From an uncultured Nitrospiraceae bacterium (lineage in GTDB: Bacteria; Nitrospirota; Thermodesulfovibrionia; Thermodesulfovibrionales; Dissulfurispiraceae): a stretch of DNA of 56,855 nucleotides. The translations under genes were made by a program, and so were the position numbers. Every line of letters starts with the position of its first letter. The first letter of the stretch is position 1. This document shows positions 1 to 56,855 of the stretch, one piece after another. The notes below the pieces were generated by a model, which was given only the letters and a program-made list of their open reading frames with translations, was not told the DNA's origin and did not search any database. The stretch covers positions 1 to 56,855 of the forward strand of contig CAMTVO010000043.1 of NCBI GenBank assembly GCA_947085205.1, written 5' to 3'.

Positions 1-114
<114 letters not shown>

Positions 115-134
115 TTATTTTATCATTTTTTATG

Positions 135-153
135 GTCTAACATATAATCTACC
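135..153 (-). other. Putative integron attI site
   Basis: Minus strand GGTAGATTATATGTTAGAC ends in a GTTRRRY core (135-141), 23 nt upstream of the toxin ATG and divergent from the integrase remnant. Confidence 0.55.
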
Positions 154-301
154 TCGCAGGCAGATTCAAGCTATTTGCGTTATGGTAGCATAATGCATTA
201 AATGCCGCAATACAAAAAATGTATATTAATATCAATGACACATGCAAATGCTAAACTTTACAATTTATGATATTATAAGTCAAAAGTATGGGAGGTTTTT
301 T

Positions 302-530
302 ATGGGTTTTCGTGCACAGGAGCAAAATTCCGGGCATATTTTGCCTGAGTTTCAGCAATACCTCTGTCCATACGCTCAGACATAGTTTTGCCACGCATCT
401 TCTTGAAAGCGGTTATGACATCAGAACTATTCAGGAATTGCTTGGATACAGGAATCTTCAGACGACTATGATCTATACCCATGTGGCCTCAAAAAACACT
501 CTCGGTATAAGGAGCCCGCTGGATAAATGA
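302..530 (+). pseudogene. intI: Integron integrase (IntI-like tyrosine recombinase) remnant with a large internal deletion
   Basis: C-terminus [27 protein letters not shown]...TTMIYTHV...GIRSPLD is IntI-type; RBS GGAGG (291-295) and ATG 302 open a different frame that stops at 385; LLGH reads LLGY. Confidence 0.75.
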
Positions 531-1579
531 AAGTCGCAAAGCTCTACAGCTTTAATGATATACGCATTGAAGACATACCTATACCTCGGATAGGACATCG
601 TGATGCACTTATAAAGACAAAAGCTTGCGGCATCTGCTCTGGGGATGTAATGCAGTGGTATATTGAAAAAAAGGCGCCCATTGTAATAGGACATGAACCC
701 GCGGGTGAAATTGTTGAACTTGGCAGCGAGCTATCAGCCATCAGCCATGAGCCATCAGCCTTTAAGGTTGGCGACAGGGTTTTTGTGCATCATCATGCGT
801 CGTGCCTAAACTTAAAATCCTGCAAATATTGCAAAAGGGGCGACTATGTGCAATGCGATACATGGCGCAACACAAAGATAATTCCCGGAGGAATATCCGA
901 ATACATACTAATACCGGAGATAAACCTGAGAAACGATACATTGATGCTTCCAGATGATATGAGTTATGAAGATGGGACATTGATTGAACCGACTGCCTGT
1001 GTTGTTAAATCTTTAAAGAGAGCATCCATAAAAAAAGGTGACACCATACTCATCATCGGTCTTGGAGTCATGGGGCAGATGCACGTGCTGCTTGCAAGAG
1101 AGTTTGGAGCAGAAAAAATAATCGGCGCCGATATGATACCGTTTAGACTTAATAAGGCCATTGAGTTCGGAGCGGATCATGTAATAGATGTCTCGAAAAA
1201 AAATATGATTGAGGGTATAAAAAAATTTACAGGCGGTTTTATGGCAGATATTGTTATTGTCGGCCCTAACAGCGCAGGTGCAATGAAAACAGGCATAGAA
1301 GCCGCATCCCACGGAGGAACAGTCGTCCTGTTTACCCCTGCTAAGCCAACTGAGATGTTAAATATAGACCCGAACTATATCTACTTCAGAGACATTAACA
1401 TTGTCACAAGCTATTCATGCGGGCCTGATGATACAAAAGCAGCGTTAACTTTCATAAATAAAGGCATTGTTAATGCAAAAAAACTCGTTACTCACAGATT
1501 TGCCATAGACGAGACTGAAAAGGCATACAGGCTTGCCGTCAAGGCAAGGGATTCGCTCAAATGCATTATAGCGTTATAG
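527..1579 (+). CDS. Zinc-dependent alcohol/polyol dehydrogenase (MDR family)
   Basis: CGICSGD, GHE, structural Zn Cys cluster, GxGxxG (GLGVMG). Confidence 0.9.
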
Positions 1580-1658
1580 GGTTATAGCGTAAGGCGTTAT
1601 AGCGAAAAGAAATTAACCCGACAAAACGCAATAACACTATAACCCTATAACGCTATTT
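1566..1658. repeat. Inverted pair of octamer arrays (TTATAGCG)n...(CNCTATAA)n between convergent genes
   Basis: ttatagcg/ttataggg/ttatagcg at 1566-1604 and cgcaataa/cactataa/ccctataa at 1627-1650. Confidence 0.85.
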
Positions 1659-2618
1659 TAATAACCTCGATACCTCTTGTATCAGCTTTGTGACATCGAA
1701 CTTTACAAGGTAGCCGTCAGCTCCTACAAGTTTCGCCTTTTCCCTGTTTTCTTCTCCGCTCAGCGATGTATTTACAATCAGAGGTAATGACTGGAGCTTG
1801 GCATTGGCCTTGACATTATTTGTGAATGTAAGGCCGTCCATTTCCGGCATCTCCACATCGGTGATAATAAGGTCTATGTAATCAGTAATGGGTTTATCGC
1901 CAATCTTCTGGAGAAAGTCGTTAAGTATGTCCAATGCCTGTTTGCCGTCTATGGCTTCAATAACATGCAATCCAGCGCTCTCAAGCGTATCCCTGAGAAT
2001 CTTTCTGGCAACTGATGAATCGTCGACAATAAGGACATTGCCCTTCAGCTTCTTCTTGCCTACCCGCTCTATCTCTTCAGCGGCTATACCATGCTTGGGC
2101 ATAAGGGCGCCGATATCAGAAATAACGCTTTCAAGGTCAAGAATTAAAAGAAGGGCAGCGCTTTCGTCGTCTATCTTTGTAACACCGGTAACCCTGCCGC
2201 TGTGTTTTGCCTGAAGCAATGACGGAGGAGGCTTTATCTGATCCCACTTAATCCTCCTGATCCTCTCCACCTCATGGACAATCATTCCGACTGTTGTTCC
2301 TAACATTTCGAGGACTATGACCTTCGGCCTTATATCCATATTTGAAGGAGCAGACACCTTCATCCACTTACCGAGGTCAACTATCGGGATAACATCGCCC
2401 CTTATCTCTGCAAGTGCCTCTGCATAGGCAGGCATATCGGGTACCTTTGTGAGCGTTGGCATTGGAATGATCTCCCTAACCTTCGCAACATTTACGCCGT
2501 AATCAAGAATCTCAGGGCTGCCGTCAGGATGTGTGCTGTACATCCTGAAGACCACGAGTTCCATCTCATTAGCTCCTACCTTTAAAACCTCCGGTAAAGC
2601 TCCTATGCCTTGAGCCAT
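1653..2618 (-). CDS. cheV: Chemotaxis protein CheV (CheW + receiver)
   Basis: YGVNVAKVREII CheW domain; receiver LIVDDS...TDVEMPEMDG...K; start moved to MAQG after GGAGG. Confidence 0.9.
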   Translation of the reverse strand: MAQGIGALPEVLKVGANEMELVVFRMYSTHPDGSPEILDYGVNVAKVREIIPMPTLTKVPDMPAYAEALAEIRGDVIPIVDLGKWMKVSAPSNMDIRPKVIVLEMLGTTVGMIVHEVERIRRIKWDQIKPPPSLLQAKHSGRVTGVTKIDDESAALLLILDLESVISDIGALMPKHGIAAEEIERVGKKKLKGNVLIVDDSSVARKILRDTLESAGLHVIEAIDGKQALDILNDFLQKIGDKPITDYIDLIITDVEMPEMDGLTFTNNVKANAKLQSLPLIVNTSLSGEENREKAKLVGADGYLVKFDVTKLIQEVSRLLK

Positions 2619-2722
2619 AATTTCCTCCATATATACAGTTAATCGAACCCTTTGATATTTTTAAATTATAGCCTTAGAGCGATACTTTTGCAAGCAAATC
2701 TTGAATTCGTATATAATCAAAC

Positions 2723-3238
2723 ATGCCGAAAGAAACAGGCCGCTCACATGAATATGCCCACTCCTGCGACTGGAAATCGCCTCAAAATAAAGATAGAGCA
2801 GCAGAGCAGCAGAGCAGCAGAGCAACAGTCAGTAAAATATACAGACATAAGGAAAATTTCCGATGGAGCGGTGTCAAAACAGAAAAATACAAACAAAAAG
2901 AAGGCGGCCAAAAGGATGGATGGTCGGCCATTTCAAGGCTTGTGTTGACAGGCAGTCATGGAGAAACTTCAAAATTCCATCTCAGATATTTCGAGATAGC
3001 GCCGAAGGGTTACAGCAGCCTTGAAAGGCACAGACACGAGCATGTGGTTATCTGCATAAGAGGTAAAGGAAAGGTAAGGATGGGGAAAAGGTCTTATACT
3101 TTAAATTATCTCGATACTGCTTACATAGCGCCCGATACCGTACACCAGCTCACAAACCCCTATAATGAGCCTTTCGGATTCTTCTGCATCGTGAATGCAA
3201 AAAGGGACAAACCTAAAATCGTAATGCGTAATGAGTGA
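2723..3238 (+). CDS. Cupin domain protein
   Basis: LRYFEIAPKGYSSLERHRHEHVV...G.G...HQL.N cupin motifs; octamer insert (GCAGAGCA)n near the N-terminus. Confidence 0.8.
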   Translation: MPKETGRSHEYAHSCDWKSPQNKDRAAEQQSSRATVSKIYRHKENFRWSGVKTEKYKQKEGGQKDGWSAISRLVLTGSHGETSKFHLRYFEIAPKGYSSLERHRHEHVVICIRGKGKVRMGKRSYTLNYLDTAYIAPDTVHQLTNPYNEPFGFFCIVNAKRDKPKIVMRNE

Positions 3239-3305
3239 TGCGTGATGCATTAAGGATTAAAGGATTTTTATTTCACTCATTACTCATTACTCATAACGCA
3301 TTACG
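3220..3305. repeat. Inverted pair of heptamer arrays (CGTAATG)n...(CATTACK)n
   Basis: cgtaatg cgtaatg agtgatg cgtgatg, AT-rich spacer, then tcactca ttactca ttactca taacgca ttacg. Confidence 0.85.
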
Positions 3306-3309
3306 GTCT

Positions 3310-5970
3310 TTAAGTTCCGCAGCACTTCTTATATTTTTTCCCACTCCCGCAGGGACAGGGGTCATTTCTTCCAATCTTTTTCTCTTTATGCACAGGCTGT
3401 TGTGCAGAGTCACCGTCTCCACGATTATAAACAAGCCTCTGCTGCGACCTTGCCTTTATCTCTGATTCCTCTTCGTGTCTCACCTGAATCTTGAAAAGTC
3501 TCATCAAAACTTCTGAATTAATCCTTCGGGACATATCGGCAAAGAGGTCAAATGCCTCTTTTTTATACTCTACAAGAGGGTCTCTCTGCGCATATCCCCT
3601 CAATCCTATGCCCTCTTTTATGTGGTCTATGCCGAGGAGATGGTCTTTCCATTGGGCGTCTATGACCTGAAGGAACACCATCTTCTCGATGTAGCGCATA
3701 AATTCGGGACCTGCTTCGCTTTCCTTATTCTCGTATGCCTCTTTTACCTTTAAGAGGATAAAATCAGCCATCTCATCAAGGCTGTTAAATCCTTCCGGCT
3801 GTATATTCACGGAGAACAAACCATACAGGGCATCCTTAAGGCCGTTCATATCCCATTCATCTCCGCTCTCCGGGCAGAAAACAGACAAAAGCTCATCCAC
3901 TTCAGTTTCGACTATCTCGAAAATCTTTTCCTTCAGGGACTCGCTCTGCAGCACCTCGCGCCTGAACGAATATATCTCCTTCCTCTGCTTGTTCATTACG
4001 TCATCGTATTCGAGGAGATGCTTTCTTATGTCAAAGTTGTGGGCCTCCACCCTCTTCTGTGCGTTCTCTATGGCCTTTGTAACCATCTTATTTTCGATGG
4101 GTATGCTTTCGTCCATCTTCAACAGGTTCATTAATCCGTTTATCCTGTCTGAGCCGAATATCCTCATGAGGTCGTCTTCAAGCGATAGATAAAATTTCGA
4201 AGAGCCCGGGTCTCCCTGTCTTCCGGACCTTCCGCGGAGCTGGTTGTCTATTCTCCTTGCCTCATGCCGCTCTGTGCCGATTATATGAAGTCCCCCTGCT
4301 GTTAAAACCTGCTGCTTTTCCTTCTCGCATATCTCTTTTGCCTTCTCATACGCTGCCTTAAAGTCCTCTTCAGTGTATTCCTTTTTATCCTTCAATAACT
4401 CCCCTGCAAGTCCGTCAGGATTACCGCCAAGTATAATATCCGTGCCTCTTCCAGCCATGTTTGTAGCAATGGTAACAGCGCCGAGCCTTCCTGCCTGTGC
4501 AATAATCTCTGCCTCTCTTTCATGATATTTGGCATTCAGCACAGAGTGCTTTATCCCCTTTTTCTTCAAAAGATGACCCAATACCTCTGACTTTTCTATA
4601 GATGTGGTTCCCACGAGTACAGGCTGTCCCTTTTTATGGCACTCTTCAATATCGTTTATCACTTCATTGAACTTTGCTTTTTCGCTTTTGTATATCACAT
4701 CGGGATAATCGTTTCTTACCATTGACCTGTTTGTGGGTATGACAATAACATCGAGGTTGTATATCTTTGCAAACTCCTCTGCCTCGGTATCTGCCGTACC
4801 TGTCATTCCTGCAAGCTTGTTGTACATCCTGAAGAGGTTCTGGAATGTGATTGTTGCAAGGGTCTGGTTTTCACTCGCTATCTTTACTCCTTCCTTTGCC
4901 TCGATGGCCTGATGCAGCCCGTCGCTCCAGCGCCTGCCGGGCATGAGCCTTCCGGTGAATTCGTCAACAATAATGACCTCTCCGTCCTTTACCACATAAT
5001 CGACATCTTTTTTGAAGAGGTGATGGGCCCTCAATGCCTGAAGCACATGATGCACGAGCTCTATATTCGAAGGGTCATAGAGATTGCCAACGCCGAGAAG
5101 TTTTTCGACCTTTGCGCTTCCCAACTCTGTAAGGGTGGCATTTTTCAGTTTTTCATCTATCTTGAAATCTGCATCTGCCTTAAGGCTGGGGATTATCTTA
5201 TTCACCTTATAATATTTATCGGTGGACTCTTCGGAAGGGCCTGATATTATGAGCGGCGTCCTCGCCTCGTCTACAAGAATACTGTCCACTTCGTCAACAA
5301 TTGCATAATTCAATTCCCTCTGTGCAAATTCGGAGGTATCGTATTTCATGTTGTCCCTGAGATAGTCGAATCCGAATTCGTTGTTTGTGCCGTAAGTTAC
5401 ATCCGCAAGATATGCCTCTCTTCTCGAACACGGTCTCAGATGGTTGAATCTCTTGTCGTGCGAAACGTATGTGGGGTCGAAGAGGAATGAATTGTCATGC
5501 TGTATTACGCCTACAGAAAGCCCAAGGAAATTATAAATAACACCCATCCACTGGGCATCCCTTTTGGCAAGGTAATCGTTCACTGTCACTAAATGTACTC
5601 CCCTTCCGTCGAGTGCATTTAGATAAACGGGAAGTGTCGCAACAAGAGTCTTACCCTCGCCTGTCTTCATCTCTGCTATCTTTCCCTCGTGGAGCACGAT
5701 GCCGCCGATAAGCTGGACGTCAAAATGCCTCATGTTCAAAAGACGCTTTGAGACTTCTCGAACAACAGCAAATGCCTCGTTCAGAATTTCATCAAGAGAT
5801 TCGCCTCCCTCAATCCTTATTCTGAACTCCTCTGTCTTTGCCTTGAGCTGTTCGTCGCTGAGGGACCCGATTGACGGTTCAAGACTGTTTATCTCATCTA
5901 TCGCATCAAACAGCCTCTTTAGCTCTCTCTCGTTCTTTGTGCCGAAGATTTTGTTTAAAAAACCTATCAT
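3310..5970 (-). CDS. secA: Preprotein translocase SecA
   Basis: [28 protein letters not shown]-terminal [19 protein letters not shown]; start at [10 protein letters not shown]. Confidence 0.97.
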
Positions 5971-6031
5971 CTTTTTATAGTAAAAAACTGAGTATAATTT
6001 ATGCAAGCCAACAGTCTGCAAGCCGCAGTTC

Positions 6032-6060
6032 TTGACAAAACACATGGTGTTTGCTATGTT
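6032..6060 (+). promoter_or_regulatory. sigma70-type promoter for pilT with an overlapping palindrome
   Basis: TTGACA-17 nt-TATGTT with extended TG; AAACAC-atg-GTGTTT palindrome in the spacer. Confidence 0.55.
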
Positions 6061-6113
6061 TTGTTTATTCTTGCATTTCATGGAAAAACCATTTTCATAC
6101 AAAGGAGTATCCT

Positions 6114-7187
6114 ATGGCGAAAATCGATGCTTTTTTTAAGCTCATGCTTGATCAGGGAGCTTCAGACCTCCATATGGTTGCAGGGCAGCAGCCGATCCTT
6201 CGTGTCAGAGGGGATATGGAGAGGGTTCAATATGATATCCTCGATAATGATGAATTAAGGGGCATGCTCTATGAAATCACCCCTGAAGAAAAAATCAAGG
6301 TCTTTGAAGAGACAGGCGACGTGGACTTCGGCTACGAAATCCCGGGTATGGCAAGGTTCCGTACCAACATCTTCCTCCAGAAATATGGTATAGGAGCCGT
6401 TTTCAGATTGATCCCCAGCGAGATAATGACCATAGAGCAGTTAGGCCTTCCGGCAATATGCAAAAAGTTTGCGATGCTCGGTAAAGGAATGGTATTAGTG
6501 ACAGGGCCTACAGGAAGCGGTAAATCCACAACACTTGCTGCAATCATTGATTACGCCAATAAGAGCCGTAAAGACCATATTATTACTGTAGAAGACCCTA
6601 TAGAGTTCGTCCACAAAAGTCAGGGCTGTATAGTCAATCACAGGGAAATCGGGACGCATACGAAGTCATTCGCTGCTGCATTGAGAGGGGCATTGAGAGA
6701 AGACCCTGACATAATACTCGTCGGAGAAATGAGGGACCTCGAAACAATACAACTGGCGCTGGAAGCCGCAGCTACAGGACATCTTGTATTCGGCACACTG
6801 CATACCACAAACGCGCCAAAGACTGTTGACAGGATAATAGACGTCTTTCCATCGCATCAGCAGGCGCAGATCAGAACCACATTATCCGAAAGTCTCAAAG
6901 GTGTTATTGCCCAGAATCTCTTTAAAAGGGCTGATAAAAAAGGCAGGTGTGCGGCGCTGGAGATTCTCGTTTGTACATATGCCGTAGGCGCTTTGATAAG
7001 GGAGGCCAAGACCCACCAGATACCTTCTGCAATGCAGACAGGAAAGAAGTACGGCATGCAGACCCTTGATGATGCCATAATGGAGCTTCTGCTTAAGAAA
7101 TGGATAACGCCGGAAGACGCATACGACAAGGCAATAGATAGACAAAAGTTTGTGCAGTTCCTGAAAGAGCCTCCGCCGGAGTTTTAA
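6114..7187 (+). CDS. pilT: Type IV pilus retraction ATPase PilT
   Basis: GASDLH, GPTGSGKSTT, TVEDPIE, LREDPDIILVGEMRD, GTLHT, GMQT; RBS AAGGAG. Confidence 0.93.
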   Translation: MAKIDAFFKLMLDQGASDLHMVAGQQPILRVRGDMERVQYDILDNDELRGMLYEITPEEKIKVFEETGDVDFGYEIPGMARFRTNIFLQKYGIGAVFRLIPSEIMTIEQLGLPAICKKFAMLGKGMVLVTGPTGSGKSTTLAAIIDYANKSRKDHIITVEDPIEFVHKSQGCIVNHREIGTHTKSFAAALRGALREDPDIILVGEMRDLETIQLALEAAATGHLVFGTLHTTNAPKTVDRIIDVFPSHQQAQIRTTLSESLKGVIAQNLFKRADKKGRCAALEILVCTYAVGALIREAKTHQIPSAMQTGKKYGMQTLDDAIMELLLKKWITPEDAYDKAIDRQKFVQFLKEPPPEF

Positions 7188-7254
7188 AACAGTGAATAGT
7201 GAAAGGACTGTTCGGTGGATTTTTTTTACTATTCACTAACTATAGGAGGGATTT

Positions 7255-8445
7255 ATGAGAAAGCCGGAAATAGATTACATACTTTCAACAATGCTGGACA
7301 GCCATCAAAATGTCTCTGACCTTAACTTCACAGTGGGCAAACCGCCGCAGGTGGAATCTGCCGGACAACTTGTCCCTGTGACATTTGAAAACAATGTCAT
7401 AGAGACTCTTACGCCGTTTCAGACAGAAATCATCGCCATGAATCTGATAAACTCGGACAGGCGTCTCACAGAAAATCTCATAAGCGAAGGTTCATGCGAC
7501 CTCTCTTACTCTCTGCCTGATAAGGCAAGATTCAGGGTAAATGTATTCTCCCAGAGAGTCTCTTATTCAATAGTATTAAGACAGCTTGCTACGCGTATTC
7601 CGACCCTCGATGATTTAAAGCTGCCGGAAGTCCTGTCACAGATAGCGGAAGAAAAAAACGGTCTGGCGCTGGTAACAGGCGCAACAGGCAGCGGTAAATC
7701 ATCAACGCTTGCGGCAGTCTTGGATATAATCAACCAGAACAAGGCAGTGCATGTGCTCACACTTGAAGACCCTGTGGAATTCGCACACCCGCATAAAAAG
7801 GCCACTTTTAACCAGAGGGAAATGGGAATAGATTTTGATACATTTGCCAATGGATTGAGAGCAGCATTAAGGCAGGCCCCGAAGGTAATCCTCGTCGGCG
7901 AGATGCGGGATAGGGAAACAGTCGAAATAGGATTGACCGCAGCAGAAACCGGACATCTTGTCCTATCCACACTCCATACGATAGATGCAGGCCAGACAAT
8001 CAACAGGATTATCGGCATGTTCGAGCAGGAGGAAGAAAAACAGGTAAGAATCCGTCTTGCTGATACTGTGAGATGGATTATCAGCCAAAGGCTACTACCG
8101 AAAGTAGGCGGAGGAAGGATCGCTGTTGTCGAAATAATGAAGACAAACATCAGGGTAAAAGACACTATACTGAACGGCGAATCCGAAGGCAAGACATTTT
8201 ACGACATCATCGATACGGGAGAGGCATTCGGAATGCAAACATTCGACAGCGCCATCATCAAACTTTACGAGGAAGGTCAGATAACGGAAGAGACAGCCCT
8301 TGCCTATGCCTCCAAGAAACCGATTGTAGGCAGAGGCATCGACATGATAAAAGCACAGAGGGGCGAAAAGACAACACCCATAGAAGGTTTAAAGATGGAC
8401 AAGGATTACGAGAAAAAAATAAAAGAGCAGCCGTTCAAGAGATAA
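7255..8445 (+). CDS. Second PilT/PilU-family ATPase
   Basis: GATGSGKSST, EDPVE, LRQAPKVILVGEMRD, STLHT, GMQTFD. Confidence 0.9.
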   Translation: MRKPEIDYILSTMLDSHQNVSDLNFTVGKPPQVESAGQLVPVTFENNVIETLTPFQTEIIAMNLINSDRRLTENLISEGSCDLSYSLPDKARFRVNVFSQRVSYSIVLRQLATRIPTLDDLKLPEVLSQIAEEKNGLALVTGATGSGKSSTLAAVLDIINQNKAVHVLTLEDPVEFAHPHKKATFNQREMGIDFDTFANGLRAALRQAPKVILVGEMRDRETVEIGLTAAETGHLVLSTLHTIDAGQTINRIIGMFEQEEEKQVRIRLADTVRWIISQRLLPKVGGGRIAVVEIMKTNIRVKDTILNGESEGKTFYDIIDTGEAFGMQTFDSAIIKLYEEGQITEETALAYASKKPIVGRGIDMIKAQRGEKTTPIEGLKMDKDYEKKIKEQPFKR

Positions 8446-8469
8446 TAATATGCAAAGAGAGGTGATATT

Positions 8470-8940
8470 ATGCCAGAGATAGAGGAATACGGCGAAGGCT
8501 TTAAGACAGCCCTTATATGCGCCAATGCATACGATGACGATGCAGAAACACAGAATTTGATAAATTCCGCATTAAAAGAACTTAAGTATAAAGTAGAGAT
8601 TGCGGCAAGCAGCGCTGACACCTTTGAAAAGCTCAGATTCAATCAGTATGATGTGGTTGTGTTGATTGAAAACTTTGGAGGAAACTCTCCTGAAAACAAC
8701 GAGGTCTTGAAGTTCTTTCAGCATATGCCTATGAACACAAGGAGACATATATTTCTTGCCCTCATAGGCCAAAATCTGAAAACGCTTGATAACATGACAG
8801 CCTTTTCCAAGAGTGTAAATGCAGTGATTAACAAGCATGATCTTTCCAATCTGGTAAATATCCTTAGAAAATCCATCGACGACAACGACCAGTTTTACAA
8901 GGTCTATAAGGAGATTTTGAGGAAACTTGGGAAAAGGTAA
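8470..8940 (+). CDS. Hypothetical protein with a degenerate receiver-like domain
   Basis: Alternating beta/alpha pattern (TALIC...YDVVVL) lacking the canonical Asp; co-oriented with pilT genes; RBS GAGGTG. Confidence 0.55.
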   Translation: MPEIEEYGEGFKTALICANAYDDDAETQNLINSALKELKYKVEIAASSADTFEKLRFNQYDVVVLIENFGGNSPENNEVLKFFQHMPMNTRRHIFLALIGQNLKTLDNMTAFSKSVNAVINKHDLSNLVNILRKSIDDNDQFYKVYKEILRKLGKR

Positions 8941-8948
8941 AAACAATC

Positions 8949-10871
8949 TTATTCAGGCTTGAATACAAGAACAGACAACGGCGGTAGGACAAGGTTTAAT
9001 GAAAATTGCCTTTCATGGCATGGCACATTATCGGCATGAAGACCGCCTGCGTTTCCTAAATTCCCTCCCCAGTATATCTCCGAATCGCTGTTTAAAACCT
9101 CCCTGTAAAAACCTCCATGGGGAACGCCTATTCTGTATCCAAACCTCGGCACTGGAGTGAAATTAAATACAAATACAAGGAAGTCATCGGTATTCTTTGC
9201 TCTTCTTATAAACGATATAACACTGTTTTCCGAGTCGCTGCAATCTATCCATTCAAAACCATGCCAGTCAAAATCAACTTCATAGAGCGCAGGCTCTGTT
9301 TTATAAAGATGATTCAGATCACTAATAAACCTTTGCAGTTTCTGGTGAGGCTCGTACTCAAGGAGATGCCAGTCAAGGCTCCCGTCAAAATCCCATTCAC
9401 GCCACTGACCGATCTCAGAACCCATAAACAGGAGTTTCTTGCCGGGATGTCCATACATATACCCATAGAGTGCTCGCTGATTTGCGAACTTCTGCCACAT
9501 GTCGCCCGGCATTTTATCAAGCATTGACCTTTTCCCATAAACAACCTCATCATGGGAGAAAGGAAGGATAAAGTTTTCTGTAAAGGCATAGAGCATGCTG
9601 AATGTAAGATTGTTGGTATGATATTTCCGGTGGACCGGTTCTTTTGAAAAATACAGAAGTGTATCGTGCATCCATCCCATATTCCACTTCATGCTGAAAC
9701 CAAGCCCCCCAAGATATGTCGGCTTTGATACAGCAGGCCATGCAGTTGACTCCTCTGCTATTGTGAGCACACCTGGATGATATTTATGCACAACCTCATT
9801 GAATCTCTTTAAAAAATCTACTGCCTCAAGGTTTTCATTGCCGCCGTAAATATTGGGTATCCATTCTCCCGGCTCTCTCGAGTAGTCGAGATAAAGCATG
9901 GATGCAACCGCATCCACCCTCAATCCGTCAATGTGGTATTTTTCGAGCCAGAAAAGGGCATTTGAGATGAGATAGTTCTTCACCTCGTTTCTTCCATAGT
10001 TGAATATCAGAGTCCCCCACTCCCTGTGTTCGCCCTTTCTTGGGTCTTCATGTTCATAGAGACATGTACCGTCAAAAAGGCCGAGACCATGGGCATCCTT
10101 AGGAAAATGGGCAGGAACCCAGTCTATTATTACGCCGATTCCATTTTGGTGGCATTTATCAACAAAATACATAAAATCCTCTGGCCTGCCGAATCTGCTC
10201 GTGGGAGCAAAATAGCCGATTACCTGATAGCCCCATGATGCATCAAAGGGATGTTCTGAAATGGGCAAAAGCTCTATATGGGTATAGCCGAGTTTCTTAA
10301 CATGCGGGATTAATCTATCTGCAAGCTCTCTGTATGTGAGGAATCTGTTGTTTTCTTCAGGAATGCGCATCCACGAGCCGAGATGTACCTCATAAATTGA
10401 GGTCGGAGACCTGAACCAGTCCTTTTTCTCTCTCATCTCCAGCCATTCGTCATCCTGCCATTTATGCTTGCCTTCTATGTTATATACAATGGCAGCGCTC
10501 TTTGGCCTTACCTCGAAATAAAAGGCAAAGGGGTCTGCCTTTTGCTCTTTATAGCCCTTGTATTTTGATTTGATTTCAAACTTATATAATTCCCCCTCAT
10601 CAAGTCCCGGAATGAATATCTCCCATATGCCGGAATCTCCAAGAAGTTTCATGGGATGTTTTTTCCCATCCCAATGATTAAAGTCTCCGATAACACTTAC
10701 CCTTTTTGCATTGGGCGCCCATACAGCAAAATGAACACCCTTTATATAACCGGATTCACTGGCAACCTCCACAACATGGGCTCCGAGTTTTTCGTAATTC
10801 TTGTAATGCGTCCCCTCCCTTATTAAGTGGAGGTCGAAATCCGTCAAAACACGTTTCTTCATAAAAAACAT
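8949..10871 (-). CDS. glgB: 1,4-alpha-glucan branching enzyme (start may be 10862)
   Basis: [42 protein letters not shown]. Confidence 0.96.
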
Positions 10872-10893
10872 TGTATCACATTTAACAAAATTA

Positions 10894-10922
10894 TTGACGG
10901 AAGAAGCCGTTTAAGGTATCTT
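10894..10922 (+). promoter_or_regulatory. sigma70-type promoter for aroC
   Basis: TTGACG-17 nt-TATCTT ending 6 nt before the ATG (possibly leaderless mRNA). Confidence 0.5.
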
Positions 10923-10928
10923 AAAAGC

Positions 10929-12101
10929 ATGAATAAACTCAGATTTCTTACGGCAGGCGAATCTCACGGCAAGGGATTGACCGGAATACTCGAAGGAATT
11001 CCGGCAGGTCTTCTTTTATCATCCGAAGATATAGATAAAGAACTCAAAAAAAGGCAGGCAGGATACGGCCGAGGCGGCAGGATGAAGATAGAAAGCGACC
11101 GCGCGGAGATAATCTCAGGAGTGAGATGGGGAAAAACCATCGGCTCTCCGATATCGCTTCTTATAGAGAACAAAGACTGGAAAAACTGGGAACAGGGCAT
11201 GTCATCCGACAGCCGGCATGAAGGCTCTATAGACGCCGTAACAAGACCGAGGCCCGGACATGCAGACCTTGCAGGAGCGTTAAAATATGGGCACAAAGAC
11301 ATAAGGAATATCCTCGAACGCTCAAGCGCGCGGGAAACGGCCATGCGCGTCGCGATAGGCGCGGTGGCGAAAAAATTCCTTTCCGAGTTCGGAATCGATG
11401 TAGGCAGCTATGTAATACAAATAGGAAGCGTGAAAATTCCAAATTTCAAATTTCAAATTTCAAATTTGGAAGGAATTTTCAAAAAAGCAGAAGATTCTCC
11501 TGTGAAATGCCCTGATGAAGAGGCATCGAAAAAAATGATAGGGCTGATAGACACCGCTTCCAAAAACGGGGACACGCTGGGAGGGATTTTTGAGGTTGTC
11601 ACAACAGGAATCCCCGCAGGTCTCGGAAGCCATATACAATGGGATAAACGGCTTGATGGCAGGCTTGCACAGGCATTGATGGGTATTCAGGCAATAAAGG
11701 GCGTTGAGATAGGAACGGGCTTTGAAATGTCGGAAAGATTCGGCTCAGAGGTTATGGATGAGATATTTTACGACGGTTCACGGTTTTACAGAGAGACGAA
11801 TCACGCTGGCGGTATCGAAGGCGGGATGACAAACGGAATGCCTGTTATTATAAGGGCGGCTATGAAACCTATCCCTACATTAAGGAAACCGCTGCGGTCA
11901 GTTGATATTATTACAAAAGAGCCTTTTGAAGCTGCTTATGAACGCTCGGATACCTGCGCTGTCCCTGCCGCCGCGGTAATAGGCGAAGCAATGACAGCCA
12001 TTGTCATCGCCGACGCCCTAATCGAAAAATTCGGTGGTGACAGTATGGAAGAGACAAAGAGGAATGCTGCCGGGTATCTGGAGCATTTAAAAAACTTTTA
12101 G
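10929..12101 (+). CDS. aroC: Chorismate synthase
   Basis: LRFLTAGESHG, RPGHAD, ERSSARETA, GGIEGGMTNG, ERSD; (AAATTTC)n insert at 11434-11468. Confidence 0.96.
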   Translation: MNKLRFLTAGESHGKGLTGILEGIPAGLLLSSEDIDKELKKRQAGYGRGGRMKIESDRAEIISGVRWGKTIGSPISLLIENKDWKNWEQGMSSDSRHEGSIDAVTRPRPGHADLAGALKYGHKDIRNILERSSARETAMRVAIGAVAKKFLSEFGIDVGSYVIQIGSVKIPNFKFQISNLEGIFKKAEDSPVKCPDEEASKKMIGLIDTASKNGDTLGGIFEVVTTGIPAGLGSHIQWDKRLDGRLAQALMGIQAIKGVEIGTGFEMSERFGSEVMDEIFYDGSRFYRETNHAGGIEGGMTNGMPVIIRAAMKPIPTLRKPLRSVDIITKEPFEAAYERSDTCAVPAAAVIGEAMTAIVIADALIEKFGGDSMEETKRNAAGYLEHLKNF

Positions 12102-12197
12102 TCACAGCACTTGTATTTGATTTTGCAGAAAAGATTTGTTAAACCAAGACTGTCTATTTTATCCACTGCGATAAAATTTGCTAAACTACAGTAAATT

Positions 12198-13310
12198 ATG
12201 ATAATCGGCATCCCTAAAGAGATTAAGAAAGAGGAATACAGGGTCGGGATTACGCCCTTTGGTGTGGAAGAACTCAAGAGGGATGGACATACAATCCTTA
12301 TAGAAACCGGCGCTGGTGAAGGCAGCGGATTTTCCGACGAAGAATATCTCAAGGCAGATGCGGATATTGTTGACAGAGAGACCGTATTCAAGAAATCGGA
12401 TTTAATCGTAAAAGTAAAAGAGCCCCTTCCACAGGAATATGATTTAATCAGAGAAGGACAGGCAATATTTACATACCTGCATTTGGCGCCCAATCAAAAG
12501 CTTACAGAACTTCTTTTAAATAAAAAGGTCTCTGCCCTCGGATACGAAACCCTTCAGAAAGATGGAACACTCCCGCTCCTCGCTCCCATGAGTGAGATAG
12601 CAGGCAGAATGGCTCCAATAGTAGGTTCGTACTACCTCCAGAGGATTCATGGCGGCAGAGGCATTCTGCCTACAGGAGTTTGTGGTGTTGCCCCTGCAAA
12701 GGCATTGATATTGGGAGCAGGAGTCGTAGGCACCAATGCAGCCCGCGTCTGCTGCGGCATTGGAATGGATACAGCAGTAATGAATAGAGGCATTGAAAGA
12801 TTGCAGAGAATAGATGAGATGTTCATGGGAAGGGTAAAGACCCTCCTCCTCACAATGCGCAATATAAAGGAAGAGATAAAAGACGCCGATATTATAATCG
12901 GGGCTGTACTTGTGCCGGGTGGAAGGACTCCCATACTCATAACAAAAGAGACGCTAAAAACTATGAAGAAAGGCTCTGTAATAGTCGATGTATCAGTGGA
13001 TCAGGGAGGCTGCGTTGAGACATCAAGACCGACGACCCATGACAATCCTGTCTATGAGGTCGACGGAATAATTCACTACGCAGTTGTAAATATGCCCGGC
13101 GCATATCCGAGGACATCTACCATTGCGCTCACTAACGCAACACTGCCGTACATCAAATTCATTGCCAAAAGGGGCATTTCAAATTCGATAAGCGAAGATG
13201 CGGCGATAAAAAGTGCGCTCAATACATACGCCGGAGAGATAGTGAACAAGGCGATTGCAAACTCTCTGGGTATCGCTTATAAAAGCATAGGTGCTATAAT
13301 TAATACATGA
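12198..13310 (+). CDS. ald: Alanine dehydrogenase
   Basis: MIIGIPKEIK..EYRV, KVKEP, FTYLHLA, PMSEIAG, DQGGC, NMPGA. Confidence 0.95.
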   Translation: MIIGIPKEIKKEEYRVGITPFGVEELKRDGHTILIETGAGEGSGFSDEEYLKADADIVDRETVFKKSDLIVKVKEPLPQEYDLIREGQAIFTYLHLAPNQKLTELLLNKKVSALGYETLQKDGTLPLLAPMSEIAGRMAPIVGSYYLQRIHGGRGILPTGVCGVAPAKALILGAGVVGTNAARVCCGIGMDTAVMNRGIERLQRIDEMFMGRVKTLLLTMRNIKEEIKDADIIIGAVLVPGGRTPILITKETLKTMKKGSVIVDVSVDQGGCVETSRPTTHDNPVYEVDGIIHYAVVNMPGAYPRTSTIALTNATLPYIKFIAKRGISNSISEDAAIKSALNTYAGEIVNKAIANSLGIAYKSIGAIINT

Positions 13311-15262
13311 GGACTGAAGGCAACAAGCAGGGCATTCTCTTTCTCATCATATTAAGCTTATTATTTTTCACGCTTTCTCCGGATTCCCCTGCAGCAGAGG
13401 AATCCGACAAGCATTTATCCGAAGCAGCCCGCCACTTATCAGAAGGCAGAGACCATCTCGACAAAGGCAATTACGATGCCGCAATAAGCCGGTTGACTTC
13501 AGCCTATGAAAAGCTGCCGATACTCGGAGACTATGCGCTTTTCTGGAGGGCAAAGGCTTATGAGGACAAAGATGATACAGATAAGGCAATTTCTGATTTG
13601 AGGGCAATAAAAGAAAGATTCAAGGACTCGCCGCTGATAAAAAATGTCAGAATAAAAGAGATAGAAATTGCAAAAAAGAAAAGCAGTCCTGATTTAATCA
13701 GGCTTTTTGAAGGCTTTGTAAGGGATTATCCGTCGGAATTCAGCATCAAATATGCTTATGCGTTATCCTTAAAGGAAAACAACGAAACAGAAAAGGCAAA
13801 AAAGATTTTTAAAGAAATATTAATATCCGTCTCGCCTTTCTCAAAAAACGCATTTCATGAACTTTCGCCGTCGGATATAACGGCTGAAGACCTTGTAAAA
13901 AAGGGTGAAAATCTCAATAAGGCATGGCTTTTCGGAGAGGCGGAGAAATCGCTTAGAGATGCCTTGCAAAAAGACAGCGGGCAGCTTAGACCCGATATTT
14001 TAGAAAAGTTGGCATACTCCATTTTCAGGCAGAAGAGGTATAAAGAGGCGGCTAATATTTACAGAGATATTAACAACCGCTACTGGAGGGCAAGGTCGGT
14101 ATTCAGGGCAGGAGACATGGAGACCTTCGAGTCGGAGCTTTCCGAGCTTTTAAAAACAGGAGACAAAAGGGTCGCATCCTTGTTAATCGCCTATGGAAAC
14201 AAAAAAAGAAGGGACGGCGATATTGAAAAGGCATTAGAGACCTTCAACAATACTCTATCTAAATATCCTTCCGAAAAAGAGGAAATACTCTGGGCAAAGG
14301 GCTGGACTTACTATTTATCGGGGGACTCTAAAAATGCATCCGAGATTTTCTCAAAGCTCCATGACACATACGGCGGTTCAAAGTATATTTACTGGAAAAA
14401 CAAGCGCTCGGAAATATCAGGCGATGGACAACCTGCAAAGGCATCGGCCAAGAAGATGCCTGCGCACCGCGATTTCTATGCATTTCTGTCCATCCTTAAG
14501 AGCAATCTAAAACCGCAGGTCATAGAAGACACGTCGCTAAAAGTTTTTACAACATCTCAAGCGGCAGAGAGGTTTGAAATTCTCAATGTTCTTGGATTGC
14601 GACAGGAAGCGGTTTCTGAATTAATGCACTTGTCAAGAAAGAGTCCTGACCGGAATCAGCTTGTATACATAAGCTCCCATCTCAAAAATTTAGGCAATTA
14701 CAAAATGTCTGTGAATCTCGCCGCAAAGGTTCAATACAGCGAAGATCTGCACGGACTATTTTATCCTGCGGCCTTTCCTGAAGAAGTTGAAGAGGCATCG
14801 AGAAAAAACAACATAGACCCGCTTTTAATCCTTTCGGTGATGCGGGAGGAGTCGAGGTTCGATGCAGAGGCGAGGTCGATTGCAGGAGCTCTGGGATTAA
14901 TGCAGTTAATGCCGCACACTGCGCAAAAATTCGACAAGCATGTCAAAGTCTCTTTAAAAAATTCAAGCCAGCTTTATGACGCAAGGACAAACATACTTAT
15001 AGGCTCATACTATTTAAAGCATCTGATAAAGACATTCAATTCGATACCGATTGCCATTGCAGCTTACAATGCAGGAGAGGACGCCGTGAGGGATTGGCTG
15101 AAAAAGCGGAGCTACAGCACCATAGACGAATTCATCGAGGACATACCGTATGATGAGACGAGGAATTATGTAAAAAGGGTTTTGACCACTTATTTCGAAT
15201 ACATTAGAGCAAACAGAGATATCGATGTCTCAGCAGCAAAAAAGCATATTGGAAATCTTTAA
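13307..15262 (+). CDS. TPR-containing soluble lytic transglycosylase
   Basis: Signal peptide, TPR-like helices, SLT motifs REESRF, GLMQLMP, AYNAG, ETRNYV. Confidence 0.92.
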   Translation: MRTEGNKQGILFLIILSLLFFTLSPDSPAAEESDKHLSEAARHLSEGRDHLDKGNYDAAISRLTSAYEKLPILGDYALFWRAKAYEDKDDTDKAISDLRAIKERFKDSPLIKNVRIKEIEIAKKKSSPDLIRLFEGFVRDYPSEFSIKYAYALSLKENNETEKAKKIFKEILISVSPFSKNAFHELSPSDITAEDLVKKGENLNKAWLFGEAEKSLRDALQKDSGQLRPDILEKLAYSIFRQKRYKEAANIYRDINNRYWRARSVFRAGDMETFESELSELLKTGDKRVASLLIAYGNKKRRDGDIEKALETFNNTLSKYPSEKEEILWAKGWTYYLSGDSKNASEIFSKLHDTYGGSKYIYWKNKRSEISGDGQPAKASAKKMPAHRDFYAFLSILKSNLKPQVIEDTSLKVFTTSQAAERFEILNVLGLRQEAVSELMHLSRKSPDRNQLVYISSHLKNLGNYKMSVNLAAKVQYSEDLHGLFYPAAFPEEVEEASRKNNIDPLLILSVMREESRFDAEARSIAGALGLMQLMPHTAQKFDKHVKVSLKNSSQLYDARTNILIGSYYLKHLIKTFNSIPIAIAAYNAGEDAVRDWLKKRSYSTIDEFIEDIPYDETRNYVKRVLTTYFEYIRANRDIDVSAAKKHIGNL

Positions 15263-15266
15263 TATT

Positions 15267-15318
15267 GCAGGAGTGTAATCGTTCACTAGGTGAGGCTGGT
15301 GAACGATTACGCAGGAGT
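15267..15318. mobile_element. 36-bp palindromic mini-element flanked by 8-bp direct repeats
   Basis: GCAGGAGT (15267-74), GTAATCGTTCAC...GTGAACGATTAC (perfect 12-bp IR, 15275-15310), GCAGGAGT (15311-18). Confidence 0.6.
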
Positions 15319-15423
15319 TTATTTTTTGAATAAAAATTGTGTATCATTTTATAGAGTTATAGAGTTAAATGAATTACTATAATGCTCTACGCTTAACGCT
15401 ATAACGCTATCAAGGAGGCCGAT

Positions 15424-15645
15424 GTGGAAGCGTTGAGGACATTCGAAGAAAAAATAGCCGTTGCCGTTGAAAAAGTAAGGACCCTGAAGGAAGAAAAAAA
15501 CTCTCTCGAAAGAAGGGTCGAAGAGCTCGAAGACGCCCTTAGATTAAAAGACATGGAGATAGAGAGATTAACGCTCGAAAAGTCTGCAGTAAAGAGCCAG
15601 ATAGAAGACCTTTTGAACGAGCTTGAGTCCATAGGCATGAAATAG
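15424..15645 (+). CDS. zapB: Cell division protein ZapB-like coiled coil
   Basis: 73-aa coiled coil directly upstream of zapA; RBS AGGAGG, GTG start. Confidence 0.7.
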   Translation: MEALRTFEEKIAVAVEKVRTLKEEKNSLERRVEELEDALRLKDMEIERLTLEKSAVKSQIEDLLNELESIGMK

Positions 15646-15650
15646 CGGTC

Positions 15651-15926
15651 ATGGGAAGCATAGAAGTAACGATACTCGGACAGAAATATCTAATAAGGGG
15701 GGATGTCCCTCCGGAGTATATCAAACAGATTGCAGACTTTGTAGACGGCAAGCTCCAGGAGGTCTATACTACTTCTCCTGATATAACTCCCCTGAAGGCT
15801 GCAATCCTTGCTGCCTTAAATATTGCTGATGAACTGCACAGGATTAAAAATGAATACAACTCCATCTCACAAAGCTTAAGACATATTGAAAACAAAGCGG
15901 ATAGTATAATAAGGCTCTTTGATTAA
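15651..15926 (+). CDS. zapA: Cell division protein ZapA
   Basis: VTILGQKY, A..VD, AILAALNIADEL. Confidence 0.9.
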   Translation: MGSIEVTILGQKYLIRGDVPPEYIKQIADFVDGKLQEVYTTSPDITPLKAAILAALNIADELHRIKNEYNSISQSLRHIENKADSIIRLFD

Positions 15927-16864
15927 CCTGCAACTGCGCATTGCCTTTTATCTGTCCTGAAACAGCCTCCCCCTGCATCCTTGGCATATTTCTTCATTTC
16001 TGATGCTACCTCTGCCATCTCGCCGTAATGTGAAAACTTTTTAAGCTTATTATGTGCAATCCCTATGGAGATGCCTATCAGCGGGAATGTCCTTTTATTT
16101 CCCTCCCTATCAACAGATTCTATGAAACCCTTTACCCTGTCTTCTGCATCATAAAAGGTAGGTATTATCTTATTGAAATTATCTATGAGCTCTCCAGATG
16201 CATCTTCTATAAACACCGAGTCCATTATAAACACAAAATCATCGCCGCCTATATGTCCGACAAAGCTCCCATGAGGCTGTTTACCTTTGACTATATTTAG
16301 AACAAGGCGTCCGAACATCTTCAAGACCTCATCTCCCCGGCTGAAACCATACCTGTCATTGTAGGGTTTAAAATAATCGAGGTCAGCATAGGCGAGTGCA
16401 AAAACATCTCCGGCATCCAATCTTTTCTGCATCTGCTTGATTATTGCAATGTTCCCCGGCAGCCGTGTAAGGGGATTAACCTCAACAGTCCTCTCTGCCC
16501 TGTGCATGCATAAGCCAACCTTTGTCAACAACTCCGTCTCAAGACGCGACTTCCTTAAATAGTCGTCAACAAGCAGATAATCCCAGTCCGGGATGACAAA
16601 CTTGTCATCGAATATGGCAAGGACAGGCAACTGGCCAAATATAGGGTCGCCTTTCAATTCATTTAGAATATTCACTGTAAAATCATCCGTATCTATGCCA
16701 ATATCAATGATCAGCATGTCCGGAATGGAGTTGTAAATATAATCAAGCGAAGATTGCATATTGGAAAAATCAGCAACCCCATAAGACTCCTTGAGGAGTC
16801 TGTCGATTATGCTTGTCAAGACCATGTCTTTGGTTATAACGACTACTGTCTTTGGGCTACTCAT
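15923..16864 (-). CDS. Diguanylate cyclase-family protein (degenerate REC + GGDEF)
   Basis: NPLTRLPGN, DLDYFKPYND, GHIGGDDF; start MSSPK overlaps the upstream stop. Confidence 0.85.
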   Translation of the reverse strand: MSSPKTVVVITKDMVLTSIIDRLLKESYGVADFSNMQSSLDYIYNSIPDMLIIDIGIDTDDFTVNILNELKGDPIFGQLPVLAIFDDKFVIPDWDYLLVDDYLRKSRLETELLTKVGLCMHRAERTVEVNPLTRLPGNIAIIKQMQKRLDAGDVFALAYADLDYFKPYNDRYGFSRGDEVLKMFGRLVLNIVKGKQPHGSFVGHIGGDDFVFIMDSVFIEDASGELIDNFNKIIPTFYDAEDRVKGFIESVDREGNKRTFPLIGISIGIAHNKLKKFSHYGEMAEVASEMKKYAKDAGGGCFRTDKRQCAVAG

Positions 16865-17693
16865 CAGAAAGAAGGAAGTCCTCTGCCTGAGACAAGGAGT
16901 CTTCCATCTCCGCAAATATATCTTTTAAATCTTCTTCCGAAAGATTGAGGCTCTGCCATGCAGAACCATTAACTGCCGGGACAAAGTTATTGCCTGCAAA
17001 ACCAAATCCCTTTGCCCTCACAAGAATATCAGACAAATGCACTATCGCTGTCTGCACAGGAACACTCTTTGAGAGGTGAGGCTTATGATGGTATTCTATC
17101 ACCTCGACAAGGCTCCTCGGGAAATTCCATTTCTGTGCAATCCATGCCCCTGCATCAGCGTGATTTATATTGAAATAGTTTTTCTCTGCATCAACTATAA
17201 AAATATCCTTGGACTCTGCCTCGGCCATAATCTTTTTGTATTCTCCAGGGAACTTCAATCCCAGAACAACCTTCCCTATGTCGTGAAGCAGGGCAGCAAC
17301 AGAAACCTCCTCTGGCTCCTTCAAATCTTTCTTTTTAGCGATTATCCTTGCTGTAATGGCACAGCCCAGAGAGTGCTCCCACAGTCCGACCATGGTTTTC
17401 TGCATTGCCTCAAATACAGAGACGCCAAGGAGCATGCCTTTTACAACATTTAAACCTAAAAGTATCAATGCCTGACTTACAGAAGATATCCTGCCGGGAA
17501 AACCGTAAACAGGCGAGTTAACCACCTTGAGAACCCTTGATGTAAGGACAGGGTCGTTTGATATAAAGCTGCCCACTTCATTCAGAGAGATTTTTGGATT
17601 TTCAATAACAACCAATAGCTTCCTCAAAACGCTTGGTATTGTTGGAAGGGTATCTATCTTCTCAATCTGACTGCGCAGTGCCTGTATGTCCAT
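16857..17693 (-). CDS. HDOD domain protein
   Basis: LPTIP, DPVLTSRVLKVVNSP, WEHS, LLHDIGK, W.FP, YHH. Confidence 0.9.
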   Translation of the reverse strand: MDIQALRSQIEKIDTLPTIPSVLRKLLVVIENPKISLNEVGSFISNDPVLTSRVLKVVNSPVYGFPGRISSVSQALILLGLNVVKGMLLGVSVFEAMQKTMVGLWEHSLGCAITARIIAKKKDLKEPEEVSVAALLHDIGKVVLGLKFPGEYKKIMAEAESKDIFIVDAEKNYFNINHADAGAWIAQKWNFPRSLVEVIEYHHKPHLSKSVPVQTAIVHLSDILVRAKGFGFAGNNFVPAVNGSAWQSLNLSEEDLKDIFAEMEDSLSQAEDFLLSDE

Positions 17694-17695
17694 GA

Positions 17696-17992
17696 TTATT
17701 TATATAACTCCTCTATATGCTCTTCAAGCAGCCTTTTTAACGTGCCCATATGTGGCTCATTTCCTGTCTTTTTGAATCTTGCGTCTATTTCGGACATGAT
17801 ATCTTCCTTTGACTTCTGAGGCTTTGATACCCCTTCGACATAAACACTGCTCATATTCATATTTTGGAGCCTCTCAATAAGAGAACCTGTAAGCTCAGTG
17901 CCCTCTCCAAGGAGTACCATGCCGGCTTCGTTTACAACCGGTTTTGATAGTTTCATCCCCGGCTTAAGACTATTGACAGAAACCTTCGGCAA
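17696..17992 (-). CDS. Small protein resembling the N-terminal module of HD-GYP/HDOD proteins
   Basis: LKPGMKLSKPV...G..LL..G..LT..LIERL pattern; paralog at 51100-51390; TTG start after GGAGGT. Confidence 0.7.
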   Translation of the reverse strand: MPKVSVNSLKPGMKLSKPVVNEAGMVLLGEGTELTGSLIERLQNMNMSSVYVEGVSKPQKSKEDIMSEIDARFKKTGNEPHMGTLKRLLEEHIEELYK

Positions 17993-18068
17993 ACCATTAC
18001 CTCCATGTGGTGCTTTTGACAGGTATTATATCATAAAAGCGTGCAAGATATAGCAACGAAAAAGAGTT

Positions 18069-18206
18069 CGAAAAATAGACATAGAACTATAAATGCTTGA
18101 ATTACCTGTCATTGCGAGAACCCGAAGGGTTCGTGGCAATCTTTCTGTAAAAGCTTGAGATTGTTTCGTTTCACTCGCAATGACAACTTTCTATGTCTAT
18201 TTTTCG
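18069..18206. mobile_element. MITE-like element with 18-bp terminal inverted repeats and an internal palindrome
   Basis: CGAAAAATAGACATAGAA / TTCTATGTCTATTTTTCG perfect IR; internal GTCATTGCGAG...CTCGCAATGAC. Confidence 0.75.
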
Positions 18207-18260
18207 GCTTGCAGAAGGACATGTAATCTGATATGCTTTTAAAAAATACAGAAGGAGGGG

Positions 18261-18884
18261 ATGCATATGAAGGAGGCGGTTAAAGAATTACTAAGGGCAA
18301 TGCATGAGATGGCAAATAATGCAGAAAACTGCATATCTTTTTTACAGACCGCATTTATTTATAATTCATCGAAACCTTTAAAAGACTGCCGCTCAAATGT
18401 GGAGGCCATTAAAAAAGCAGAGGCTCAACTAACAAAAAAGGTGACAGAGACAGCACGGGATAATAATGATTTAAAGCCGTATATTTCTGTCCCCGTGCAC
18501 CTTTTAAGGATCGGCGAGAACATAGAAAAGCTCACAGATCTCATGGACAAAAAGATAAAGGATAATATCCTCTTCAGCGACAAGGCTGTAACAGAAGTAA
18601 CATTTCTCCTGCAGAGACTTATCGATATACTTAGGCCTACATCGGATGTGATACTTGCAAAAAATACAATCCTGAGGAGATATGTTGAAGAGTCCGAAGT
18701 CGGAATAGTGAGAAGAGCAACGGAATATGCAACGCTCCATGAAGAGAGGCTCATCGAGGGCTTGTGTCTTCCAGTGGCTTCATCGCTGTATATAAACATG
18801 CTCGATGCGATTAAGAATATCGCATGGCATGCAAAAGAGATAGCAACAAAACTTATAGAGTGGTCGTTGCCTAAGGCGCAATGA
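18261..18884 (+). CDS. PhoU-like helical protein
   Basis: Two helical repeats with RIGENIE and H..RL..G.C...AS..Y..ML, similar to the Na/Pi cotransporter PhoU domain. Confidence 0.7.
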   Translation: MHMKEAVKELLRAMHEMANNAENCISFLQTAFIYNSSKPLKDCRSNVEAIKKAEAQLTKKVTETARDNNDLKPYISVPVHLLRIGENIEKLTDLMDKKIKDNILFSDKAVTEVTFLLQRLIDILRPTSDVILAKNTILRRYVEESEVGIVRRATEYATLHEERLIEGLCLPVASSLYINMLDAIKNIAWHAKEIATKLIEWSLPKAQ

Positions 18885-18888
18885 GCTT

Positions 18889-19809
18889 ATGCAGTTCAAC
18901 CATATTGCATCCTATCTCAGGCTGTCCCGTGGCAAGCTTTGGGAGAAGGTAAGGCTTGCTGAAGATATATTGACGAACTGCACCCTCTGTCCGAGAAACT
19001 GCAAGGTTGACAGGACTTCAGGAAATGTAGGTTTCTGCAGGACAGGGGACAAGCTTTTTGTTGCAAGCTGGGGGCCTCATTTCGGAGAGGAGAGGCCGCT
19101 TGTAGGAAAGTTCGGCTCCGGAACCATATTCTTCAGTTTCTGCAATCTTGGATGCATATTCTGCCAGAACTGGACAATAAGCCATCTTGGCGAAGGCAAT
19201 GAAATATCCTACGAGAAGCTCGCAAAAATCATGCTGGAACTTCAAAGCATAGACTGCCACAACATAAACCTCGTGACCCCGACCCACCAGGTGCCCATGA
19301 TACTGCATTCAATCGCCATCGCCTCAGAAATGGGTCTGAATATACCCATCGTGTATAATTGCGGAGGCTACGAATCCCTTGAGGCAGTAAAGATACTCGA
19401 CGGAGTTGTGGACATATACATGCCTGATTTCAAATATTCAAATCCCGATATGGCGCTCAAATACTCGAAAGCAAAAGACTATCCCGAGAAGGCAAAAGCT
19501 GCAATCAAAGAGATGCACCGACAGGTTGGAGACCTCATAATTGATGAAAAAGGAGTTGCAGTGAGGGGCGTTCTCGTCAGACACCTTGTCCTGCCTGAAG
19601 GCATTGCAGGCACAAAAGAGGTTGTGCGATTTATTGCAGAGGAGATTTCCAAAAATACTTACATAAATATAATGGATCAGTATTACCCTTGCTACAAGGC
19701 ATTTGAGCACCCTCCCCTCGACAGGAGGATAACAACCAAAGAATATACCGAGGCTGTAAAAATGGCAATGGATGCAGGATTAAAAAGGATCGATGGAGTA
19801 ACTATATAA
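18889..19809 (+). CDS. Radical SAM protein, PflX-like
   Basis: CTLCPRNC, HFGEE, GSGTIFF, CNLGCIFCQN, YMPDFKY, VRHLVLP. Confidence 0.9.
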   Translation: MQFNHIASYLRLSRGKLWEKVRLAEDILTNCTLCPRNCKVDRTSGNVGFCRTGDKLFVASWGPHFGEERPLVGKFGSGTIFFSFCNLGCIFCQNWTISHLGEGNEISYEKLAKIMLELQSIDCHNINLVTPTHQVPMILHSIAIASEMGLNIPIVYNCGGYESLEAVKILDGVVDIYMPDFKYSNPDMALKYSKAKDYPEKAKAAIKEMHRQVGDLIIDEKGVAVRGVLVRHLVLPEGIAGTKEVVRFIAEEISKNTYINIMDQYYPCYKAFEHPPLDRRITTKEYTEAVKMAMDAGLKRIDGVTI

Positions 19810-19827
19810 GTGGGAAGTGAGGAATAG

Positions 19828-21210
19828 ATGAAGATAAGATTTCTTGGCGGCGTCAGAACAGTCACAGGCACATGTTTGCACATATCCGTAAACGATATGC
19901 AGATACTCGTGGACTGCGGCATGTATCAGGGAGAGAATGCCGACGAAATAAACAAAACCCCGTTTGATTTCAGGCCGAAGGACATAGATTATCTCTTTCT
20001 AACCCATGCACATATCGACCATTCAGGACTCATCCCAAAACTTGTAAAAGACGGATTTAAGGGCAGGATAATAGCCACATCAGCCACTGCTGACCTTGCT
20101 GAGATAATGCTCTATGACTCCGCAAACATACAGGAGAAGGATGCAGAATGGCTGACAAAAAAGGCTCTCAGGGCAGGGAAGAAAGCATTATTTGAACCCC
20201 TGTATACAGTTGAGGATGTGAAGAAAGCAGTGACCTCTTTTGATAGAAAGTCTTACGATAAAATAGAACATCTGGGTAGAGGCGTAAAATATAGATTTGT
20301 AGATGCTGGACATATACTCGGGTCAGGCACACTTGAACTCTGGTATCAGGACAGTCCTCGCGAAAAGAGGATAGTATTCTCAGGGGATATAGGCAAAAAA
20401 AGCAATCCCATAATTAATGACCCTCAGCATGTGGAGGCAGCAGATTATGTGGTAATGGAATCCACTTATGGCAACAGGCTGCACAAAAACATAGAAAAAA
20501 GCATTGATGAGCTTGTGGAGGCAATAAAGACTACATTCAAAAGAGGCGGCAATGTCCTTATACCTGCCTTTGCAGTGGGAAGGACACAGGACATTTTATA
20601 TACCCTTAACAAACTCGTAAGAGAAGGCAGGCTTTATAATCTAAATGTCTATATAGACAGCCCCCTTGCAGAAGAAGCTACAAAGGTTTATCTTGCACAT
20701 CCTGAATGCTTTGATGAAGATGCAATGAAGATGTTTCAGGAAAGAAAAGGCGATGCCATAAAGCTCCACTTCACAGCCGCAATAGAAGACTCCCAAAAAA
20801 TAAACAGGATAAAATCAGGTGCCATTATTGTCGCTGGAAGCGGCATGTGCGATGGAGGAAGAATAAGACATCACTTCAAGCATAACCTCTGGCGTTCAGA
20901 ATGCAGCATAGTATTTACAGGCTTTCAAGCAAATGGAACACTCGGCCGCAAAATCATTGAAGGTGCGAAGACAGTGAATGTCCTCGGAGAGGAAATAGCA
21001 GTAAAGGCAAAGGTCTATACCATTGGAGGATTTTCAGCCCATGCAGACCAGAGAGAGCTTTTGGATTGGCTCGGAGCATTTTCAAACAGACCAGAGGTAT
21101 TCATAGTTCACGGCGAAGAGGATGTCTCCCTTGAATTTGAAGATTCGGTAAAAGATAAATTCGGCTTTACGACCCATGTGCCGCAAAAAGGAGAGGATTT
21201 TGAGATTTAA
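19828..21210 (+). CDS. MBL-fold beta-CASP ribonuclease
   Basis: THAHIDHSG, AGHILGS, FSGD, MESTYG, FSAHAD, VHGE. Confidence 0.92.
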   Translation: MKIRFLGGVRTVTGTCLHISVNDMQILVDCGMYQGENADEINKTPFDFRPKDIDYLFLTHAHIDHSGLIPKLVKDGFKGRIIATSATADLAEIMLYDSANIQEKDAEWLTKKALRAGKKALFEPLYTVEDVKKAVTSFDRKSYDKIEHLGRGVKYRFVDAGHILGSGTLELWYQDSPREKRIVFSGDIGKKSNPIINDPQHVEAADYVVMESTYGNRLHKNIEKSIDELVEAIKTTFKRGGNVLIPAFAVGRTQDILYTLNKLVREGRLYNLNVYIDSPLAEEATKVYLAHPECFDEDAMKMFQERKGDAIKLHFTAAIEDSQKINRIKSGAIIVAGSGMCDGGRIRHHFKHNLWRSECSIVFTGFQANGTLGRKIIEGAKTVNVLGEEIAVKAKVYTIGGFSAHADQRELLDWLGAFSNRPEVFIVHGEEDVSLEFEDSVKDKFGFTTHVPQKGEDFEI

Positions 21211-21689
21211 ATTATGGGAATCATCTCTGCTTCCATAGTCTCGAGATTAACCGTTGCTGCTGTTGGTTTTCCGTAAAGCCAGCCGCAGACCTCACCCGGA
21301 TTCACTATCAGTGTATCCTTGACCTTTTTAATCACAGGTTCGTGTGTATGTCCATAAACAACAAGGTCAAAATGCCCGCTGTCAGCAAGCGCATCAACCA
21401 CATCAGACTCGTGCATGACAACAATCTTTCTGTCATAAAGGCTGAATGTGTAAGGCTGCGTATATATCCTGTCCTGATAAAGCTTTTTCAAAAGAATCCT
21501 TTCACCGTCATTGTTTCCAAAAATTCCTGTAAAATCACCTTCAAAATGCTTTAAAACCCTCCATGTAAATGGAGAGCAAAAATCCCCTGCATGGACAATG
21601 TGATCAACATTCCTTGCATTGAAAATCTCCAGAACCTTCCTGAGATTATCAAGATGATCATGCGTGTCGGAAATAATGCCGATAATCAT
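21207..21689 (-). CDS. Metallophosphoesterase, YfcE/MJ0936 family
   Basis: SDTHD, HAGD, GNND, GHTH, NPGE. Confidence 0.9.
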   Translation of the reverse strand: MIIGIISDTHDHLDNLRKVLEIFNARNVDHIVHAGDFCSPFTWRVLKHFEGDFTGIFGNNDGERILLKKLYQDRIYTQPYTFSLYDRKIVVMHESDVVDALADSGHFDLVVYGHTHEPVIKKVKDTLIVNPGEVCGWLYGKPTAATVNLETMEAEMIPII

Positions 21690-21737
21690 AAAACCTCCGC
21701 AAAATATAAAAATCCTTTAGCAATCATTTTATCATAG

Positions 21738-22194
21738 CGCCAGTTCAATAGCGAAGTGCAACACTTGGGAGAGCCGACTAAGAGTTGGTATCCTAAGTGG
21801 ATATGGGAAAGAGATATAAACAATTAAGACTTGAAGACAGGGACAGGATAACAGAGATGACGGCTGAAGGCAGGAGCGAAGGACGAAGATACCTAATAGG
21901 GTATCAATACAAGAGCGTCCCGTATCTGTGGACACGAGAAGATTACTGAAGCTGTAGCAACGAAATGCTATTTTGCCAGTCCTTATGCCTCATGGCAGAG
22001 AGGAACAAATGAGAACGCCAATGGGTTAATCAGATGGTATTTGCCAAAGGGAACAGACTTCAGTAAAATAACGGATGAGGAACTGACTCGCATAGAGTCT
22101 CTTATTAACCAGAGACCCAGAAAATGTCTGGGTTATAAAACACCGCTTGAGGTCGCTTCATCTTTCGGTGTTGCACTTCAAGGTTGAATGTGGG
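21738..22194 (+). mobile_element. Internally deleted IS30-family element
   Basis: Imperfect 27-bp TIRs (core GAAGTGCAACAC/GTGTTGCACTTC); transposase pieces MGKRYKQLRLEDR, IPNRVSIQERP, PYASWQRGTNENANGLIRWYLPKG...NQRPRKCLGYKTP in different frames. Confidence 0.85.
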
Positions 22195-22195
22195 A

Positions 22196-22359
22196 TTGAC
22201 AGTCTCGTAAAAAGTCCAGTTTCAGGCCGTCATTCCCGAAGTTATTAATCGGGAATCCAGTCTTTCCAATTAGTTGCAACGTCTCTGGATACCCGCTCCC
22301 CGACTACGACCTTCGGGGACAAGCTTCGCGGGTATGACGACTTTTTACGAGGTCATCAA
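22196..22359. mobile_element. MITE-like palindromic element abutting the IS30 end
   Basis: 13-bp perfect IR CTCGTAAAAAGTC (22204-16) / GACTTTTTACGAG (22339-51); internal GTCATTCCCG..CGGGAATCCAG / CTGGATACCCG..CGGGTATGAC. Confidence 0.7.
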
Positions 22360-22361
22360 AA

Positions 22362-22391
22362 TTGACAAAATCTTTGCATAGAAACTATAAT
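22362..22391 (+). promoter_or_regulatory. sigma70 promoter for trxA-ffh
   Basis: TTGACA-18 nt-TATAAT. Confidence 0.65.
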
Positions 22392-22431
22392 TTTCAAGTT
22401 TGCTATACTTAACAGATTAAGGAGGATTTTT

Positions 22432-22764
22432 ATGGCTGAAGGCATTGTCGAGCTTACTACTGCTTCTTGGGATAAGGAGGTCGTACAGGCCAACGGCCTG
22501 GTTATGGTAGATTTCTGGGCAGTGTGGTGCGGCCCCTGCAGGATGATTGCCCCCATGGTTGAAGAGCTTGCAAAGGAGTATGCAGGCAGTGTAAAGGTCG
22601 GGAAGCTGAATACCGACGAAAACCCTGATGTTGCGAGCAAGTACAAAATAATGGGGATCCCTACCATCATGTTCTTTAAAGACGGACAGAAGGTTGAGCA
22701 GATTGTGGGTGCAGTTCCTAAGCCGCAGCTCAAGGCAAAAATAGATGCGCTCTTACAGAGTTAA
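22432..22764 (+). CDS. trxA: Thioredoxin
   Basis: DFWAVWCGPC, GIPT. Confidence 0.96.
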   Translation: MAEGIVELTTASWDKEVVQANGLVMVDFWAVWCGPCRMIAPMVEELAKEYAGSVKVGKLNTDENPDVASKYKIMGIPTIMFFKDGQKVEQIVGAVPKPQLKAKIDALLQS

Positions 22765-22804
22765 GGAGTAATGGAGTAATGGAGTATTGGAGTGATGGAG
22801 CAGC
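22765..22804 (+). repeat. Octamer array (GGAGTAAT)x5, degenerate
   Basis: ggagtaat ggagtaat ggagtatt ggagtgat ggagcagc fills the trxA-ffh spacer. Confidence 0.85.
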
Positions 22805-22807
22805 GTT

Positions 22808-24139
22808 ATGTTTGAGAGTTTAAGCGACAAACTTGATTCTATATTTAAAAAATTGAAAGGCAGGGGGCTGCTGAAAGAGGAAGATGTCGATGCAGTCCTT
22901 AAAGAGATAAGGCTTGCCCTTCTCGAGGCTGATGTAAACTTCAAGGTAGTAAAGGATTTTGTCCAGCACGTCAGGGAAAGGGCAGTAGGAAAAGAGGTTT
23001 TGGAGAGCATTTCTCCGGGGCAGCAGGTCGTAAAGATAGTGAATGATGAACTATGCGAGCTGTTAGGAACCACGAATCAGAGGATACAGCTTGCACCCAA
23101 CCCGCCTACGGTAATAATGATGGTCGGTCTTCAGGGCTCTGGTAAGACCACCACATCTTCAAAGCTCGCGAGGTTTTTCAAAAAAGAGGGCAGGAGGCCG
23201 ATGCTCGTGGCAGCAGACCTTAAGAGGCCCGCTGCAATCGACCAGCTTATAATTCTTGGCAAACAGATAGACATACCAGTCTTTTATTCTAAAGAGACTC
23301 AAGACCCTGTAGCTCTATGCGAGAATGCATCAAAACAGGCAAAAATGGAGGGCAGGGATATTTTGATTATAGACACTGCAGGAAGGCTGCACATCGACGA
23401 AGACCTGATGAATGAGCTGCTGGAGATAAGGACAAAGGTTAACCCGAGAGAGGTGCTGCTTGTTGCCGATGCCATGACAGGTCAGGATGCGGTGAATATG
23501 GCAAAGAGCTTTAATGAGCAGATAGGCATAGATGGGATTATACTCACAAAGATGGACGGCGATGCAAGGGGCGGCGCTGCTCTTTCGATAAGAAATGTTA
23601 CCGGCAAACCTATAAAATTCATCGGCATGGGCGAAAAGATAGACATGCTGGAGCCCTTTTATCCGGACAGGATTGCCAACAGGATACTTGGCATGGGAGA
23701 TGTGCTTACATTGATAGAACAGGCGCAGAAGTCTTTTGACCAGAAAGAGGCAGAAAAGCTCCATAAGAGGATAATAGAGGAGAGCTTTACCTTTGAGGAT
23801 TTACGAGACCAGCTGAAAAAGCTCAGGAGTATGGGGCCGCTTGAAAACCTTCTGGGCATGATACCTGGTATGAACAAGGCAATGAAGGACGTCAGGGTGG
23901 ATGAGAAGGAGTTTGTGAGGATAGAGGCGATTATAAACTCCATGACCCCTGCTGAGAGAAATAACCACAATATAATAAACGGCAGCAGGAGAAAGAGGAT
24001 AGCGATGGGCAGCGGCACATCCGTGGCTGATATAAACAGACTTGTCAAACAGTATCTTGAAATGAAGAAGATGATGAAAATGTTCAAGGGAGGGGCAGGC
24101 AAAAAAGGGTTCAGGCTTCCCAAGATTATGCTGTTTTAA
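22808..24139 (+). CDS. ffh: Signal recognition particle protein Ffh
   Basis: [29 protein letters not shown] domain. Confidence 0.97.
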
Positions 24140-24143
24140 AAAC

Positions 24144-24216
24144 TGTAATGCGTTATGCGTAATGAGTAATGGGATAAAAGATAAAACTCATCACGCATTG
24201 CGGATTACGCATCACG
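24144..24216. repeat. Inverted heptamer arrays (CGTAATG family)
   Basis: tgtaatg cgttatg cgtaatg agtaatg ... catcacg cattgcg gattacg catcacg. Confidence 0.85.
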
Positions 24217-24290
24217 GTTCATGATTGCATTATTACGTCAAAATATATTAAAATTTTAACTCTTTGGAATTTATTGCAGGAGGTGATTGT

Positions 24291-24530
24291 TTGGTAAAGA
24301 TAAGACTGACAAGAATGGGTGCGCACAAGAAGCCGTTTTACAGGATTATCGTGGCGGATTGCAGGGCGAGAAGGGATGGCCCATTCATTGAGATTATAGG
24401 AACCTACGACCCCAAGAAAGAACCATCCGAGATAAAGGTCGATCCAGATCGGGCAAAATACTGGATCGAGCGCGGTGCGCAGCCTACAGATACCGTTAAA
24501 AAGCTTTTGAGAAAAGCTGCAATGCAGTAA
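24291..24530 (+). CDS. rpsP: 30S ribosomal protein S16
   Basis: [22 protein letters not shown]...[11 protein letters not shown] start after GGAGGTGA. Confidence 0.96.
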
Positions 24531-24599
24531 GCAGTCTTCTGTTAACTGCAAACCGCTCACAGCTAACTGCTAACTCTAAACTCAAATGGAGGTGGAAAG

Positions 24600-24830
24600 A
24601 TGAAGACATTGCTCGAGGATATGGCTAAGGCACTTGTTGATAGACCTGAGGAAGTGAAGGTTGCCGAGGTTGAGGGGGAGAAGACGACCGTTTACGAGCT
24701 CAGGGTATCTCAGGGTGACCTCGGAAAGGTTATAGGAAAGCAGGGAAAGACCGCCCGTGCGATGAGGACCATACTCGGCGCTGCAGGCACAAAAATCGGC
24801 AAGCGTTGCGTCCTTGAGATATTAGAATAA
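24600..24830 (+). CDS. khpA: KH domain RNA-binding protein KhpA
   Basis: [20 protein letters not shown]; located between rpsP and rimM. Confidence 0.92.
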
Positions 24831-24850
24831 AAGTAATACGATAAATACTT

Positions 24851-24881
24851 ATAAGGGGCGTTTTTATAAAACGCCCCTTAT
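24851..24881. terminator. 14-bp perfect hairpin (terminator or REP-like)
   Basis: ATAAGGGGCGTTTT-tat-AAAACGCCCCTTAT. Confidence 0.55.
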
Positions 24882-24930
24882 TGTTGGAGCAAAAGGGGAA
24901 AAGACAAATGACAATTACAATTTATGAATT

Positions 24931-25446
24931 ATGCATAGGAAAGAAGAATCGCTCGTTACAGTCGGAAAAATACTGAGTGTGTGGGGTCTTAAAGGTGAGC
25001 TGATTGTAATGCCTTTGACCTTTGACCAAGATAGATTATTGAAACTCCATGAAGTATCGATAGAGTCGCAGGGCGTCACTGAGAAGAAAAGGATAATATC
25101 TGTACGGCCCCATAAGAATAACCTGCTGATTGGTTTTGAGGGATGTGAAAATCCCGAGGATGCGCGGAAGTACCGCGGGGCATTGATAAAAATCGAAGAG
25201 TCGGAAAGCCCAAGGCTGCCTGACGGTATTTATTACCACTACCAGATAATCGGACTGGATGTTTATACGGATAAGGGTGAATATTTAGGTCAGGTAAGGT
25301 CGATATTGCAGACCGGAAGCAATGATGTATATATCGTAAGGGGAAAGGACAGAGAATACCTTATCCCTGCAATAAAGGATTTTATTAAAGAGATAGATTT
25401 AAAGACAAGCAAAATGATAGTAAGGCCTATGGAAGTTATAGAATAA
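24931..25446 (+). CDS. rimM: Ribosome maturation factor RimM
   Basis: VGKI...[26 protein letters not shown]. Confidence 0.93.
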
Positions 25447-25450
25447 ATAC

Positions 25451-26191
25451 ATGGGTATCGGATTCGATGTAATTACTATTTTCCCTGAGATATTTAACGC
25501 ATATCTCGGAGAGAGCATTCTCAAAAGGGCTTTGCAGAAAGGGCTGCTCGACGTAACGATTTATAATCTCAGGGACTTTACAACCGACAAGCACAGGACT
25601 GTGGACGACTATCCTTACGGCGGCGGGCCTGGGATGGTAATGAAGATAGAGCCGATATACAATGCAGTACAGGCAATAAAGTCCAACGGGCTTGAAAGGC
25701 TCACGGTAATGTTAAGCCCGCAGGGAAGGCAGTATAATCAGGAGATAGCAGAGACGCTTTCGAGGGAAAAGAGAAGGATAATTTTCATCTGCGGGAGATA
25801 CGAAGGGATAGACGAAAGGGTGCGCGAATCTCTTGTCGATGAAGAAATCTCCATCGGCGATTATGTCCTGACTGGCGGAGAACTGGCTGCTTTGGTTATA
25901 ATAGACAGCATTGCCCGGCTGATACCCGGCGTGCTGGGCGATGAAGAATCGGCTAAGGAAGAGTCTTTTACATGGGGAATCCTTGACTACCCTCATTACA
26001 CAAGACCGCCTGAGTTTATGGGAAGGAAAGTTCCCGATGTTTTGCTCTCCGGAAATCACAAAGAAATATGGAGATGGAGGAGAAGGGAAGCGATAAGAAG
26101 GACATTGATGAAGAGGCCCGACCTTCTTAAGAAGACAGGACTAAGCAGCGAAGACAATGAGATAATAAACGAGCTTTGCTCGGAGAAATAG
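25451..26191 (+). CDS. trmD: tRNA (guanine37-N1)-methyltransferase
   Basis: [39 protein letters not shown]. Confidence 0.97.
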
Positions 26192-26296
26192 AGTTATAGA
26201 ATAAATTACGAATTAATGAAATCTCCTTAATTCGTAATTGTTAATTCTTAATTAAAATAAATTCGTAATAACGCTATAACGCAAAGGGAGGAAAAG

Positions 26297-26647
26297 ATGC
26301 ATCAGATACAGGCAATAGAAGAGGGTTACAGGAAAGAGGTTGCTGCATTCAATGTGGGCGATACTGTCAGGATATATGTGAAGGTTGTAGAGGGAGATAA
26401 AGAGAGGCTTCAGCCTTTTGAAGGAGTAGTTATTTCCAGAAAAGGAAGCGGCGCCAGGGAGACATTCATAGCGAGAAAGATATCTTTCGGCATCGGAGTC
26501 GAAAGGATATTCCCCGTGCATTCACCCTCAATCGACAGGATAGAGGTGGTCAAATATGGCGATGTCAAGAGGGCAAAGCTCTATTACCTCAGGGGCAAGA
26601 AGGGCAAAGAGGCAAAGGTAAAAGAGAAGTCGAGGGCAGCATATTAG
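26297..26647 (+). CDS. rplS: 50S ribosomal protein L19
   Basis: [32 protein letters not shown]. Confidence 0.97.
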
Positions 26648-26657
26648 TTCATAGTTC

Positions 26658-27269
26658 ATGGACCCTTACGAATTCGACGAGTCTGTAAAAAGAGACGGAT
26701 TTAAGTTAATCGCCGGCGTCGACGAGGCCGGCAGGGGGCCTGTAGCAGGGCCTGTAGTAGCCGCTGCGGTAATTCTGCCTGACAGCTTCAGAATAAAGGG
26801 CATAAGGGATTCGAAAAAAGTGCCGGAAAAAGAGCGTGAATATCTGTTCTGGCACATACTGCTTTATGCATTGAATATCGGTGTTGGAATTATAGATTCC
26901 GACGAGATTGACAGGATTAATATCCTGAGAGCGACAAAGCAGGCGATGCATAATGCAGTTACCGACCTCACAAACAAGCCAGATATAATACTCATAGACG
27001 CCGTCACAATACCTTCCGTCAGGATACGTCAGATGCCCATTATAAAAGGCGATGCAAAGAGCGCATCCATTGCTGCCGCATCCATTGTTGCAAAGGTAGT
27101 AAGGGACGGGATAATGATGCAATACCACTCCATGTATCCGCAATACGCATTCGACAAACATAAGGGCTATGCAACCGGAGCGCATCTTGATAAAATAGAA
27201 AAGTACGGCCCGTGTCCGATACACAGAAAGAGTTTTCAGAAGGTGATGGACTTAACACTACCGTTTTAA
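26658..27269 (+). CDS. rnhB: Ribonuclease HII
   Basis: GVDEAGRGP, DSKK, KGDAKS..IAAASIVAKV, HKGY, HRKSF. Confidence 0.96.
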   Translation: MDPYEFDESVKRDGFKLIAGVDEAGRGPVAGPVVAAAVILPDSFRIKGIRDSKKVPEKEREYLFWHILLYALNIGVGIIDSDEIDRINILRATKQAMHNAVTDLTNKPDIILIDAVTIPSVRIRQMPIIKGDAKSASIAAASIVAKVVRDGIMMQYHSMYPQYAFDKHKGYATGAHLDKIEKYGPCPIHRKSFQKVMDLTLPF

Positions 27270-27278
27270 GGAGGAACT

Positions 27279-27929
27279 GTGGAAAAGGAAAGAATAGACG
27301 AGGCTCTTGAGCTTTTGTGGGAACTGGGCGAAGAAGGATATTCCGATGTTAAGAGGTTTAAGTTGAGTTCCGATGATGCGGATGTCGACTCATTGATAAA
27401 TGCATTGACGGACGAAAGGCTTGCAATGATAGAAGACGGCAAGATTAAGCTTACGGATAAAGGGAGCGGGCTTGCAAAAGGACTTGTCAGAAGGCATAGG
27501 CTTGCAGAGAGGCTGTTTACAGACGTCTTTGACCTTTCGGGCGATATTGTCCATGAAGATGCCTGCAAAATGGAGCATATACTTAGCAAGGAGCTTACAG
27601 ACAGCGTTTGCACTTTTTTGGGCCATCCTCCCACATGCCCGCATGGAAAGCCGATTCCGAGAGGAGAGTGCTGCAAGAAATACAAAGTGGATGTACAGCC
27701 AGTCGTGGTAAGGCTTGCCGATTTCGAGGTCGGTCATAAGGGCAAGATATTGTTTATAACTCCGTCTGAGGCTGCGAGGATAGGCCGTTTAAGCTCCATC
27801 GGCATAATTCCGGGGACGATAATAAAATTGATACAAAAAAGGCCTTCCATAGTCCTACAGGTGGATGAAACCACCATTGCCGTAGACCCGGAGCTTGCAA
27901 GGGAAATTTTTGTAAAAAAGGTTGCATGA
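27279..27929 (+). CDS. DtxR/MntR-family metal-dependent regulator with a C-terminal FeoA domain
   Basis: RRHRLAERLF, ACKMEH, CPHGKPIP, FeoA-like RLSSIGIIPGT. Confidence 0.88.
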   Translation: MEKERIDEALELLWELGEEGYSDVKRFKLSSDDADVDSLINALTDERLAMIEDGKIKLTDKGSGLAKGLVRRHRLAERLFTDVFDLSGDIVHEDACKMEHILSKELTDSVCTFLGHPPTCPHGKPIPRGECCKKYKVDVQPVVVRLADFEVGHKGKILFITPSEAARIGRLSSIGIIPGTIIKLIQKRPSIVLQVDETTIAVDPELAREIFVKKVA

Positions 27930-30508
27930 ACCGCCTTCGTATATCGGTAAGTGGAATTGTTCAGGGCGTTGGCTTCAGGCCTTTTGTTTATAACCTCGCC
28001 GGAGGCCTCAACATAAAGGGCTATATAAAAAACACATCCGAAGGGGTTGTTATCGAGGCCGAGGGCGAAGGCCTTGATGATTTCCTGACATCCATCCGGA
28101 ACAAATGCCCGCCCATCGCCAGAATAGATAGAATCGAAATAAAGGAACTCCCCCCTGACGGCTGCAAAGACTTTATAATTGTAGAGAGTCTCGATGAAGG
28201 CAGCTTCACGCTTGTATCTCCTGACATTTCTGTTTGCGATGACTGTCTGAATGAATTATTTGAGTCGTCCGACAGGCGTTATCTCTATCCGTTCATAAAC
28301 TGCACAAACTGCGGGCCGCGTTACTCAATAACCGAAAGGGTTCCATACGACAGGCCGAATACAACAATGTCTGCATTTAAGATGTGTCCGCAATGTTTGT
28401 CCGAATACGGCAATCCGCATAACCGCAGATTCCATGCCCAGCCGAATGCATGCAGTGAATGCGGGCCATCATTAGAGTTGAGAGTCAAGAGTTCAGAGTT
28501 TACCCCCCTTAGGCAATTAAAGGGGAGTGTAGTCCCAGCTAAAGAGGCAATAAAAGCGACCATAGATGTTTTAAAGCAAGGTGATATTGTTGCCGTCAAA
28601 GGACTCGGTGGTTTTCATCTATGCTGTGACGCTGCAAATGCAGATGCGGTAAAACGGTTAAGGGAGATGAAGAGGAGAAGCAATAAGCCTTTTGCGCTTA
28701 TGTCGCCGGATGTTGAGACAATCAGGCAATTCTGCAGCGTCTCGGAAGATGAAGAGAAACTGCTGACAGATAGAAGAAGACCGATAGTGCTTCTGAAAAA
28801 AAGAGGCAATAGGCAAGAGGCAATAGGCAAGAGGCTTCCGGATGAGATTGCACCGAATAATAAATATCTCGGCTTTATGCTGCCTTATACGCCGCTGCAT
28901 TATCTTTTATTTTTTTATCCTTTAACTCCTCACTCTTCACTCCTCACCCCTCACTTTATTGCCCTTGTTATGACGAGCGGAAACCTTTCGGAGGAGCCGA
29001 TAGTTATAAGTAATGAAGAGGCGATATCGAAACTCTCAGGAATTGCAGATGCCTTTCTTTTACATGACAGGGATATTTTCATGAGAGTCGATGATTCGGT
29101 AGTGAAAGTTCGTAATGCGATATGCGTAATGCGTAATGAGTTAAAAGAAAATATTTTTTCAAACAAGGAAATGGATTTCAATCCATCACGCATCACGCAT
29201 TACGCATTACGGTCTTTTATCCGCCGTGCCAGAGGTTATGTGCCGGAGACCATTAGATTGAATGATGAAGGCCCTGATGTCTTAGGCTGCGGCGCTGATA
29301 TCAAGAATACATTCGCTATCACTAAAGGCGATTACGCAATAATAAGCCAGCATATAGGAGATATGGAAAATTATGAAACCCTGAAATTTTTTGAGGAAAC
29401 CCTTAATAATCTGAAACAGGTTTACAGGGCGAATCCAATTGCTATTGCCTATGACCTGCATCCCAATTATCTTTCCACGCAGTGGGCGTTAAATCACGGT
29501 TCACGGTTCACGGTTCACGGTTATGGTATTCAACATCACTATGCTCACATAACATCTGTAATGGCTGAAAGAGGGCTTAACGATAAAGTTATAGGGGTTG
29601 CCTTTGACGGCACAGGATACGGCGCTGACGGAAACTTGTGGGGAGGCGAATTCCTTGTCTGCGACTTGAATGACTTTAAGAGGGTTGCACATTTCAAATA
29701 TATTCCGCTTCCGGGCGGTTCAAAGGCTGTAAAGGAGTGCTGGAGGACGGCAATAAGCTATATAGTCAAGAGTTTAGAGTTTAGAGTTATGAGTTATGAA
29801 GGGAAAGGCGTCTATCAAGATATTGACTCTGAACTCCGAACTCTGAACTCCAAAGTTGTCTGGGATTGTCTTAATTCCATCGGATTTGTGGATAGATACG
29901 GCAGGAATAATATCGAGAATATCTTGAAGCTGCTTAACAACAGGCAATTCTCTCCGCTTTCATCGGGTGCAGGCAGGCTTTTTGACGCAGCATCCGCGCT
30001 GTCAGGCATATGCGATGAAAATACATTCGAAGGCGAAGCGGCTATAGCGCTCGAAAACATGGTTCGCGGTTCGCAGTTCACGGTCCACAGCGAGCCGTAT
30101 CCTTTCGAGATTTTAGAAGCTCATAACTCAGAACTCAGAACTCAGAACTCACCACTAATCGTGGACTTTTCTCAGATGATTTTGCAGATAATCTGCGATG
30201 TTAAAAGTAGGGAGAATAAGAGCATTATTGCTGCAAGGTTTCATAATACGATTGTTAATGCGATAACAGAAGTCGTTATCCGCATAAACAAGAAATATGG
30301 AATAAACAAAGTCGCGTTAAGCGGAGGCGTGTTCCAGAATTCTTATCTTTTGGAAAATACATTTATCCGACTTTTATCAGAAGGATTTGAGGTTTATACC
30401 AATGAGAAAGTCCCGTGCAATGACGCTGGCATATCCCTCGGGCAGGCGTATATCGCAAGGGAGAGATTAAAAAGGAACTCAAACTTTAAACTTGCTTATT
30501 CCCTGTAG
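27926..30508 (+). CDS. hypF: [NiFe] hydrogenase maturation carbamoyltransferase HypF with repeat-derived inserts
   Basis: GIVQGVGFRPF, two zinc fingers, KGLGGFHL, QHHYAH, DGTGYG, NDAGISLGQ. Confidence 0.96.
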   Translation: MNRLRISVSGIVQGVGFRPFVYNLAGGLNIKGYIKNTSEGVVIEAEGEGLDDFLTSIRNKCPPIARIDRIEIKELPPDGCKDFIIVESLDEGSFTLVSPDISVCDDCLNELFESSDRRYLYPFINCTNCGPRYSITERVPYDRPNTTMSAFKMCPQCLSEYGNPHNRRFHAQPNACSECGPSLELRVKSSEFTPLRQLKGSVVPAKEAIKATIDVLKQGDIVAVKGLGGFHLCCDAANADAVKRLREMKRRSNKPFALMSPDVETIRQFCSVSEDEEKLLTDRRRPIVLLKKRGNRQEAIGKRLPDEIAPNNKYLGFMLPYTPLHYLLFFYPLTPHSSLLTPHFIALVMTSGNLSEEPIVISNEEAISKLSGIADAFLLHDRDIFMRVDDSVVKVRNAICVMRNELKENIFSNKEMDFNPSRITHYALRSFIRRARGYVPETIRLNDEGPDVLGCGADIKNTFAITKGDYAIISQHIGDMENYETLKFFEETLNNLKQVYRANPIAIAYDLHPNYLSTQWALNHGSRFTVHGYGIQHHYAHITSVMAERGLNDKVIGVAFDGTGYGADGNLWGGEFLVCDLNDFKRVAHFKYIPLPGGSKAVKECWRTAISYIVKSLEFRVMSYEGKGVYQDIDSELRTLNSKVVWDCLNSIGFVDRYGRNNIENILKLLNNRQFSPLSSGAGRLFDAASALSGICDENTFEGEAAIALENMVRGSQFTVHSEPYPFEILEAHNSELRTQNSPLIVDFSQMILQIICDVKSRENKSIIAARFHNTIVNAITEVVIRINKKYGINKVALSGGVFQNSYLLENTFIRLLSEGFEVYTNEKVPCNDAGISLGQAYIARERLKRNSNFKLAYSL

Positions 30509-30605
30509 TCTTGCTGCATGGTTGTTCATTGGCTTGTTTTTACACCTCCGACAAAATTTAAAGCCCTTTTGGTCTGTATTCGCTGTGCTGTTTGAAAATT
30601 TTATA

Positions 30606-31454
30606 TTACTCCATCACTATGTCGCCAAATACTACTTTATTAATCCCCTTCAGTGATTTTATTGGGGATTTGAAGATGATTGCTTTGCCGGTAATCTCAG
30701 TAATAATTCCTAAAGCTATTGTCTCGTTATTATGATTCAATCCGATTAGTGTGCCTTTTTCGAAATCTTTTTCCTTTGGGCTGAACGGTTTATTGTTGTA
30801 AAAGAACGCGGCATCGTTTTCAGTTATTAAGAATTCAGAGATTCTCGTTTTGTGGAGATACTCATCGAGTCTTTTCTTTCTATATCTGATGCGATATTCC
30901 CTGCTCCTCACTTTTGCCATGCGGGATGCCTTAATGCGGTGAATACGAATACCTTCAATAAGTTCGAGAATGTGTTCCAGTTCATAATCTCGCTGGACTG
31001 CGATTATATGTTCAGGTTTTACGGCTCTTATCTTGCCGATCTTCAATGCCTTTCCCAAACCTCCTGAAATAAGACCTGTTGTGTCGATGAGTATGATCTC
31101 AGAACTTTTTCTGCAGATGTTGACCATTTTTTTTGTTGCCTCGATCATTAAATAGATTTTTGCGGCTGGATTGCTGTAGCCTACAAAAAACATCTTCTCA
31201 AATCTGAAACTTTCGATATCTCTTTGGGTATGGAATGTCTTCATACTTATTGTTCCCGGTAGTCCGAGGGATGACTGGCCTACATCAGAGTCGACGAGGG
31301 AGACTTTAATATTTTCCGATAATAGCCTTTTTATAAGAAACCTTGCGAGAGTTGATTTGCCTGAATCAGTTGCGCCGAGCAGGATGGCTGCGCCTTTATG
31401 TTTTATCAGGTCTTCGATAAGCCTTTCCCATTCTTGTTCAGGGATGATTTCCAT
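30606..31454 (-). CDS. Clp1/Grc3-like polynucleotide 5'-kinase
   Basis: Walker A GATDSGKST, VDSDVGQS..G.PG, IDTTG, Arg-rich lid (RSREYR). Confidence 0.8.
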   Translation of the reverse strand: MEIIPEQEWERLIEDLIKHKGAAILLGATDSGKSTLARFLIKRLLSENIKVSLVDSDVGQSSLGLPGTISMKTFHTQRDIESFRFEKMFFVGYSNPAAKIYLMIEATKKMVNICRKSSEIILIDTTGLISGGLGKALKIGKIRAVKPEHIIAVQRDYELEHILELIEGIRIHRIKASRMAKVRSREYRIRYRKKRLDEYLHKTRISEFLITENDAAFFYNNKPFSPKEKDFEKGTLIGLNHNNETIALGIITEITGKAIIFKSPIKSLKGINKVVFGDIVME

Positions 31455-31508
31455 TATCGATTATAACAGAATAAATGAAAATTTAAGGTATATGGTGATT
31501 GTAGTTCT

Positions 31509-31547
31509 AAAGGAATTCTTGACAGCAGTTCCTTTTTGGAATACTTT
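31509..31547 (+). promoter_or_regulatory. Hydrogenase operon promoter with a palindrome flanking the -35 box
   Basis: TTGACA (31519-24)-17 nt-TACTTT; AAAGGAA (31509-15) / TTCCTTT (31529-35). Confidence 0.5.
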
Positions 31548-31576
31548 TTATAGTAAGAACCAATAGGGAGGACTTT

Positions 31577-32656
31577 ATGCAAGACGACAGTCTCTTTTGC
31601 AATCTTTCACGGCGGGGTGTATCGAGAAGGGACTTCATGAAGTTCTGCACTGCCATGGCCGCAACGATGGCCCTGCCTCCGGGACTTATATCGCAAATAG
31701 CGGAAGCCTTCGAAAAGAAGCAGAAGCCTTATCTTGTCTGGCTCGAGTATCAGGATTGCGGCGGCGATACCGCGGCGCTGCTGGGGGCTAACAATCCGAC
31801 GGTTGCAGAGATAGTCCTCGACATTCTTTCTGTGGAATATCACGAAACAATAATGGCTGCGTCAGGAAAACACGCGGAGAAGTCCCTTATGGATGTTGTT
31901 AAAAAACATAAGGGTAAATATTTTGCCGTTGTCGAAGGCTCTATACCGATGAAGGACGGAGGCGTTTATTGCTGCATTGGAGGTAAATCCGCCGTTGACC
32001 TTTCAAAGGAAATATGCGGCAATGCACTCGCAACAATTGCAGTTGGTACATGTGCATGTTACGGAGGTATCCCTGCTGCAAATCCGAATCCTACCGGAGC
32101 GGTCGGCGTCAAGGACGCCATGCCGGGCATTACTGTTGTTAACCTGCCGGGATGTCCGGTCAATGTCGAAAACATAACAGCAACAATAGTTCATTATCTT
32201 ACATTCTGCTCGCTGCCTACACTTGATGGTCTTGGCCGCCCTTATTTTGCATACGGCAAGAGGATTCATGACCATTGCGAAAGGCGCGCGCATTTCGATG
32301 CCGGACAATTTGTCAGAAAATGGGGCGACGAAGGACACAGGCTCGGCTGGTGCTTATACGAAATGGGATGCAAAGGGCCTGCTGCATACAAGAATTGTCC
32401 TATAGTTAAATACAACGAAGGAACGAGCTGGCCTGTTCAGGCAGGACACGGCTGCATTGGCTGTGCAATGCCGAATTTCTGGGATACCATGACGCCGTTC
32501 TACAGAAGACTTCCGAAAGTTCCGGGCTTCGGCGTCGAGGCTGCTGCCGATAAGATAGGCATTGGCATTGCAGCAGCGGCGGCAGCAGGCGTGGCGGCCC
32601 ATGCTATTGCAAGCACTGCAAGGAAGAAAGAGTCTAAAGAAAAGGGGAAAGAATAA
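31577..32656 (+). CDS. Group 1 [NiFe] hydrogenase small subunit (Tat-exported, C-terminal anchor)
   Basis: SRRDFMK Tat motif, GTCACYGG, PGCP, HDHC, GWCL...GCKGP, CP...GHGCIGC, hydrophobic tail. Confidence 0.95.
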   Translation: MQDDSLFCNLSRRGVSRRDFMKFCTAMAATMALPPGLISQIAEAFEKKQKPYLVWLEYQDCGGDTAALLGANNPTVAEIVLDILSVEYHETIMAASGKHAEKSLMDVVKKHKGKYFAVVEGSIPMKDGGVYCCIGGKSAVDLSKEICGNALATIAVGTCACYGGIPAANPNPTGAVGVKDAMPGITVVNLPGCPVNVENITATIVHYLTFCSLPTLDGLGRPYFAYGKRIHDHCERRAHFDAGQFVRKWGDEGHRLGWCLYEMGCKGPAAYKNCPIVKYNEGTSWPVQAGHGCIGCAMPNFWDTMTPFYRRLPKVPGFGVEAAADKIGIGIAAAAAAGVAAHAIASTARKKESKEKGKE

Positions 32657-32680
32657 ATAGGTAAAGGAGGGAGAGTTTTT

Positions 32681-34390
32681 ATGGCAAAGATAGCAATTGA
32701 CCCGATAACGAGGATTGAAGGTCATCTCAGGATCGAGGCCCAGGTAGAGGGCGGTAAGGTTGTGGATGCATGGTCGTCCAGCACCATGTTCAGGGGCATA
32801 GAGATAATTCTTCAAGGCAGGGACCCGCGTGATGCGTGGGCATTTACCCAGCGAATATGAGGCGTATGAACAACGGTTCACGCCACCAGCTCCGTGAGAG
32901 CGGTAGAAAATGCCTTAGGAATAACAATTCCGGATAACGCGAGGATAATCAGGAACCTTATAACCGGAATACAGTATGTTCAGGATCACGTGATCCATTT
33001 TTATCATTTGCACGCCCTCGACTGGGTGGATATCGTAAGCGCCTTAAAGGCAGACTCTTCAAAGACATCATCCCTTGCCCAGTCCATATCTGACTGGCCC
33101 AAATCATCTGCGTTATATTTCAAGGGAATTCAGGACAGAGTCAAGGCATTGGTTGACAGCGGACAGTTAGGGATATTCTCCAATGCCTATTGGGGGCATT
33201 CTGCATACAAACTGCCTCCTGAAGCGAACCTGATGGCAGTAGCCCACTACCTTGAGGCGCTCGACTGGCAGAAGGATGTAATAAAGATTCAGACATTGCT
33301 GGGCGCAAAGAATCCGCATGCACAGACATATCTTGTGGCCGGCATGTCCATACCTGTCGATCCCAACAGCCAGAATGCCCTTAACGCGGGAAGCATCGCC
33401 TTTATGTCAGGGCTTGCGAAAAAGGCTCATGAGTTCGTCGAAAAAGTCTACATCCCCGACCTGCTTGCGGTTGCGTCGTTCTATAAAGAATGGGCAAATT
33501 ACGGCGGCGGTGTGGGCAACTTCCTTGTGTACGGCGAATTCCCCAACGACAATCAGAGCAATACAGCCAACCTCTGGCTCCCGCGAGGGATAATCAAGAA
33601 TAAGGATTTAAGCAAAGTCCATCCTGTGGATCACACAAAGATTATGGAATATGTTACGCATTCATGGTATGAATATGCTGGCGGGGACGCAAAAGCCAAG
33701 CACCCGTGGGACGGAGAGACAAATTATAAATATACCGGCCCGAAACCTCCTTACGAGTTTCTCGATACAAACAAGAAATATAGCTGGCTCAAGGCACCGA
33801 GATATTAGGATATGCCTATGGAAGTAGGCCCGCTTGCGAGGATGCTCGTAGCTTATGCATCAGGACACAAGCGCATAAAAGAGGTTGTGGACAGCATATT
33901 GAAGAAACTTGGTGTAAGCCCTGAGGCATTATTTTCTACGCTCGGCCGTGTTGCTGCAAGGGGAATAGAAACTCTGGTTACAGCAGAGATGCTCTCTGTC
34001 TGGCTCGACCAGCTTGCCTCGGGCATGAAGAAGGGAGATCTCCGCATCCACAACGGCAGCAAATGGGAACCTTCTACATGGCCGAAAGAGGCGCGCGGTT
34101 TCGGTTTTCATGAGGCACCGAGGGGAGCATTGGGACACTGGATTTTAATAAAAGACAAAAAGATCGCCAATTACCAGTGCGTTGTGCCGAGCACATGGAA
34201 CGGCTCTCCGAGGGATGCAAAGGGACAAAAGGGGCCTTATGAGGCTGCGCTCATCGGTACGCCTGTAGCGGATATCAACAAGCCAGTAGAAATACTGAGG
34301 ACGATACATTCCTTTGATCCCTGTATGGCTTGCGCGGTTCATGTTGTAGACGCGGCGGGTAAAGAACTTGCAAAGATACGAATAGTTTAG
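32681..34390 (+). CDS. Group 1 [NiFe] hydrogenase large subunit with two in-frame TGA (32858, 32867) and one in-frame TAG (33806); recoded gene or pseudogene
   Basis: RBS AGGAGG and ATG 32681 give MAKIAIDPITRIEGHL...QRI*GV*TTVH; ORFs 32894-33808 and 33812-34390 share this frame; EAPRG and DPCMACAVH present; 570 codons. Confidence 0.9.
32885..32904 (+). promoter_or_regulatory. Candidate bacterial SECIS hairpin
   Basis: ACC-a-GCTC-(CGTGA)-GAGC-GGT; loop about 24 and 33 nt after the two TGAs, G at loop position 2. Confidence 0.5.
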
Positions 34391-34399
34391 GAGGGGACA

Positions 34400-35044
34400 A
34401 TGTTAAAGAAGGTTTATGTATGGGAGTTTCCGGTTCGGATGACCCACTGGATAAATGTCCTCTGCATAGCGGCGCTGTCCGTTACCGGCTATTACATCGG
34501 AAATCCCTTTATCCATGCCATTTCCACCGACCAGTACATAATGGGGTGGATGAGGTTTATACACTTTGTTACGGCGTACCTCTTTACGGTGAGCTTCCTG
34601 ATAAGGATTTACTGGGCATTTAAGGGGAACAAGCATGCACGTCTTAAGGAATTTCTTTATTTCAGGGCTCAGCAATTCATAGACTTGATTAATGACATCA
34701 AGTACTATATTTTTATGAGAAAAGAGCATTCTCAGGCTGTCGGGCATACTGCCCTTGCTTCAGCAGTATATTTGGGTTTGTGGATTCTATTTATAGTCCA
34801 GATACTCACCGGTTTTGCCCTTTATTCGCAGAGCCATCACGGAATTTTCTGGAAGCTCATGGGAGGCTGGCTTCTTTCGGTATTTTCCGCTCCGACTATT
34901 AGGCTGTATCATCACATGATGATGTGGTTTATGGTATTCTTTGTTATAGAACATGTATACCTTGTATGGCTTGCTGACAGGTTACAAAAGGGAGGGTTTA
35001 TCAGCTCCATGTTCAGCGGTTACAAAACAGTGGAGGAAGATTAA
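34400..35044 (+). CDS. Ni/Fe-hydrogenase b-type cytochrome subunit
   Basis: VYVWEFPVRMTHW, RFIHF, GH, RLYHH, HVY, SSMFSGYK. Confidence 0.94.
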   Translation: MLKKVYVWEFPVRMTHWINVLCIAALSVTGYYIGNPFIHAISTDQYIMGWMRFIHFVTAYLFTVSFLIRIYWAFKGNKHARLKEFLYFRAQQFIDLINDIKYYIFMRKEHSQAVGHTALASAVYLGLWILFIVQILTGFALYSQSHHGIFWKLMGGWLLSVFSAPTIRLYHHMMMWFMVFFVIEHVYLVWLADRLQKGGFISSMFSGYKTVEED

Positions 35045-35600
35045 AATAGATACAGTTGAATGCAATAGGGAGTTTTCGCAAGGGGGACAGAGTCCTTCTT
35101 GCGGCCATATAGCTGTTATAGGACTCGGCAATATACTTTTAAGGGATGAGGGCGTCGGGGTTCATGTAACAAACACCATAAAACAAGGGTATACCTTTTC
35201 TCCATACGTGGAGATAATTGATGGTGGAACCATGGGCCTCGATCTTCTGCCGCTCTTTGAAGGGCGTGATAAAATCTTAATCGTCGATGCCGTAGATTTC
35301 GGCAGAGAGCCGGGATATGTCGGTATAATCAAAAATGAAGACATACCATCCGCGCTCAATTCAAAACTCTCTGTCCACCATATAGGGCTTTCTGATGTCC
35401 TCTTTGCCTCAAAGCTGATGGGCATATCGCCGTTGGAAATATGCCTTATCGGAATACAGCCTGAATCACTCGATGTTGGGCTTGACATGACAGAGGAGAT
35501 TAAAGGGAAAATAGAGACAGTGATAGATTTAATCATCGGAAAGCTGAAGGAGTGGAACATAGAATGTGCCTTGCTGTCCCGTCAAGAATCATTGAAATAA
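35040..35600 (+). CDS. Hydrogenase maturation endopeptidase (HyaD/HybD family); start uncertain
   Basis: IGLGNILLRDEGVG, IDGGT, IVDAV, SVHHIG, GIQP. Confidence 0.88.
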   Translation: MKIDTVECNREFSQGGQSPSCGHIAVIGLGNILLRDEGVGVHVTNTIKQGYTFSPYVEIIDGGTMGLDLLPLFEGRDKILIVDAVDFGREPGYVGIIKNEDIPSALNSKLSVHHIGLSDVLFASKLMGISPLEICLIGIQPESLDVGLDMTEEIKGKIETVIDLIIGKLKEWNIECALLSRQESLK

Positions 35601-35791
35601 ACAATCTTCTCGCAACTGTTGATGTATATGGAGCAAGGAAAAAGATAAGCCTTTTGCTCCTTCCTGAAGAGGCGCATCTCGGCGATTATGTCCTCGTGCA
35701 CGCAGGCTTTGCAATTCAAAAGGTGGACAAAGAAGCTGCAAAGGACGCCCTGAATCTCATCAGGGAGATCACCGAGACAATGGAAGAATGA
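35564..35791 (+). CDS. hypC: Hydrogenase chaperone HypC
   Basis: MCLAVP...GDYVLVHAGFAI. Confidence 0.95.
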   Translation: MCLAVPSRIIEINNLLATVDVYGARKKISLLLLPEEAHLGDYVLVHAGFAIQKVDKEAAKDALNLIREITETMEE

Positions 35792-35903
35792 GGCTGAATC
35801 TGGAGTTCCCAAAGATTAGATAGTCTTCATTACCAGACAGCTTTTCTTGCCTGCAAAAGCCTGTTTATGCTATTTTACAAATACTTGAAATCAAGGGGGT
35901 TTT

Positions 35904-36452
35904 ATGGTTAAAAGCGACAGGTGGATACGGGAGATGGCTCAAAAGGGAATGATTGAGCCTTTCAATAAAAAGCAGGTCAGAAAGGGCGTCATTTCTTACG
36001 GCGTAAGCTCCTACGGCTATGACATGAGGATAGGCGGCGAATTCAAGATATTTACCAATATAAACAACACAGTTGTCGACCCCAAGAATTTCGACCCGAA
36101 GAGCTTTGTGGACTATAAGGGAGATGTCTGCATTATTCCGCCGAATTCTTTTCTCCTTGCGAGTTCTCTCGAATATTTCAGGATTCCGAGGGATGTGCTG
36201 GTGATATGCCTCGGCAAATCTACTTATGCAAGATGCGGTCTTGTCGTGAATGTCACTCCATTGGAGCCTGAATGGGAAGGACATGTGACAATAGAGATTT
36301 CTAATACAACTCCATTACCCGCCAGGATATACGCTAATGAAGGAATAGCCCAGTTGATTTTTCTGCAGGCGGCGGAAATCTGTGAAGTCTCTTACAAAGA
36401 CAAATCAGGCAAGTATCAGGCACAGAAGGGGATAACCCTGCCGAGGATGTAA
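35904..36452 (+). CDS. dcd: dCTP deaminase
   Basis: [33 protein letters not shown]. Confidence 0.95.
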
Positions 36453-36453
36453 T

Positions 36454-37173
36454 ATGCCATGGAAAGAAAAACTCATTATAGCCCTTGATGTGTCGGATGC
36501 AAAACAAGCCCTGGGTATTGTTGATATGCTCGGCGATTATGCAGGTGTGTTCAAAGTCGGCTTCGAGCTTTTCGTCTCTGCCGGGCCAAAGGTAGTTGAA
36601 GAAATTCATAAAAAAGATAAAAAGGTATTCCTTGATTTAAAGTTCCATGATATTCCAAACACTGTCTCAAAGGCAGCAGTTGCAGCGGCAAGACTCGGTG
36701 TGTATATGTTCAATCTCCACACATCCGGCGGCATTGAGATGATGAAAAAGTGCAGGGATGCGGTCGAGAACGTATGCGCAAAAGAGAATACGGCAAGACC
36801 TAAAATTATAGGCGTTACTGCGCTTACAAGCCTTGATAACGAAATTCTGAAGAATGAGCTTTTCGTCTCGCACGGTATAAAGACACATGTTAAGCATCTT
36901 GCATTATTGGCTCAGAAGGCGGGGCTTGACGGTGTTGTCGCATCTCCGCATGAGATTTCCATGATAAAGCAGCATTGCGGAAAGGGCTTCCTCGTCGTTA
37001 CGCCCGGAATAAGGCCTTCATGGGTTCCACCGGATGACCAGAAAAGGACAGCGACTCCGAAAGAGGCATTGAAAAACGGAGCCGATTATATTGTCATGGG
37101 GAGGGGAATACTGAAACAGGAAGACCCCATCAAGGCGCTTGAGCTGATTTCTTTAGAGATACTCACAGCATAA
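36454..37173 (+). CDS. pyrF: Orotidine-5'-phosphate decarboxylase
   Basis: IIALD, FLDLKFHDIPNTV, VTPGIR, GADYIVMGR. Confidence 0.96.
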   Translation: MPWKEKLIIALDVSDAKQALGIVDMLGDYAGVFKVGFELFVSAGPKVVEEIHKKDKKVFLDLKFHDIPNTVSKAAVAAARLGVYMFNLHTSGGIEMMKKCRDAVENVCAKENTARPKIIGVTALTSLDNEILKNELFVSHGIKTHVKHLALLAQKAGLDGVVASPHEISMIKQHCGKGFLVVTPGIRPSWVPPDDQKRTATPKEALKNGADYIVMGRGILKQEDPIKALELISLEILTA

Positions 37174-37241
37174 ATCTTTTAACTCAAATGATCCATGCTA
37201 ATTGAATTTTTCCGAAGAGTCTTTCTACTTATTGGTTAAAA

Positions 37242-38768
37242 ATGAAATTAAACCTAAATAAAAAGGATTTTCTGGATACGGTTAAAAGTGGCAGCATTCC
37301 GCCCCTTTATGTGGAAATTCCATACAATGAGCCGTATTCCGTTTACGAAACTCTCGGCTGCAGCGCAAACTCCATCCTCCTTGAAAGCGTAAAAGGCCCT
37401 TATAAAATAGCCCGTTATTCCTTCATAGCCTTTGAACCATATCTCGTTTTTGATGTTAAGGACGGTGAGATAAAAATAGGGGCAAGGGTCAAGGGTCAAG
37501 GGTCGCAGGTTAAAGAATCGGTATCTTCAAGACCGCCTCTTGAAAGGCTGAAGGAGCTTGTGGCTGCCTATCCACAAAAACCTGTTCCTGAGTTGCCGCC
37601 ATTTCAGGGCGGCGCTGTCGGATTGCTGAGCTATGACTTTGTAAGGTATATCGAGAACATTCCAAAGAAAGCGGTTGACGACCTTCGTATTCCCGATGCT
37701 CATTTCTTTATGACTGACAAGGTAGTAGCCTTTGACCACATGCATAAGAAGGCATGGCTGATTGTTTCCCCGGGTGCAAGGGATACGGAGCTGGGATACA
37801 AGGACGTTTCAGATATAGACTGGAACAGGGCGTATGAAAGAGCAGTTGAAGAGTTAAAAGTTAAGAGTTTAAGAGTTAAGGAGTTGAAAATTGAGAAAGA
37901 AAATATAACTCCTGAACTCCCAAACTCTTTAACTCCTAAACTCAATTACGAGATGTCTAAGGAACAATACATGAATATTGTCAAAAGGACAAAGGAGTAT
38001 ATAGCTGCCGGAGATATATTTCAGGCAAATCTTTCGCAGAGGATCTCAGCAAATATATGGGATAAAAATCCATGGGAAATATATAAGGTGCTAAGAGGTA
38101 TTAACCCATCTCCCTTTGCAGCATATGCCGATTTTGGAGATTACCGGATTGTCAGTTCATCTCCGGAGAGGCTGATAAGAGTTAAAGACGGTATTATAGA
38201 AACGAGGCCTATTGCAGGCACAAGGCCGAGGGGAAGCGATTTCAGAGAAGACGAGCTTATGAGGGCGGAGCTCCTGCTGAATGAGAAAGAGAGGGCGGAG
38301 CATATAATGCTTATCGACCTCGAAAGGAATGACATAGGAAGGGTATCCGAATACGGCAGCGTGAATGTTGATGAATTGATGATTACAGAGGACTATTCTC
38401 ATGTTATTCATATCGTATCCAATGTAATGGGCATTCTCAAAAAGGGAAAGAGCTGTTTTGATGTGATAAGGGCGACCTTCCCCGGAGGAACAATTACAGG
38501 AGTACCTAAGGTAAGATGCATGGAGATAATAGACGAGCTTGAGCCTGTCTGTCGCGGCCCTTATACCGGCTCGCTCGGTTATATCGGCTTTTCGGGCAAT
38601 ATGGATTTAAATATAATTATCAGGACATTTTTAATAAAAAACGGCTATGCTTATGTGCAGGCCGGCGCCGGTATTGTTGCGGACTCCGACCCGGAGCGGG
38701 AATACTATGAGACATTAAAGAAGGCCGAGGCCCTTATAAAGACCCTTGAAATAATAAGCGGCGGTTGA
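37242..38768 (+). CDS. Anthranilate/aminodeoxychorismate synthase component I (TrpE/PabB family)
   Basis: [44 protein letters not shown]; two repeat-derived inserts. Confidence 0.92.
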
Positions 38769-38817
38769 TATAAAAGACCATTAGGATTTTCATGGACTAA
38801 TTTGTATACTATAAATA

Positions 38818-39720
38818 ATGAAAGTTCTGATTGCTGAAAGCGGCGAAGAGTCGAAGACTGTTCTTGGGAAGATACTTTTTGATGAAGGCTACGAATGTGC
38901 CTTTGTAAAAAAGAGCGATGAAGTTATCGAAAAGATTTATTCCGAACTACCTGATGTTATTATTCTCGATATAAGGCTTTCAAAGCCGGGCAGCCTTGAA
39001 CTATTAAAACAGCTTAAATCAGCGCCCTCCACGAGGGATATCCCTGTCATCCTTATAGCATCCAGAAGGTCGTGCCGGAAACTCTCAAAGGGATACGAGC
39101 TCGGAGCATACGATTATATCTCAAGACCGTTTTTTAAGGAAGAGGTGCTCGCGAGGATCAGCAATATTACCTTTGCCTGCGGGAGGGTGAAGGAACTCGA
39201 AAAGCTCCTCGACAGGGATTACCTGACAGGCCTTTATAATAGAAGGTTTTTCATGGAGAGATTTCTTGAGGAAGTGGCATGGTCTGCAAGATACAATGAG
39301 CCGCTTTCGGTAATGATGCTCGATATCGACTACTTTAAAAAAGTTAATGACACCTACGGACACGGGTGCGGCGATGAGATACTAAAGCAGATTGCAGGCA
39401 CACTGTCGTCTGTTCTCAGGACTGAAGACATTGTAGCAAGATATGGAGGGGAGGAATTCATAGTTCTGCTGCCGAATATCGGCATAGAAGGCGCATCAAC
39501 CGTCGCAGAAAAACTGAGGAGTACGGTTCAGGATAGAAGTTTTTTCTGCGAAGATAAAAGCATTAAGCTGAATGTCACCGTTAGCATAGGTGTAGCGACA
39601 CATTATGGCGATGCTGATTTGTCGCCGGACAGGCTTATCGGACAGGCCGACGGCGCGCTCTATGACGCAAAGGAAGGCGGGAGGAACAAGGTAGTCGTAT
39701 ATAGACAGCAACTCTTGTGA
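38818..39720 (+). CDS. Response-regulator diguanylate cyclase (REC-GGDEF)
   Basis: REC (PDVIILD), DYLTGLYNRR, RTED I-site, RYGGEEF. Confidence 0.92.
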   Translation: MKVLIAESGEESKTVLGKILFDEGYECAFVKKSDEVIEKIYSELPDVIILDIRLSKPGSLELLKQLKSAPSTRDIPVILIASRRSCRKLSKGYELGAYDYISRPFFKEEVLARISNITFACGRVKELEKLLDRDYLTGLYNRRFFMERFLEEVAWSARYNEPLSVMMLDIDYFKKVNDTYGHGCGDEILKQIAGTLSSVLRTEDIVARYGGEEFIVLLPNIGIEGASTVAEKLRSTVQDRSFFCEDKSIKLNVTVSIGVATHYGDADLSPDRLIGQADGALYDAKEGGRNKVVVYRQQLL

Positions 39721-39784
39721 TATTCATAAGCTTTGTGGTAATAGAAAGGACTTTAAATAAGCTTAATCAGGAAAGGATTGATAG

Positions 39785-41605
39785 ATGAAGGTTAGATTTT
39801 CTCAAAGGCTCGGTACAAAGCTGTCTGTATTCCCGCTGATGGTTTTGCTGTTTGTTTTTATCGCAGGCGGCATCGCTTTTTATTTCTCAGGCTATGCGAA
39901 TTTTCTTAAGGACTCTCATAAGCCTCATCTTATAAACCTTCTGTCCGAAAAGCGTCTTGTTGCCGACTCGTGGTTTTCGTATTACAAGGGAGACATCGAA
40001 GGGCTTGCAAAACTCGGTATATTCGGGGAGAGCGCCGCAATACTGGCAAAGGATGCAGCAGGCATACAGAAAGGGGGGACAGCAAAAAACAGGAAGACGA
40101 AAGAGTCTGTTAAAGCTGCACAGCTTGGTATTTCGAGACTTCTTGAAGAAAAAGCGTCATCAGGAAAGTATAAGCTGCTCTCACTGCTTTCAGTTGATGG
40201 AAAGGTGATGTCAAGCAGCATGGCTGATATCGCAGGAGAGGATTGGTCGGACAAGCCGTTCTTAAAGGAAAAGGCGGACGGGCTGAAGTCGACAGTATTT
40301 ATAAGTTTTAATGCTGACAATACTATGGATTTTATAATGCCGGTTTCCGACAGCGAAGGAAATCTTATAGCCCTGCTTTACGCTTCGTTAAAGGCTGATG
40401 AGATGGCAGGTTTTTTAAGGCCGGAAAAGGGCTTGTACAAGACGGAAAAGATAGAAATGATAGACAGGGACGGCGATGTTATACTGACAAAAGAGGGGAG
40501 TCCCGTCAGGAAAGTCAGATACAATATTCCGAAGAATGCCCGTAATGCTGTAGAATATAAAGACGGAGTGTTTTTTTATGTTGCAGACCTCGAGCATGTT
40601 CCCTTCAGGCTGATAGGCACTGTCAGAAAGTCCGAAGTCTCAAAACCATTCGACATATTGTTAATAGGTTGTTTATCATTTGCCGGCTTAATAGTCCTGC
40701 TTGCCGTAATACAGAACACGTACTTCTCCAGGAAGCTGATTGTGAGGTCTGTTTCCAAGCTTGCCGGAGCTGCGAAGTCTGTTGCCGATGGGAATATGGA
40801 TGTCGCGCTCGGAAAAGACTACAGGGGAGAGCTTCTGGAACTGAAGAAGTCCTTCGAAAACATGATAGATGGATTGAAACAGAGAGAGAATGCCTTAAGG
40901 GAGAACATAAGGACAAAGGAAAAGTCGAGATTGAGGTCTGCTTTCTTCGGCAAGCTCTCTCAGGATATGAGGACTTCTTTGCAATTCATTGCAAACGGTG
41001 CACGCATTCTTCTTGACAGCAATGTTCAGCCGGATAGCAGGAGAACGCTTGAGGAGATTTTATACAATTCCAGAAGCCTTTTACAGATTATTGATGACAT
41101 GCTGGACGTTTCACGCCTCGAAGAAGGCAAGATAACTGTATCTCCGGAGGAATTCAATATGTGCGACCTTTTGAGAGAGCTCGAAGAGTCTGCAAGATTT
41201 CTCATAGGGACAAGGGAAATAGAACTGATTGTAGACTGTCAGGATATTTTTGAAAACAAGCCTGTTTATACCGACAGACAGCGTTTGAAGAAGATACTCG
41301 CACATCTCCTGAGTAATGCCATAAAATCCACGGAGGTCGGCACAGTAACGGTTTTGGCTTCTACTGCTATAAAGAAAGGTGTGGAATATCTTGAAATCTC
41401 TGTTGCAGATACTGGAGCTGGCATAGAGCCGGAAATGCTGGGCCGGATATTTGAAGAGTTCTCCGACTCTCCATCATCGCTCGGATTGTCTATATCAAAA
41501 AAGCTTATCGATGCCCTCGGCGGCAAAATAGAGATTGAAAGCACAGCGGGCAAAGGCTCTGTGTTTATTGTGACAATCCCTACAAAAGCCATTATTTATC
41601 AATAA
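39785..41605 (+). CDS. Membrane sensor histidine-kinase-like protein (Cache/HAMP/HisKA/HATPase) lacking the phospho-His
   Basis: Two TM helices, HAMP, H-box LSQDMRTSL, SNAIK, DTGAGI, degenerate G2 box. Confidence 0.8.
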   Translation: MKVRFSQRLGTKLSVFPLMVLLFVFIAGGIAFYFSGYANFLKDSHKPHLINLLSEKRLVADSWFSYYKGDIEGLAKLGIFGESAAILAKDAAGIQKGGTAKNRKTKESVKAAQLGISRLLEEKASSGKYKLLSLLSVDGKVMSSSMADIAGEDWSDKPFLKEKADGLKSTVFISFNADNTMDFIMPVSDSEGNLIALLYASLKADEMAGFLRPEKGLYKTEKIEMIDRDGDVILTKEGSPVRKVRYNIPKNARNAVEYKDGVFFYVADLEHVPFRLIGTVRKSEVSKPFDILLIGCLSFAGLIVLLAVIQNTYFSRKLIVRSVSKLAGAAKSVADGNMDVALGKDYRGELLELKKSFENMIDGLKQRENALRENIRTKEKSRLRSAFFGKLSQDMRTSLQFIANGARILLDSNVQPDSRRTLEEILYNSRSLLQIIDDMLDVSRLEEGKITVSPEEFNMCDLLRELEESARFLIGTREIELIVDCQDIFENKPVYTDRQRLKKILAHLLSNAIKSTEVGTVTVLASTAIKKGVEYLEISVADTGAGIEPEMLGRIFEEFSDSPSSLGLSISKKLIDALGGKIEIESTAGKGSVFIVTIPTKAIIYQ

Positions 41606-41734
41606 GAGCGTTTTGTTGAATAATGTCTTTGATTCTGTTATAATTAAAAACTTTGGGGAAGCAGCCCTGTCTTCATAAAATATTCATATGATGAGTTGTA
41701 ATTTAAATAAAATTAATAAGGGAAGGGATAGATA

Positions 41735-43177
41735 GTGAGCAATAAGAAAGAAAATCAGAGCATCGTTGATAGGATATGGAGCCTTTTCTCTTCGATAACA
41801 CTTGCCGTTGTAGTCTTTTCGATTATATCGATTACATCCATTGTCGGAACAATCATTGAACAGCAGGCAGAGCCGGAGCGTAATATAAAACTGCTTTCAA
41901 AGTTCTTCGGAGATGCCGCCCCTACCGTATTCAGGGCGCTTGATACCATCGGCTTTACCGATATGTATCACTCATGGTGGTTTGTCACCCTGCTGTTTGT
42001 TTTTGCAGCGAACCTGATTATCTGCTCTCTCGAGAGGCTTCCTAAAATCTGGAAGATGGTAAAGGACCCGATAAAGCCGCTTTCAGCAGATATTCTGAAT
42101 GCCATGCCTATCAAAAGGGATGCGATAGTAAAAGGAAAAATAGATGATGCAAAGTTGACGGTAGAATCTGCAATGAAGAATGTCGGCTTCAAGGCAGCAG
42201 TTCATCAGGACGAGGGCGGACTTCAGATTTATGCGGAAAAAGGAAGGCACAGCAGGCTCGGCGTATATGCAACACATTTCAGCATCATACTTATCCTAAT
42301 TGGAGCAGTGGTGGGAATATTTTTCGGATTCAATGCATCGTTGAATCTACTCGAAGGAACAACCTCTGCAGTAGCATATGCAAGAAACGGCAAGGATATT
42401 CCACTCGGATTTGAGATAGCCTGCAATGACTTTGAGACCTCTTTTTATGAAAATTCCGACACGCCGAAGTCGTACAAGAGCTGGCTTACAATAATCGAAA
42501 ACAACAAGCCTGTGAAAATAAAAGGCAAAGAGGTTATAGAGATAGATGTCAACAGCCCATTGAGATATAAAGGAATCACTTTTTATCAGTCAAGCTATGG
42601 GTTTTCGCCCACTAAAGACTCTCTGTTTAAGTTCAGCGTAATATCAAACGATGGCAAGAGGCAGGATGCTGAAGTTAAATTCGAAGAGGCTTTCACCATC
42701 CCAGGCACAAGCATAACCGGCAAGGTTTCTGATTTCACCCCGGCGCTCGGCATTGATGAGGCAGGAAGGCTGTTTACATACGCGGAGATGATGAACAACC
42801 CTGCGGTATTTGTCGAATTTACAGAGAACGGAAAACTTAAATACAAGCAGTGGATATTGAAGAGGTATCCCCAGACATGGAGGGTGCAAGACGGTATTGT
42901 CGAATTTAAAGACCTCTGGGGATCTCAATACACTGGGCTTCAGGTCAGGAAAGACCCGGGGGTCTGGATTGTATATCTCGGATGTCTCGTTATGAGTGTT
43001 GGACTATATGCAGCATTTTTCATGAGCCATGCGAGGATATGGGTCAGCCTTAAAGATGAAAAAAATAACACAAAGGTTACAATAGCCGCATCTGCAAACA
43101 AGAATAAGGCAGCATTCGAACAGAAGATAGATAAATTAATAAAGTCATTGAGTCAAGGGTCAGGAGTCAAGAGTTGA
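41735..43177 (+). CDS. resB: Cytochrome c biogenesis protein ResB/Ccs1
   Basis: GTIIEQ, YHSWWF..LL...NLIICS, THFSIILIL.G, VNSPL, YQSSY, DPGVWIVY. Confidence 0.92.
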   Translation: MSNKKENQSIVDRIWSLFSSITLAVVVFSIISITSIVGTIIEQQAEPERNIKLLSKFFGDAAPTVFRALDTIGFTDMYHSWWFVTLLFVFAANLIICSLERLPKIWKMVKDPIKPLSADILNAMPIKRDAIVKGKIDDAKLTVESAMKNVGFKAAVHQDEGGLQIYAEKGRHSRLGVYATHFSIILILIGAVVGIFFGFNASLNLLEGTTSAVAYARNGKDIPLGFEIACNDFETSFYENSDTPKSYKSWLTIIENNKPVKIKGKEVIEIDVNSPLRYKGITFYQSSYGFSPTKDSLFKFSVISNDGKRQDAEVKFEEAFTIPGTSITGKVSDFTPALGIDEAGRLFTYAEMMNNPAVFVEFTENGKLKYKQWILKRYPQTWRVQDGIVEFKDLWGSQYTGLQVRKDPGVWIVYLGCLVMSVGLYAAFFMSHARIWVSLKDEKNNTKVTIAASANKNKAAFEQKIDKLIKSLSQGSGVKS

Positions 43178-43209
43178 CTCTGGATTTAGGACTGAAAACG
43201 GAGGTTTAA

Positions 43210-44298
43210 ATGGACAGTTCCCAATTTTTCGGAATATCGAGCATTGCGTATATACTTGCAATGGTTGCGTATATAACATATCTTGCATTTAAGAACTCGA
43301 CGATAGGCATTATAGCTACAACCATAACATCCATAGGCTTTGTTTCTCAGACGATCGCATTTTTTATGAGAGGCAAGGAGTTTTACGATATAGGACAGTT
43401 AGGCAGCATAATGAGGGCAATACCGCTTACCAATCTTTACGAGTCATTGGTATTCTTTGTCTGGTGTCTGATATTGGGCTACCTCATCATTGAATGGAAA
43501 TATAAGAACCGCTCATTCGGCGCTTTCATTACTCCGATAGCAGGAATGGCGCTGGCATTTATAGACATATCAGGAATGTCAAAGGATATTCATCCCCTTA
43601 TCCCTGCGCTTCAGAGCAACTGGCTTTTGGTGCATGTAGTGTTGAGTTTTATAGCTTACGCAGCATTTGCAATAGCCTTTGCCACCGGCATAATGTATCT
43701 TGCTGTAACAACGGACAACAAAAAGAGCGGCGCATACATATTCTGGACTGTAACATCCGGCATATTTGCGGCAATACTTATTGCTATGGGCATAGACTTT
43801 CTTGCATTTAAGGTTGCTGCAAAATCTCCTGAGACATTTATCAAGAGTTACCTGTTTAAAGCCACGTTCAGGAGCGGCTCGGGTCTAGTAGTCCTTCTGA
43901 GCTATGCAGCAACAGCGGTTTTTGTATTTGCGGTCTGGAGATACGGCCATGCGCTTAAAAAATTAATCGAATCGGTTTCCATATCTAAAGACCTTTTAGA
44001 CGACCTGACATATAAAAACATAGCTATCGGTTTCCCTGTTTTCACACTTGGAGGGCTTATCTTCGGCGCAATCTGGGCTGATCAGGCATGGGGTAGATAC
44101 TGGAGCTGGGACCCGAAAGAGACATGGTCATTGATAACATGGTTTGTTTATGCCTTTTACCTCCATACCAGACTATTAAGAGGATGGAGGGGCAAGAAGA
44201 TAGCCATAGTTGCGGTCATTGGATTTATATCTACAATATTTACATATCTTGGCGTGAATCTCCTGCTTAGCGGATTACATGCGTATGGAGGAGTATAA
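43210..44298 (+). CDS. ccsA: Cytochrome c biogenesis protein CcsA/ResC
   Basis: LQSNWLLVHV, WADQAWGRYWSWDPKETW (WWD motif), GLHAY. Confidence 0.94.
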   Translation: MDSSQFFGISSIAYILAMVAYITYLAFKNSTIGIIATTITSIGFVSQTIAFFMRGKEFYDIGQLGSIMRAIPLTNLYESLVFFVWCLILGYLIIEWKYKNRSFGAFITPIAGMALAFIDISGMSKDIHPLIPALQSNWLLVHVVLSFIAYAAFAIAFATGIMYLAVTTDNKKSGAYIFWTVTSGIFAAILIAMGIDFLAFKVAAKSPETFIKSYLFKATFRSGSGLVVLLSYAATAVFVFAVWRYGHALKKLIESVSISKDLLDDLTYKNIAIGFPVFTLGGLIFGAIWADQAWGRYWSWDPKETWSLITWFVYAFYLHTRLLRGWRGKKIAIVAVIGFISTIFTYLGVNLLLSGLHAYGGV

Positions 44299-45382
44299 AA
44301 ACCGTAATGCGTTAAGCGTAATGAGTAATGCGTTAAAAGAAAAAACAAATTCCAGAAACTCATCACTGCTTTTGGGTATTGATACCTCTTGCGATGATAC
44401 ATCCGCTGCTGTGGTTGTTAACGGAGAACGAATTCTCTCCAATGTCGTTTCTTCGCAGTCCGACATCCATAAAAAATACGGCGGCATAGTGCCTGAACTG
44501 GCATCCAGAAGGCATATCGAGATGATATGGCCTGTTGTGGATGAGGCATTAAACAATGCCGGAGTTGCACTCGATGATATTGATGCCGTTGCCGTCTGCT
44601 ACGGACCCGGACTGATAGGCTCTCTGCTTGTCGGATGCGGCTTTGCAAAATCTATTGCATACGCCAAAAAAATCCCTATTGTTGCTGTGAATCATCTCGA
44701 AGGGCATATCTTCTCCACATTCCTTGAAGGCAGGCCTGAGTTCCCTTTCTTATCATTGATAGCATCCGGTGGTCATACAAACCTTTATATAGTGAACGGC
44801 TTTGGACAGTATATAGAACTCGGCAGGACAAGAGACGACGCGGCAGGAGAGGCGTACGATAAAGTGTCTAAACTTTTAGGCCTCGGTTATCCAGGAGGGC
44901 CTGTGATAGACAGACTGGCCAAAGAAGGAGACCCCAAGGCCTTTGACTTTCCGAGGGCATATGTGCCTGAATCCTTTGATTTCAGCTTCAGCGGGTTGAA
45001 GACTGCTGTTAAGCTGAAAGTCGGCAGTTGGCAGTCGGCAGCCAAAAACTCTGAACTCCAAACTCTTAACTCTAAACTCATTAATGATATTGCTGCATCT
45101 TTTCAGGCTGCTGTTGTTGATGTTCTTGTAAGGAAAGTGGAATGGGCGATAGTGAAAAAGGGAATAAAAAGGGTTACCCTTTCCGGCGGTGTTTCTGCAA
45201 ACAGCGAATTGAGGAGGCGGTTTAAGGAGATGGTAGAGGAAAGAGGGCTTGAGTTGTTCCTGCCTTCCGTCTCTTTATGTACAGACAACGCAGCCATGAT
45301 AGCCGCAGCAGGGTATCATCACTTCAAAGCTGGAAATATTGTTGGCATTGATTTAAATCCAAAGGCGCATCTGCCGTTGTGA
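44279..45382 (+). CDS. tsaD: tRNA N6-threonylcarbamoyladenosine synthase TsaD; start uncertain (44279/44285/44321)
   Basis: LGIDTSCDDT, GGIVPELASRRH, NHLEGH, SGGHT, DDAAGEAYDK, CTDNAAMI. Confidence 0.95.
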   Translation: MRMEEYKNRNALSVMSNALKEKTNSRNSSLLLGIDTSCDDTSAAVVVNGERILSNVVSSQSDIHKKYGGIVPELASRRHIEMIWPVVDEALNNAGVALDDIDAVAVCYGPGLIGSLLVGCGFAKSIAYAKKIPIVAVNHLEGHIFSTFLEGRPEFPFLSLIASGGHTNLYIVNGFGQYIELGRTRDDAAGEAYDKVSKLLGLGYPGGPVIDRLAKEGDPKAFDFPRAYVPESFDFSFSGLKTAVKLKVGSWQSAAKNSELQTLNSKLINDIAASFQAAVVDVLVRKVEWAIVKKGIKRVTLSGGVSANSELRRRFKEMVEERGLELFLPSVSLCTDNAAMIAAAGYHHFKAGNIVGIDLNPKAHLPL

Positions 45383-45418
45383 TGCCAATCCTTGTTTTAG
45401 CGGAGGTCTCCTGTTTCT
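45382..45418 (-). CRISPR. Single degenerate CRISPR-repeat-like sequence (no array)
   Basis: Minus strand ...GACCTCCGCTAAAACAAGGATTG resembles repeats ending CCACTAAAACAAGGATTGAAAC; next to a Cas1-like fragment. Confidence 0.35.
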
Positions 45419-45434
45419 TTCACGGAATCTGAAA

Positions 45435-45560
45435 TTATCTTTCTACTTCCCCTTCGATTCCACGCAAAATATCCAACGTCAATTCCGGGTTCAATCTTCT
45501 CAAGTAATGAGCAAGTCTTTGCGAAGCCTCTGAAATCGCATCCGCCTCGCCTTCCTTTGA
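45435..45560 (-). pseudogene. Short Cas1-like fragment
   Basis: Manual translation EGEADAISEASQRLAHYLRRLNPELTLDILRGIEGEVER*; LRGIEGE is the Cas1 catalytic-Glu motif. Confidence 0.45.
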
Positions 45561-45852
45561 AAAATAGAAAGAGGAATCGGGGACGGTTCCATTTTTATCA
45601 TTCAAAAAATGCATTTCATTCCTTTGTCCTCCTAACTCTATAATCTATCCATGCAGATATCACTTTCGCGTCAAGGAGGGGATTCTTGGCGCCTTTTGAA
45701 GCAAGGTCGTAAATTTTCCCGCCGAGAGATGTGAAATTTGAATGCACTTTTTGTTTAAGCTCAAAGATTTTGTATCTCCTTTTTCCTTCCTCTGCAAATT
45801 TCTCTGCCTCAGCAGTGAACCCTTACAATCTTTTTGCCGGCAGCATAAATTA

Positions 45853-46668
45853 TTATTGCTGTTGTTGCTGCTGCTGACGGTATAAAACCATATACTCCTT
45901 TTCGAGGTCTTCATGCTGTTTTTGCATCTCGTCCAACAGCTTGGTCTTCTCCTCAACGACATGCTCAAAGTCTTTGAGTTTTTCAACCAGATACTCTTTC
46001 TCCTTTACGATTTCGGCATACCTGCCTTCATCAATCATTGAGGTTTGTTCAGCCTCCTCCCAAATCTGCTTTAACTCCTCTTCCCACCTCCTGAACTTCT
46101 CAGCAAGGGTCTCGTTCTCATTTTCAAGTATCTCCATATAAGAATTCAGTTCGTTATTATTGCTCTCAAATGCCTCCAGAGCATCCGCAAGGCCTTTATT
46201 TTCAGGGGTTTCTCCCAACAGCTTGACAAATCTTTCCTTGAGGTTCAGATAACTGTCCTGCACGGCATTCAGTTTTTTGTGGGCTCCTTCAAGGATGTCC
46301 TTGTAACACATAAGGTCTATTATCTTACCCTTCTGGAAATTTATTATATGCTGCAGCTTGTTAATCTTGCCTGCTAAAGAACCCTCATCAACCGCCTCGC
46401 CTTTGTCTGAAGCAGGCACAGGCTCTGCAAAAGGCTCCGGAGCAGGCTGCTCCTGTTTCGGCTGCTCCTGCTGAGGCTCCTCTACTCTTGGGCTTTCAAA
46501 CATCTCAGTTTTTGCGCTGCTTTTCATATCTGTGAGCTCTTTCAGGGTTTTCTGATAGAGTTTCTTATGTTTTTTATTTCTCAGAAACAGATATATCGTA
46601 GATACAAGCAGTATAAGCGAAAACTCGCCGAGCAGAAGAAGATAAAGCGCATCAATGCTTATCGTCAT
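45853..46668 (-). CDS. Membrane-anchored coiled-coil hypothetical protein
   Basis: N-terminal TM helix, Pro/Glu linker, long heptad region, poly-Q tail; coupled to the vWA gene. Confidence 0.7.
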   Translation of the reverse strand: MTISIDALYLLLLGEFSLILLVSTIYLFLRNKKHKKLYQKTLKELTDMKSSAKTEMFESPRVEEPQQEQPKQEQPAPEPFAEPVPASDKGEAVDEGSLAGKINKLQHIINFQKGKIIDLMCYKDILEGAHKKLNAVQDSYLNLKERFVKLLGETPENKGLADALEAFESNNNELNSYMEILENENETLAEKFRRWEEELKQIWEEAEQTSMIDEGRYAEIVKEKEYLVEKLKDFEHVVEEKTKLLDEMQKQHEDLEKEYMVLYRQQQQQQQ

Positions 46669-46671
46669 TTT

Positions 46672-48186
46672 TTAGTTCCTTTCTTTTTTGACTTTTTTCG
46701 CCTTAGATCCGGCGGCTATCTTTCTTGCAAGGAGTATTATAACAACAGCAAACAGCAACGATGAATTTATTATGCCGAATTTAATCAGCACGGAACTCCA
46801 AGAGTAATCGTTCTTCTTTTTCGTATCCTTACCCTCAGGGGCTTTCTTCTCGACCTTCTGCGGAGGCGGCTCAACCACCTTAAACTGCAAGACCTTCTCC
46901 CTCTTAAATGTCTTTCCTTCGGCAACTATCTTGATTGTATATTCGCCTGTATTATTTACAGCCAATCCTGCCGAATATTTTCCGTCTCCCTGCCTGTCGT
47001 CTTCTGATTTTTCGCTGTCAAAAAGATCGAGCCTTGCCGCTTTTCCGTCAGGAGTAGAAACTTCAGCTAAAAATGATACCTGTTCGAGAAATTCCTTTTC
47101 TGTCAACACGCCCCCTTCTCTTTCGAGCCATGCATCAATTTTTATGGAGTCTCCTTTATTTACAAAGCCCTTGTCAAAAGAGCTTTTCAGACTGAGGTTC
47201 GTTATTACAAACACCTTATTCCCCTCTTTTGTACTGAGCTTAACCTTCCATTTGCCCTGAGCAGGCTCCTTAATCGTAATCATGTCGAATGCCTTTGATT
47301 CATACCACTGTATGTTCTTGCCGTATTTCACAGGAGTATGTTTTCCTTTTGAAGAGTCAATAATCGTGGTTGCTGTCCCCGGCTTCTTGCTGATAAGCAG
47401 TATCGCCTCGTTTATATCCTTGTCTATGTCGAATGTATCTCCTTCTAACGGTATGGTATCAGGTGATTTAATCTTTTCAAAGATCGATGCAAATATAACA
47501 TGGAGGTCTTTGTCCTCTTTTGCAAGCCTGAAAAAACCTCCTGTCTCCTTTGCCATGTCTTCAAGGAGCTTAACATCGGACATTTCTGTAAAGGCTATAG
47601 AGTAAAGTTTTATGCCAGATTTTGCGACCTCCGGCAGAACTTTCGACAGTTCTGCAAATGCCGCATCGTCCTTTTCCTTTGAGCCGAGCGCAAGCTTGCC
47701 GTCGGACATAAGGATAAGAATCCTGTTTTTCCTCTCGGATGATTTAAGCGCATCAAATCCTGTTTTTACGGCATCGGTAATATTTGTCGAAAATTCCTTT
47801 GAGGTTACTTTATTTACTGCACTGAAGAGCTTGTCGCGATTCTTCTTTGTATTCTCTGTGAGAGGCATCAATACCTTTGCTAAATCGCCGAAGCTGATAA
47901 TGCCTATTCTGTCGCTTTCTGCAAGGAGCGATATAAAAAGTTTAGCAGCGGGCTTTCTGTAACTCTGAGGGTCTGTCTTTTTCATGCTGCCCGAGCTGTC
48001 CATCAAAATGACAATATCAAAGCCTTCTTTGTCTTTCTGAGCGGGCTGGGCAGCGGCCTTTTGCTCATTCTGAGGGGCAGGAGCAGGGGGGACATTCTTC
48101 TCACCAATGGCATTGCCTGCATTCAATACAGTCGATAAAAAGAATGCTGTCAGTAAAACAGAAATCAGCGCATATTGCTTTTTCAT
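46672..48186 (-). CDS. Exported vWA-domain protein with a C-terminal TM anchor
   Basis: Signal peptide, MIDAS DSSGS...T...SDG, DGKYSA motif, C-terminal TM and basic tail. Confidence 0.85.
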   Translation of the reverse strand: MKKQYALISVLLTAFFLSTVLNAGNAIGEKNVPPAPAPQNEQKAAAQPAQKDKEGFDIVILMDSSGSMKKTDPQSYRKPAAKLFISLLAESDRIGIISFGDLAKVLMPLTENTKKNRDKLFSAVNKVTSKEFSTNITDAVKTGFDALKSSERKNRILILMSDGKLALGSKEKDDAAFAELSKVLPEVAKSGIKLYSIAFTEMSDVKLLEDMAKETGGFFRLAKEDKDLHVIFASIFEKIKSPDTIPLEGDTFDIDKDINEAILLISKKPGTATTIIDSSKGKHTPVKYGKNIQWYESKAFDMITIKEPAQGKWKVKLSTKEGNKVFVITNLSLKSSFDKGFVNKGDSIKIDAWLEREGGVLTEKEFLEQVSFLAEVSTPDGKAARLDLFDSEKSEDDRQGDGKYSAGLAVNNTGEYTIKIVAEGKTFKREKVLQFKVVEPPPQKVEKKAPEGKDTKKKNDYSWSSVLIKFGIINSSLLFAVVIILLARKIAAGSKAKKVKKERN

Positions 48187-48235
48187 AATTACTATTTTTA
48201 TCGGAATTTTTATATAGAACTATAGCATAAATAGC

Positions 48236-48430
48236 GTCAAAGTGTCAGTGCATACCTGTGGCAGTTGGATTTCAGCAAGCTTGTACGGGTGGTCTTGAAA
48301 GGCAAAGTAACGACCTTGCCGCCCTTCGCGCTGATTATGACGACTATAACCAAATATAACGGTAACACTTATGCTAAATGTAGTTTCAAGATTGCTGAAA
48401 GATAACTGCCACAGGTAACTACACTCTGAC
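48236..48430 (-). ncRNA. Candidate 195-nt structured RNA immediately 3' of tRNA-Ser (family unassigned)
   Basis: Terminal arms pair in three blocks (9/10, 14/14, 13/14); mismatches in the outer block and inner hairpins are G-U on the minus strand. Confidence 0.55.
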
Positions 48431-48432
48431 AA

Positions 48433-48522
<90 letters not shown>

Positions 48523-48626
48523 ATAACGACAGTTATCGGTGAATAGTGAATAGTTTTTAGTTTAAAACAAAACAATATAATTAAGGAATACCATAAAATA
48601 GCGTCTGAAGCGAAAGTCAGTCCTGC

Positions 48627-49076
48627 TTATCTACGATTTTTAAAAAATCTCCTCAGCAGCGCTGCACACTCATCCTCCAAGACTCCGGATACAACCTCGA
48701 CCTGATGATTAAGCCTACTGTCAGAAAGGATTTGATAAAGGCTGTGAACCGCTCCGCCCTTTACATCACCGCATCCGTAAACGAGCCTGCCCAGCCTCGC
48801 ATTAACCATAGCGCCCGCGCACATTATGCATGGCTCTTTTGTGACATACAGGGTTGTGTCGGACAGTCTCCAGTTTTTAATCTTTCGGGCAGCTTCCCTC
48901 ATAGCAATTATTTCTGCGTGGGCAGTCGGGTCAAAAATCGACTCCCGCGTGTTATGAGCAGTTGTTATAACTTCGCCGTTTATTACAAGCACAGCGCCGA
49001 CCGGAACCTCTCCTTCATCGAATGCGGTTTCCGCCCCCTTGAGGGCAAGCCTCATAAAATGGATATCTGCGGCCAT
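48627..49076 (-). CDS. tadA: tRNA adenosine(34) deaminase
   Basis: GEVPVGAV, DPTAHAE, EPCIMCAGA. Confidence 0.94.
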   Translation of the reverse strand: MAADIHFMRLALKGAETAFDEGEVPVGAVLVINGEVITTAHNTRESIFDPTAHAEIIAMREAARKIKNWRLSDTTLYVTKEPCIMCAGAMVNARLGRLVYGCGDVKGGAVHSLYQILSDSRLNHQVEVVSGVLEDECAALLRRFFKNRR

Positions 49077-49087
49077 CTTTTTATCAA

Positions 49088-49435
49088 CTAACTCTCTACC
49101 TCAAGTTCTGATAACTCCACTCCGTTTCCTGATTTTATTATGACTGCTTCACTTTCACAATATGGACACTGGAAAACAAAATCTCTATTCACATTGAACT
49201 CGCTGTCACAGGTCTTACAGCAGCCGGTTGTCAGTGTTTCTACAATCGTAAGAGATGCCTCGCTTGCGACACTTCCTGCCTTTAACGCATCAAAGGCAAA
49301 AATTAAGGCCTCGGTTGATACTACCGAGGCCTTTCCAATATTAACCTTTATGTTTTTAATCCTGCTAAAGCCGCTGTCTTTGCATTTCCAAACGGCTGTT
49401 TCAAGGAGACTTTCGGCTATGTAAACTTCATGCAT
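49088..49435 (-). CDS. hypA: Hydrogenase nickel metallochaperone HypA
   Basis: MHE N-terminus, two CxxC motifs. Confidence 0.9.
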   Translation of the reverse strand: MHEVYIAESLLETAVWKCKDSGFSRIKNIKVNIGKASVVSTEALIFAFDALKAGSVASEASLTIVETLTTGCCKTCDSEFNVNRDFVFQCPYCESEAVIIKSGNGVELSELEVES

Positions 49436-49438
49436 ACC

Positions 49439-49741
49439 TTATTTATGCACTTCCTTTTCATAAGCCTCTTTGCCTGCCTCAAATGCCGCAGATATGGCTG
49501 ATTTCTTCTCTTCAACCGCATGTTTGCCCTTTTCAACTGTTGCCGTGAGCTTTTCCTTTGCCTCGCCAGCATAATCGGAAGCCTTTTCTTTCACATCATC
49601 GGTAAACTCACGTATCCTTTTCCTTGTCTCTGCCCCGGACTGCGGCGCAAGAAGCAATGCGAGTCCTGCCCCAACCATGCCGCCCAAAAGGAACGAAAGC
49701 AATACAGAACCTGCGTTGAAACCACCTTCTTCGTGTCCCAT
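49439..49741 (-). CDS. YtxH-domain protein
   Basis: FLLGGMVGAGLALLLAPQSGAETR. Confidence 0.88.
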   Translation of the reverse strand: MGHEEGGFNAGSVLLSFLLGGMVGAGLALLLAPQSGAETRKRIREFTDDVKEKASDYAGEAKEKLTATVEKGKHAVEEKKSAISAAFEAGKEAYEKEVHK

Positions 49742-49742
49742 T

Positions 49743-50153
49743 TTATAACCTCCTTTCTTTGATTTGTTTTATCAAGACATTCAGGGCCGCTTTTATGCCG
49801 GCCTTTACTCCCAAAACCCTCAGGTTTACTCCTCCCCTTAAATCGCTTACAATACCGCTGAGCGCCTTCACATTATCGACAATCTCATACACTGCGCTGG
49901 AAAAGTTTCTCACATTCTCTGTTGCAGTTCCTACATCATCGCTGACTTTTCTCAGGCTTTTAAGCGTATGTTCTGTCTCCTCGAGGACGGGCTGTATTCT
50001 TTCTTCTGTATTCTTCAGGAATTCTCTAAAAGAAGCCGCCGCCCTTCTTATTTCCACAGAGGCGTAGATAAGGAAACCGATTACTGTTAGAAAGCCGAGT
50101 GCCATTATAAAAAAACCGAGACTCATGATTATTATCCACGACTGGCTATCCAT
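49743..50153 (-). CDS. DUF948/YoxC-like membrane coiled-coil protein
   Basis: N-terminal TM plus coiled coil, directly upstream of the YtxH gene. Confidence 0.7.
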   Translation of the reverse strand: MDSQSWIIIMSLGFFIMALGFLTVIGFLIYASVEIRRAAASFREFLKNTEERIQPVLEETEHTLKSLRKVSDDVGTATENVRNFSSAVYEIVDNVKALSGIVSDLRGGVNLRVLGVKAGIKAALNVLIKQIKERRL

Positions 50154-50230
50154 CCTGCCTCCTTTATAAGAAAGTATATCATATAGTCCTTATTTTATCC
50201 CAGATTACGCAAATATTACATTTATATTTT

Positions 50231-51094
50231 CTATCTCCCATCGCCGCTCCCTATCATGTATCTCGAAAATGCCTTATCGCCCTGCACTATGTCCATCACT
50301 TCCACAAGAATATCCACAAGGTCGTTCTCGGATAATGCAAGGATGTTCCATCCGGCCTCATCAAGCAAAGGCACAAAAGGGTCTCCGATGTAAGAGACGC
50401 CGATGCCCTTTACGATAATATCCGAAAGATGGACGATTGCCGTCTCTTTTTTATGCCCGGTGCACATGCCCGGCTTGTGGTGATAAGCTATAAGATCTTT
50501 TATTATTGCCGGAAGATTCCATGTATCGGCAAGCCACAATCCGACATCGTCGTGAGTGATGTTGATGATACTCCGCTCGGCATCCAGTATAGTTATGCAT
50601 TTTGTTTTCACTTCAGCCTCGATTGCGCCGGATTCGTCAGGAAGCTGTTTCTTTATGAGCACCTTTCCTATGTCGTGAAGCAGCGCTCCGGTCATTATCT
50701 CCTCGATTGTTATCAGATTAAATCTCTTTGCCAGAAAACCTGCAACCGTCGCGCAGCAGTAAGAGTGGTCCCACAAGCCCGGAAGCTTTCTATCCGCAAC
50801 GTCGAACAGGGATGTGCTGAGTATTATGCCCCTTATGAGATTAGAGCCGAGCAATATCACCGACCTCCTGATTGTCGCCACATCGCTGTAAAGGCCGTAG
50901 AAAGGGGAATTGATGAGCTTCAACACCTTGCTGGATAAAACCTGATCCTTCTCTATAAGCTTGCTTACATCGTCTACCGAGTAGTTTATATCCTCCATGA
51001 GCTTAAGTATCCTGCTGTGTATTGCAGGAATAGTAGGGAGGTCTTTTATATTGAAGAGTCTACTATTAATGGATGAATTAATCTGCATATTCAC
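50231..51094 (-). CDS. HDOD domain protein (paralog of 16857-17693)
   Basis: LPTIP, DQVLSSKVLKLINSP, WDHS, LLHDIGK, WNLP, YHH. Confidence 0.9.
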   Translation of the reverse strand: MNMQINSSINSRLFNIKDLPTIPAIHSRILKLMEDINYSVDDVSKLIEKDQVLSSKVLKLINSPFYGLYSDVATIRRSVILLGSNLIRGIILSTSLFDVADRKLPGLWDHSYCCATVAGFLAKRFNLITIEEIMTGALLHDIGKVLIKKQLPDESGAIEAEVKTKCITILDAERSIINITHDDVGLWLADTWNLPAIIKDLIAYHHKPGMCTGHKKETAIVHLSDIIVKGIGVSYIGDPFVPLLDEAGWNILALSENDLVDILVEVMDIVQGDKAFSRYMIGSGDGR

Positions 51095-51099
51095 TGTAT

Positions 51100-51390
51100 C
51101 TAAATTAGAAGTTCCTTGATTATGTCCTTTATCTTCAAGACAGCGGGATGAGAGCCTGCGGCGCAGAACCTCTTGTCTATCTCCTTAAACGAACCTTCCG
51201 AGCCGGCGTTTTCCCTCTTTACCGGACAGCCTTCTACGACGACCTTCTTTATATCCCTATTGTTCAATATGACGATATGCCTTTTTGTAAGCTCTACGCC
51301 TTTGAGGAACAAGATATTACCGTCTTTATCCTTTACCGTAGCGGCAAGTATCATGGAGGGTTTTACTTCGTCAATGTCCAGTTTCTGCAT
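51100..51390 (-). CDS. Small protein, paralog of 17696-17992
   Basis: VKPSMILA..V.DKDGNILF.KG.ELT...I..L pattern. Confidence 0.7.
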   Translation of the reverse strand: MQKLDIDEVKPSMILAATVKDKDGNILFLKGVELTKRHIVILNNRDIKKVVVEGCPVKRENAGSEGSFKEIDKRFCAAGSHPAVLKIKDIIKELLI

Positions 51391-51512
51391 TTGGCACCCT
51401 ATTTTAGCTGAGATTTATAAATTTTACCATGTTTTAACCAAAAATCAACAAAAAATTGATTTTCATGAGGCAGGTATGCGTGCGGTAAAGAGATTTACAA
51501 GCAGTTATTTGA

Positions 51513-52082
51513 TTAATTATGCCTTGTCATCTTATAGACATGAATTATTCTCTGGATTGCGGTAGCGTGGCCCAATAGGAACAATATCAAAATCACCGGA
51601 AATAGCCAGCCCGTTATACAGCCTAAGGCCAAAAGCGCTACCCTTTCGGGCCTCTCCATCAGCCCTACATTGCATTGAACGCCTATGCCTTCGGCCCTCG
51701 CCCTAACATAGCTTATCAACAATGCGCCTACAAGGCTGCCTGCGGTAAATATCACGCCTGCCAGATTATCATTATTGAAGAAATACCATGCTATTGCAAT
51801 AAAAATAAAGGAGTCTGAATATCGGTCGAGGGTGGAGTCGAGTATCGCGCCGAATTTCGTGTTTTTGCCGTTTGTGCGTGCAACGATTCCGTCGAGCATA
51901 TCGAAAAAGCCTCCGAGGAGTATCAAAAGTCCTCCGGTGGTGAGGTTGTAAGGGATGCTGACTGCAGCGGCGGTGGTAATCAAAAAGCCGAGCATGGTCA
52001 GGATATCTGGACTTACTGATATTTTCTTTGCAATGGGTGCAAGGGGCTTGTCGAGGAAATGTCCGAGCTTAGCGCTTATCAT
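51513..52082 (-). CDS. CDP-alcohol phosphatidyltransferase, PI(P)/AIP synthase-like
   Basis: DMLDGIVAR...GAILDSTLDRYSD, SYVRARAE, ERPER; downstream of ino1. Confidence 0.85.
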   Translation of the reverse strand: MISAKLGHFLDKPLAPIAKKISVSPDILTMLGFLITTAAAVSIPYNLTTGGLLILLGGFFDMLDGIVARTNGKNTKFGAILDSTLDRYSDSFIFIAIAWYFFNNDNLAGVIFTAGSLVGALLISYVRARAEGIGVQCNVGLMERPERVALLALGCITGWLFPVILILFLLGHATAIQRIIHVYKMTRHN

Positions 52083-52093
52083 ATTAACTCTCC

Positions 52094-53233
52094 CTACCTA
52101 TCCCTTTTGCCTGCGATAAACTCCTCTACCATTTCCCTCGCGTCTTCGTCTGTAAACTGCATCATAGGATGTTTCATAAAATAGGCGGAAGGCGAAGTCA
52201 AAACGCCTCCGATGCCCCTGTCCTTTGCGATTTTACAGCATCTTATGGCATCTATAACAACGCCTGCGCTGTTCGGAGAGTCTTCAACGGACAATCTCAT
52301 TTCAAGATGCATTGGTATATTGCCGAATCCCTGCCCCTCTATCCTCAGGAAGCATACCTTATTGTCATTCATCCACGGCACATAATCCGAAGGTCCTATG
52401 TGTATATTGTCATCCGTCAGTTTATGCGTAACCTGCGACTGTACAGCCTCTGTCTTAGATACCTTTTTGGATTTCAGCCTGCTGTGGTTTAACATGTTCA
52501 GGAAGTCCGTATTGCCGCCTACATTCAACTGGTAGGTGCTGCTTATCTTTACGCCCCTGTCCATAAATAATTTTGTAAGCATCCTGTGGATTATGGTCGC
52601 GCCTATCTGGGATTTTATATCGTCGCCGATTATTGGAATCCCCTTTTCTTCAAATCGCTTTATCCATGCATTATCCGACGCTATAAACACAGGGATGCAG
52701 TTGATGAACGCAACGTCTGCCTCGAGGCATGCCTGTGCATAATATTTTGCGGCATTCTCCGACCCCACCGGCAGATAGTTAATCAGCATGTCTGCTCCGC
52801 TTTCTTTCAGAACCTTTGCAACATCGCAAGGCTTTTCATCAGCGGCAATGAATCTCCTTTCATCAGGATAGTCCGACATGTGCGGTGATACGCCATCGAG
52901 GATCTCGCCCATCTGTACCGTTACTTGATAGTCCGGAATATCAGGATAAAAAATCTTTGTGCAGTTCGGCCTTGCAAAGACCGCTTCTTTCAGCGGCTTG
53001 TTTACCTTTCTGACATCTACGTCAAAGGCAGCCGCCACCTCTATGTCTGCAGGCATGTATCCGCCGAGGTTGTGATGCATCAATCCATTGGATATTTCGG
53101 GGGATATATCAGGGCTGTCGGCCCTCAGAGACTTGTAGTATTCTATTCCCTGAATCAGAGAGCTTGCGCAGTTACCGACTCCAGCAATCGCAATTCTTAT
53201 CTTACCCGTATTTTGGCCCGTATTTTGGCCCAC
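52094..53233 (-). CDS. ino1: Inositol-3-phosphate synthase
   Basis: [48 protein letters not shown]. Confidence 0.94.
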
Positions 53234-53256
53234 TTTAAGCTCCTTTAAACTCTTTA

Positions 53257-53353
53257 ACAGTGCGACAGAACGATAGTGCGACAGTCAAATTATGGAAAAA
53301 TTTATTCCTTATAAAAAACTGTCGCTCTGTTGCTCTGTCGCACTGTCGCTCTA
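53257..53353. repeat. Inverted octamer arrays (GACAGWGC)n...(GCWCTGTC)n
   Basis: acagtgc gacagaac gatagtgc gacagt, AT-rich spacer, actgtc gctctgtt gctctgtc gcactgtc gctcta. Confidence 0.85.
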
Positions 53354-53358
53354 AATAA

Positions 53359-53769
53359 TCAATCTTTTATCTCTATATGTCTCGGCAGATCCTTAATCTT
53401 CTTCGGAAGAATTATTTTCAAAATACCGTCGTTAAGGGCTGCCTTTATATTGCCCTGATCGACATCTCCGGGCAAGAGGAACGACCTCGAAAACGAACCG
53501 TATGCCCGTTCCACCTGATAATAGCTTCTCCCCTCGCAATTGAATTTCCTCTCGCCGTTAATCCTAAGAATATTTCCCTCCGCCGTAATATGAATATTGG
53601 ACTCTTTGACTTCGGGCAATTCAGCCTTTACCACGAACTCTTCAGCCGTCTCGTAAATATCGACAACAGGCGCCCATACGGAAGAGCCTGCCGCGCCTCT
53701 GCTGCACTGAGGAATTTCAAAAAGCTTATCTATCCTTTCCCTCAGCGAAAAGGGATCCCACTTTTCCAT
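53359..53769 (-). CDS. Hsp20/alpha-crystallin small heat-shock protein
   Basis: WAPVVDIYET, AELP, ERAYGSFSRSF.LP, DGILKI.LPK. Confidence 0.92.
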   Translation of the reverse strand: MEKWDPFSLRERIDKLFEIPQCSRGAAGSSVWAPVVDIYETAEEFVVKAELPEVKESNIHITAEGNILRINGERKFNCEGRSYYQVERAYGSFSRSFLLPGDVDQGNIKAALNDGILKIILPKKIKDLPRHIEIKD

Positions 53770-53879
53770 ACCTTTTCAATCCCCCTGCTCTACAACCATA
53801 AACAGAATTTTATAAATTAACTCATGCCCTTATGTCAAGGCATATGTCTGAATTGCTTGAATAACGGCCTGTTTCAGGC

Positions 53880-54626
53880 TCAGGCGATTCCATAAAAAGT
53901 TTCTTTTCTGAAGGCTCTCGGCGAGCCTGCAATATACCCTACATGGAAATTGATAATGTTTGCAACCTCTGACACAAAATATTCAGGCGCCTTTATCCTG
54001 CTGATGTTCGACAGATTCCATTTCTGCAGACTCCTGTAAAATTTCAGAGCGCTGCCGGAAATCCTTATGGAATCTTCCTTTCCGTCAATGCATCTTTCGC
54101 AGATTATTGAGCCGTGCGATACATAAAAGTTATGACTTCCATTTCCGCCGGCTCCGCATCTGCCGCATGTATTGAGCCTCGGCAGATAGCCGGAAAGCTC
54201 AAGGAATCTGATTTTGTAATAAAGGTAATACAAGCTGTTGACGCAGTCTGATTCGAGCTTCACGAGCGTATCTAAAAGCAGCTTGAAGGCCTTGAAGTTA
54301 GACTCCTTTTCCGGAAGAAACTTAAGAGTCATTTCAAGGATTTCAGCCACTCCAAGGAAACATTTCAGATTATCCCGCAGCGGATGGAAATTTTTTATTA
54401 TATCCGACTGTGTCAATCGCGGAAGATTTGCGTCCTCCTTGCCTATGAAAGAAATGCTCGAATAGGTAAGGGGTTCGAGACTGCTTCCGAATCTGCTCTT
54501 GATCTTTCTCGGACTCTTGGCAAATACCTTAAGCAGTCCGTAATCACGGGAAAGATATGTAACTATAAGGTCGGCTTCTCCGAAGACAGAGCTCTTTAAA
54601 ACAATTCCTTCTGTTCGTTTTAACAT
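53880..54626 (-). CDS. recO: DNA repair protein RecO
   Basis: TEGIVL...GEADLIV, KSRFGSSLEP, zinc finger CGRC..CERC. Confidence 0.92.
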   Translation of the reverse strand: MLKRTEGIVLKSSVFGEADLIVTYLSRDYGLLKVFAKSPRKIKSRFGSSLEPLTYSSISFIGKEDANLPRLTQSDIIKNFHPLRDNLKCFLGVAEILEMTLKFLPEKESNFKAFKLLLDTLVKLESDCVNSLYYLYYKIRFLELSGYLPRLNTCGRCGAGGNGSHNFYVSHGSIICERCIDGKEDSIRISGSALKFYRSLQKWNLSNISRIKAPEYFVSEVANIINFHVGYIAGSPRAFRKETFYGIA

Positions 54627-55079
54627 CTACATTATATTTCCGAAGTCTTCCGGCTTCAGATTTTTCAGCCACTCTTCAAGCTCATCCGCCATCTTGACTT
54701 CAAGCACGTTGTCCTCTACGAATATCGGCGCCTGCGCCCTCAATGCTACGGCGACCGCATCTGAAGGTCTCGAATCAATGGTTACCTCTCTCTTTCCATC
54801 GGTCGCATGGATATGCGCATAGTAGGTGTTATCGACTATCTCTGTAATGACTATCCTCATAATCTTAGCATTGAATCCGTCAAATACATTCTTAATCAGG
54901 TCATGCGTAAGCGGCCTCGGCGTGATTACCTTGCCGAGGGCAAGGGCGATGGAATCAGCTTCCGGTTTGCCTATCCATATCGGAAGGGTTTCGACTCCGT
55001 CCACCTGATGCAGCAGCAAGATATACATACCGCTTCTCGGATCAAACAGAAGGCCTTCGACTTTCATCTGTATCATCAT
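54627..55079 (-). CDS. Bifunctional nuclease family protein (DUF151)
   Basis: LPIWIG..EA.SI, RPLTHDL, DSRPSDAVAVA. Confidence 0.9.
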   Translation of the reverse strand: MMIQMKVEGLLFDPRSGMYILLLHQVDGVETLPIWIGKPEADSIALALGKVITPRPLTHDLIKNVFDGFNAKIMRIVITEIVDNTYYAHIHATDGKREVTIDSRPSDAVAVALRAQAPIFVEDNVLEVKMADELEEWLKNLKPEDFGNIM

Positions 55080-55969
55080 TATTTAAACCCCAATTCTTTC
55101 AGCGCCTGCTCTCTGTTGCGCCAATCCTTCTTTATCTTAACCCACAGTTCCAAAAATATCTTTGCGCCTAACAGTTTTTCTATTTCGAGCCTTGCATTCG
55201 TCCCGATAGTCTTCAATTTAGAGCCGCCTTTACCTATTATAATACCCTTCTGCCCCTCTCTTTCAACATAAATATTTGCATGGATAAGAATCACGCCATC
55301 TCCTCTTTCTGTCCATTGTGTTACATCAACGGCAACAGAATAAGGTATCTCATCCTCTGTCTGCTGGATAATCTTTTCCCTTATTATCTCCGAGACCATA
55401 AACCTCTCAATCTGGTCTGTGAGGATGTCGTCGGGATAATACTTGGGGCCTTCCGGAAGATAGTTTACAATTGTTTTAAGCAGAATATCGACGCCGTCGC
55501 CTTTAAGAGCGGATATCGGAATAACCTCATCAAAGTTGTAAAGCTTGCTGTATGCCTCGATAACAGGAAGCGCCTGAGGCTTTTTGACAGTATCAATCTT
55601 GTTAATCAACAGAAATACCGGCTTATTGAGGTCTTTCAGCAGCTCTATTATGAATTTATCCCCGCTGCCAGGCTCTTCAGGCTCAGCCATAAAGAGGACA
55701 ACATCCACCTCCTGCGCAGAGCCTCTCGCCTCTTTGACCATAAGCTCACCTAACTTATGCTTCGGCTTATGGATTCCGGGTGTGTCTATAAACACTATCT
55801 GAGCGTCAGGCAATGTCTTTACGCCGATTATCCTGTTCCTTGTCGTCTGGGGCTTTGAAGAGACAATGGCCACCTTTTCGCCGAGCATAGCATTAAGCAG
55901 AGTGGACTTGCCTACATTGGGCCTGCCTGTTAACGATACGTAACCGCTACGAAATTTTTCAAATTGCAT
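55079..55969 (-). CDS. era: GTPase Era
   Basis: GRPNVGKSTL, QTTR, DTPG, NKID, KH domain IIIGKGG. Confidence 0.96.
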   Translation of the reverse strand: MQFEKFRSGYVSLTGRPNVGKSTLLNAMLGEKVAIVSSKPQTTRNRIIGVKTLPDAQIVFIDTPGIHKPKHKLGELMVKEARGSAQEVDVVLFMAEPEEPGSGDKFIIELLKDLNKPVFLLINKIDTVKKPQALPVIEAYSKLYNFDEVIPISALKGDGVDILLKTIVNYLPEGPKYYPDDILTDQIERFMVSEIIREKIIQQTEDEIPYSVAVDVTQWTERGDGVILIHANIYVEREGQKGIIIGKGGSKLKTIGTNARLEIEKLLGAKIFLELWVKIKKDWRNREQALKELGFK

Positions 55970-55980
55970 ATTCTAATATC

Positions 55981-56268
55981 TTACCTGTTTCCCTCAATAC
56001 GTTTCTTCATCAACCTGTAGACTTCTTTTCTATGCCGGATGCCGATGATTAGCACATTTTGTTCCTCTATTAAAAATACCATCCTATAGTCGCCGACTCG
56101 CAGCTTCCAGTATCCTTTAAGTGTTTTCCTGAGCGGTTCTCCATATTCATAAGGAGCTACAGATAAGCGCGTTTCTATCGCAGTCCTGATACGTGATTTG
56201 ATATCGGCATTTAAAAGCGGAATATCATCGGTTCTGACGGCCTGATGATATTTAAGGGTATAAGTCAT
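55981..56268 (-). CDS. RelE/ParE-family toxin
   Basis: GEPLR..LKGYWKLRVGDYR...IRHRKEVY. Confidence 0.88.
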   Translation of the reverse strand: MTYTLKYHQAVRTDDIPLLNADIKSRIRTAIETRLSVAPYEYGEPLRKTLKGYWKLRVGDYRMVFLIEEQNVLIIGIRHRKEVYRLMKKRIEGNR

Positions 56269-56496
56269 TTAGCCCCACACTTCATCGTGCGATAATGCCT
56301 TTTTCCTGTTAAATGACTTCATCCGCTCATCAGCAAATGCCGCGAGGGCTGCGTCTTCTTTCAATTCCAAAGCTTCCTTGATCAGATCCCGCACCACCAT
56401 CGCCATAGAAACACCGCTGTCTTCCGCCATGTCATGAATAGCGGTATATAGCGGACGCTCAACAACTATATTTATTCTCGGATTCTTTGCCGGCAT
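56269..56496 (-). CDS. RHH-type antitoxin
   Basis: MPAKNPRINIV...SMAMVVRDLIKEAL...LSHDEVW; RBS GGAGGT; directly upstream of the toxin. Confidence 0.82.
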   Translation of the reverse strand: MPAKNPRINIVVERPLYTAIHDMAEDSGVSMAMVVRDLIKEALELKEDAALAAFADERMKSFNRKKALSHDEVWG

Positions 56497-56525
56497 AATT
56501 TTTACCTCCTTTGACCTTTGAATAT

Positions 56526-56554
56526 AGCGTAACACAAGTGGAACACTCTGTCAA
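56526..56554 (-). promoter_or_regulatory. TA operon promoter with probable RHH operator repeats
   Basis: TTGACA-17 nt-TACGCT; GTGTTCC and GTGTTAC repeats in the spacer. Confidence 0.55.
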
Positions 56555-56755
56555 ATGGGGGCTTGAGTGTTGTCTCCCCGCCATAGACATGCCTTGTATT
56601 ACTGCCCTCATAACTGCAATTGTATGCCCGGATTCAGTGTCCGTAAATCTCTCCTCCGCATTTTCATAAATTCTTTTTGGCAGGTCATATTCAATAGAAA
56701 ATGTACCTGTCCCCTTTTTGTTGTAATAGAAATAATCCGAGTTTTTCTCATTCAG

Positions 56756-56855
56756 TCAGATTTCCTTTTGCCAGTTGGGCATGTAATTCTCATCGTCATG
56801 CCAGTTTAAAGGATTATTGATAATGTATTCCCTTGTTTTGTTTAATTCTGCCTCA
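56756..56855 (-). CDS. C-terminus of an HUH/Y1 (RAYT-like) transposase (runs off the window)
   Basis: Manual translation EAELNKTREYIINNPLNWHDDENY...*; YIxxNP..W catalytic-Tyr motif. Confidence 0.7.
   Translation of the reverse strand, partial: EAELNKTREYIINNPLNWHDDENYMPNWQKEI

Follow-up and report, generated by a model that had tools for sequence, protein, structure and literature searches.

UGA codons at both N-terminal nickel ligands of a Group 1 uptake [NiFe] hydrogenase, probably read as selenocysteine through a single downstream hairpin

Introduction

The characterised [NiFeSe] hydrogenases carry one selenocysteine (Sec, U), at the terminal-ligand position of the C-terminal motif, and engineering had made the N-terminal positions seem poor for selenium (PMC8020662). 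Thus, the E. coli Hyd-1 variants C76U and C79U (Evans et al. 2021, PMC8020662) are active at 3% and 13% of native, respectively, with a lower KM for H2 and reduced O2 tolerance. N-terminal motifs of the CXXU, UXXC or UXXU type have been described, as predictions only, in hydrogenases of Groups 4b, 4e and 4g (Takano et al. 2026, PMC13582414). UXXU accounted for 16 of the 23,473 Group 4 sequences of that survey, which left Groups 1-3 outside its range; two Group 1 CXXU sequences (Baltazar et al. 2011) are cited in the same paper. Here we describe a locus in a 56,855-nt stretch of bacterial DNA (the window) in which TGA occupies both N-terminal ligand codons of a Group 1 hydrogenase large subunit.

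Results

Gene content of the locus

The hydrogenase genes and their neighbours in the window are as follows.

27926..30508, + strand: HypF carbamoyltransferase (TIGR00143, 781 bits), a maturation gene near the operon and outside it
31577..32656, + strand: hydrogenase small subunit with Tat signal and hydrophobic C-terminal anchor (TIGR00391, 441 bits; TIGR01409, over cut-off)
32681..34390, + strand: [NiFe] hydrogenase large subunit, assigned to Group 1; 569 aa by readthrough, N-terminal U-x-x-U, C-terminal C-x-x-C; best PDB match 3MYR chain B
34400..35044, + strand: hydrogenase b-type cytochrome subunit (TIGR02125, 171 bits, over cut-off)
34953..35600, + strand: HyaD/HybD-type maturation protease (TIGR00140, 153 bits from residue 53), start codon uncertain
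35552..35791, + strand: HypC/HybG chaperone (TIGR00074, 78 bits)

In a PDB search, the large subunit aligned with 3MYR chain B over residues 3-554 (E 1e-222). The best 51 matches extended from this structure through periplasmic and membrane-bound enzymes, with F420- and NAD-linked enzymes appearing at 1e-28 or weaker. Judged by sequence likeness and gene content (both Ni motifs, a Tat-exported small subunit upstream, cytochrome b and a maturation protease downstream), the locus is a Group 1 membrane-bound, cytochrome b-linked uptake hydrogenase. The proximal-cluster motif of the small subunit reads C-G-G-D, with Asp replacing the second Cys. HydDB subgroup 1f, with the features we take that group to have, is suggested by gene order and the proximal Asp/Asn (C-x-x-D) only. 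The small subunit also has an additional Cys two residues past the next ligand (C-A-C-Y-G-G); among relatives, the proximal motif is CAGC, CAGD or CAGN.

HypA is likewise encoded elsewhere in the window, and a Clp1-type polynucleotide kinase gene (PF16575; 30606-31454, - strand) lies between the operon and hypF, divergent from the former. No in-frame ATG, GTG or TTG occurs in the interval from the cytochrome b stop to the protease domain (window 34953-35130); the protease may start within the cytochrome b gene, or at an ATT/ATA downstream of the GGAGG at 35032. The same genome encodes dsrA.

In-frame stop codons of the large-subunit gene

Three stop codons interrupt the large-subunit frame.

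32858..32860, + strand: UGA1, codon 60; aligns to the first Cys of RICGVC in 3MYR
32867..32869, + strand: UGA2, codon 63; aligns to the second Cys of RICGVC in 3MYR
33806..33808, + strand: in-frame TAG, codon 376; probable assembly error for GAG (Glu)

An initial, sequence-only reading of this DNA had placed TGA at both Cys positions of RxCGxC and ordinary Cys codons in the C-terminal DPCMAC. Both statements proved correct: the stops lie within R-I-*-G-V-*-T-T-V-H (asterisks denote stops), and the C-terminal residues are encoded by TGT (codon 548) and TGC (codon 551). The UGA1 position corresponds to a terminal Ni ligand and the UGA2 position to a Ni-Fe bridging ligand, as these roles are given in PMC13582414. 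In the public runs X1 and X2 (depth about 160), contigs span the two TGAs and keep them, with no differing letter and neither TGC nor TGT in their place.

The same reading took the frame to be intact on both sides of the TGAs, thereby overlooking TAG376. X1 (depth 160; this DNA may come from that run), X3 and X5 each have one contig across 33806, and all three show G there, giving GAG; the X2 contig does not reach it. Hence, TAG376 most likely arose through misassembly, although contigs lose rare variants and the stop may exist as a minor allele. At other loci, codon 376 is GAA, GAG, GAC, GAT or AAT (Glu, Asp or Asn) in 21 of 21 readable cases, 8 of the 29 being unmatched by the pattern. Three further explanations of the stops were considered and discarded. 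Pyrrolysine at TAG376 would go with a PylS or a tRNA-Pyl, and the genome has neither a PylS over cut-off nor a CUA tRNA of this kind. General TAG recoding found no backing in a coding-potential scan of the genome, which returned 7 TAG and 14 TAA candidates, the three matches listed resembling neighbouring genes. As to a general reassignment of TGA, all 16 Trp codons of the large-subunit gene are TGG, and neighbour genes terminate with TGA.

A covarying hairpin downstream from the two TGAs

Two structures were considered in the RNA around and beyond the TGAs.

32885..32904, + strand: SECIS-type hairpin whose stem of 4+3 bp has a single bulge; 32893-32897 form the apical loop, C-G-U-G-A; -7.6 kcal/mol
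32861..32884, + strand: possible second hairpin over UGA2 with an N-A-C-G loop, containing the synonymous G at 32875; candidate element

The consensus for bacterial SECIS elements (PMC13188914) specifies a loop of 3-9 nt, a stem of 4-16 bp, G in the first two loop positions, a distance of 16-37 nt from the UGA and an MFE of -7.5 or below. The hairpin at 32885-32904 falls within all of these limits, within the energy limit barely; downstream of both UGAs, its loop is 32 nt from UGA1 and 23 nt from UGA2. The SECIS-like hairpin pointed out from the sequence is thus present. Taken on this one sequence it is not significant, since 17 of 200 shuffles fold equally well; its support, which is strong, comes from covariation across homologs and not from the folding energy of a single sequence.

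The loop contains a Val codon, which is GTG in all 131 distinct UXXU sequences and all 15 CXXU sequences, versus 8 of 22 CXXC sequences; elsewhere, roughly one Val codon in three is GTG. In 82 of the 131 UXXU sequences, the two codons of the stem form reverse complements, against a mean of 22 and a maximum of 36 in shuffled sets (2000 shuffles; kinship ignored). Pairing is achieved by four combinations, TGC/GCA, AGC/GCT, GCC/GGC and GCT/AGC, encoding Cys/Ala, Ser/Ala, Ala/Gly and Ala/Ser, respectively; 36 more UXXU sequences have GCC/GCG and pair in a shifted register. Altogether, the hairpin test was passed by 130/131 UXXU, 15/15 CXXU and 2/22 CXXC sequences, a test that was framed with the UXXU sequences already in view and is biased in their favour. 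Twelve sequences from a distant clade were excluded from the hairpin counts. When phylogenetically independent pairs were compared on the tree, hairpin and TGA state agreed in 8.9 of 9 (p 0.004).

The initial suggestion that one SECIS might serve both UGAs gains from these data, as the single covarying hairpin lies within consensus distance of each. In four single-UGA genes of the host, the UGA-to-loop distance is 17-22 nt, a range that UGA2 nearly fits and from which UGA1 is farther removed. These genes, which have SECIS-like hairpins (G000:C2:30493, C16:37999, C59:15079 and C19:28660), would from their motifs alone encode two thioredoxin-fold proteins (U-x-x-C/T), a peroxiredoxin (T-x-x-U) and SelD; the threshold of the scan missed some genes.

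At the synonymous position 32875, the last base of a Thr codon, G occurs in 126/131 UXXU, 8/15 CXXU and 5/22 CXXC sequences, with ACG used at 23% of other Thr codons. This G could close the hairpin at 32861-32884 or pair downstream; no compensatory partner for it was found across the homolog sequences, and its association with the UXXU state falls short of significance in the phylogeny (3.7 of 8 pairs in favour and no pair opposing; p 0.125). As a plausible guess, a second element might assist at UGA1. The idea that UGA1 has a canonical SECIS of its own was rejected: the loop of the upstream hairpin is 11 nt away and has its G last, outside the consensus.

Conservation and distribution of the double TGA

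Double TGA at exactly these codons was found in 24 of 61 genomes (the host and 60 of the same family and order), that is, in 23 of the 60 relatives. Such sharing bears out the proposal of recoding as opposed to two nonsense mutations. A pattern scan of a species-level genome collection, using DNA for R-I-UGA-G-V-UGA-T-x-x-H, gave at least 120 matches. Of the 120 matches listed, 118 are true large subunits and 2 arose by chance; the 116 classified among them, by their titles, include 65 from Nitrospirota, 34 from Chloroflexota and 11 without phylum, with single matches in Methylomirabilota, Rokubacteria, Acidobacteriota and others. In one Chloroflexota class, an even draw of 251 genomes yielded a close homolog in 62, double-TGA, single-TGA and Cys forms being intermixed. 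Protein searches led to 51 UXXU, 22 CXXU and 27 CXXC loci among 100 retrieved from a longer set of matches, and UXXC occurred in none of these 100. All 51 UXXU loci from this search have RI*GV*TTVH, and the Gly and Val codons between the stops vary only synonymously.

The gene downstream from the TGAs is under purifying selection. The dN/dS ratio is 0.03-0.06 in 5 of 8 pairs, the remaining pairs being saturated, and no further in-frame stop occurs in 105 distinct full-length UXXU proteins except for this window's TAG. A gap, frameshift or truncation breaks the downstream part in 4 of 78 true long loci (L050, L052, L112 and L121), in two cases at runs of N. The C-terminal motif is CXXC in all 119 UXXU loci that extend to it. 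The second-sphere Glu and Arg and the Asp before the C-terminal motif are present in 105/105 UXXU proteins, and the canopy Asp in 98/105, the other 7 being unmatched by the pattern. Nine protein columns contrast with the Sec state, weakly and none diagnostically. All four operon genes were found in 65 of 101 UXXU loci; many of the others end at a contig edge or have no detectable cytochrome b match.

In a FastTree phylogeny of 154 proteins (motif masked, no outgroup of known label), UXXU sequences form one broad group with CXXU and CXXC nested inside; in such a tree, the 18 changes can be read as gains or as losses. The named neighbours nearest to the query are Nitrospirota, several of them labelled Thermodesulfovibrionales. 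A second, distant CXXU clade of seven members (L282-L288; Group 1, about 52% identical to the query) has a different hairpin and probably represents an independent origin of bridging Sec. One Chloroflexota genome (G077; L082, L258, L300, L308) encodes this hydrogenase type twice as UXXU and once as CXXC; of two other genomes, one combines UXXU with CXXU and the other has two CXXU copies. Reversion to Cys through loss of the Sec trait was considered and set aside: two nested CXXC genomes have no tRNA-Sec or selA match, yet both have selB and one has a TGA-containing selD.

The sequence-only reading had expected gene callers to truncate this gene, and they do. Of the 120 top-scoring database proteins, 65 begin at the GTG of the loop, measure 498 aa and lack the motif; another 51 are full-length CxxC proteins and 4 are unclassified. 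Consequently, the first 71 residues are missing from over half of the nearest database entries.

Selenocysteine machinery and a SelC*-like tRNA

A search of the genome for the Sec machinery, suggested with the initial reading, found selA, selB, selD (itself with a TGA) and selC, a tRNA-Sec with anticodon UCA and G73. A tRNA-Sec match was obtained in 23 of the 24 UXXU relatives, the exception having selA and selB, and in 41 of 45 further UXXU genomes drawn from the pattern scan and labelled other than Nitrospirota; the 33 of these that were inspected all have UCA and G73. Nearly every genome in the two host groups has Sec genes (RF01852 match in 56/61, selA in 70/80), so that their co-occurrence with the double UGA discriminates little. 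Three low-scoring tRNA matches in deltaproteobacterial genomes turned out to be ordinary UCA/G73 tRNA-Sec.

SelB-type Cys insertion, the other mode of decoding that had been envisaged, is represented in this genome by a candidate tRNA; no such candidate was found in most double-TGA genomes. The gene (G000:C52:4303-4425, - strand; L003, L165) is 123 nt long and specifies a GCA anticodon, an 8-bp acceptor stem, U73 and a long branched variable arm; a GCA or UCA anticodon and U73 are the marks of SelC*/tRNA-ReC in PMC13582414 and PMC7609411. By sequence likeness, its neighbours are a LysR-type regulator and a YeeE-type transporter, with a YedF-like gene nearby, an arrangement that recurs in several relatives. 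A second copy (G000:C52:2093-2180, - strand) has an altered 5' acceptor strand and overlaps the end of a transposase-like fragment, possibly as an insertion target duplication.

To survey these tRNAs, a model built from 23 such tRNAs of this order was used with a cut-off of 74 bits. About 25 of the 61 genomes of the order carry a SelC*-type tRNA, of 93-132 nt. Matches are distributed over 9 of 24 UXXU relatives versus 16 of 37 others, one weak further match being uncounted, so that there is no enrichment; on this ground SelC* was rejected as a required partner of the double UGA. Unlike the co-occurrence of Sec genes, this comparison has discriminating power. The two closest relatives (94% identical protein; genomes 98-99% complete) have no SelC* match, and among a further 80 genomes, 60 of them UXXU, it was found in only 2 (2/60 UXXU genomes). 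These counts come from a search with low sensitivity to divergent forms, in which 49-64 candidates were scored per genome and tRNAs are often unassembled. In most double-UGA genomes, tRNA-Sec appears to be the only UGA-reading tRNA. One UXXU genome that also has an ordinary tRNA-Sec carries a UCA-type tRNA-ReC with A1:U72 and U73 (L228/L312; G080:C222:3119-3210). In another genome, a degenerate SelC*-like tRNA (L038; G030:C3:960042-960162, - strand) lies directly upstream of a CXXC hydrogenase operon; at other sites, the same genome encodes an intact SelC* and a CXXU hydrogenase.

Discussion

Decoding of the two UGAs

Taken together, the data make it probable that this locus encodes a functional Group 1 uptake hydrogenase whose two N-terminal Ni-ligand UGAs are both read as Sec by way of one hairpin. 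SelB would bind the G-U-G loop of the single downstream hairpin and bring Sec-tRNA(Sec) to codon 60 and again to codon 63. In the mature enzyme, the Ni site would then comprise Sec60 (terminal), Sec63 (bridging), Cys548 (terminal) and Cys551 (bridging). The enzyme, facing the periplasm, would oxidise H2 and pass the electrons through cytochrome b to the quinone pool; we infer this coupling of H2 oxidation to quinone for a host that has dsrA. Sec is favoured over Cys at both sites because a SelC*-like tRNA was found in only 9 of the 24 double-TGA relatives. Several observations count against double Sec. This genome has the SelC*-type tRNA, which could place Cys at either UGA; the distance of 32 nt from UGA1 to the loop is beyond that seen in the four single-UGA host genes; and the engineered Hyd-1 variants were less active and less O2-tolerant (PMC8020662).

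Other readings were weighed against double Sec. Recoding could be SelB- and SECIS-dependent and yet insert Cys at one or both UGAs through SelC*/tRNA-ReC. This might hold for this organism at least, or under selenium shortage, and would give Sec+Cys or Cys+Cys. The candidate tRNA in the same genome fits such a scheme, as do the listing of Nitrospirae among SelC* carriers (PMC7609411) and the finding of this tRNA type in some 56% of the Group 4 genomes with UXXU, where either UGA may then be Cys (PMC13582414). However, SelC* is not enriched with UXXU and is missing from the two closest relatives, which makes this scheme unlikely in our view. It is markedly less plausible that UGA63 alone is the true Sec codon of the hairpin and that UGA60 is read by a near-cognate tRNA-Cys or tRNA-Trp or by some other factor. 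The occurrence of the same hairpin in 15/15 CXXU genes, the absence of UXXC from the 100 protein-search loci retrieved, a loop spacing that suits UGA2 better than UGA1 and a synonymous G at 32875 largely confined to double-UGA genes would all agree with this. Against it, the 32-nt spacing of UGA1 is within the 16-37 nt consensus, and UxxU selenoproteins are predicted in other bacterial families (PMC13188914). Nor is there an evident reason for a leaky stop at a Cys codon to be retained across more than 100 genomes. Trp, moreover, is unable to ligate Ni, which speaks against the tRNA-Trp variant.

The remaining alternatives concern the integrity of the gene. The family might be recoded and this copy be a young pseudogene, with TAG376 real in part of the population. 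The TAG is indeed present in the window, but the contigs of X1, X3 and X5 have G at 33806, dN/dS relative to relatives is 0.03-0.06 and the small-subunit, cytochrome b and maturation genes are all intact; we consider a pseudogene very improbable. A split gene, in which translation stops at UGA60 and restarts at the GTG of codon 72 to give the 498-aa database protein, can draw on the invariance of that GTG and on its being the start of 65 of the best 120 database proteins. Yet the restart product would be devoid of two of the four Ni ligands, the residues from the stops to the GTG are conserved with synonymous change only, no Shine-Dalgarno-like run is found just upstream of the GTG, and the GTG is part of the hairpin loop, with the same invariance among CXXU genes. 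Such a restart seems hardly credible.

With double Sec as the preferred reading for this locus, a wider proposal can be put forward, tentatively and with more doubt than confidence. Across much of Thermodesulfovibrionia and in numerous Anaerolineae, the membrane-bound uptake hydrogenase may as a rule have a di-Sec site (terminal plus bridging) that truncated gene calls conceal. Its UGAs, nine bases apart, might be decoded from one SECIS loop with the aid of a refolding second cis-element, marked by the double-UGA-specific G at +15, and a switch between Sec and Cys according to selenium supply would be possible in SelC* hosts.

The clade described here keeps UGA at both N-terminal ligands, under purifying selection, in more than 100 species-level genomes. 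It offers natural enzymes in which the effects of a bridging and a second terminal selenolate on H2 catalysis and O2 damage can be tested, as well as a natural test case for one SECIS serving two close UGAs. Surveys that demand a complete protein or its N-terminal motif will overlook or misinterpret these enzymes, a variant common among uncultured bacteria.

Comparison with known hydrogenases

The initial reading had proposed a candidate new double-selenocysteine class, which overstates the case. The apparent novelty lies in the presence of UXXU among Group 1 uptake enzymes and in its frequency there; UXXU had already been predicted in Group 4, and Group 1 CXXU sequences had been cited (PMC13582414). 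No report of UXXU in Group 1 was found in the literature searched, to which most subscription journals and bioRxiv supplements did not belong; the passages searched of PMC6258894, PMC13326102 (main text and supplement) and PMC8762117 contain nothing on this motif.

The canonical [NiFeSe] enzymes (Desulfovibrio vulgaris HysL, Desulfomicrobium baculatum 1CC1, Group 3 Vhu/Fru) share with this gene a Sec Ni ligand encoded at UGA. They differ in having a single Sec, as the first residue of the C-terminal motif, where this gene has Cys (TGT). The Hys family models score this locus far below their cut-offs (large subunit, NF045518, 421 < 780 bits; small subunit, NF045520, 244 < 470 bits), and the canopy residue, Ser in NiFeSe enzymes (PMC8020662), is the Asp noted above in UXXU proteins.

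Group 1 enzymes of the Cys type (3MYR; E. coli Hyd-1 and Hyd-2; Geobacter Hya, which we take to be HydDB group 1f) have the same fold, the same second-sphere Glu, Arg and Asp, and the same operon order of small subunit, large subunit, cytochrome b and protease, whereas all four of their ligands are Cys and they have no recoding signal. A proximal Cys-to-Asp replacement as found here is listed for Geobacter metallireducens (PMC4070099, Table 1). In Hyd-1 C76U and C79U, Sec was placed at the two equivalent positions one at a time; here UGA occupies both. The Group 1 CXXU sequences of Baltazar et al., as cited in PMC13582414, likewise have a single Sec, at the N-terminal bridging position, and not two.

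The closest parallel is with the Group 4 UXXU sequences (PMC13582414). In both cases, UGAs occupy the N-terminal Ni motif and Cys the C-terminal one, one downstream SECIS with a loop G is proposed for both UGAs, and Sec and Cys forms make up a mosaic on the tree. The Group 4 enzymes, in contrast, belong to antiporter-containing energy-converting complexes, while this enzyme is a Tat-exported Group 1 hydrogenase with a cytochrome b. UXXC is predicted in Group 4 and absent from the 100 protein-search loci retrieved here, and SelC*, present in about 56% of Group 4 UXXU genomes, is not enriched with UXXU here. Judging from these sequences, Group 1 UXXU is convergent with its Group 4 counterpart and far commoner in the samples at hand (24 of 61 genomes, versus 16 of 23,473 Group 4 sequences).
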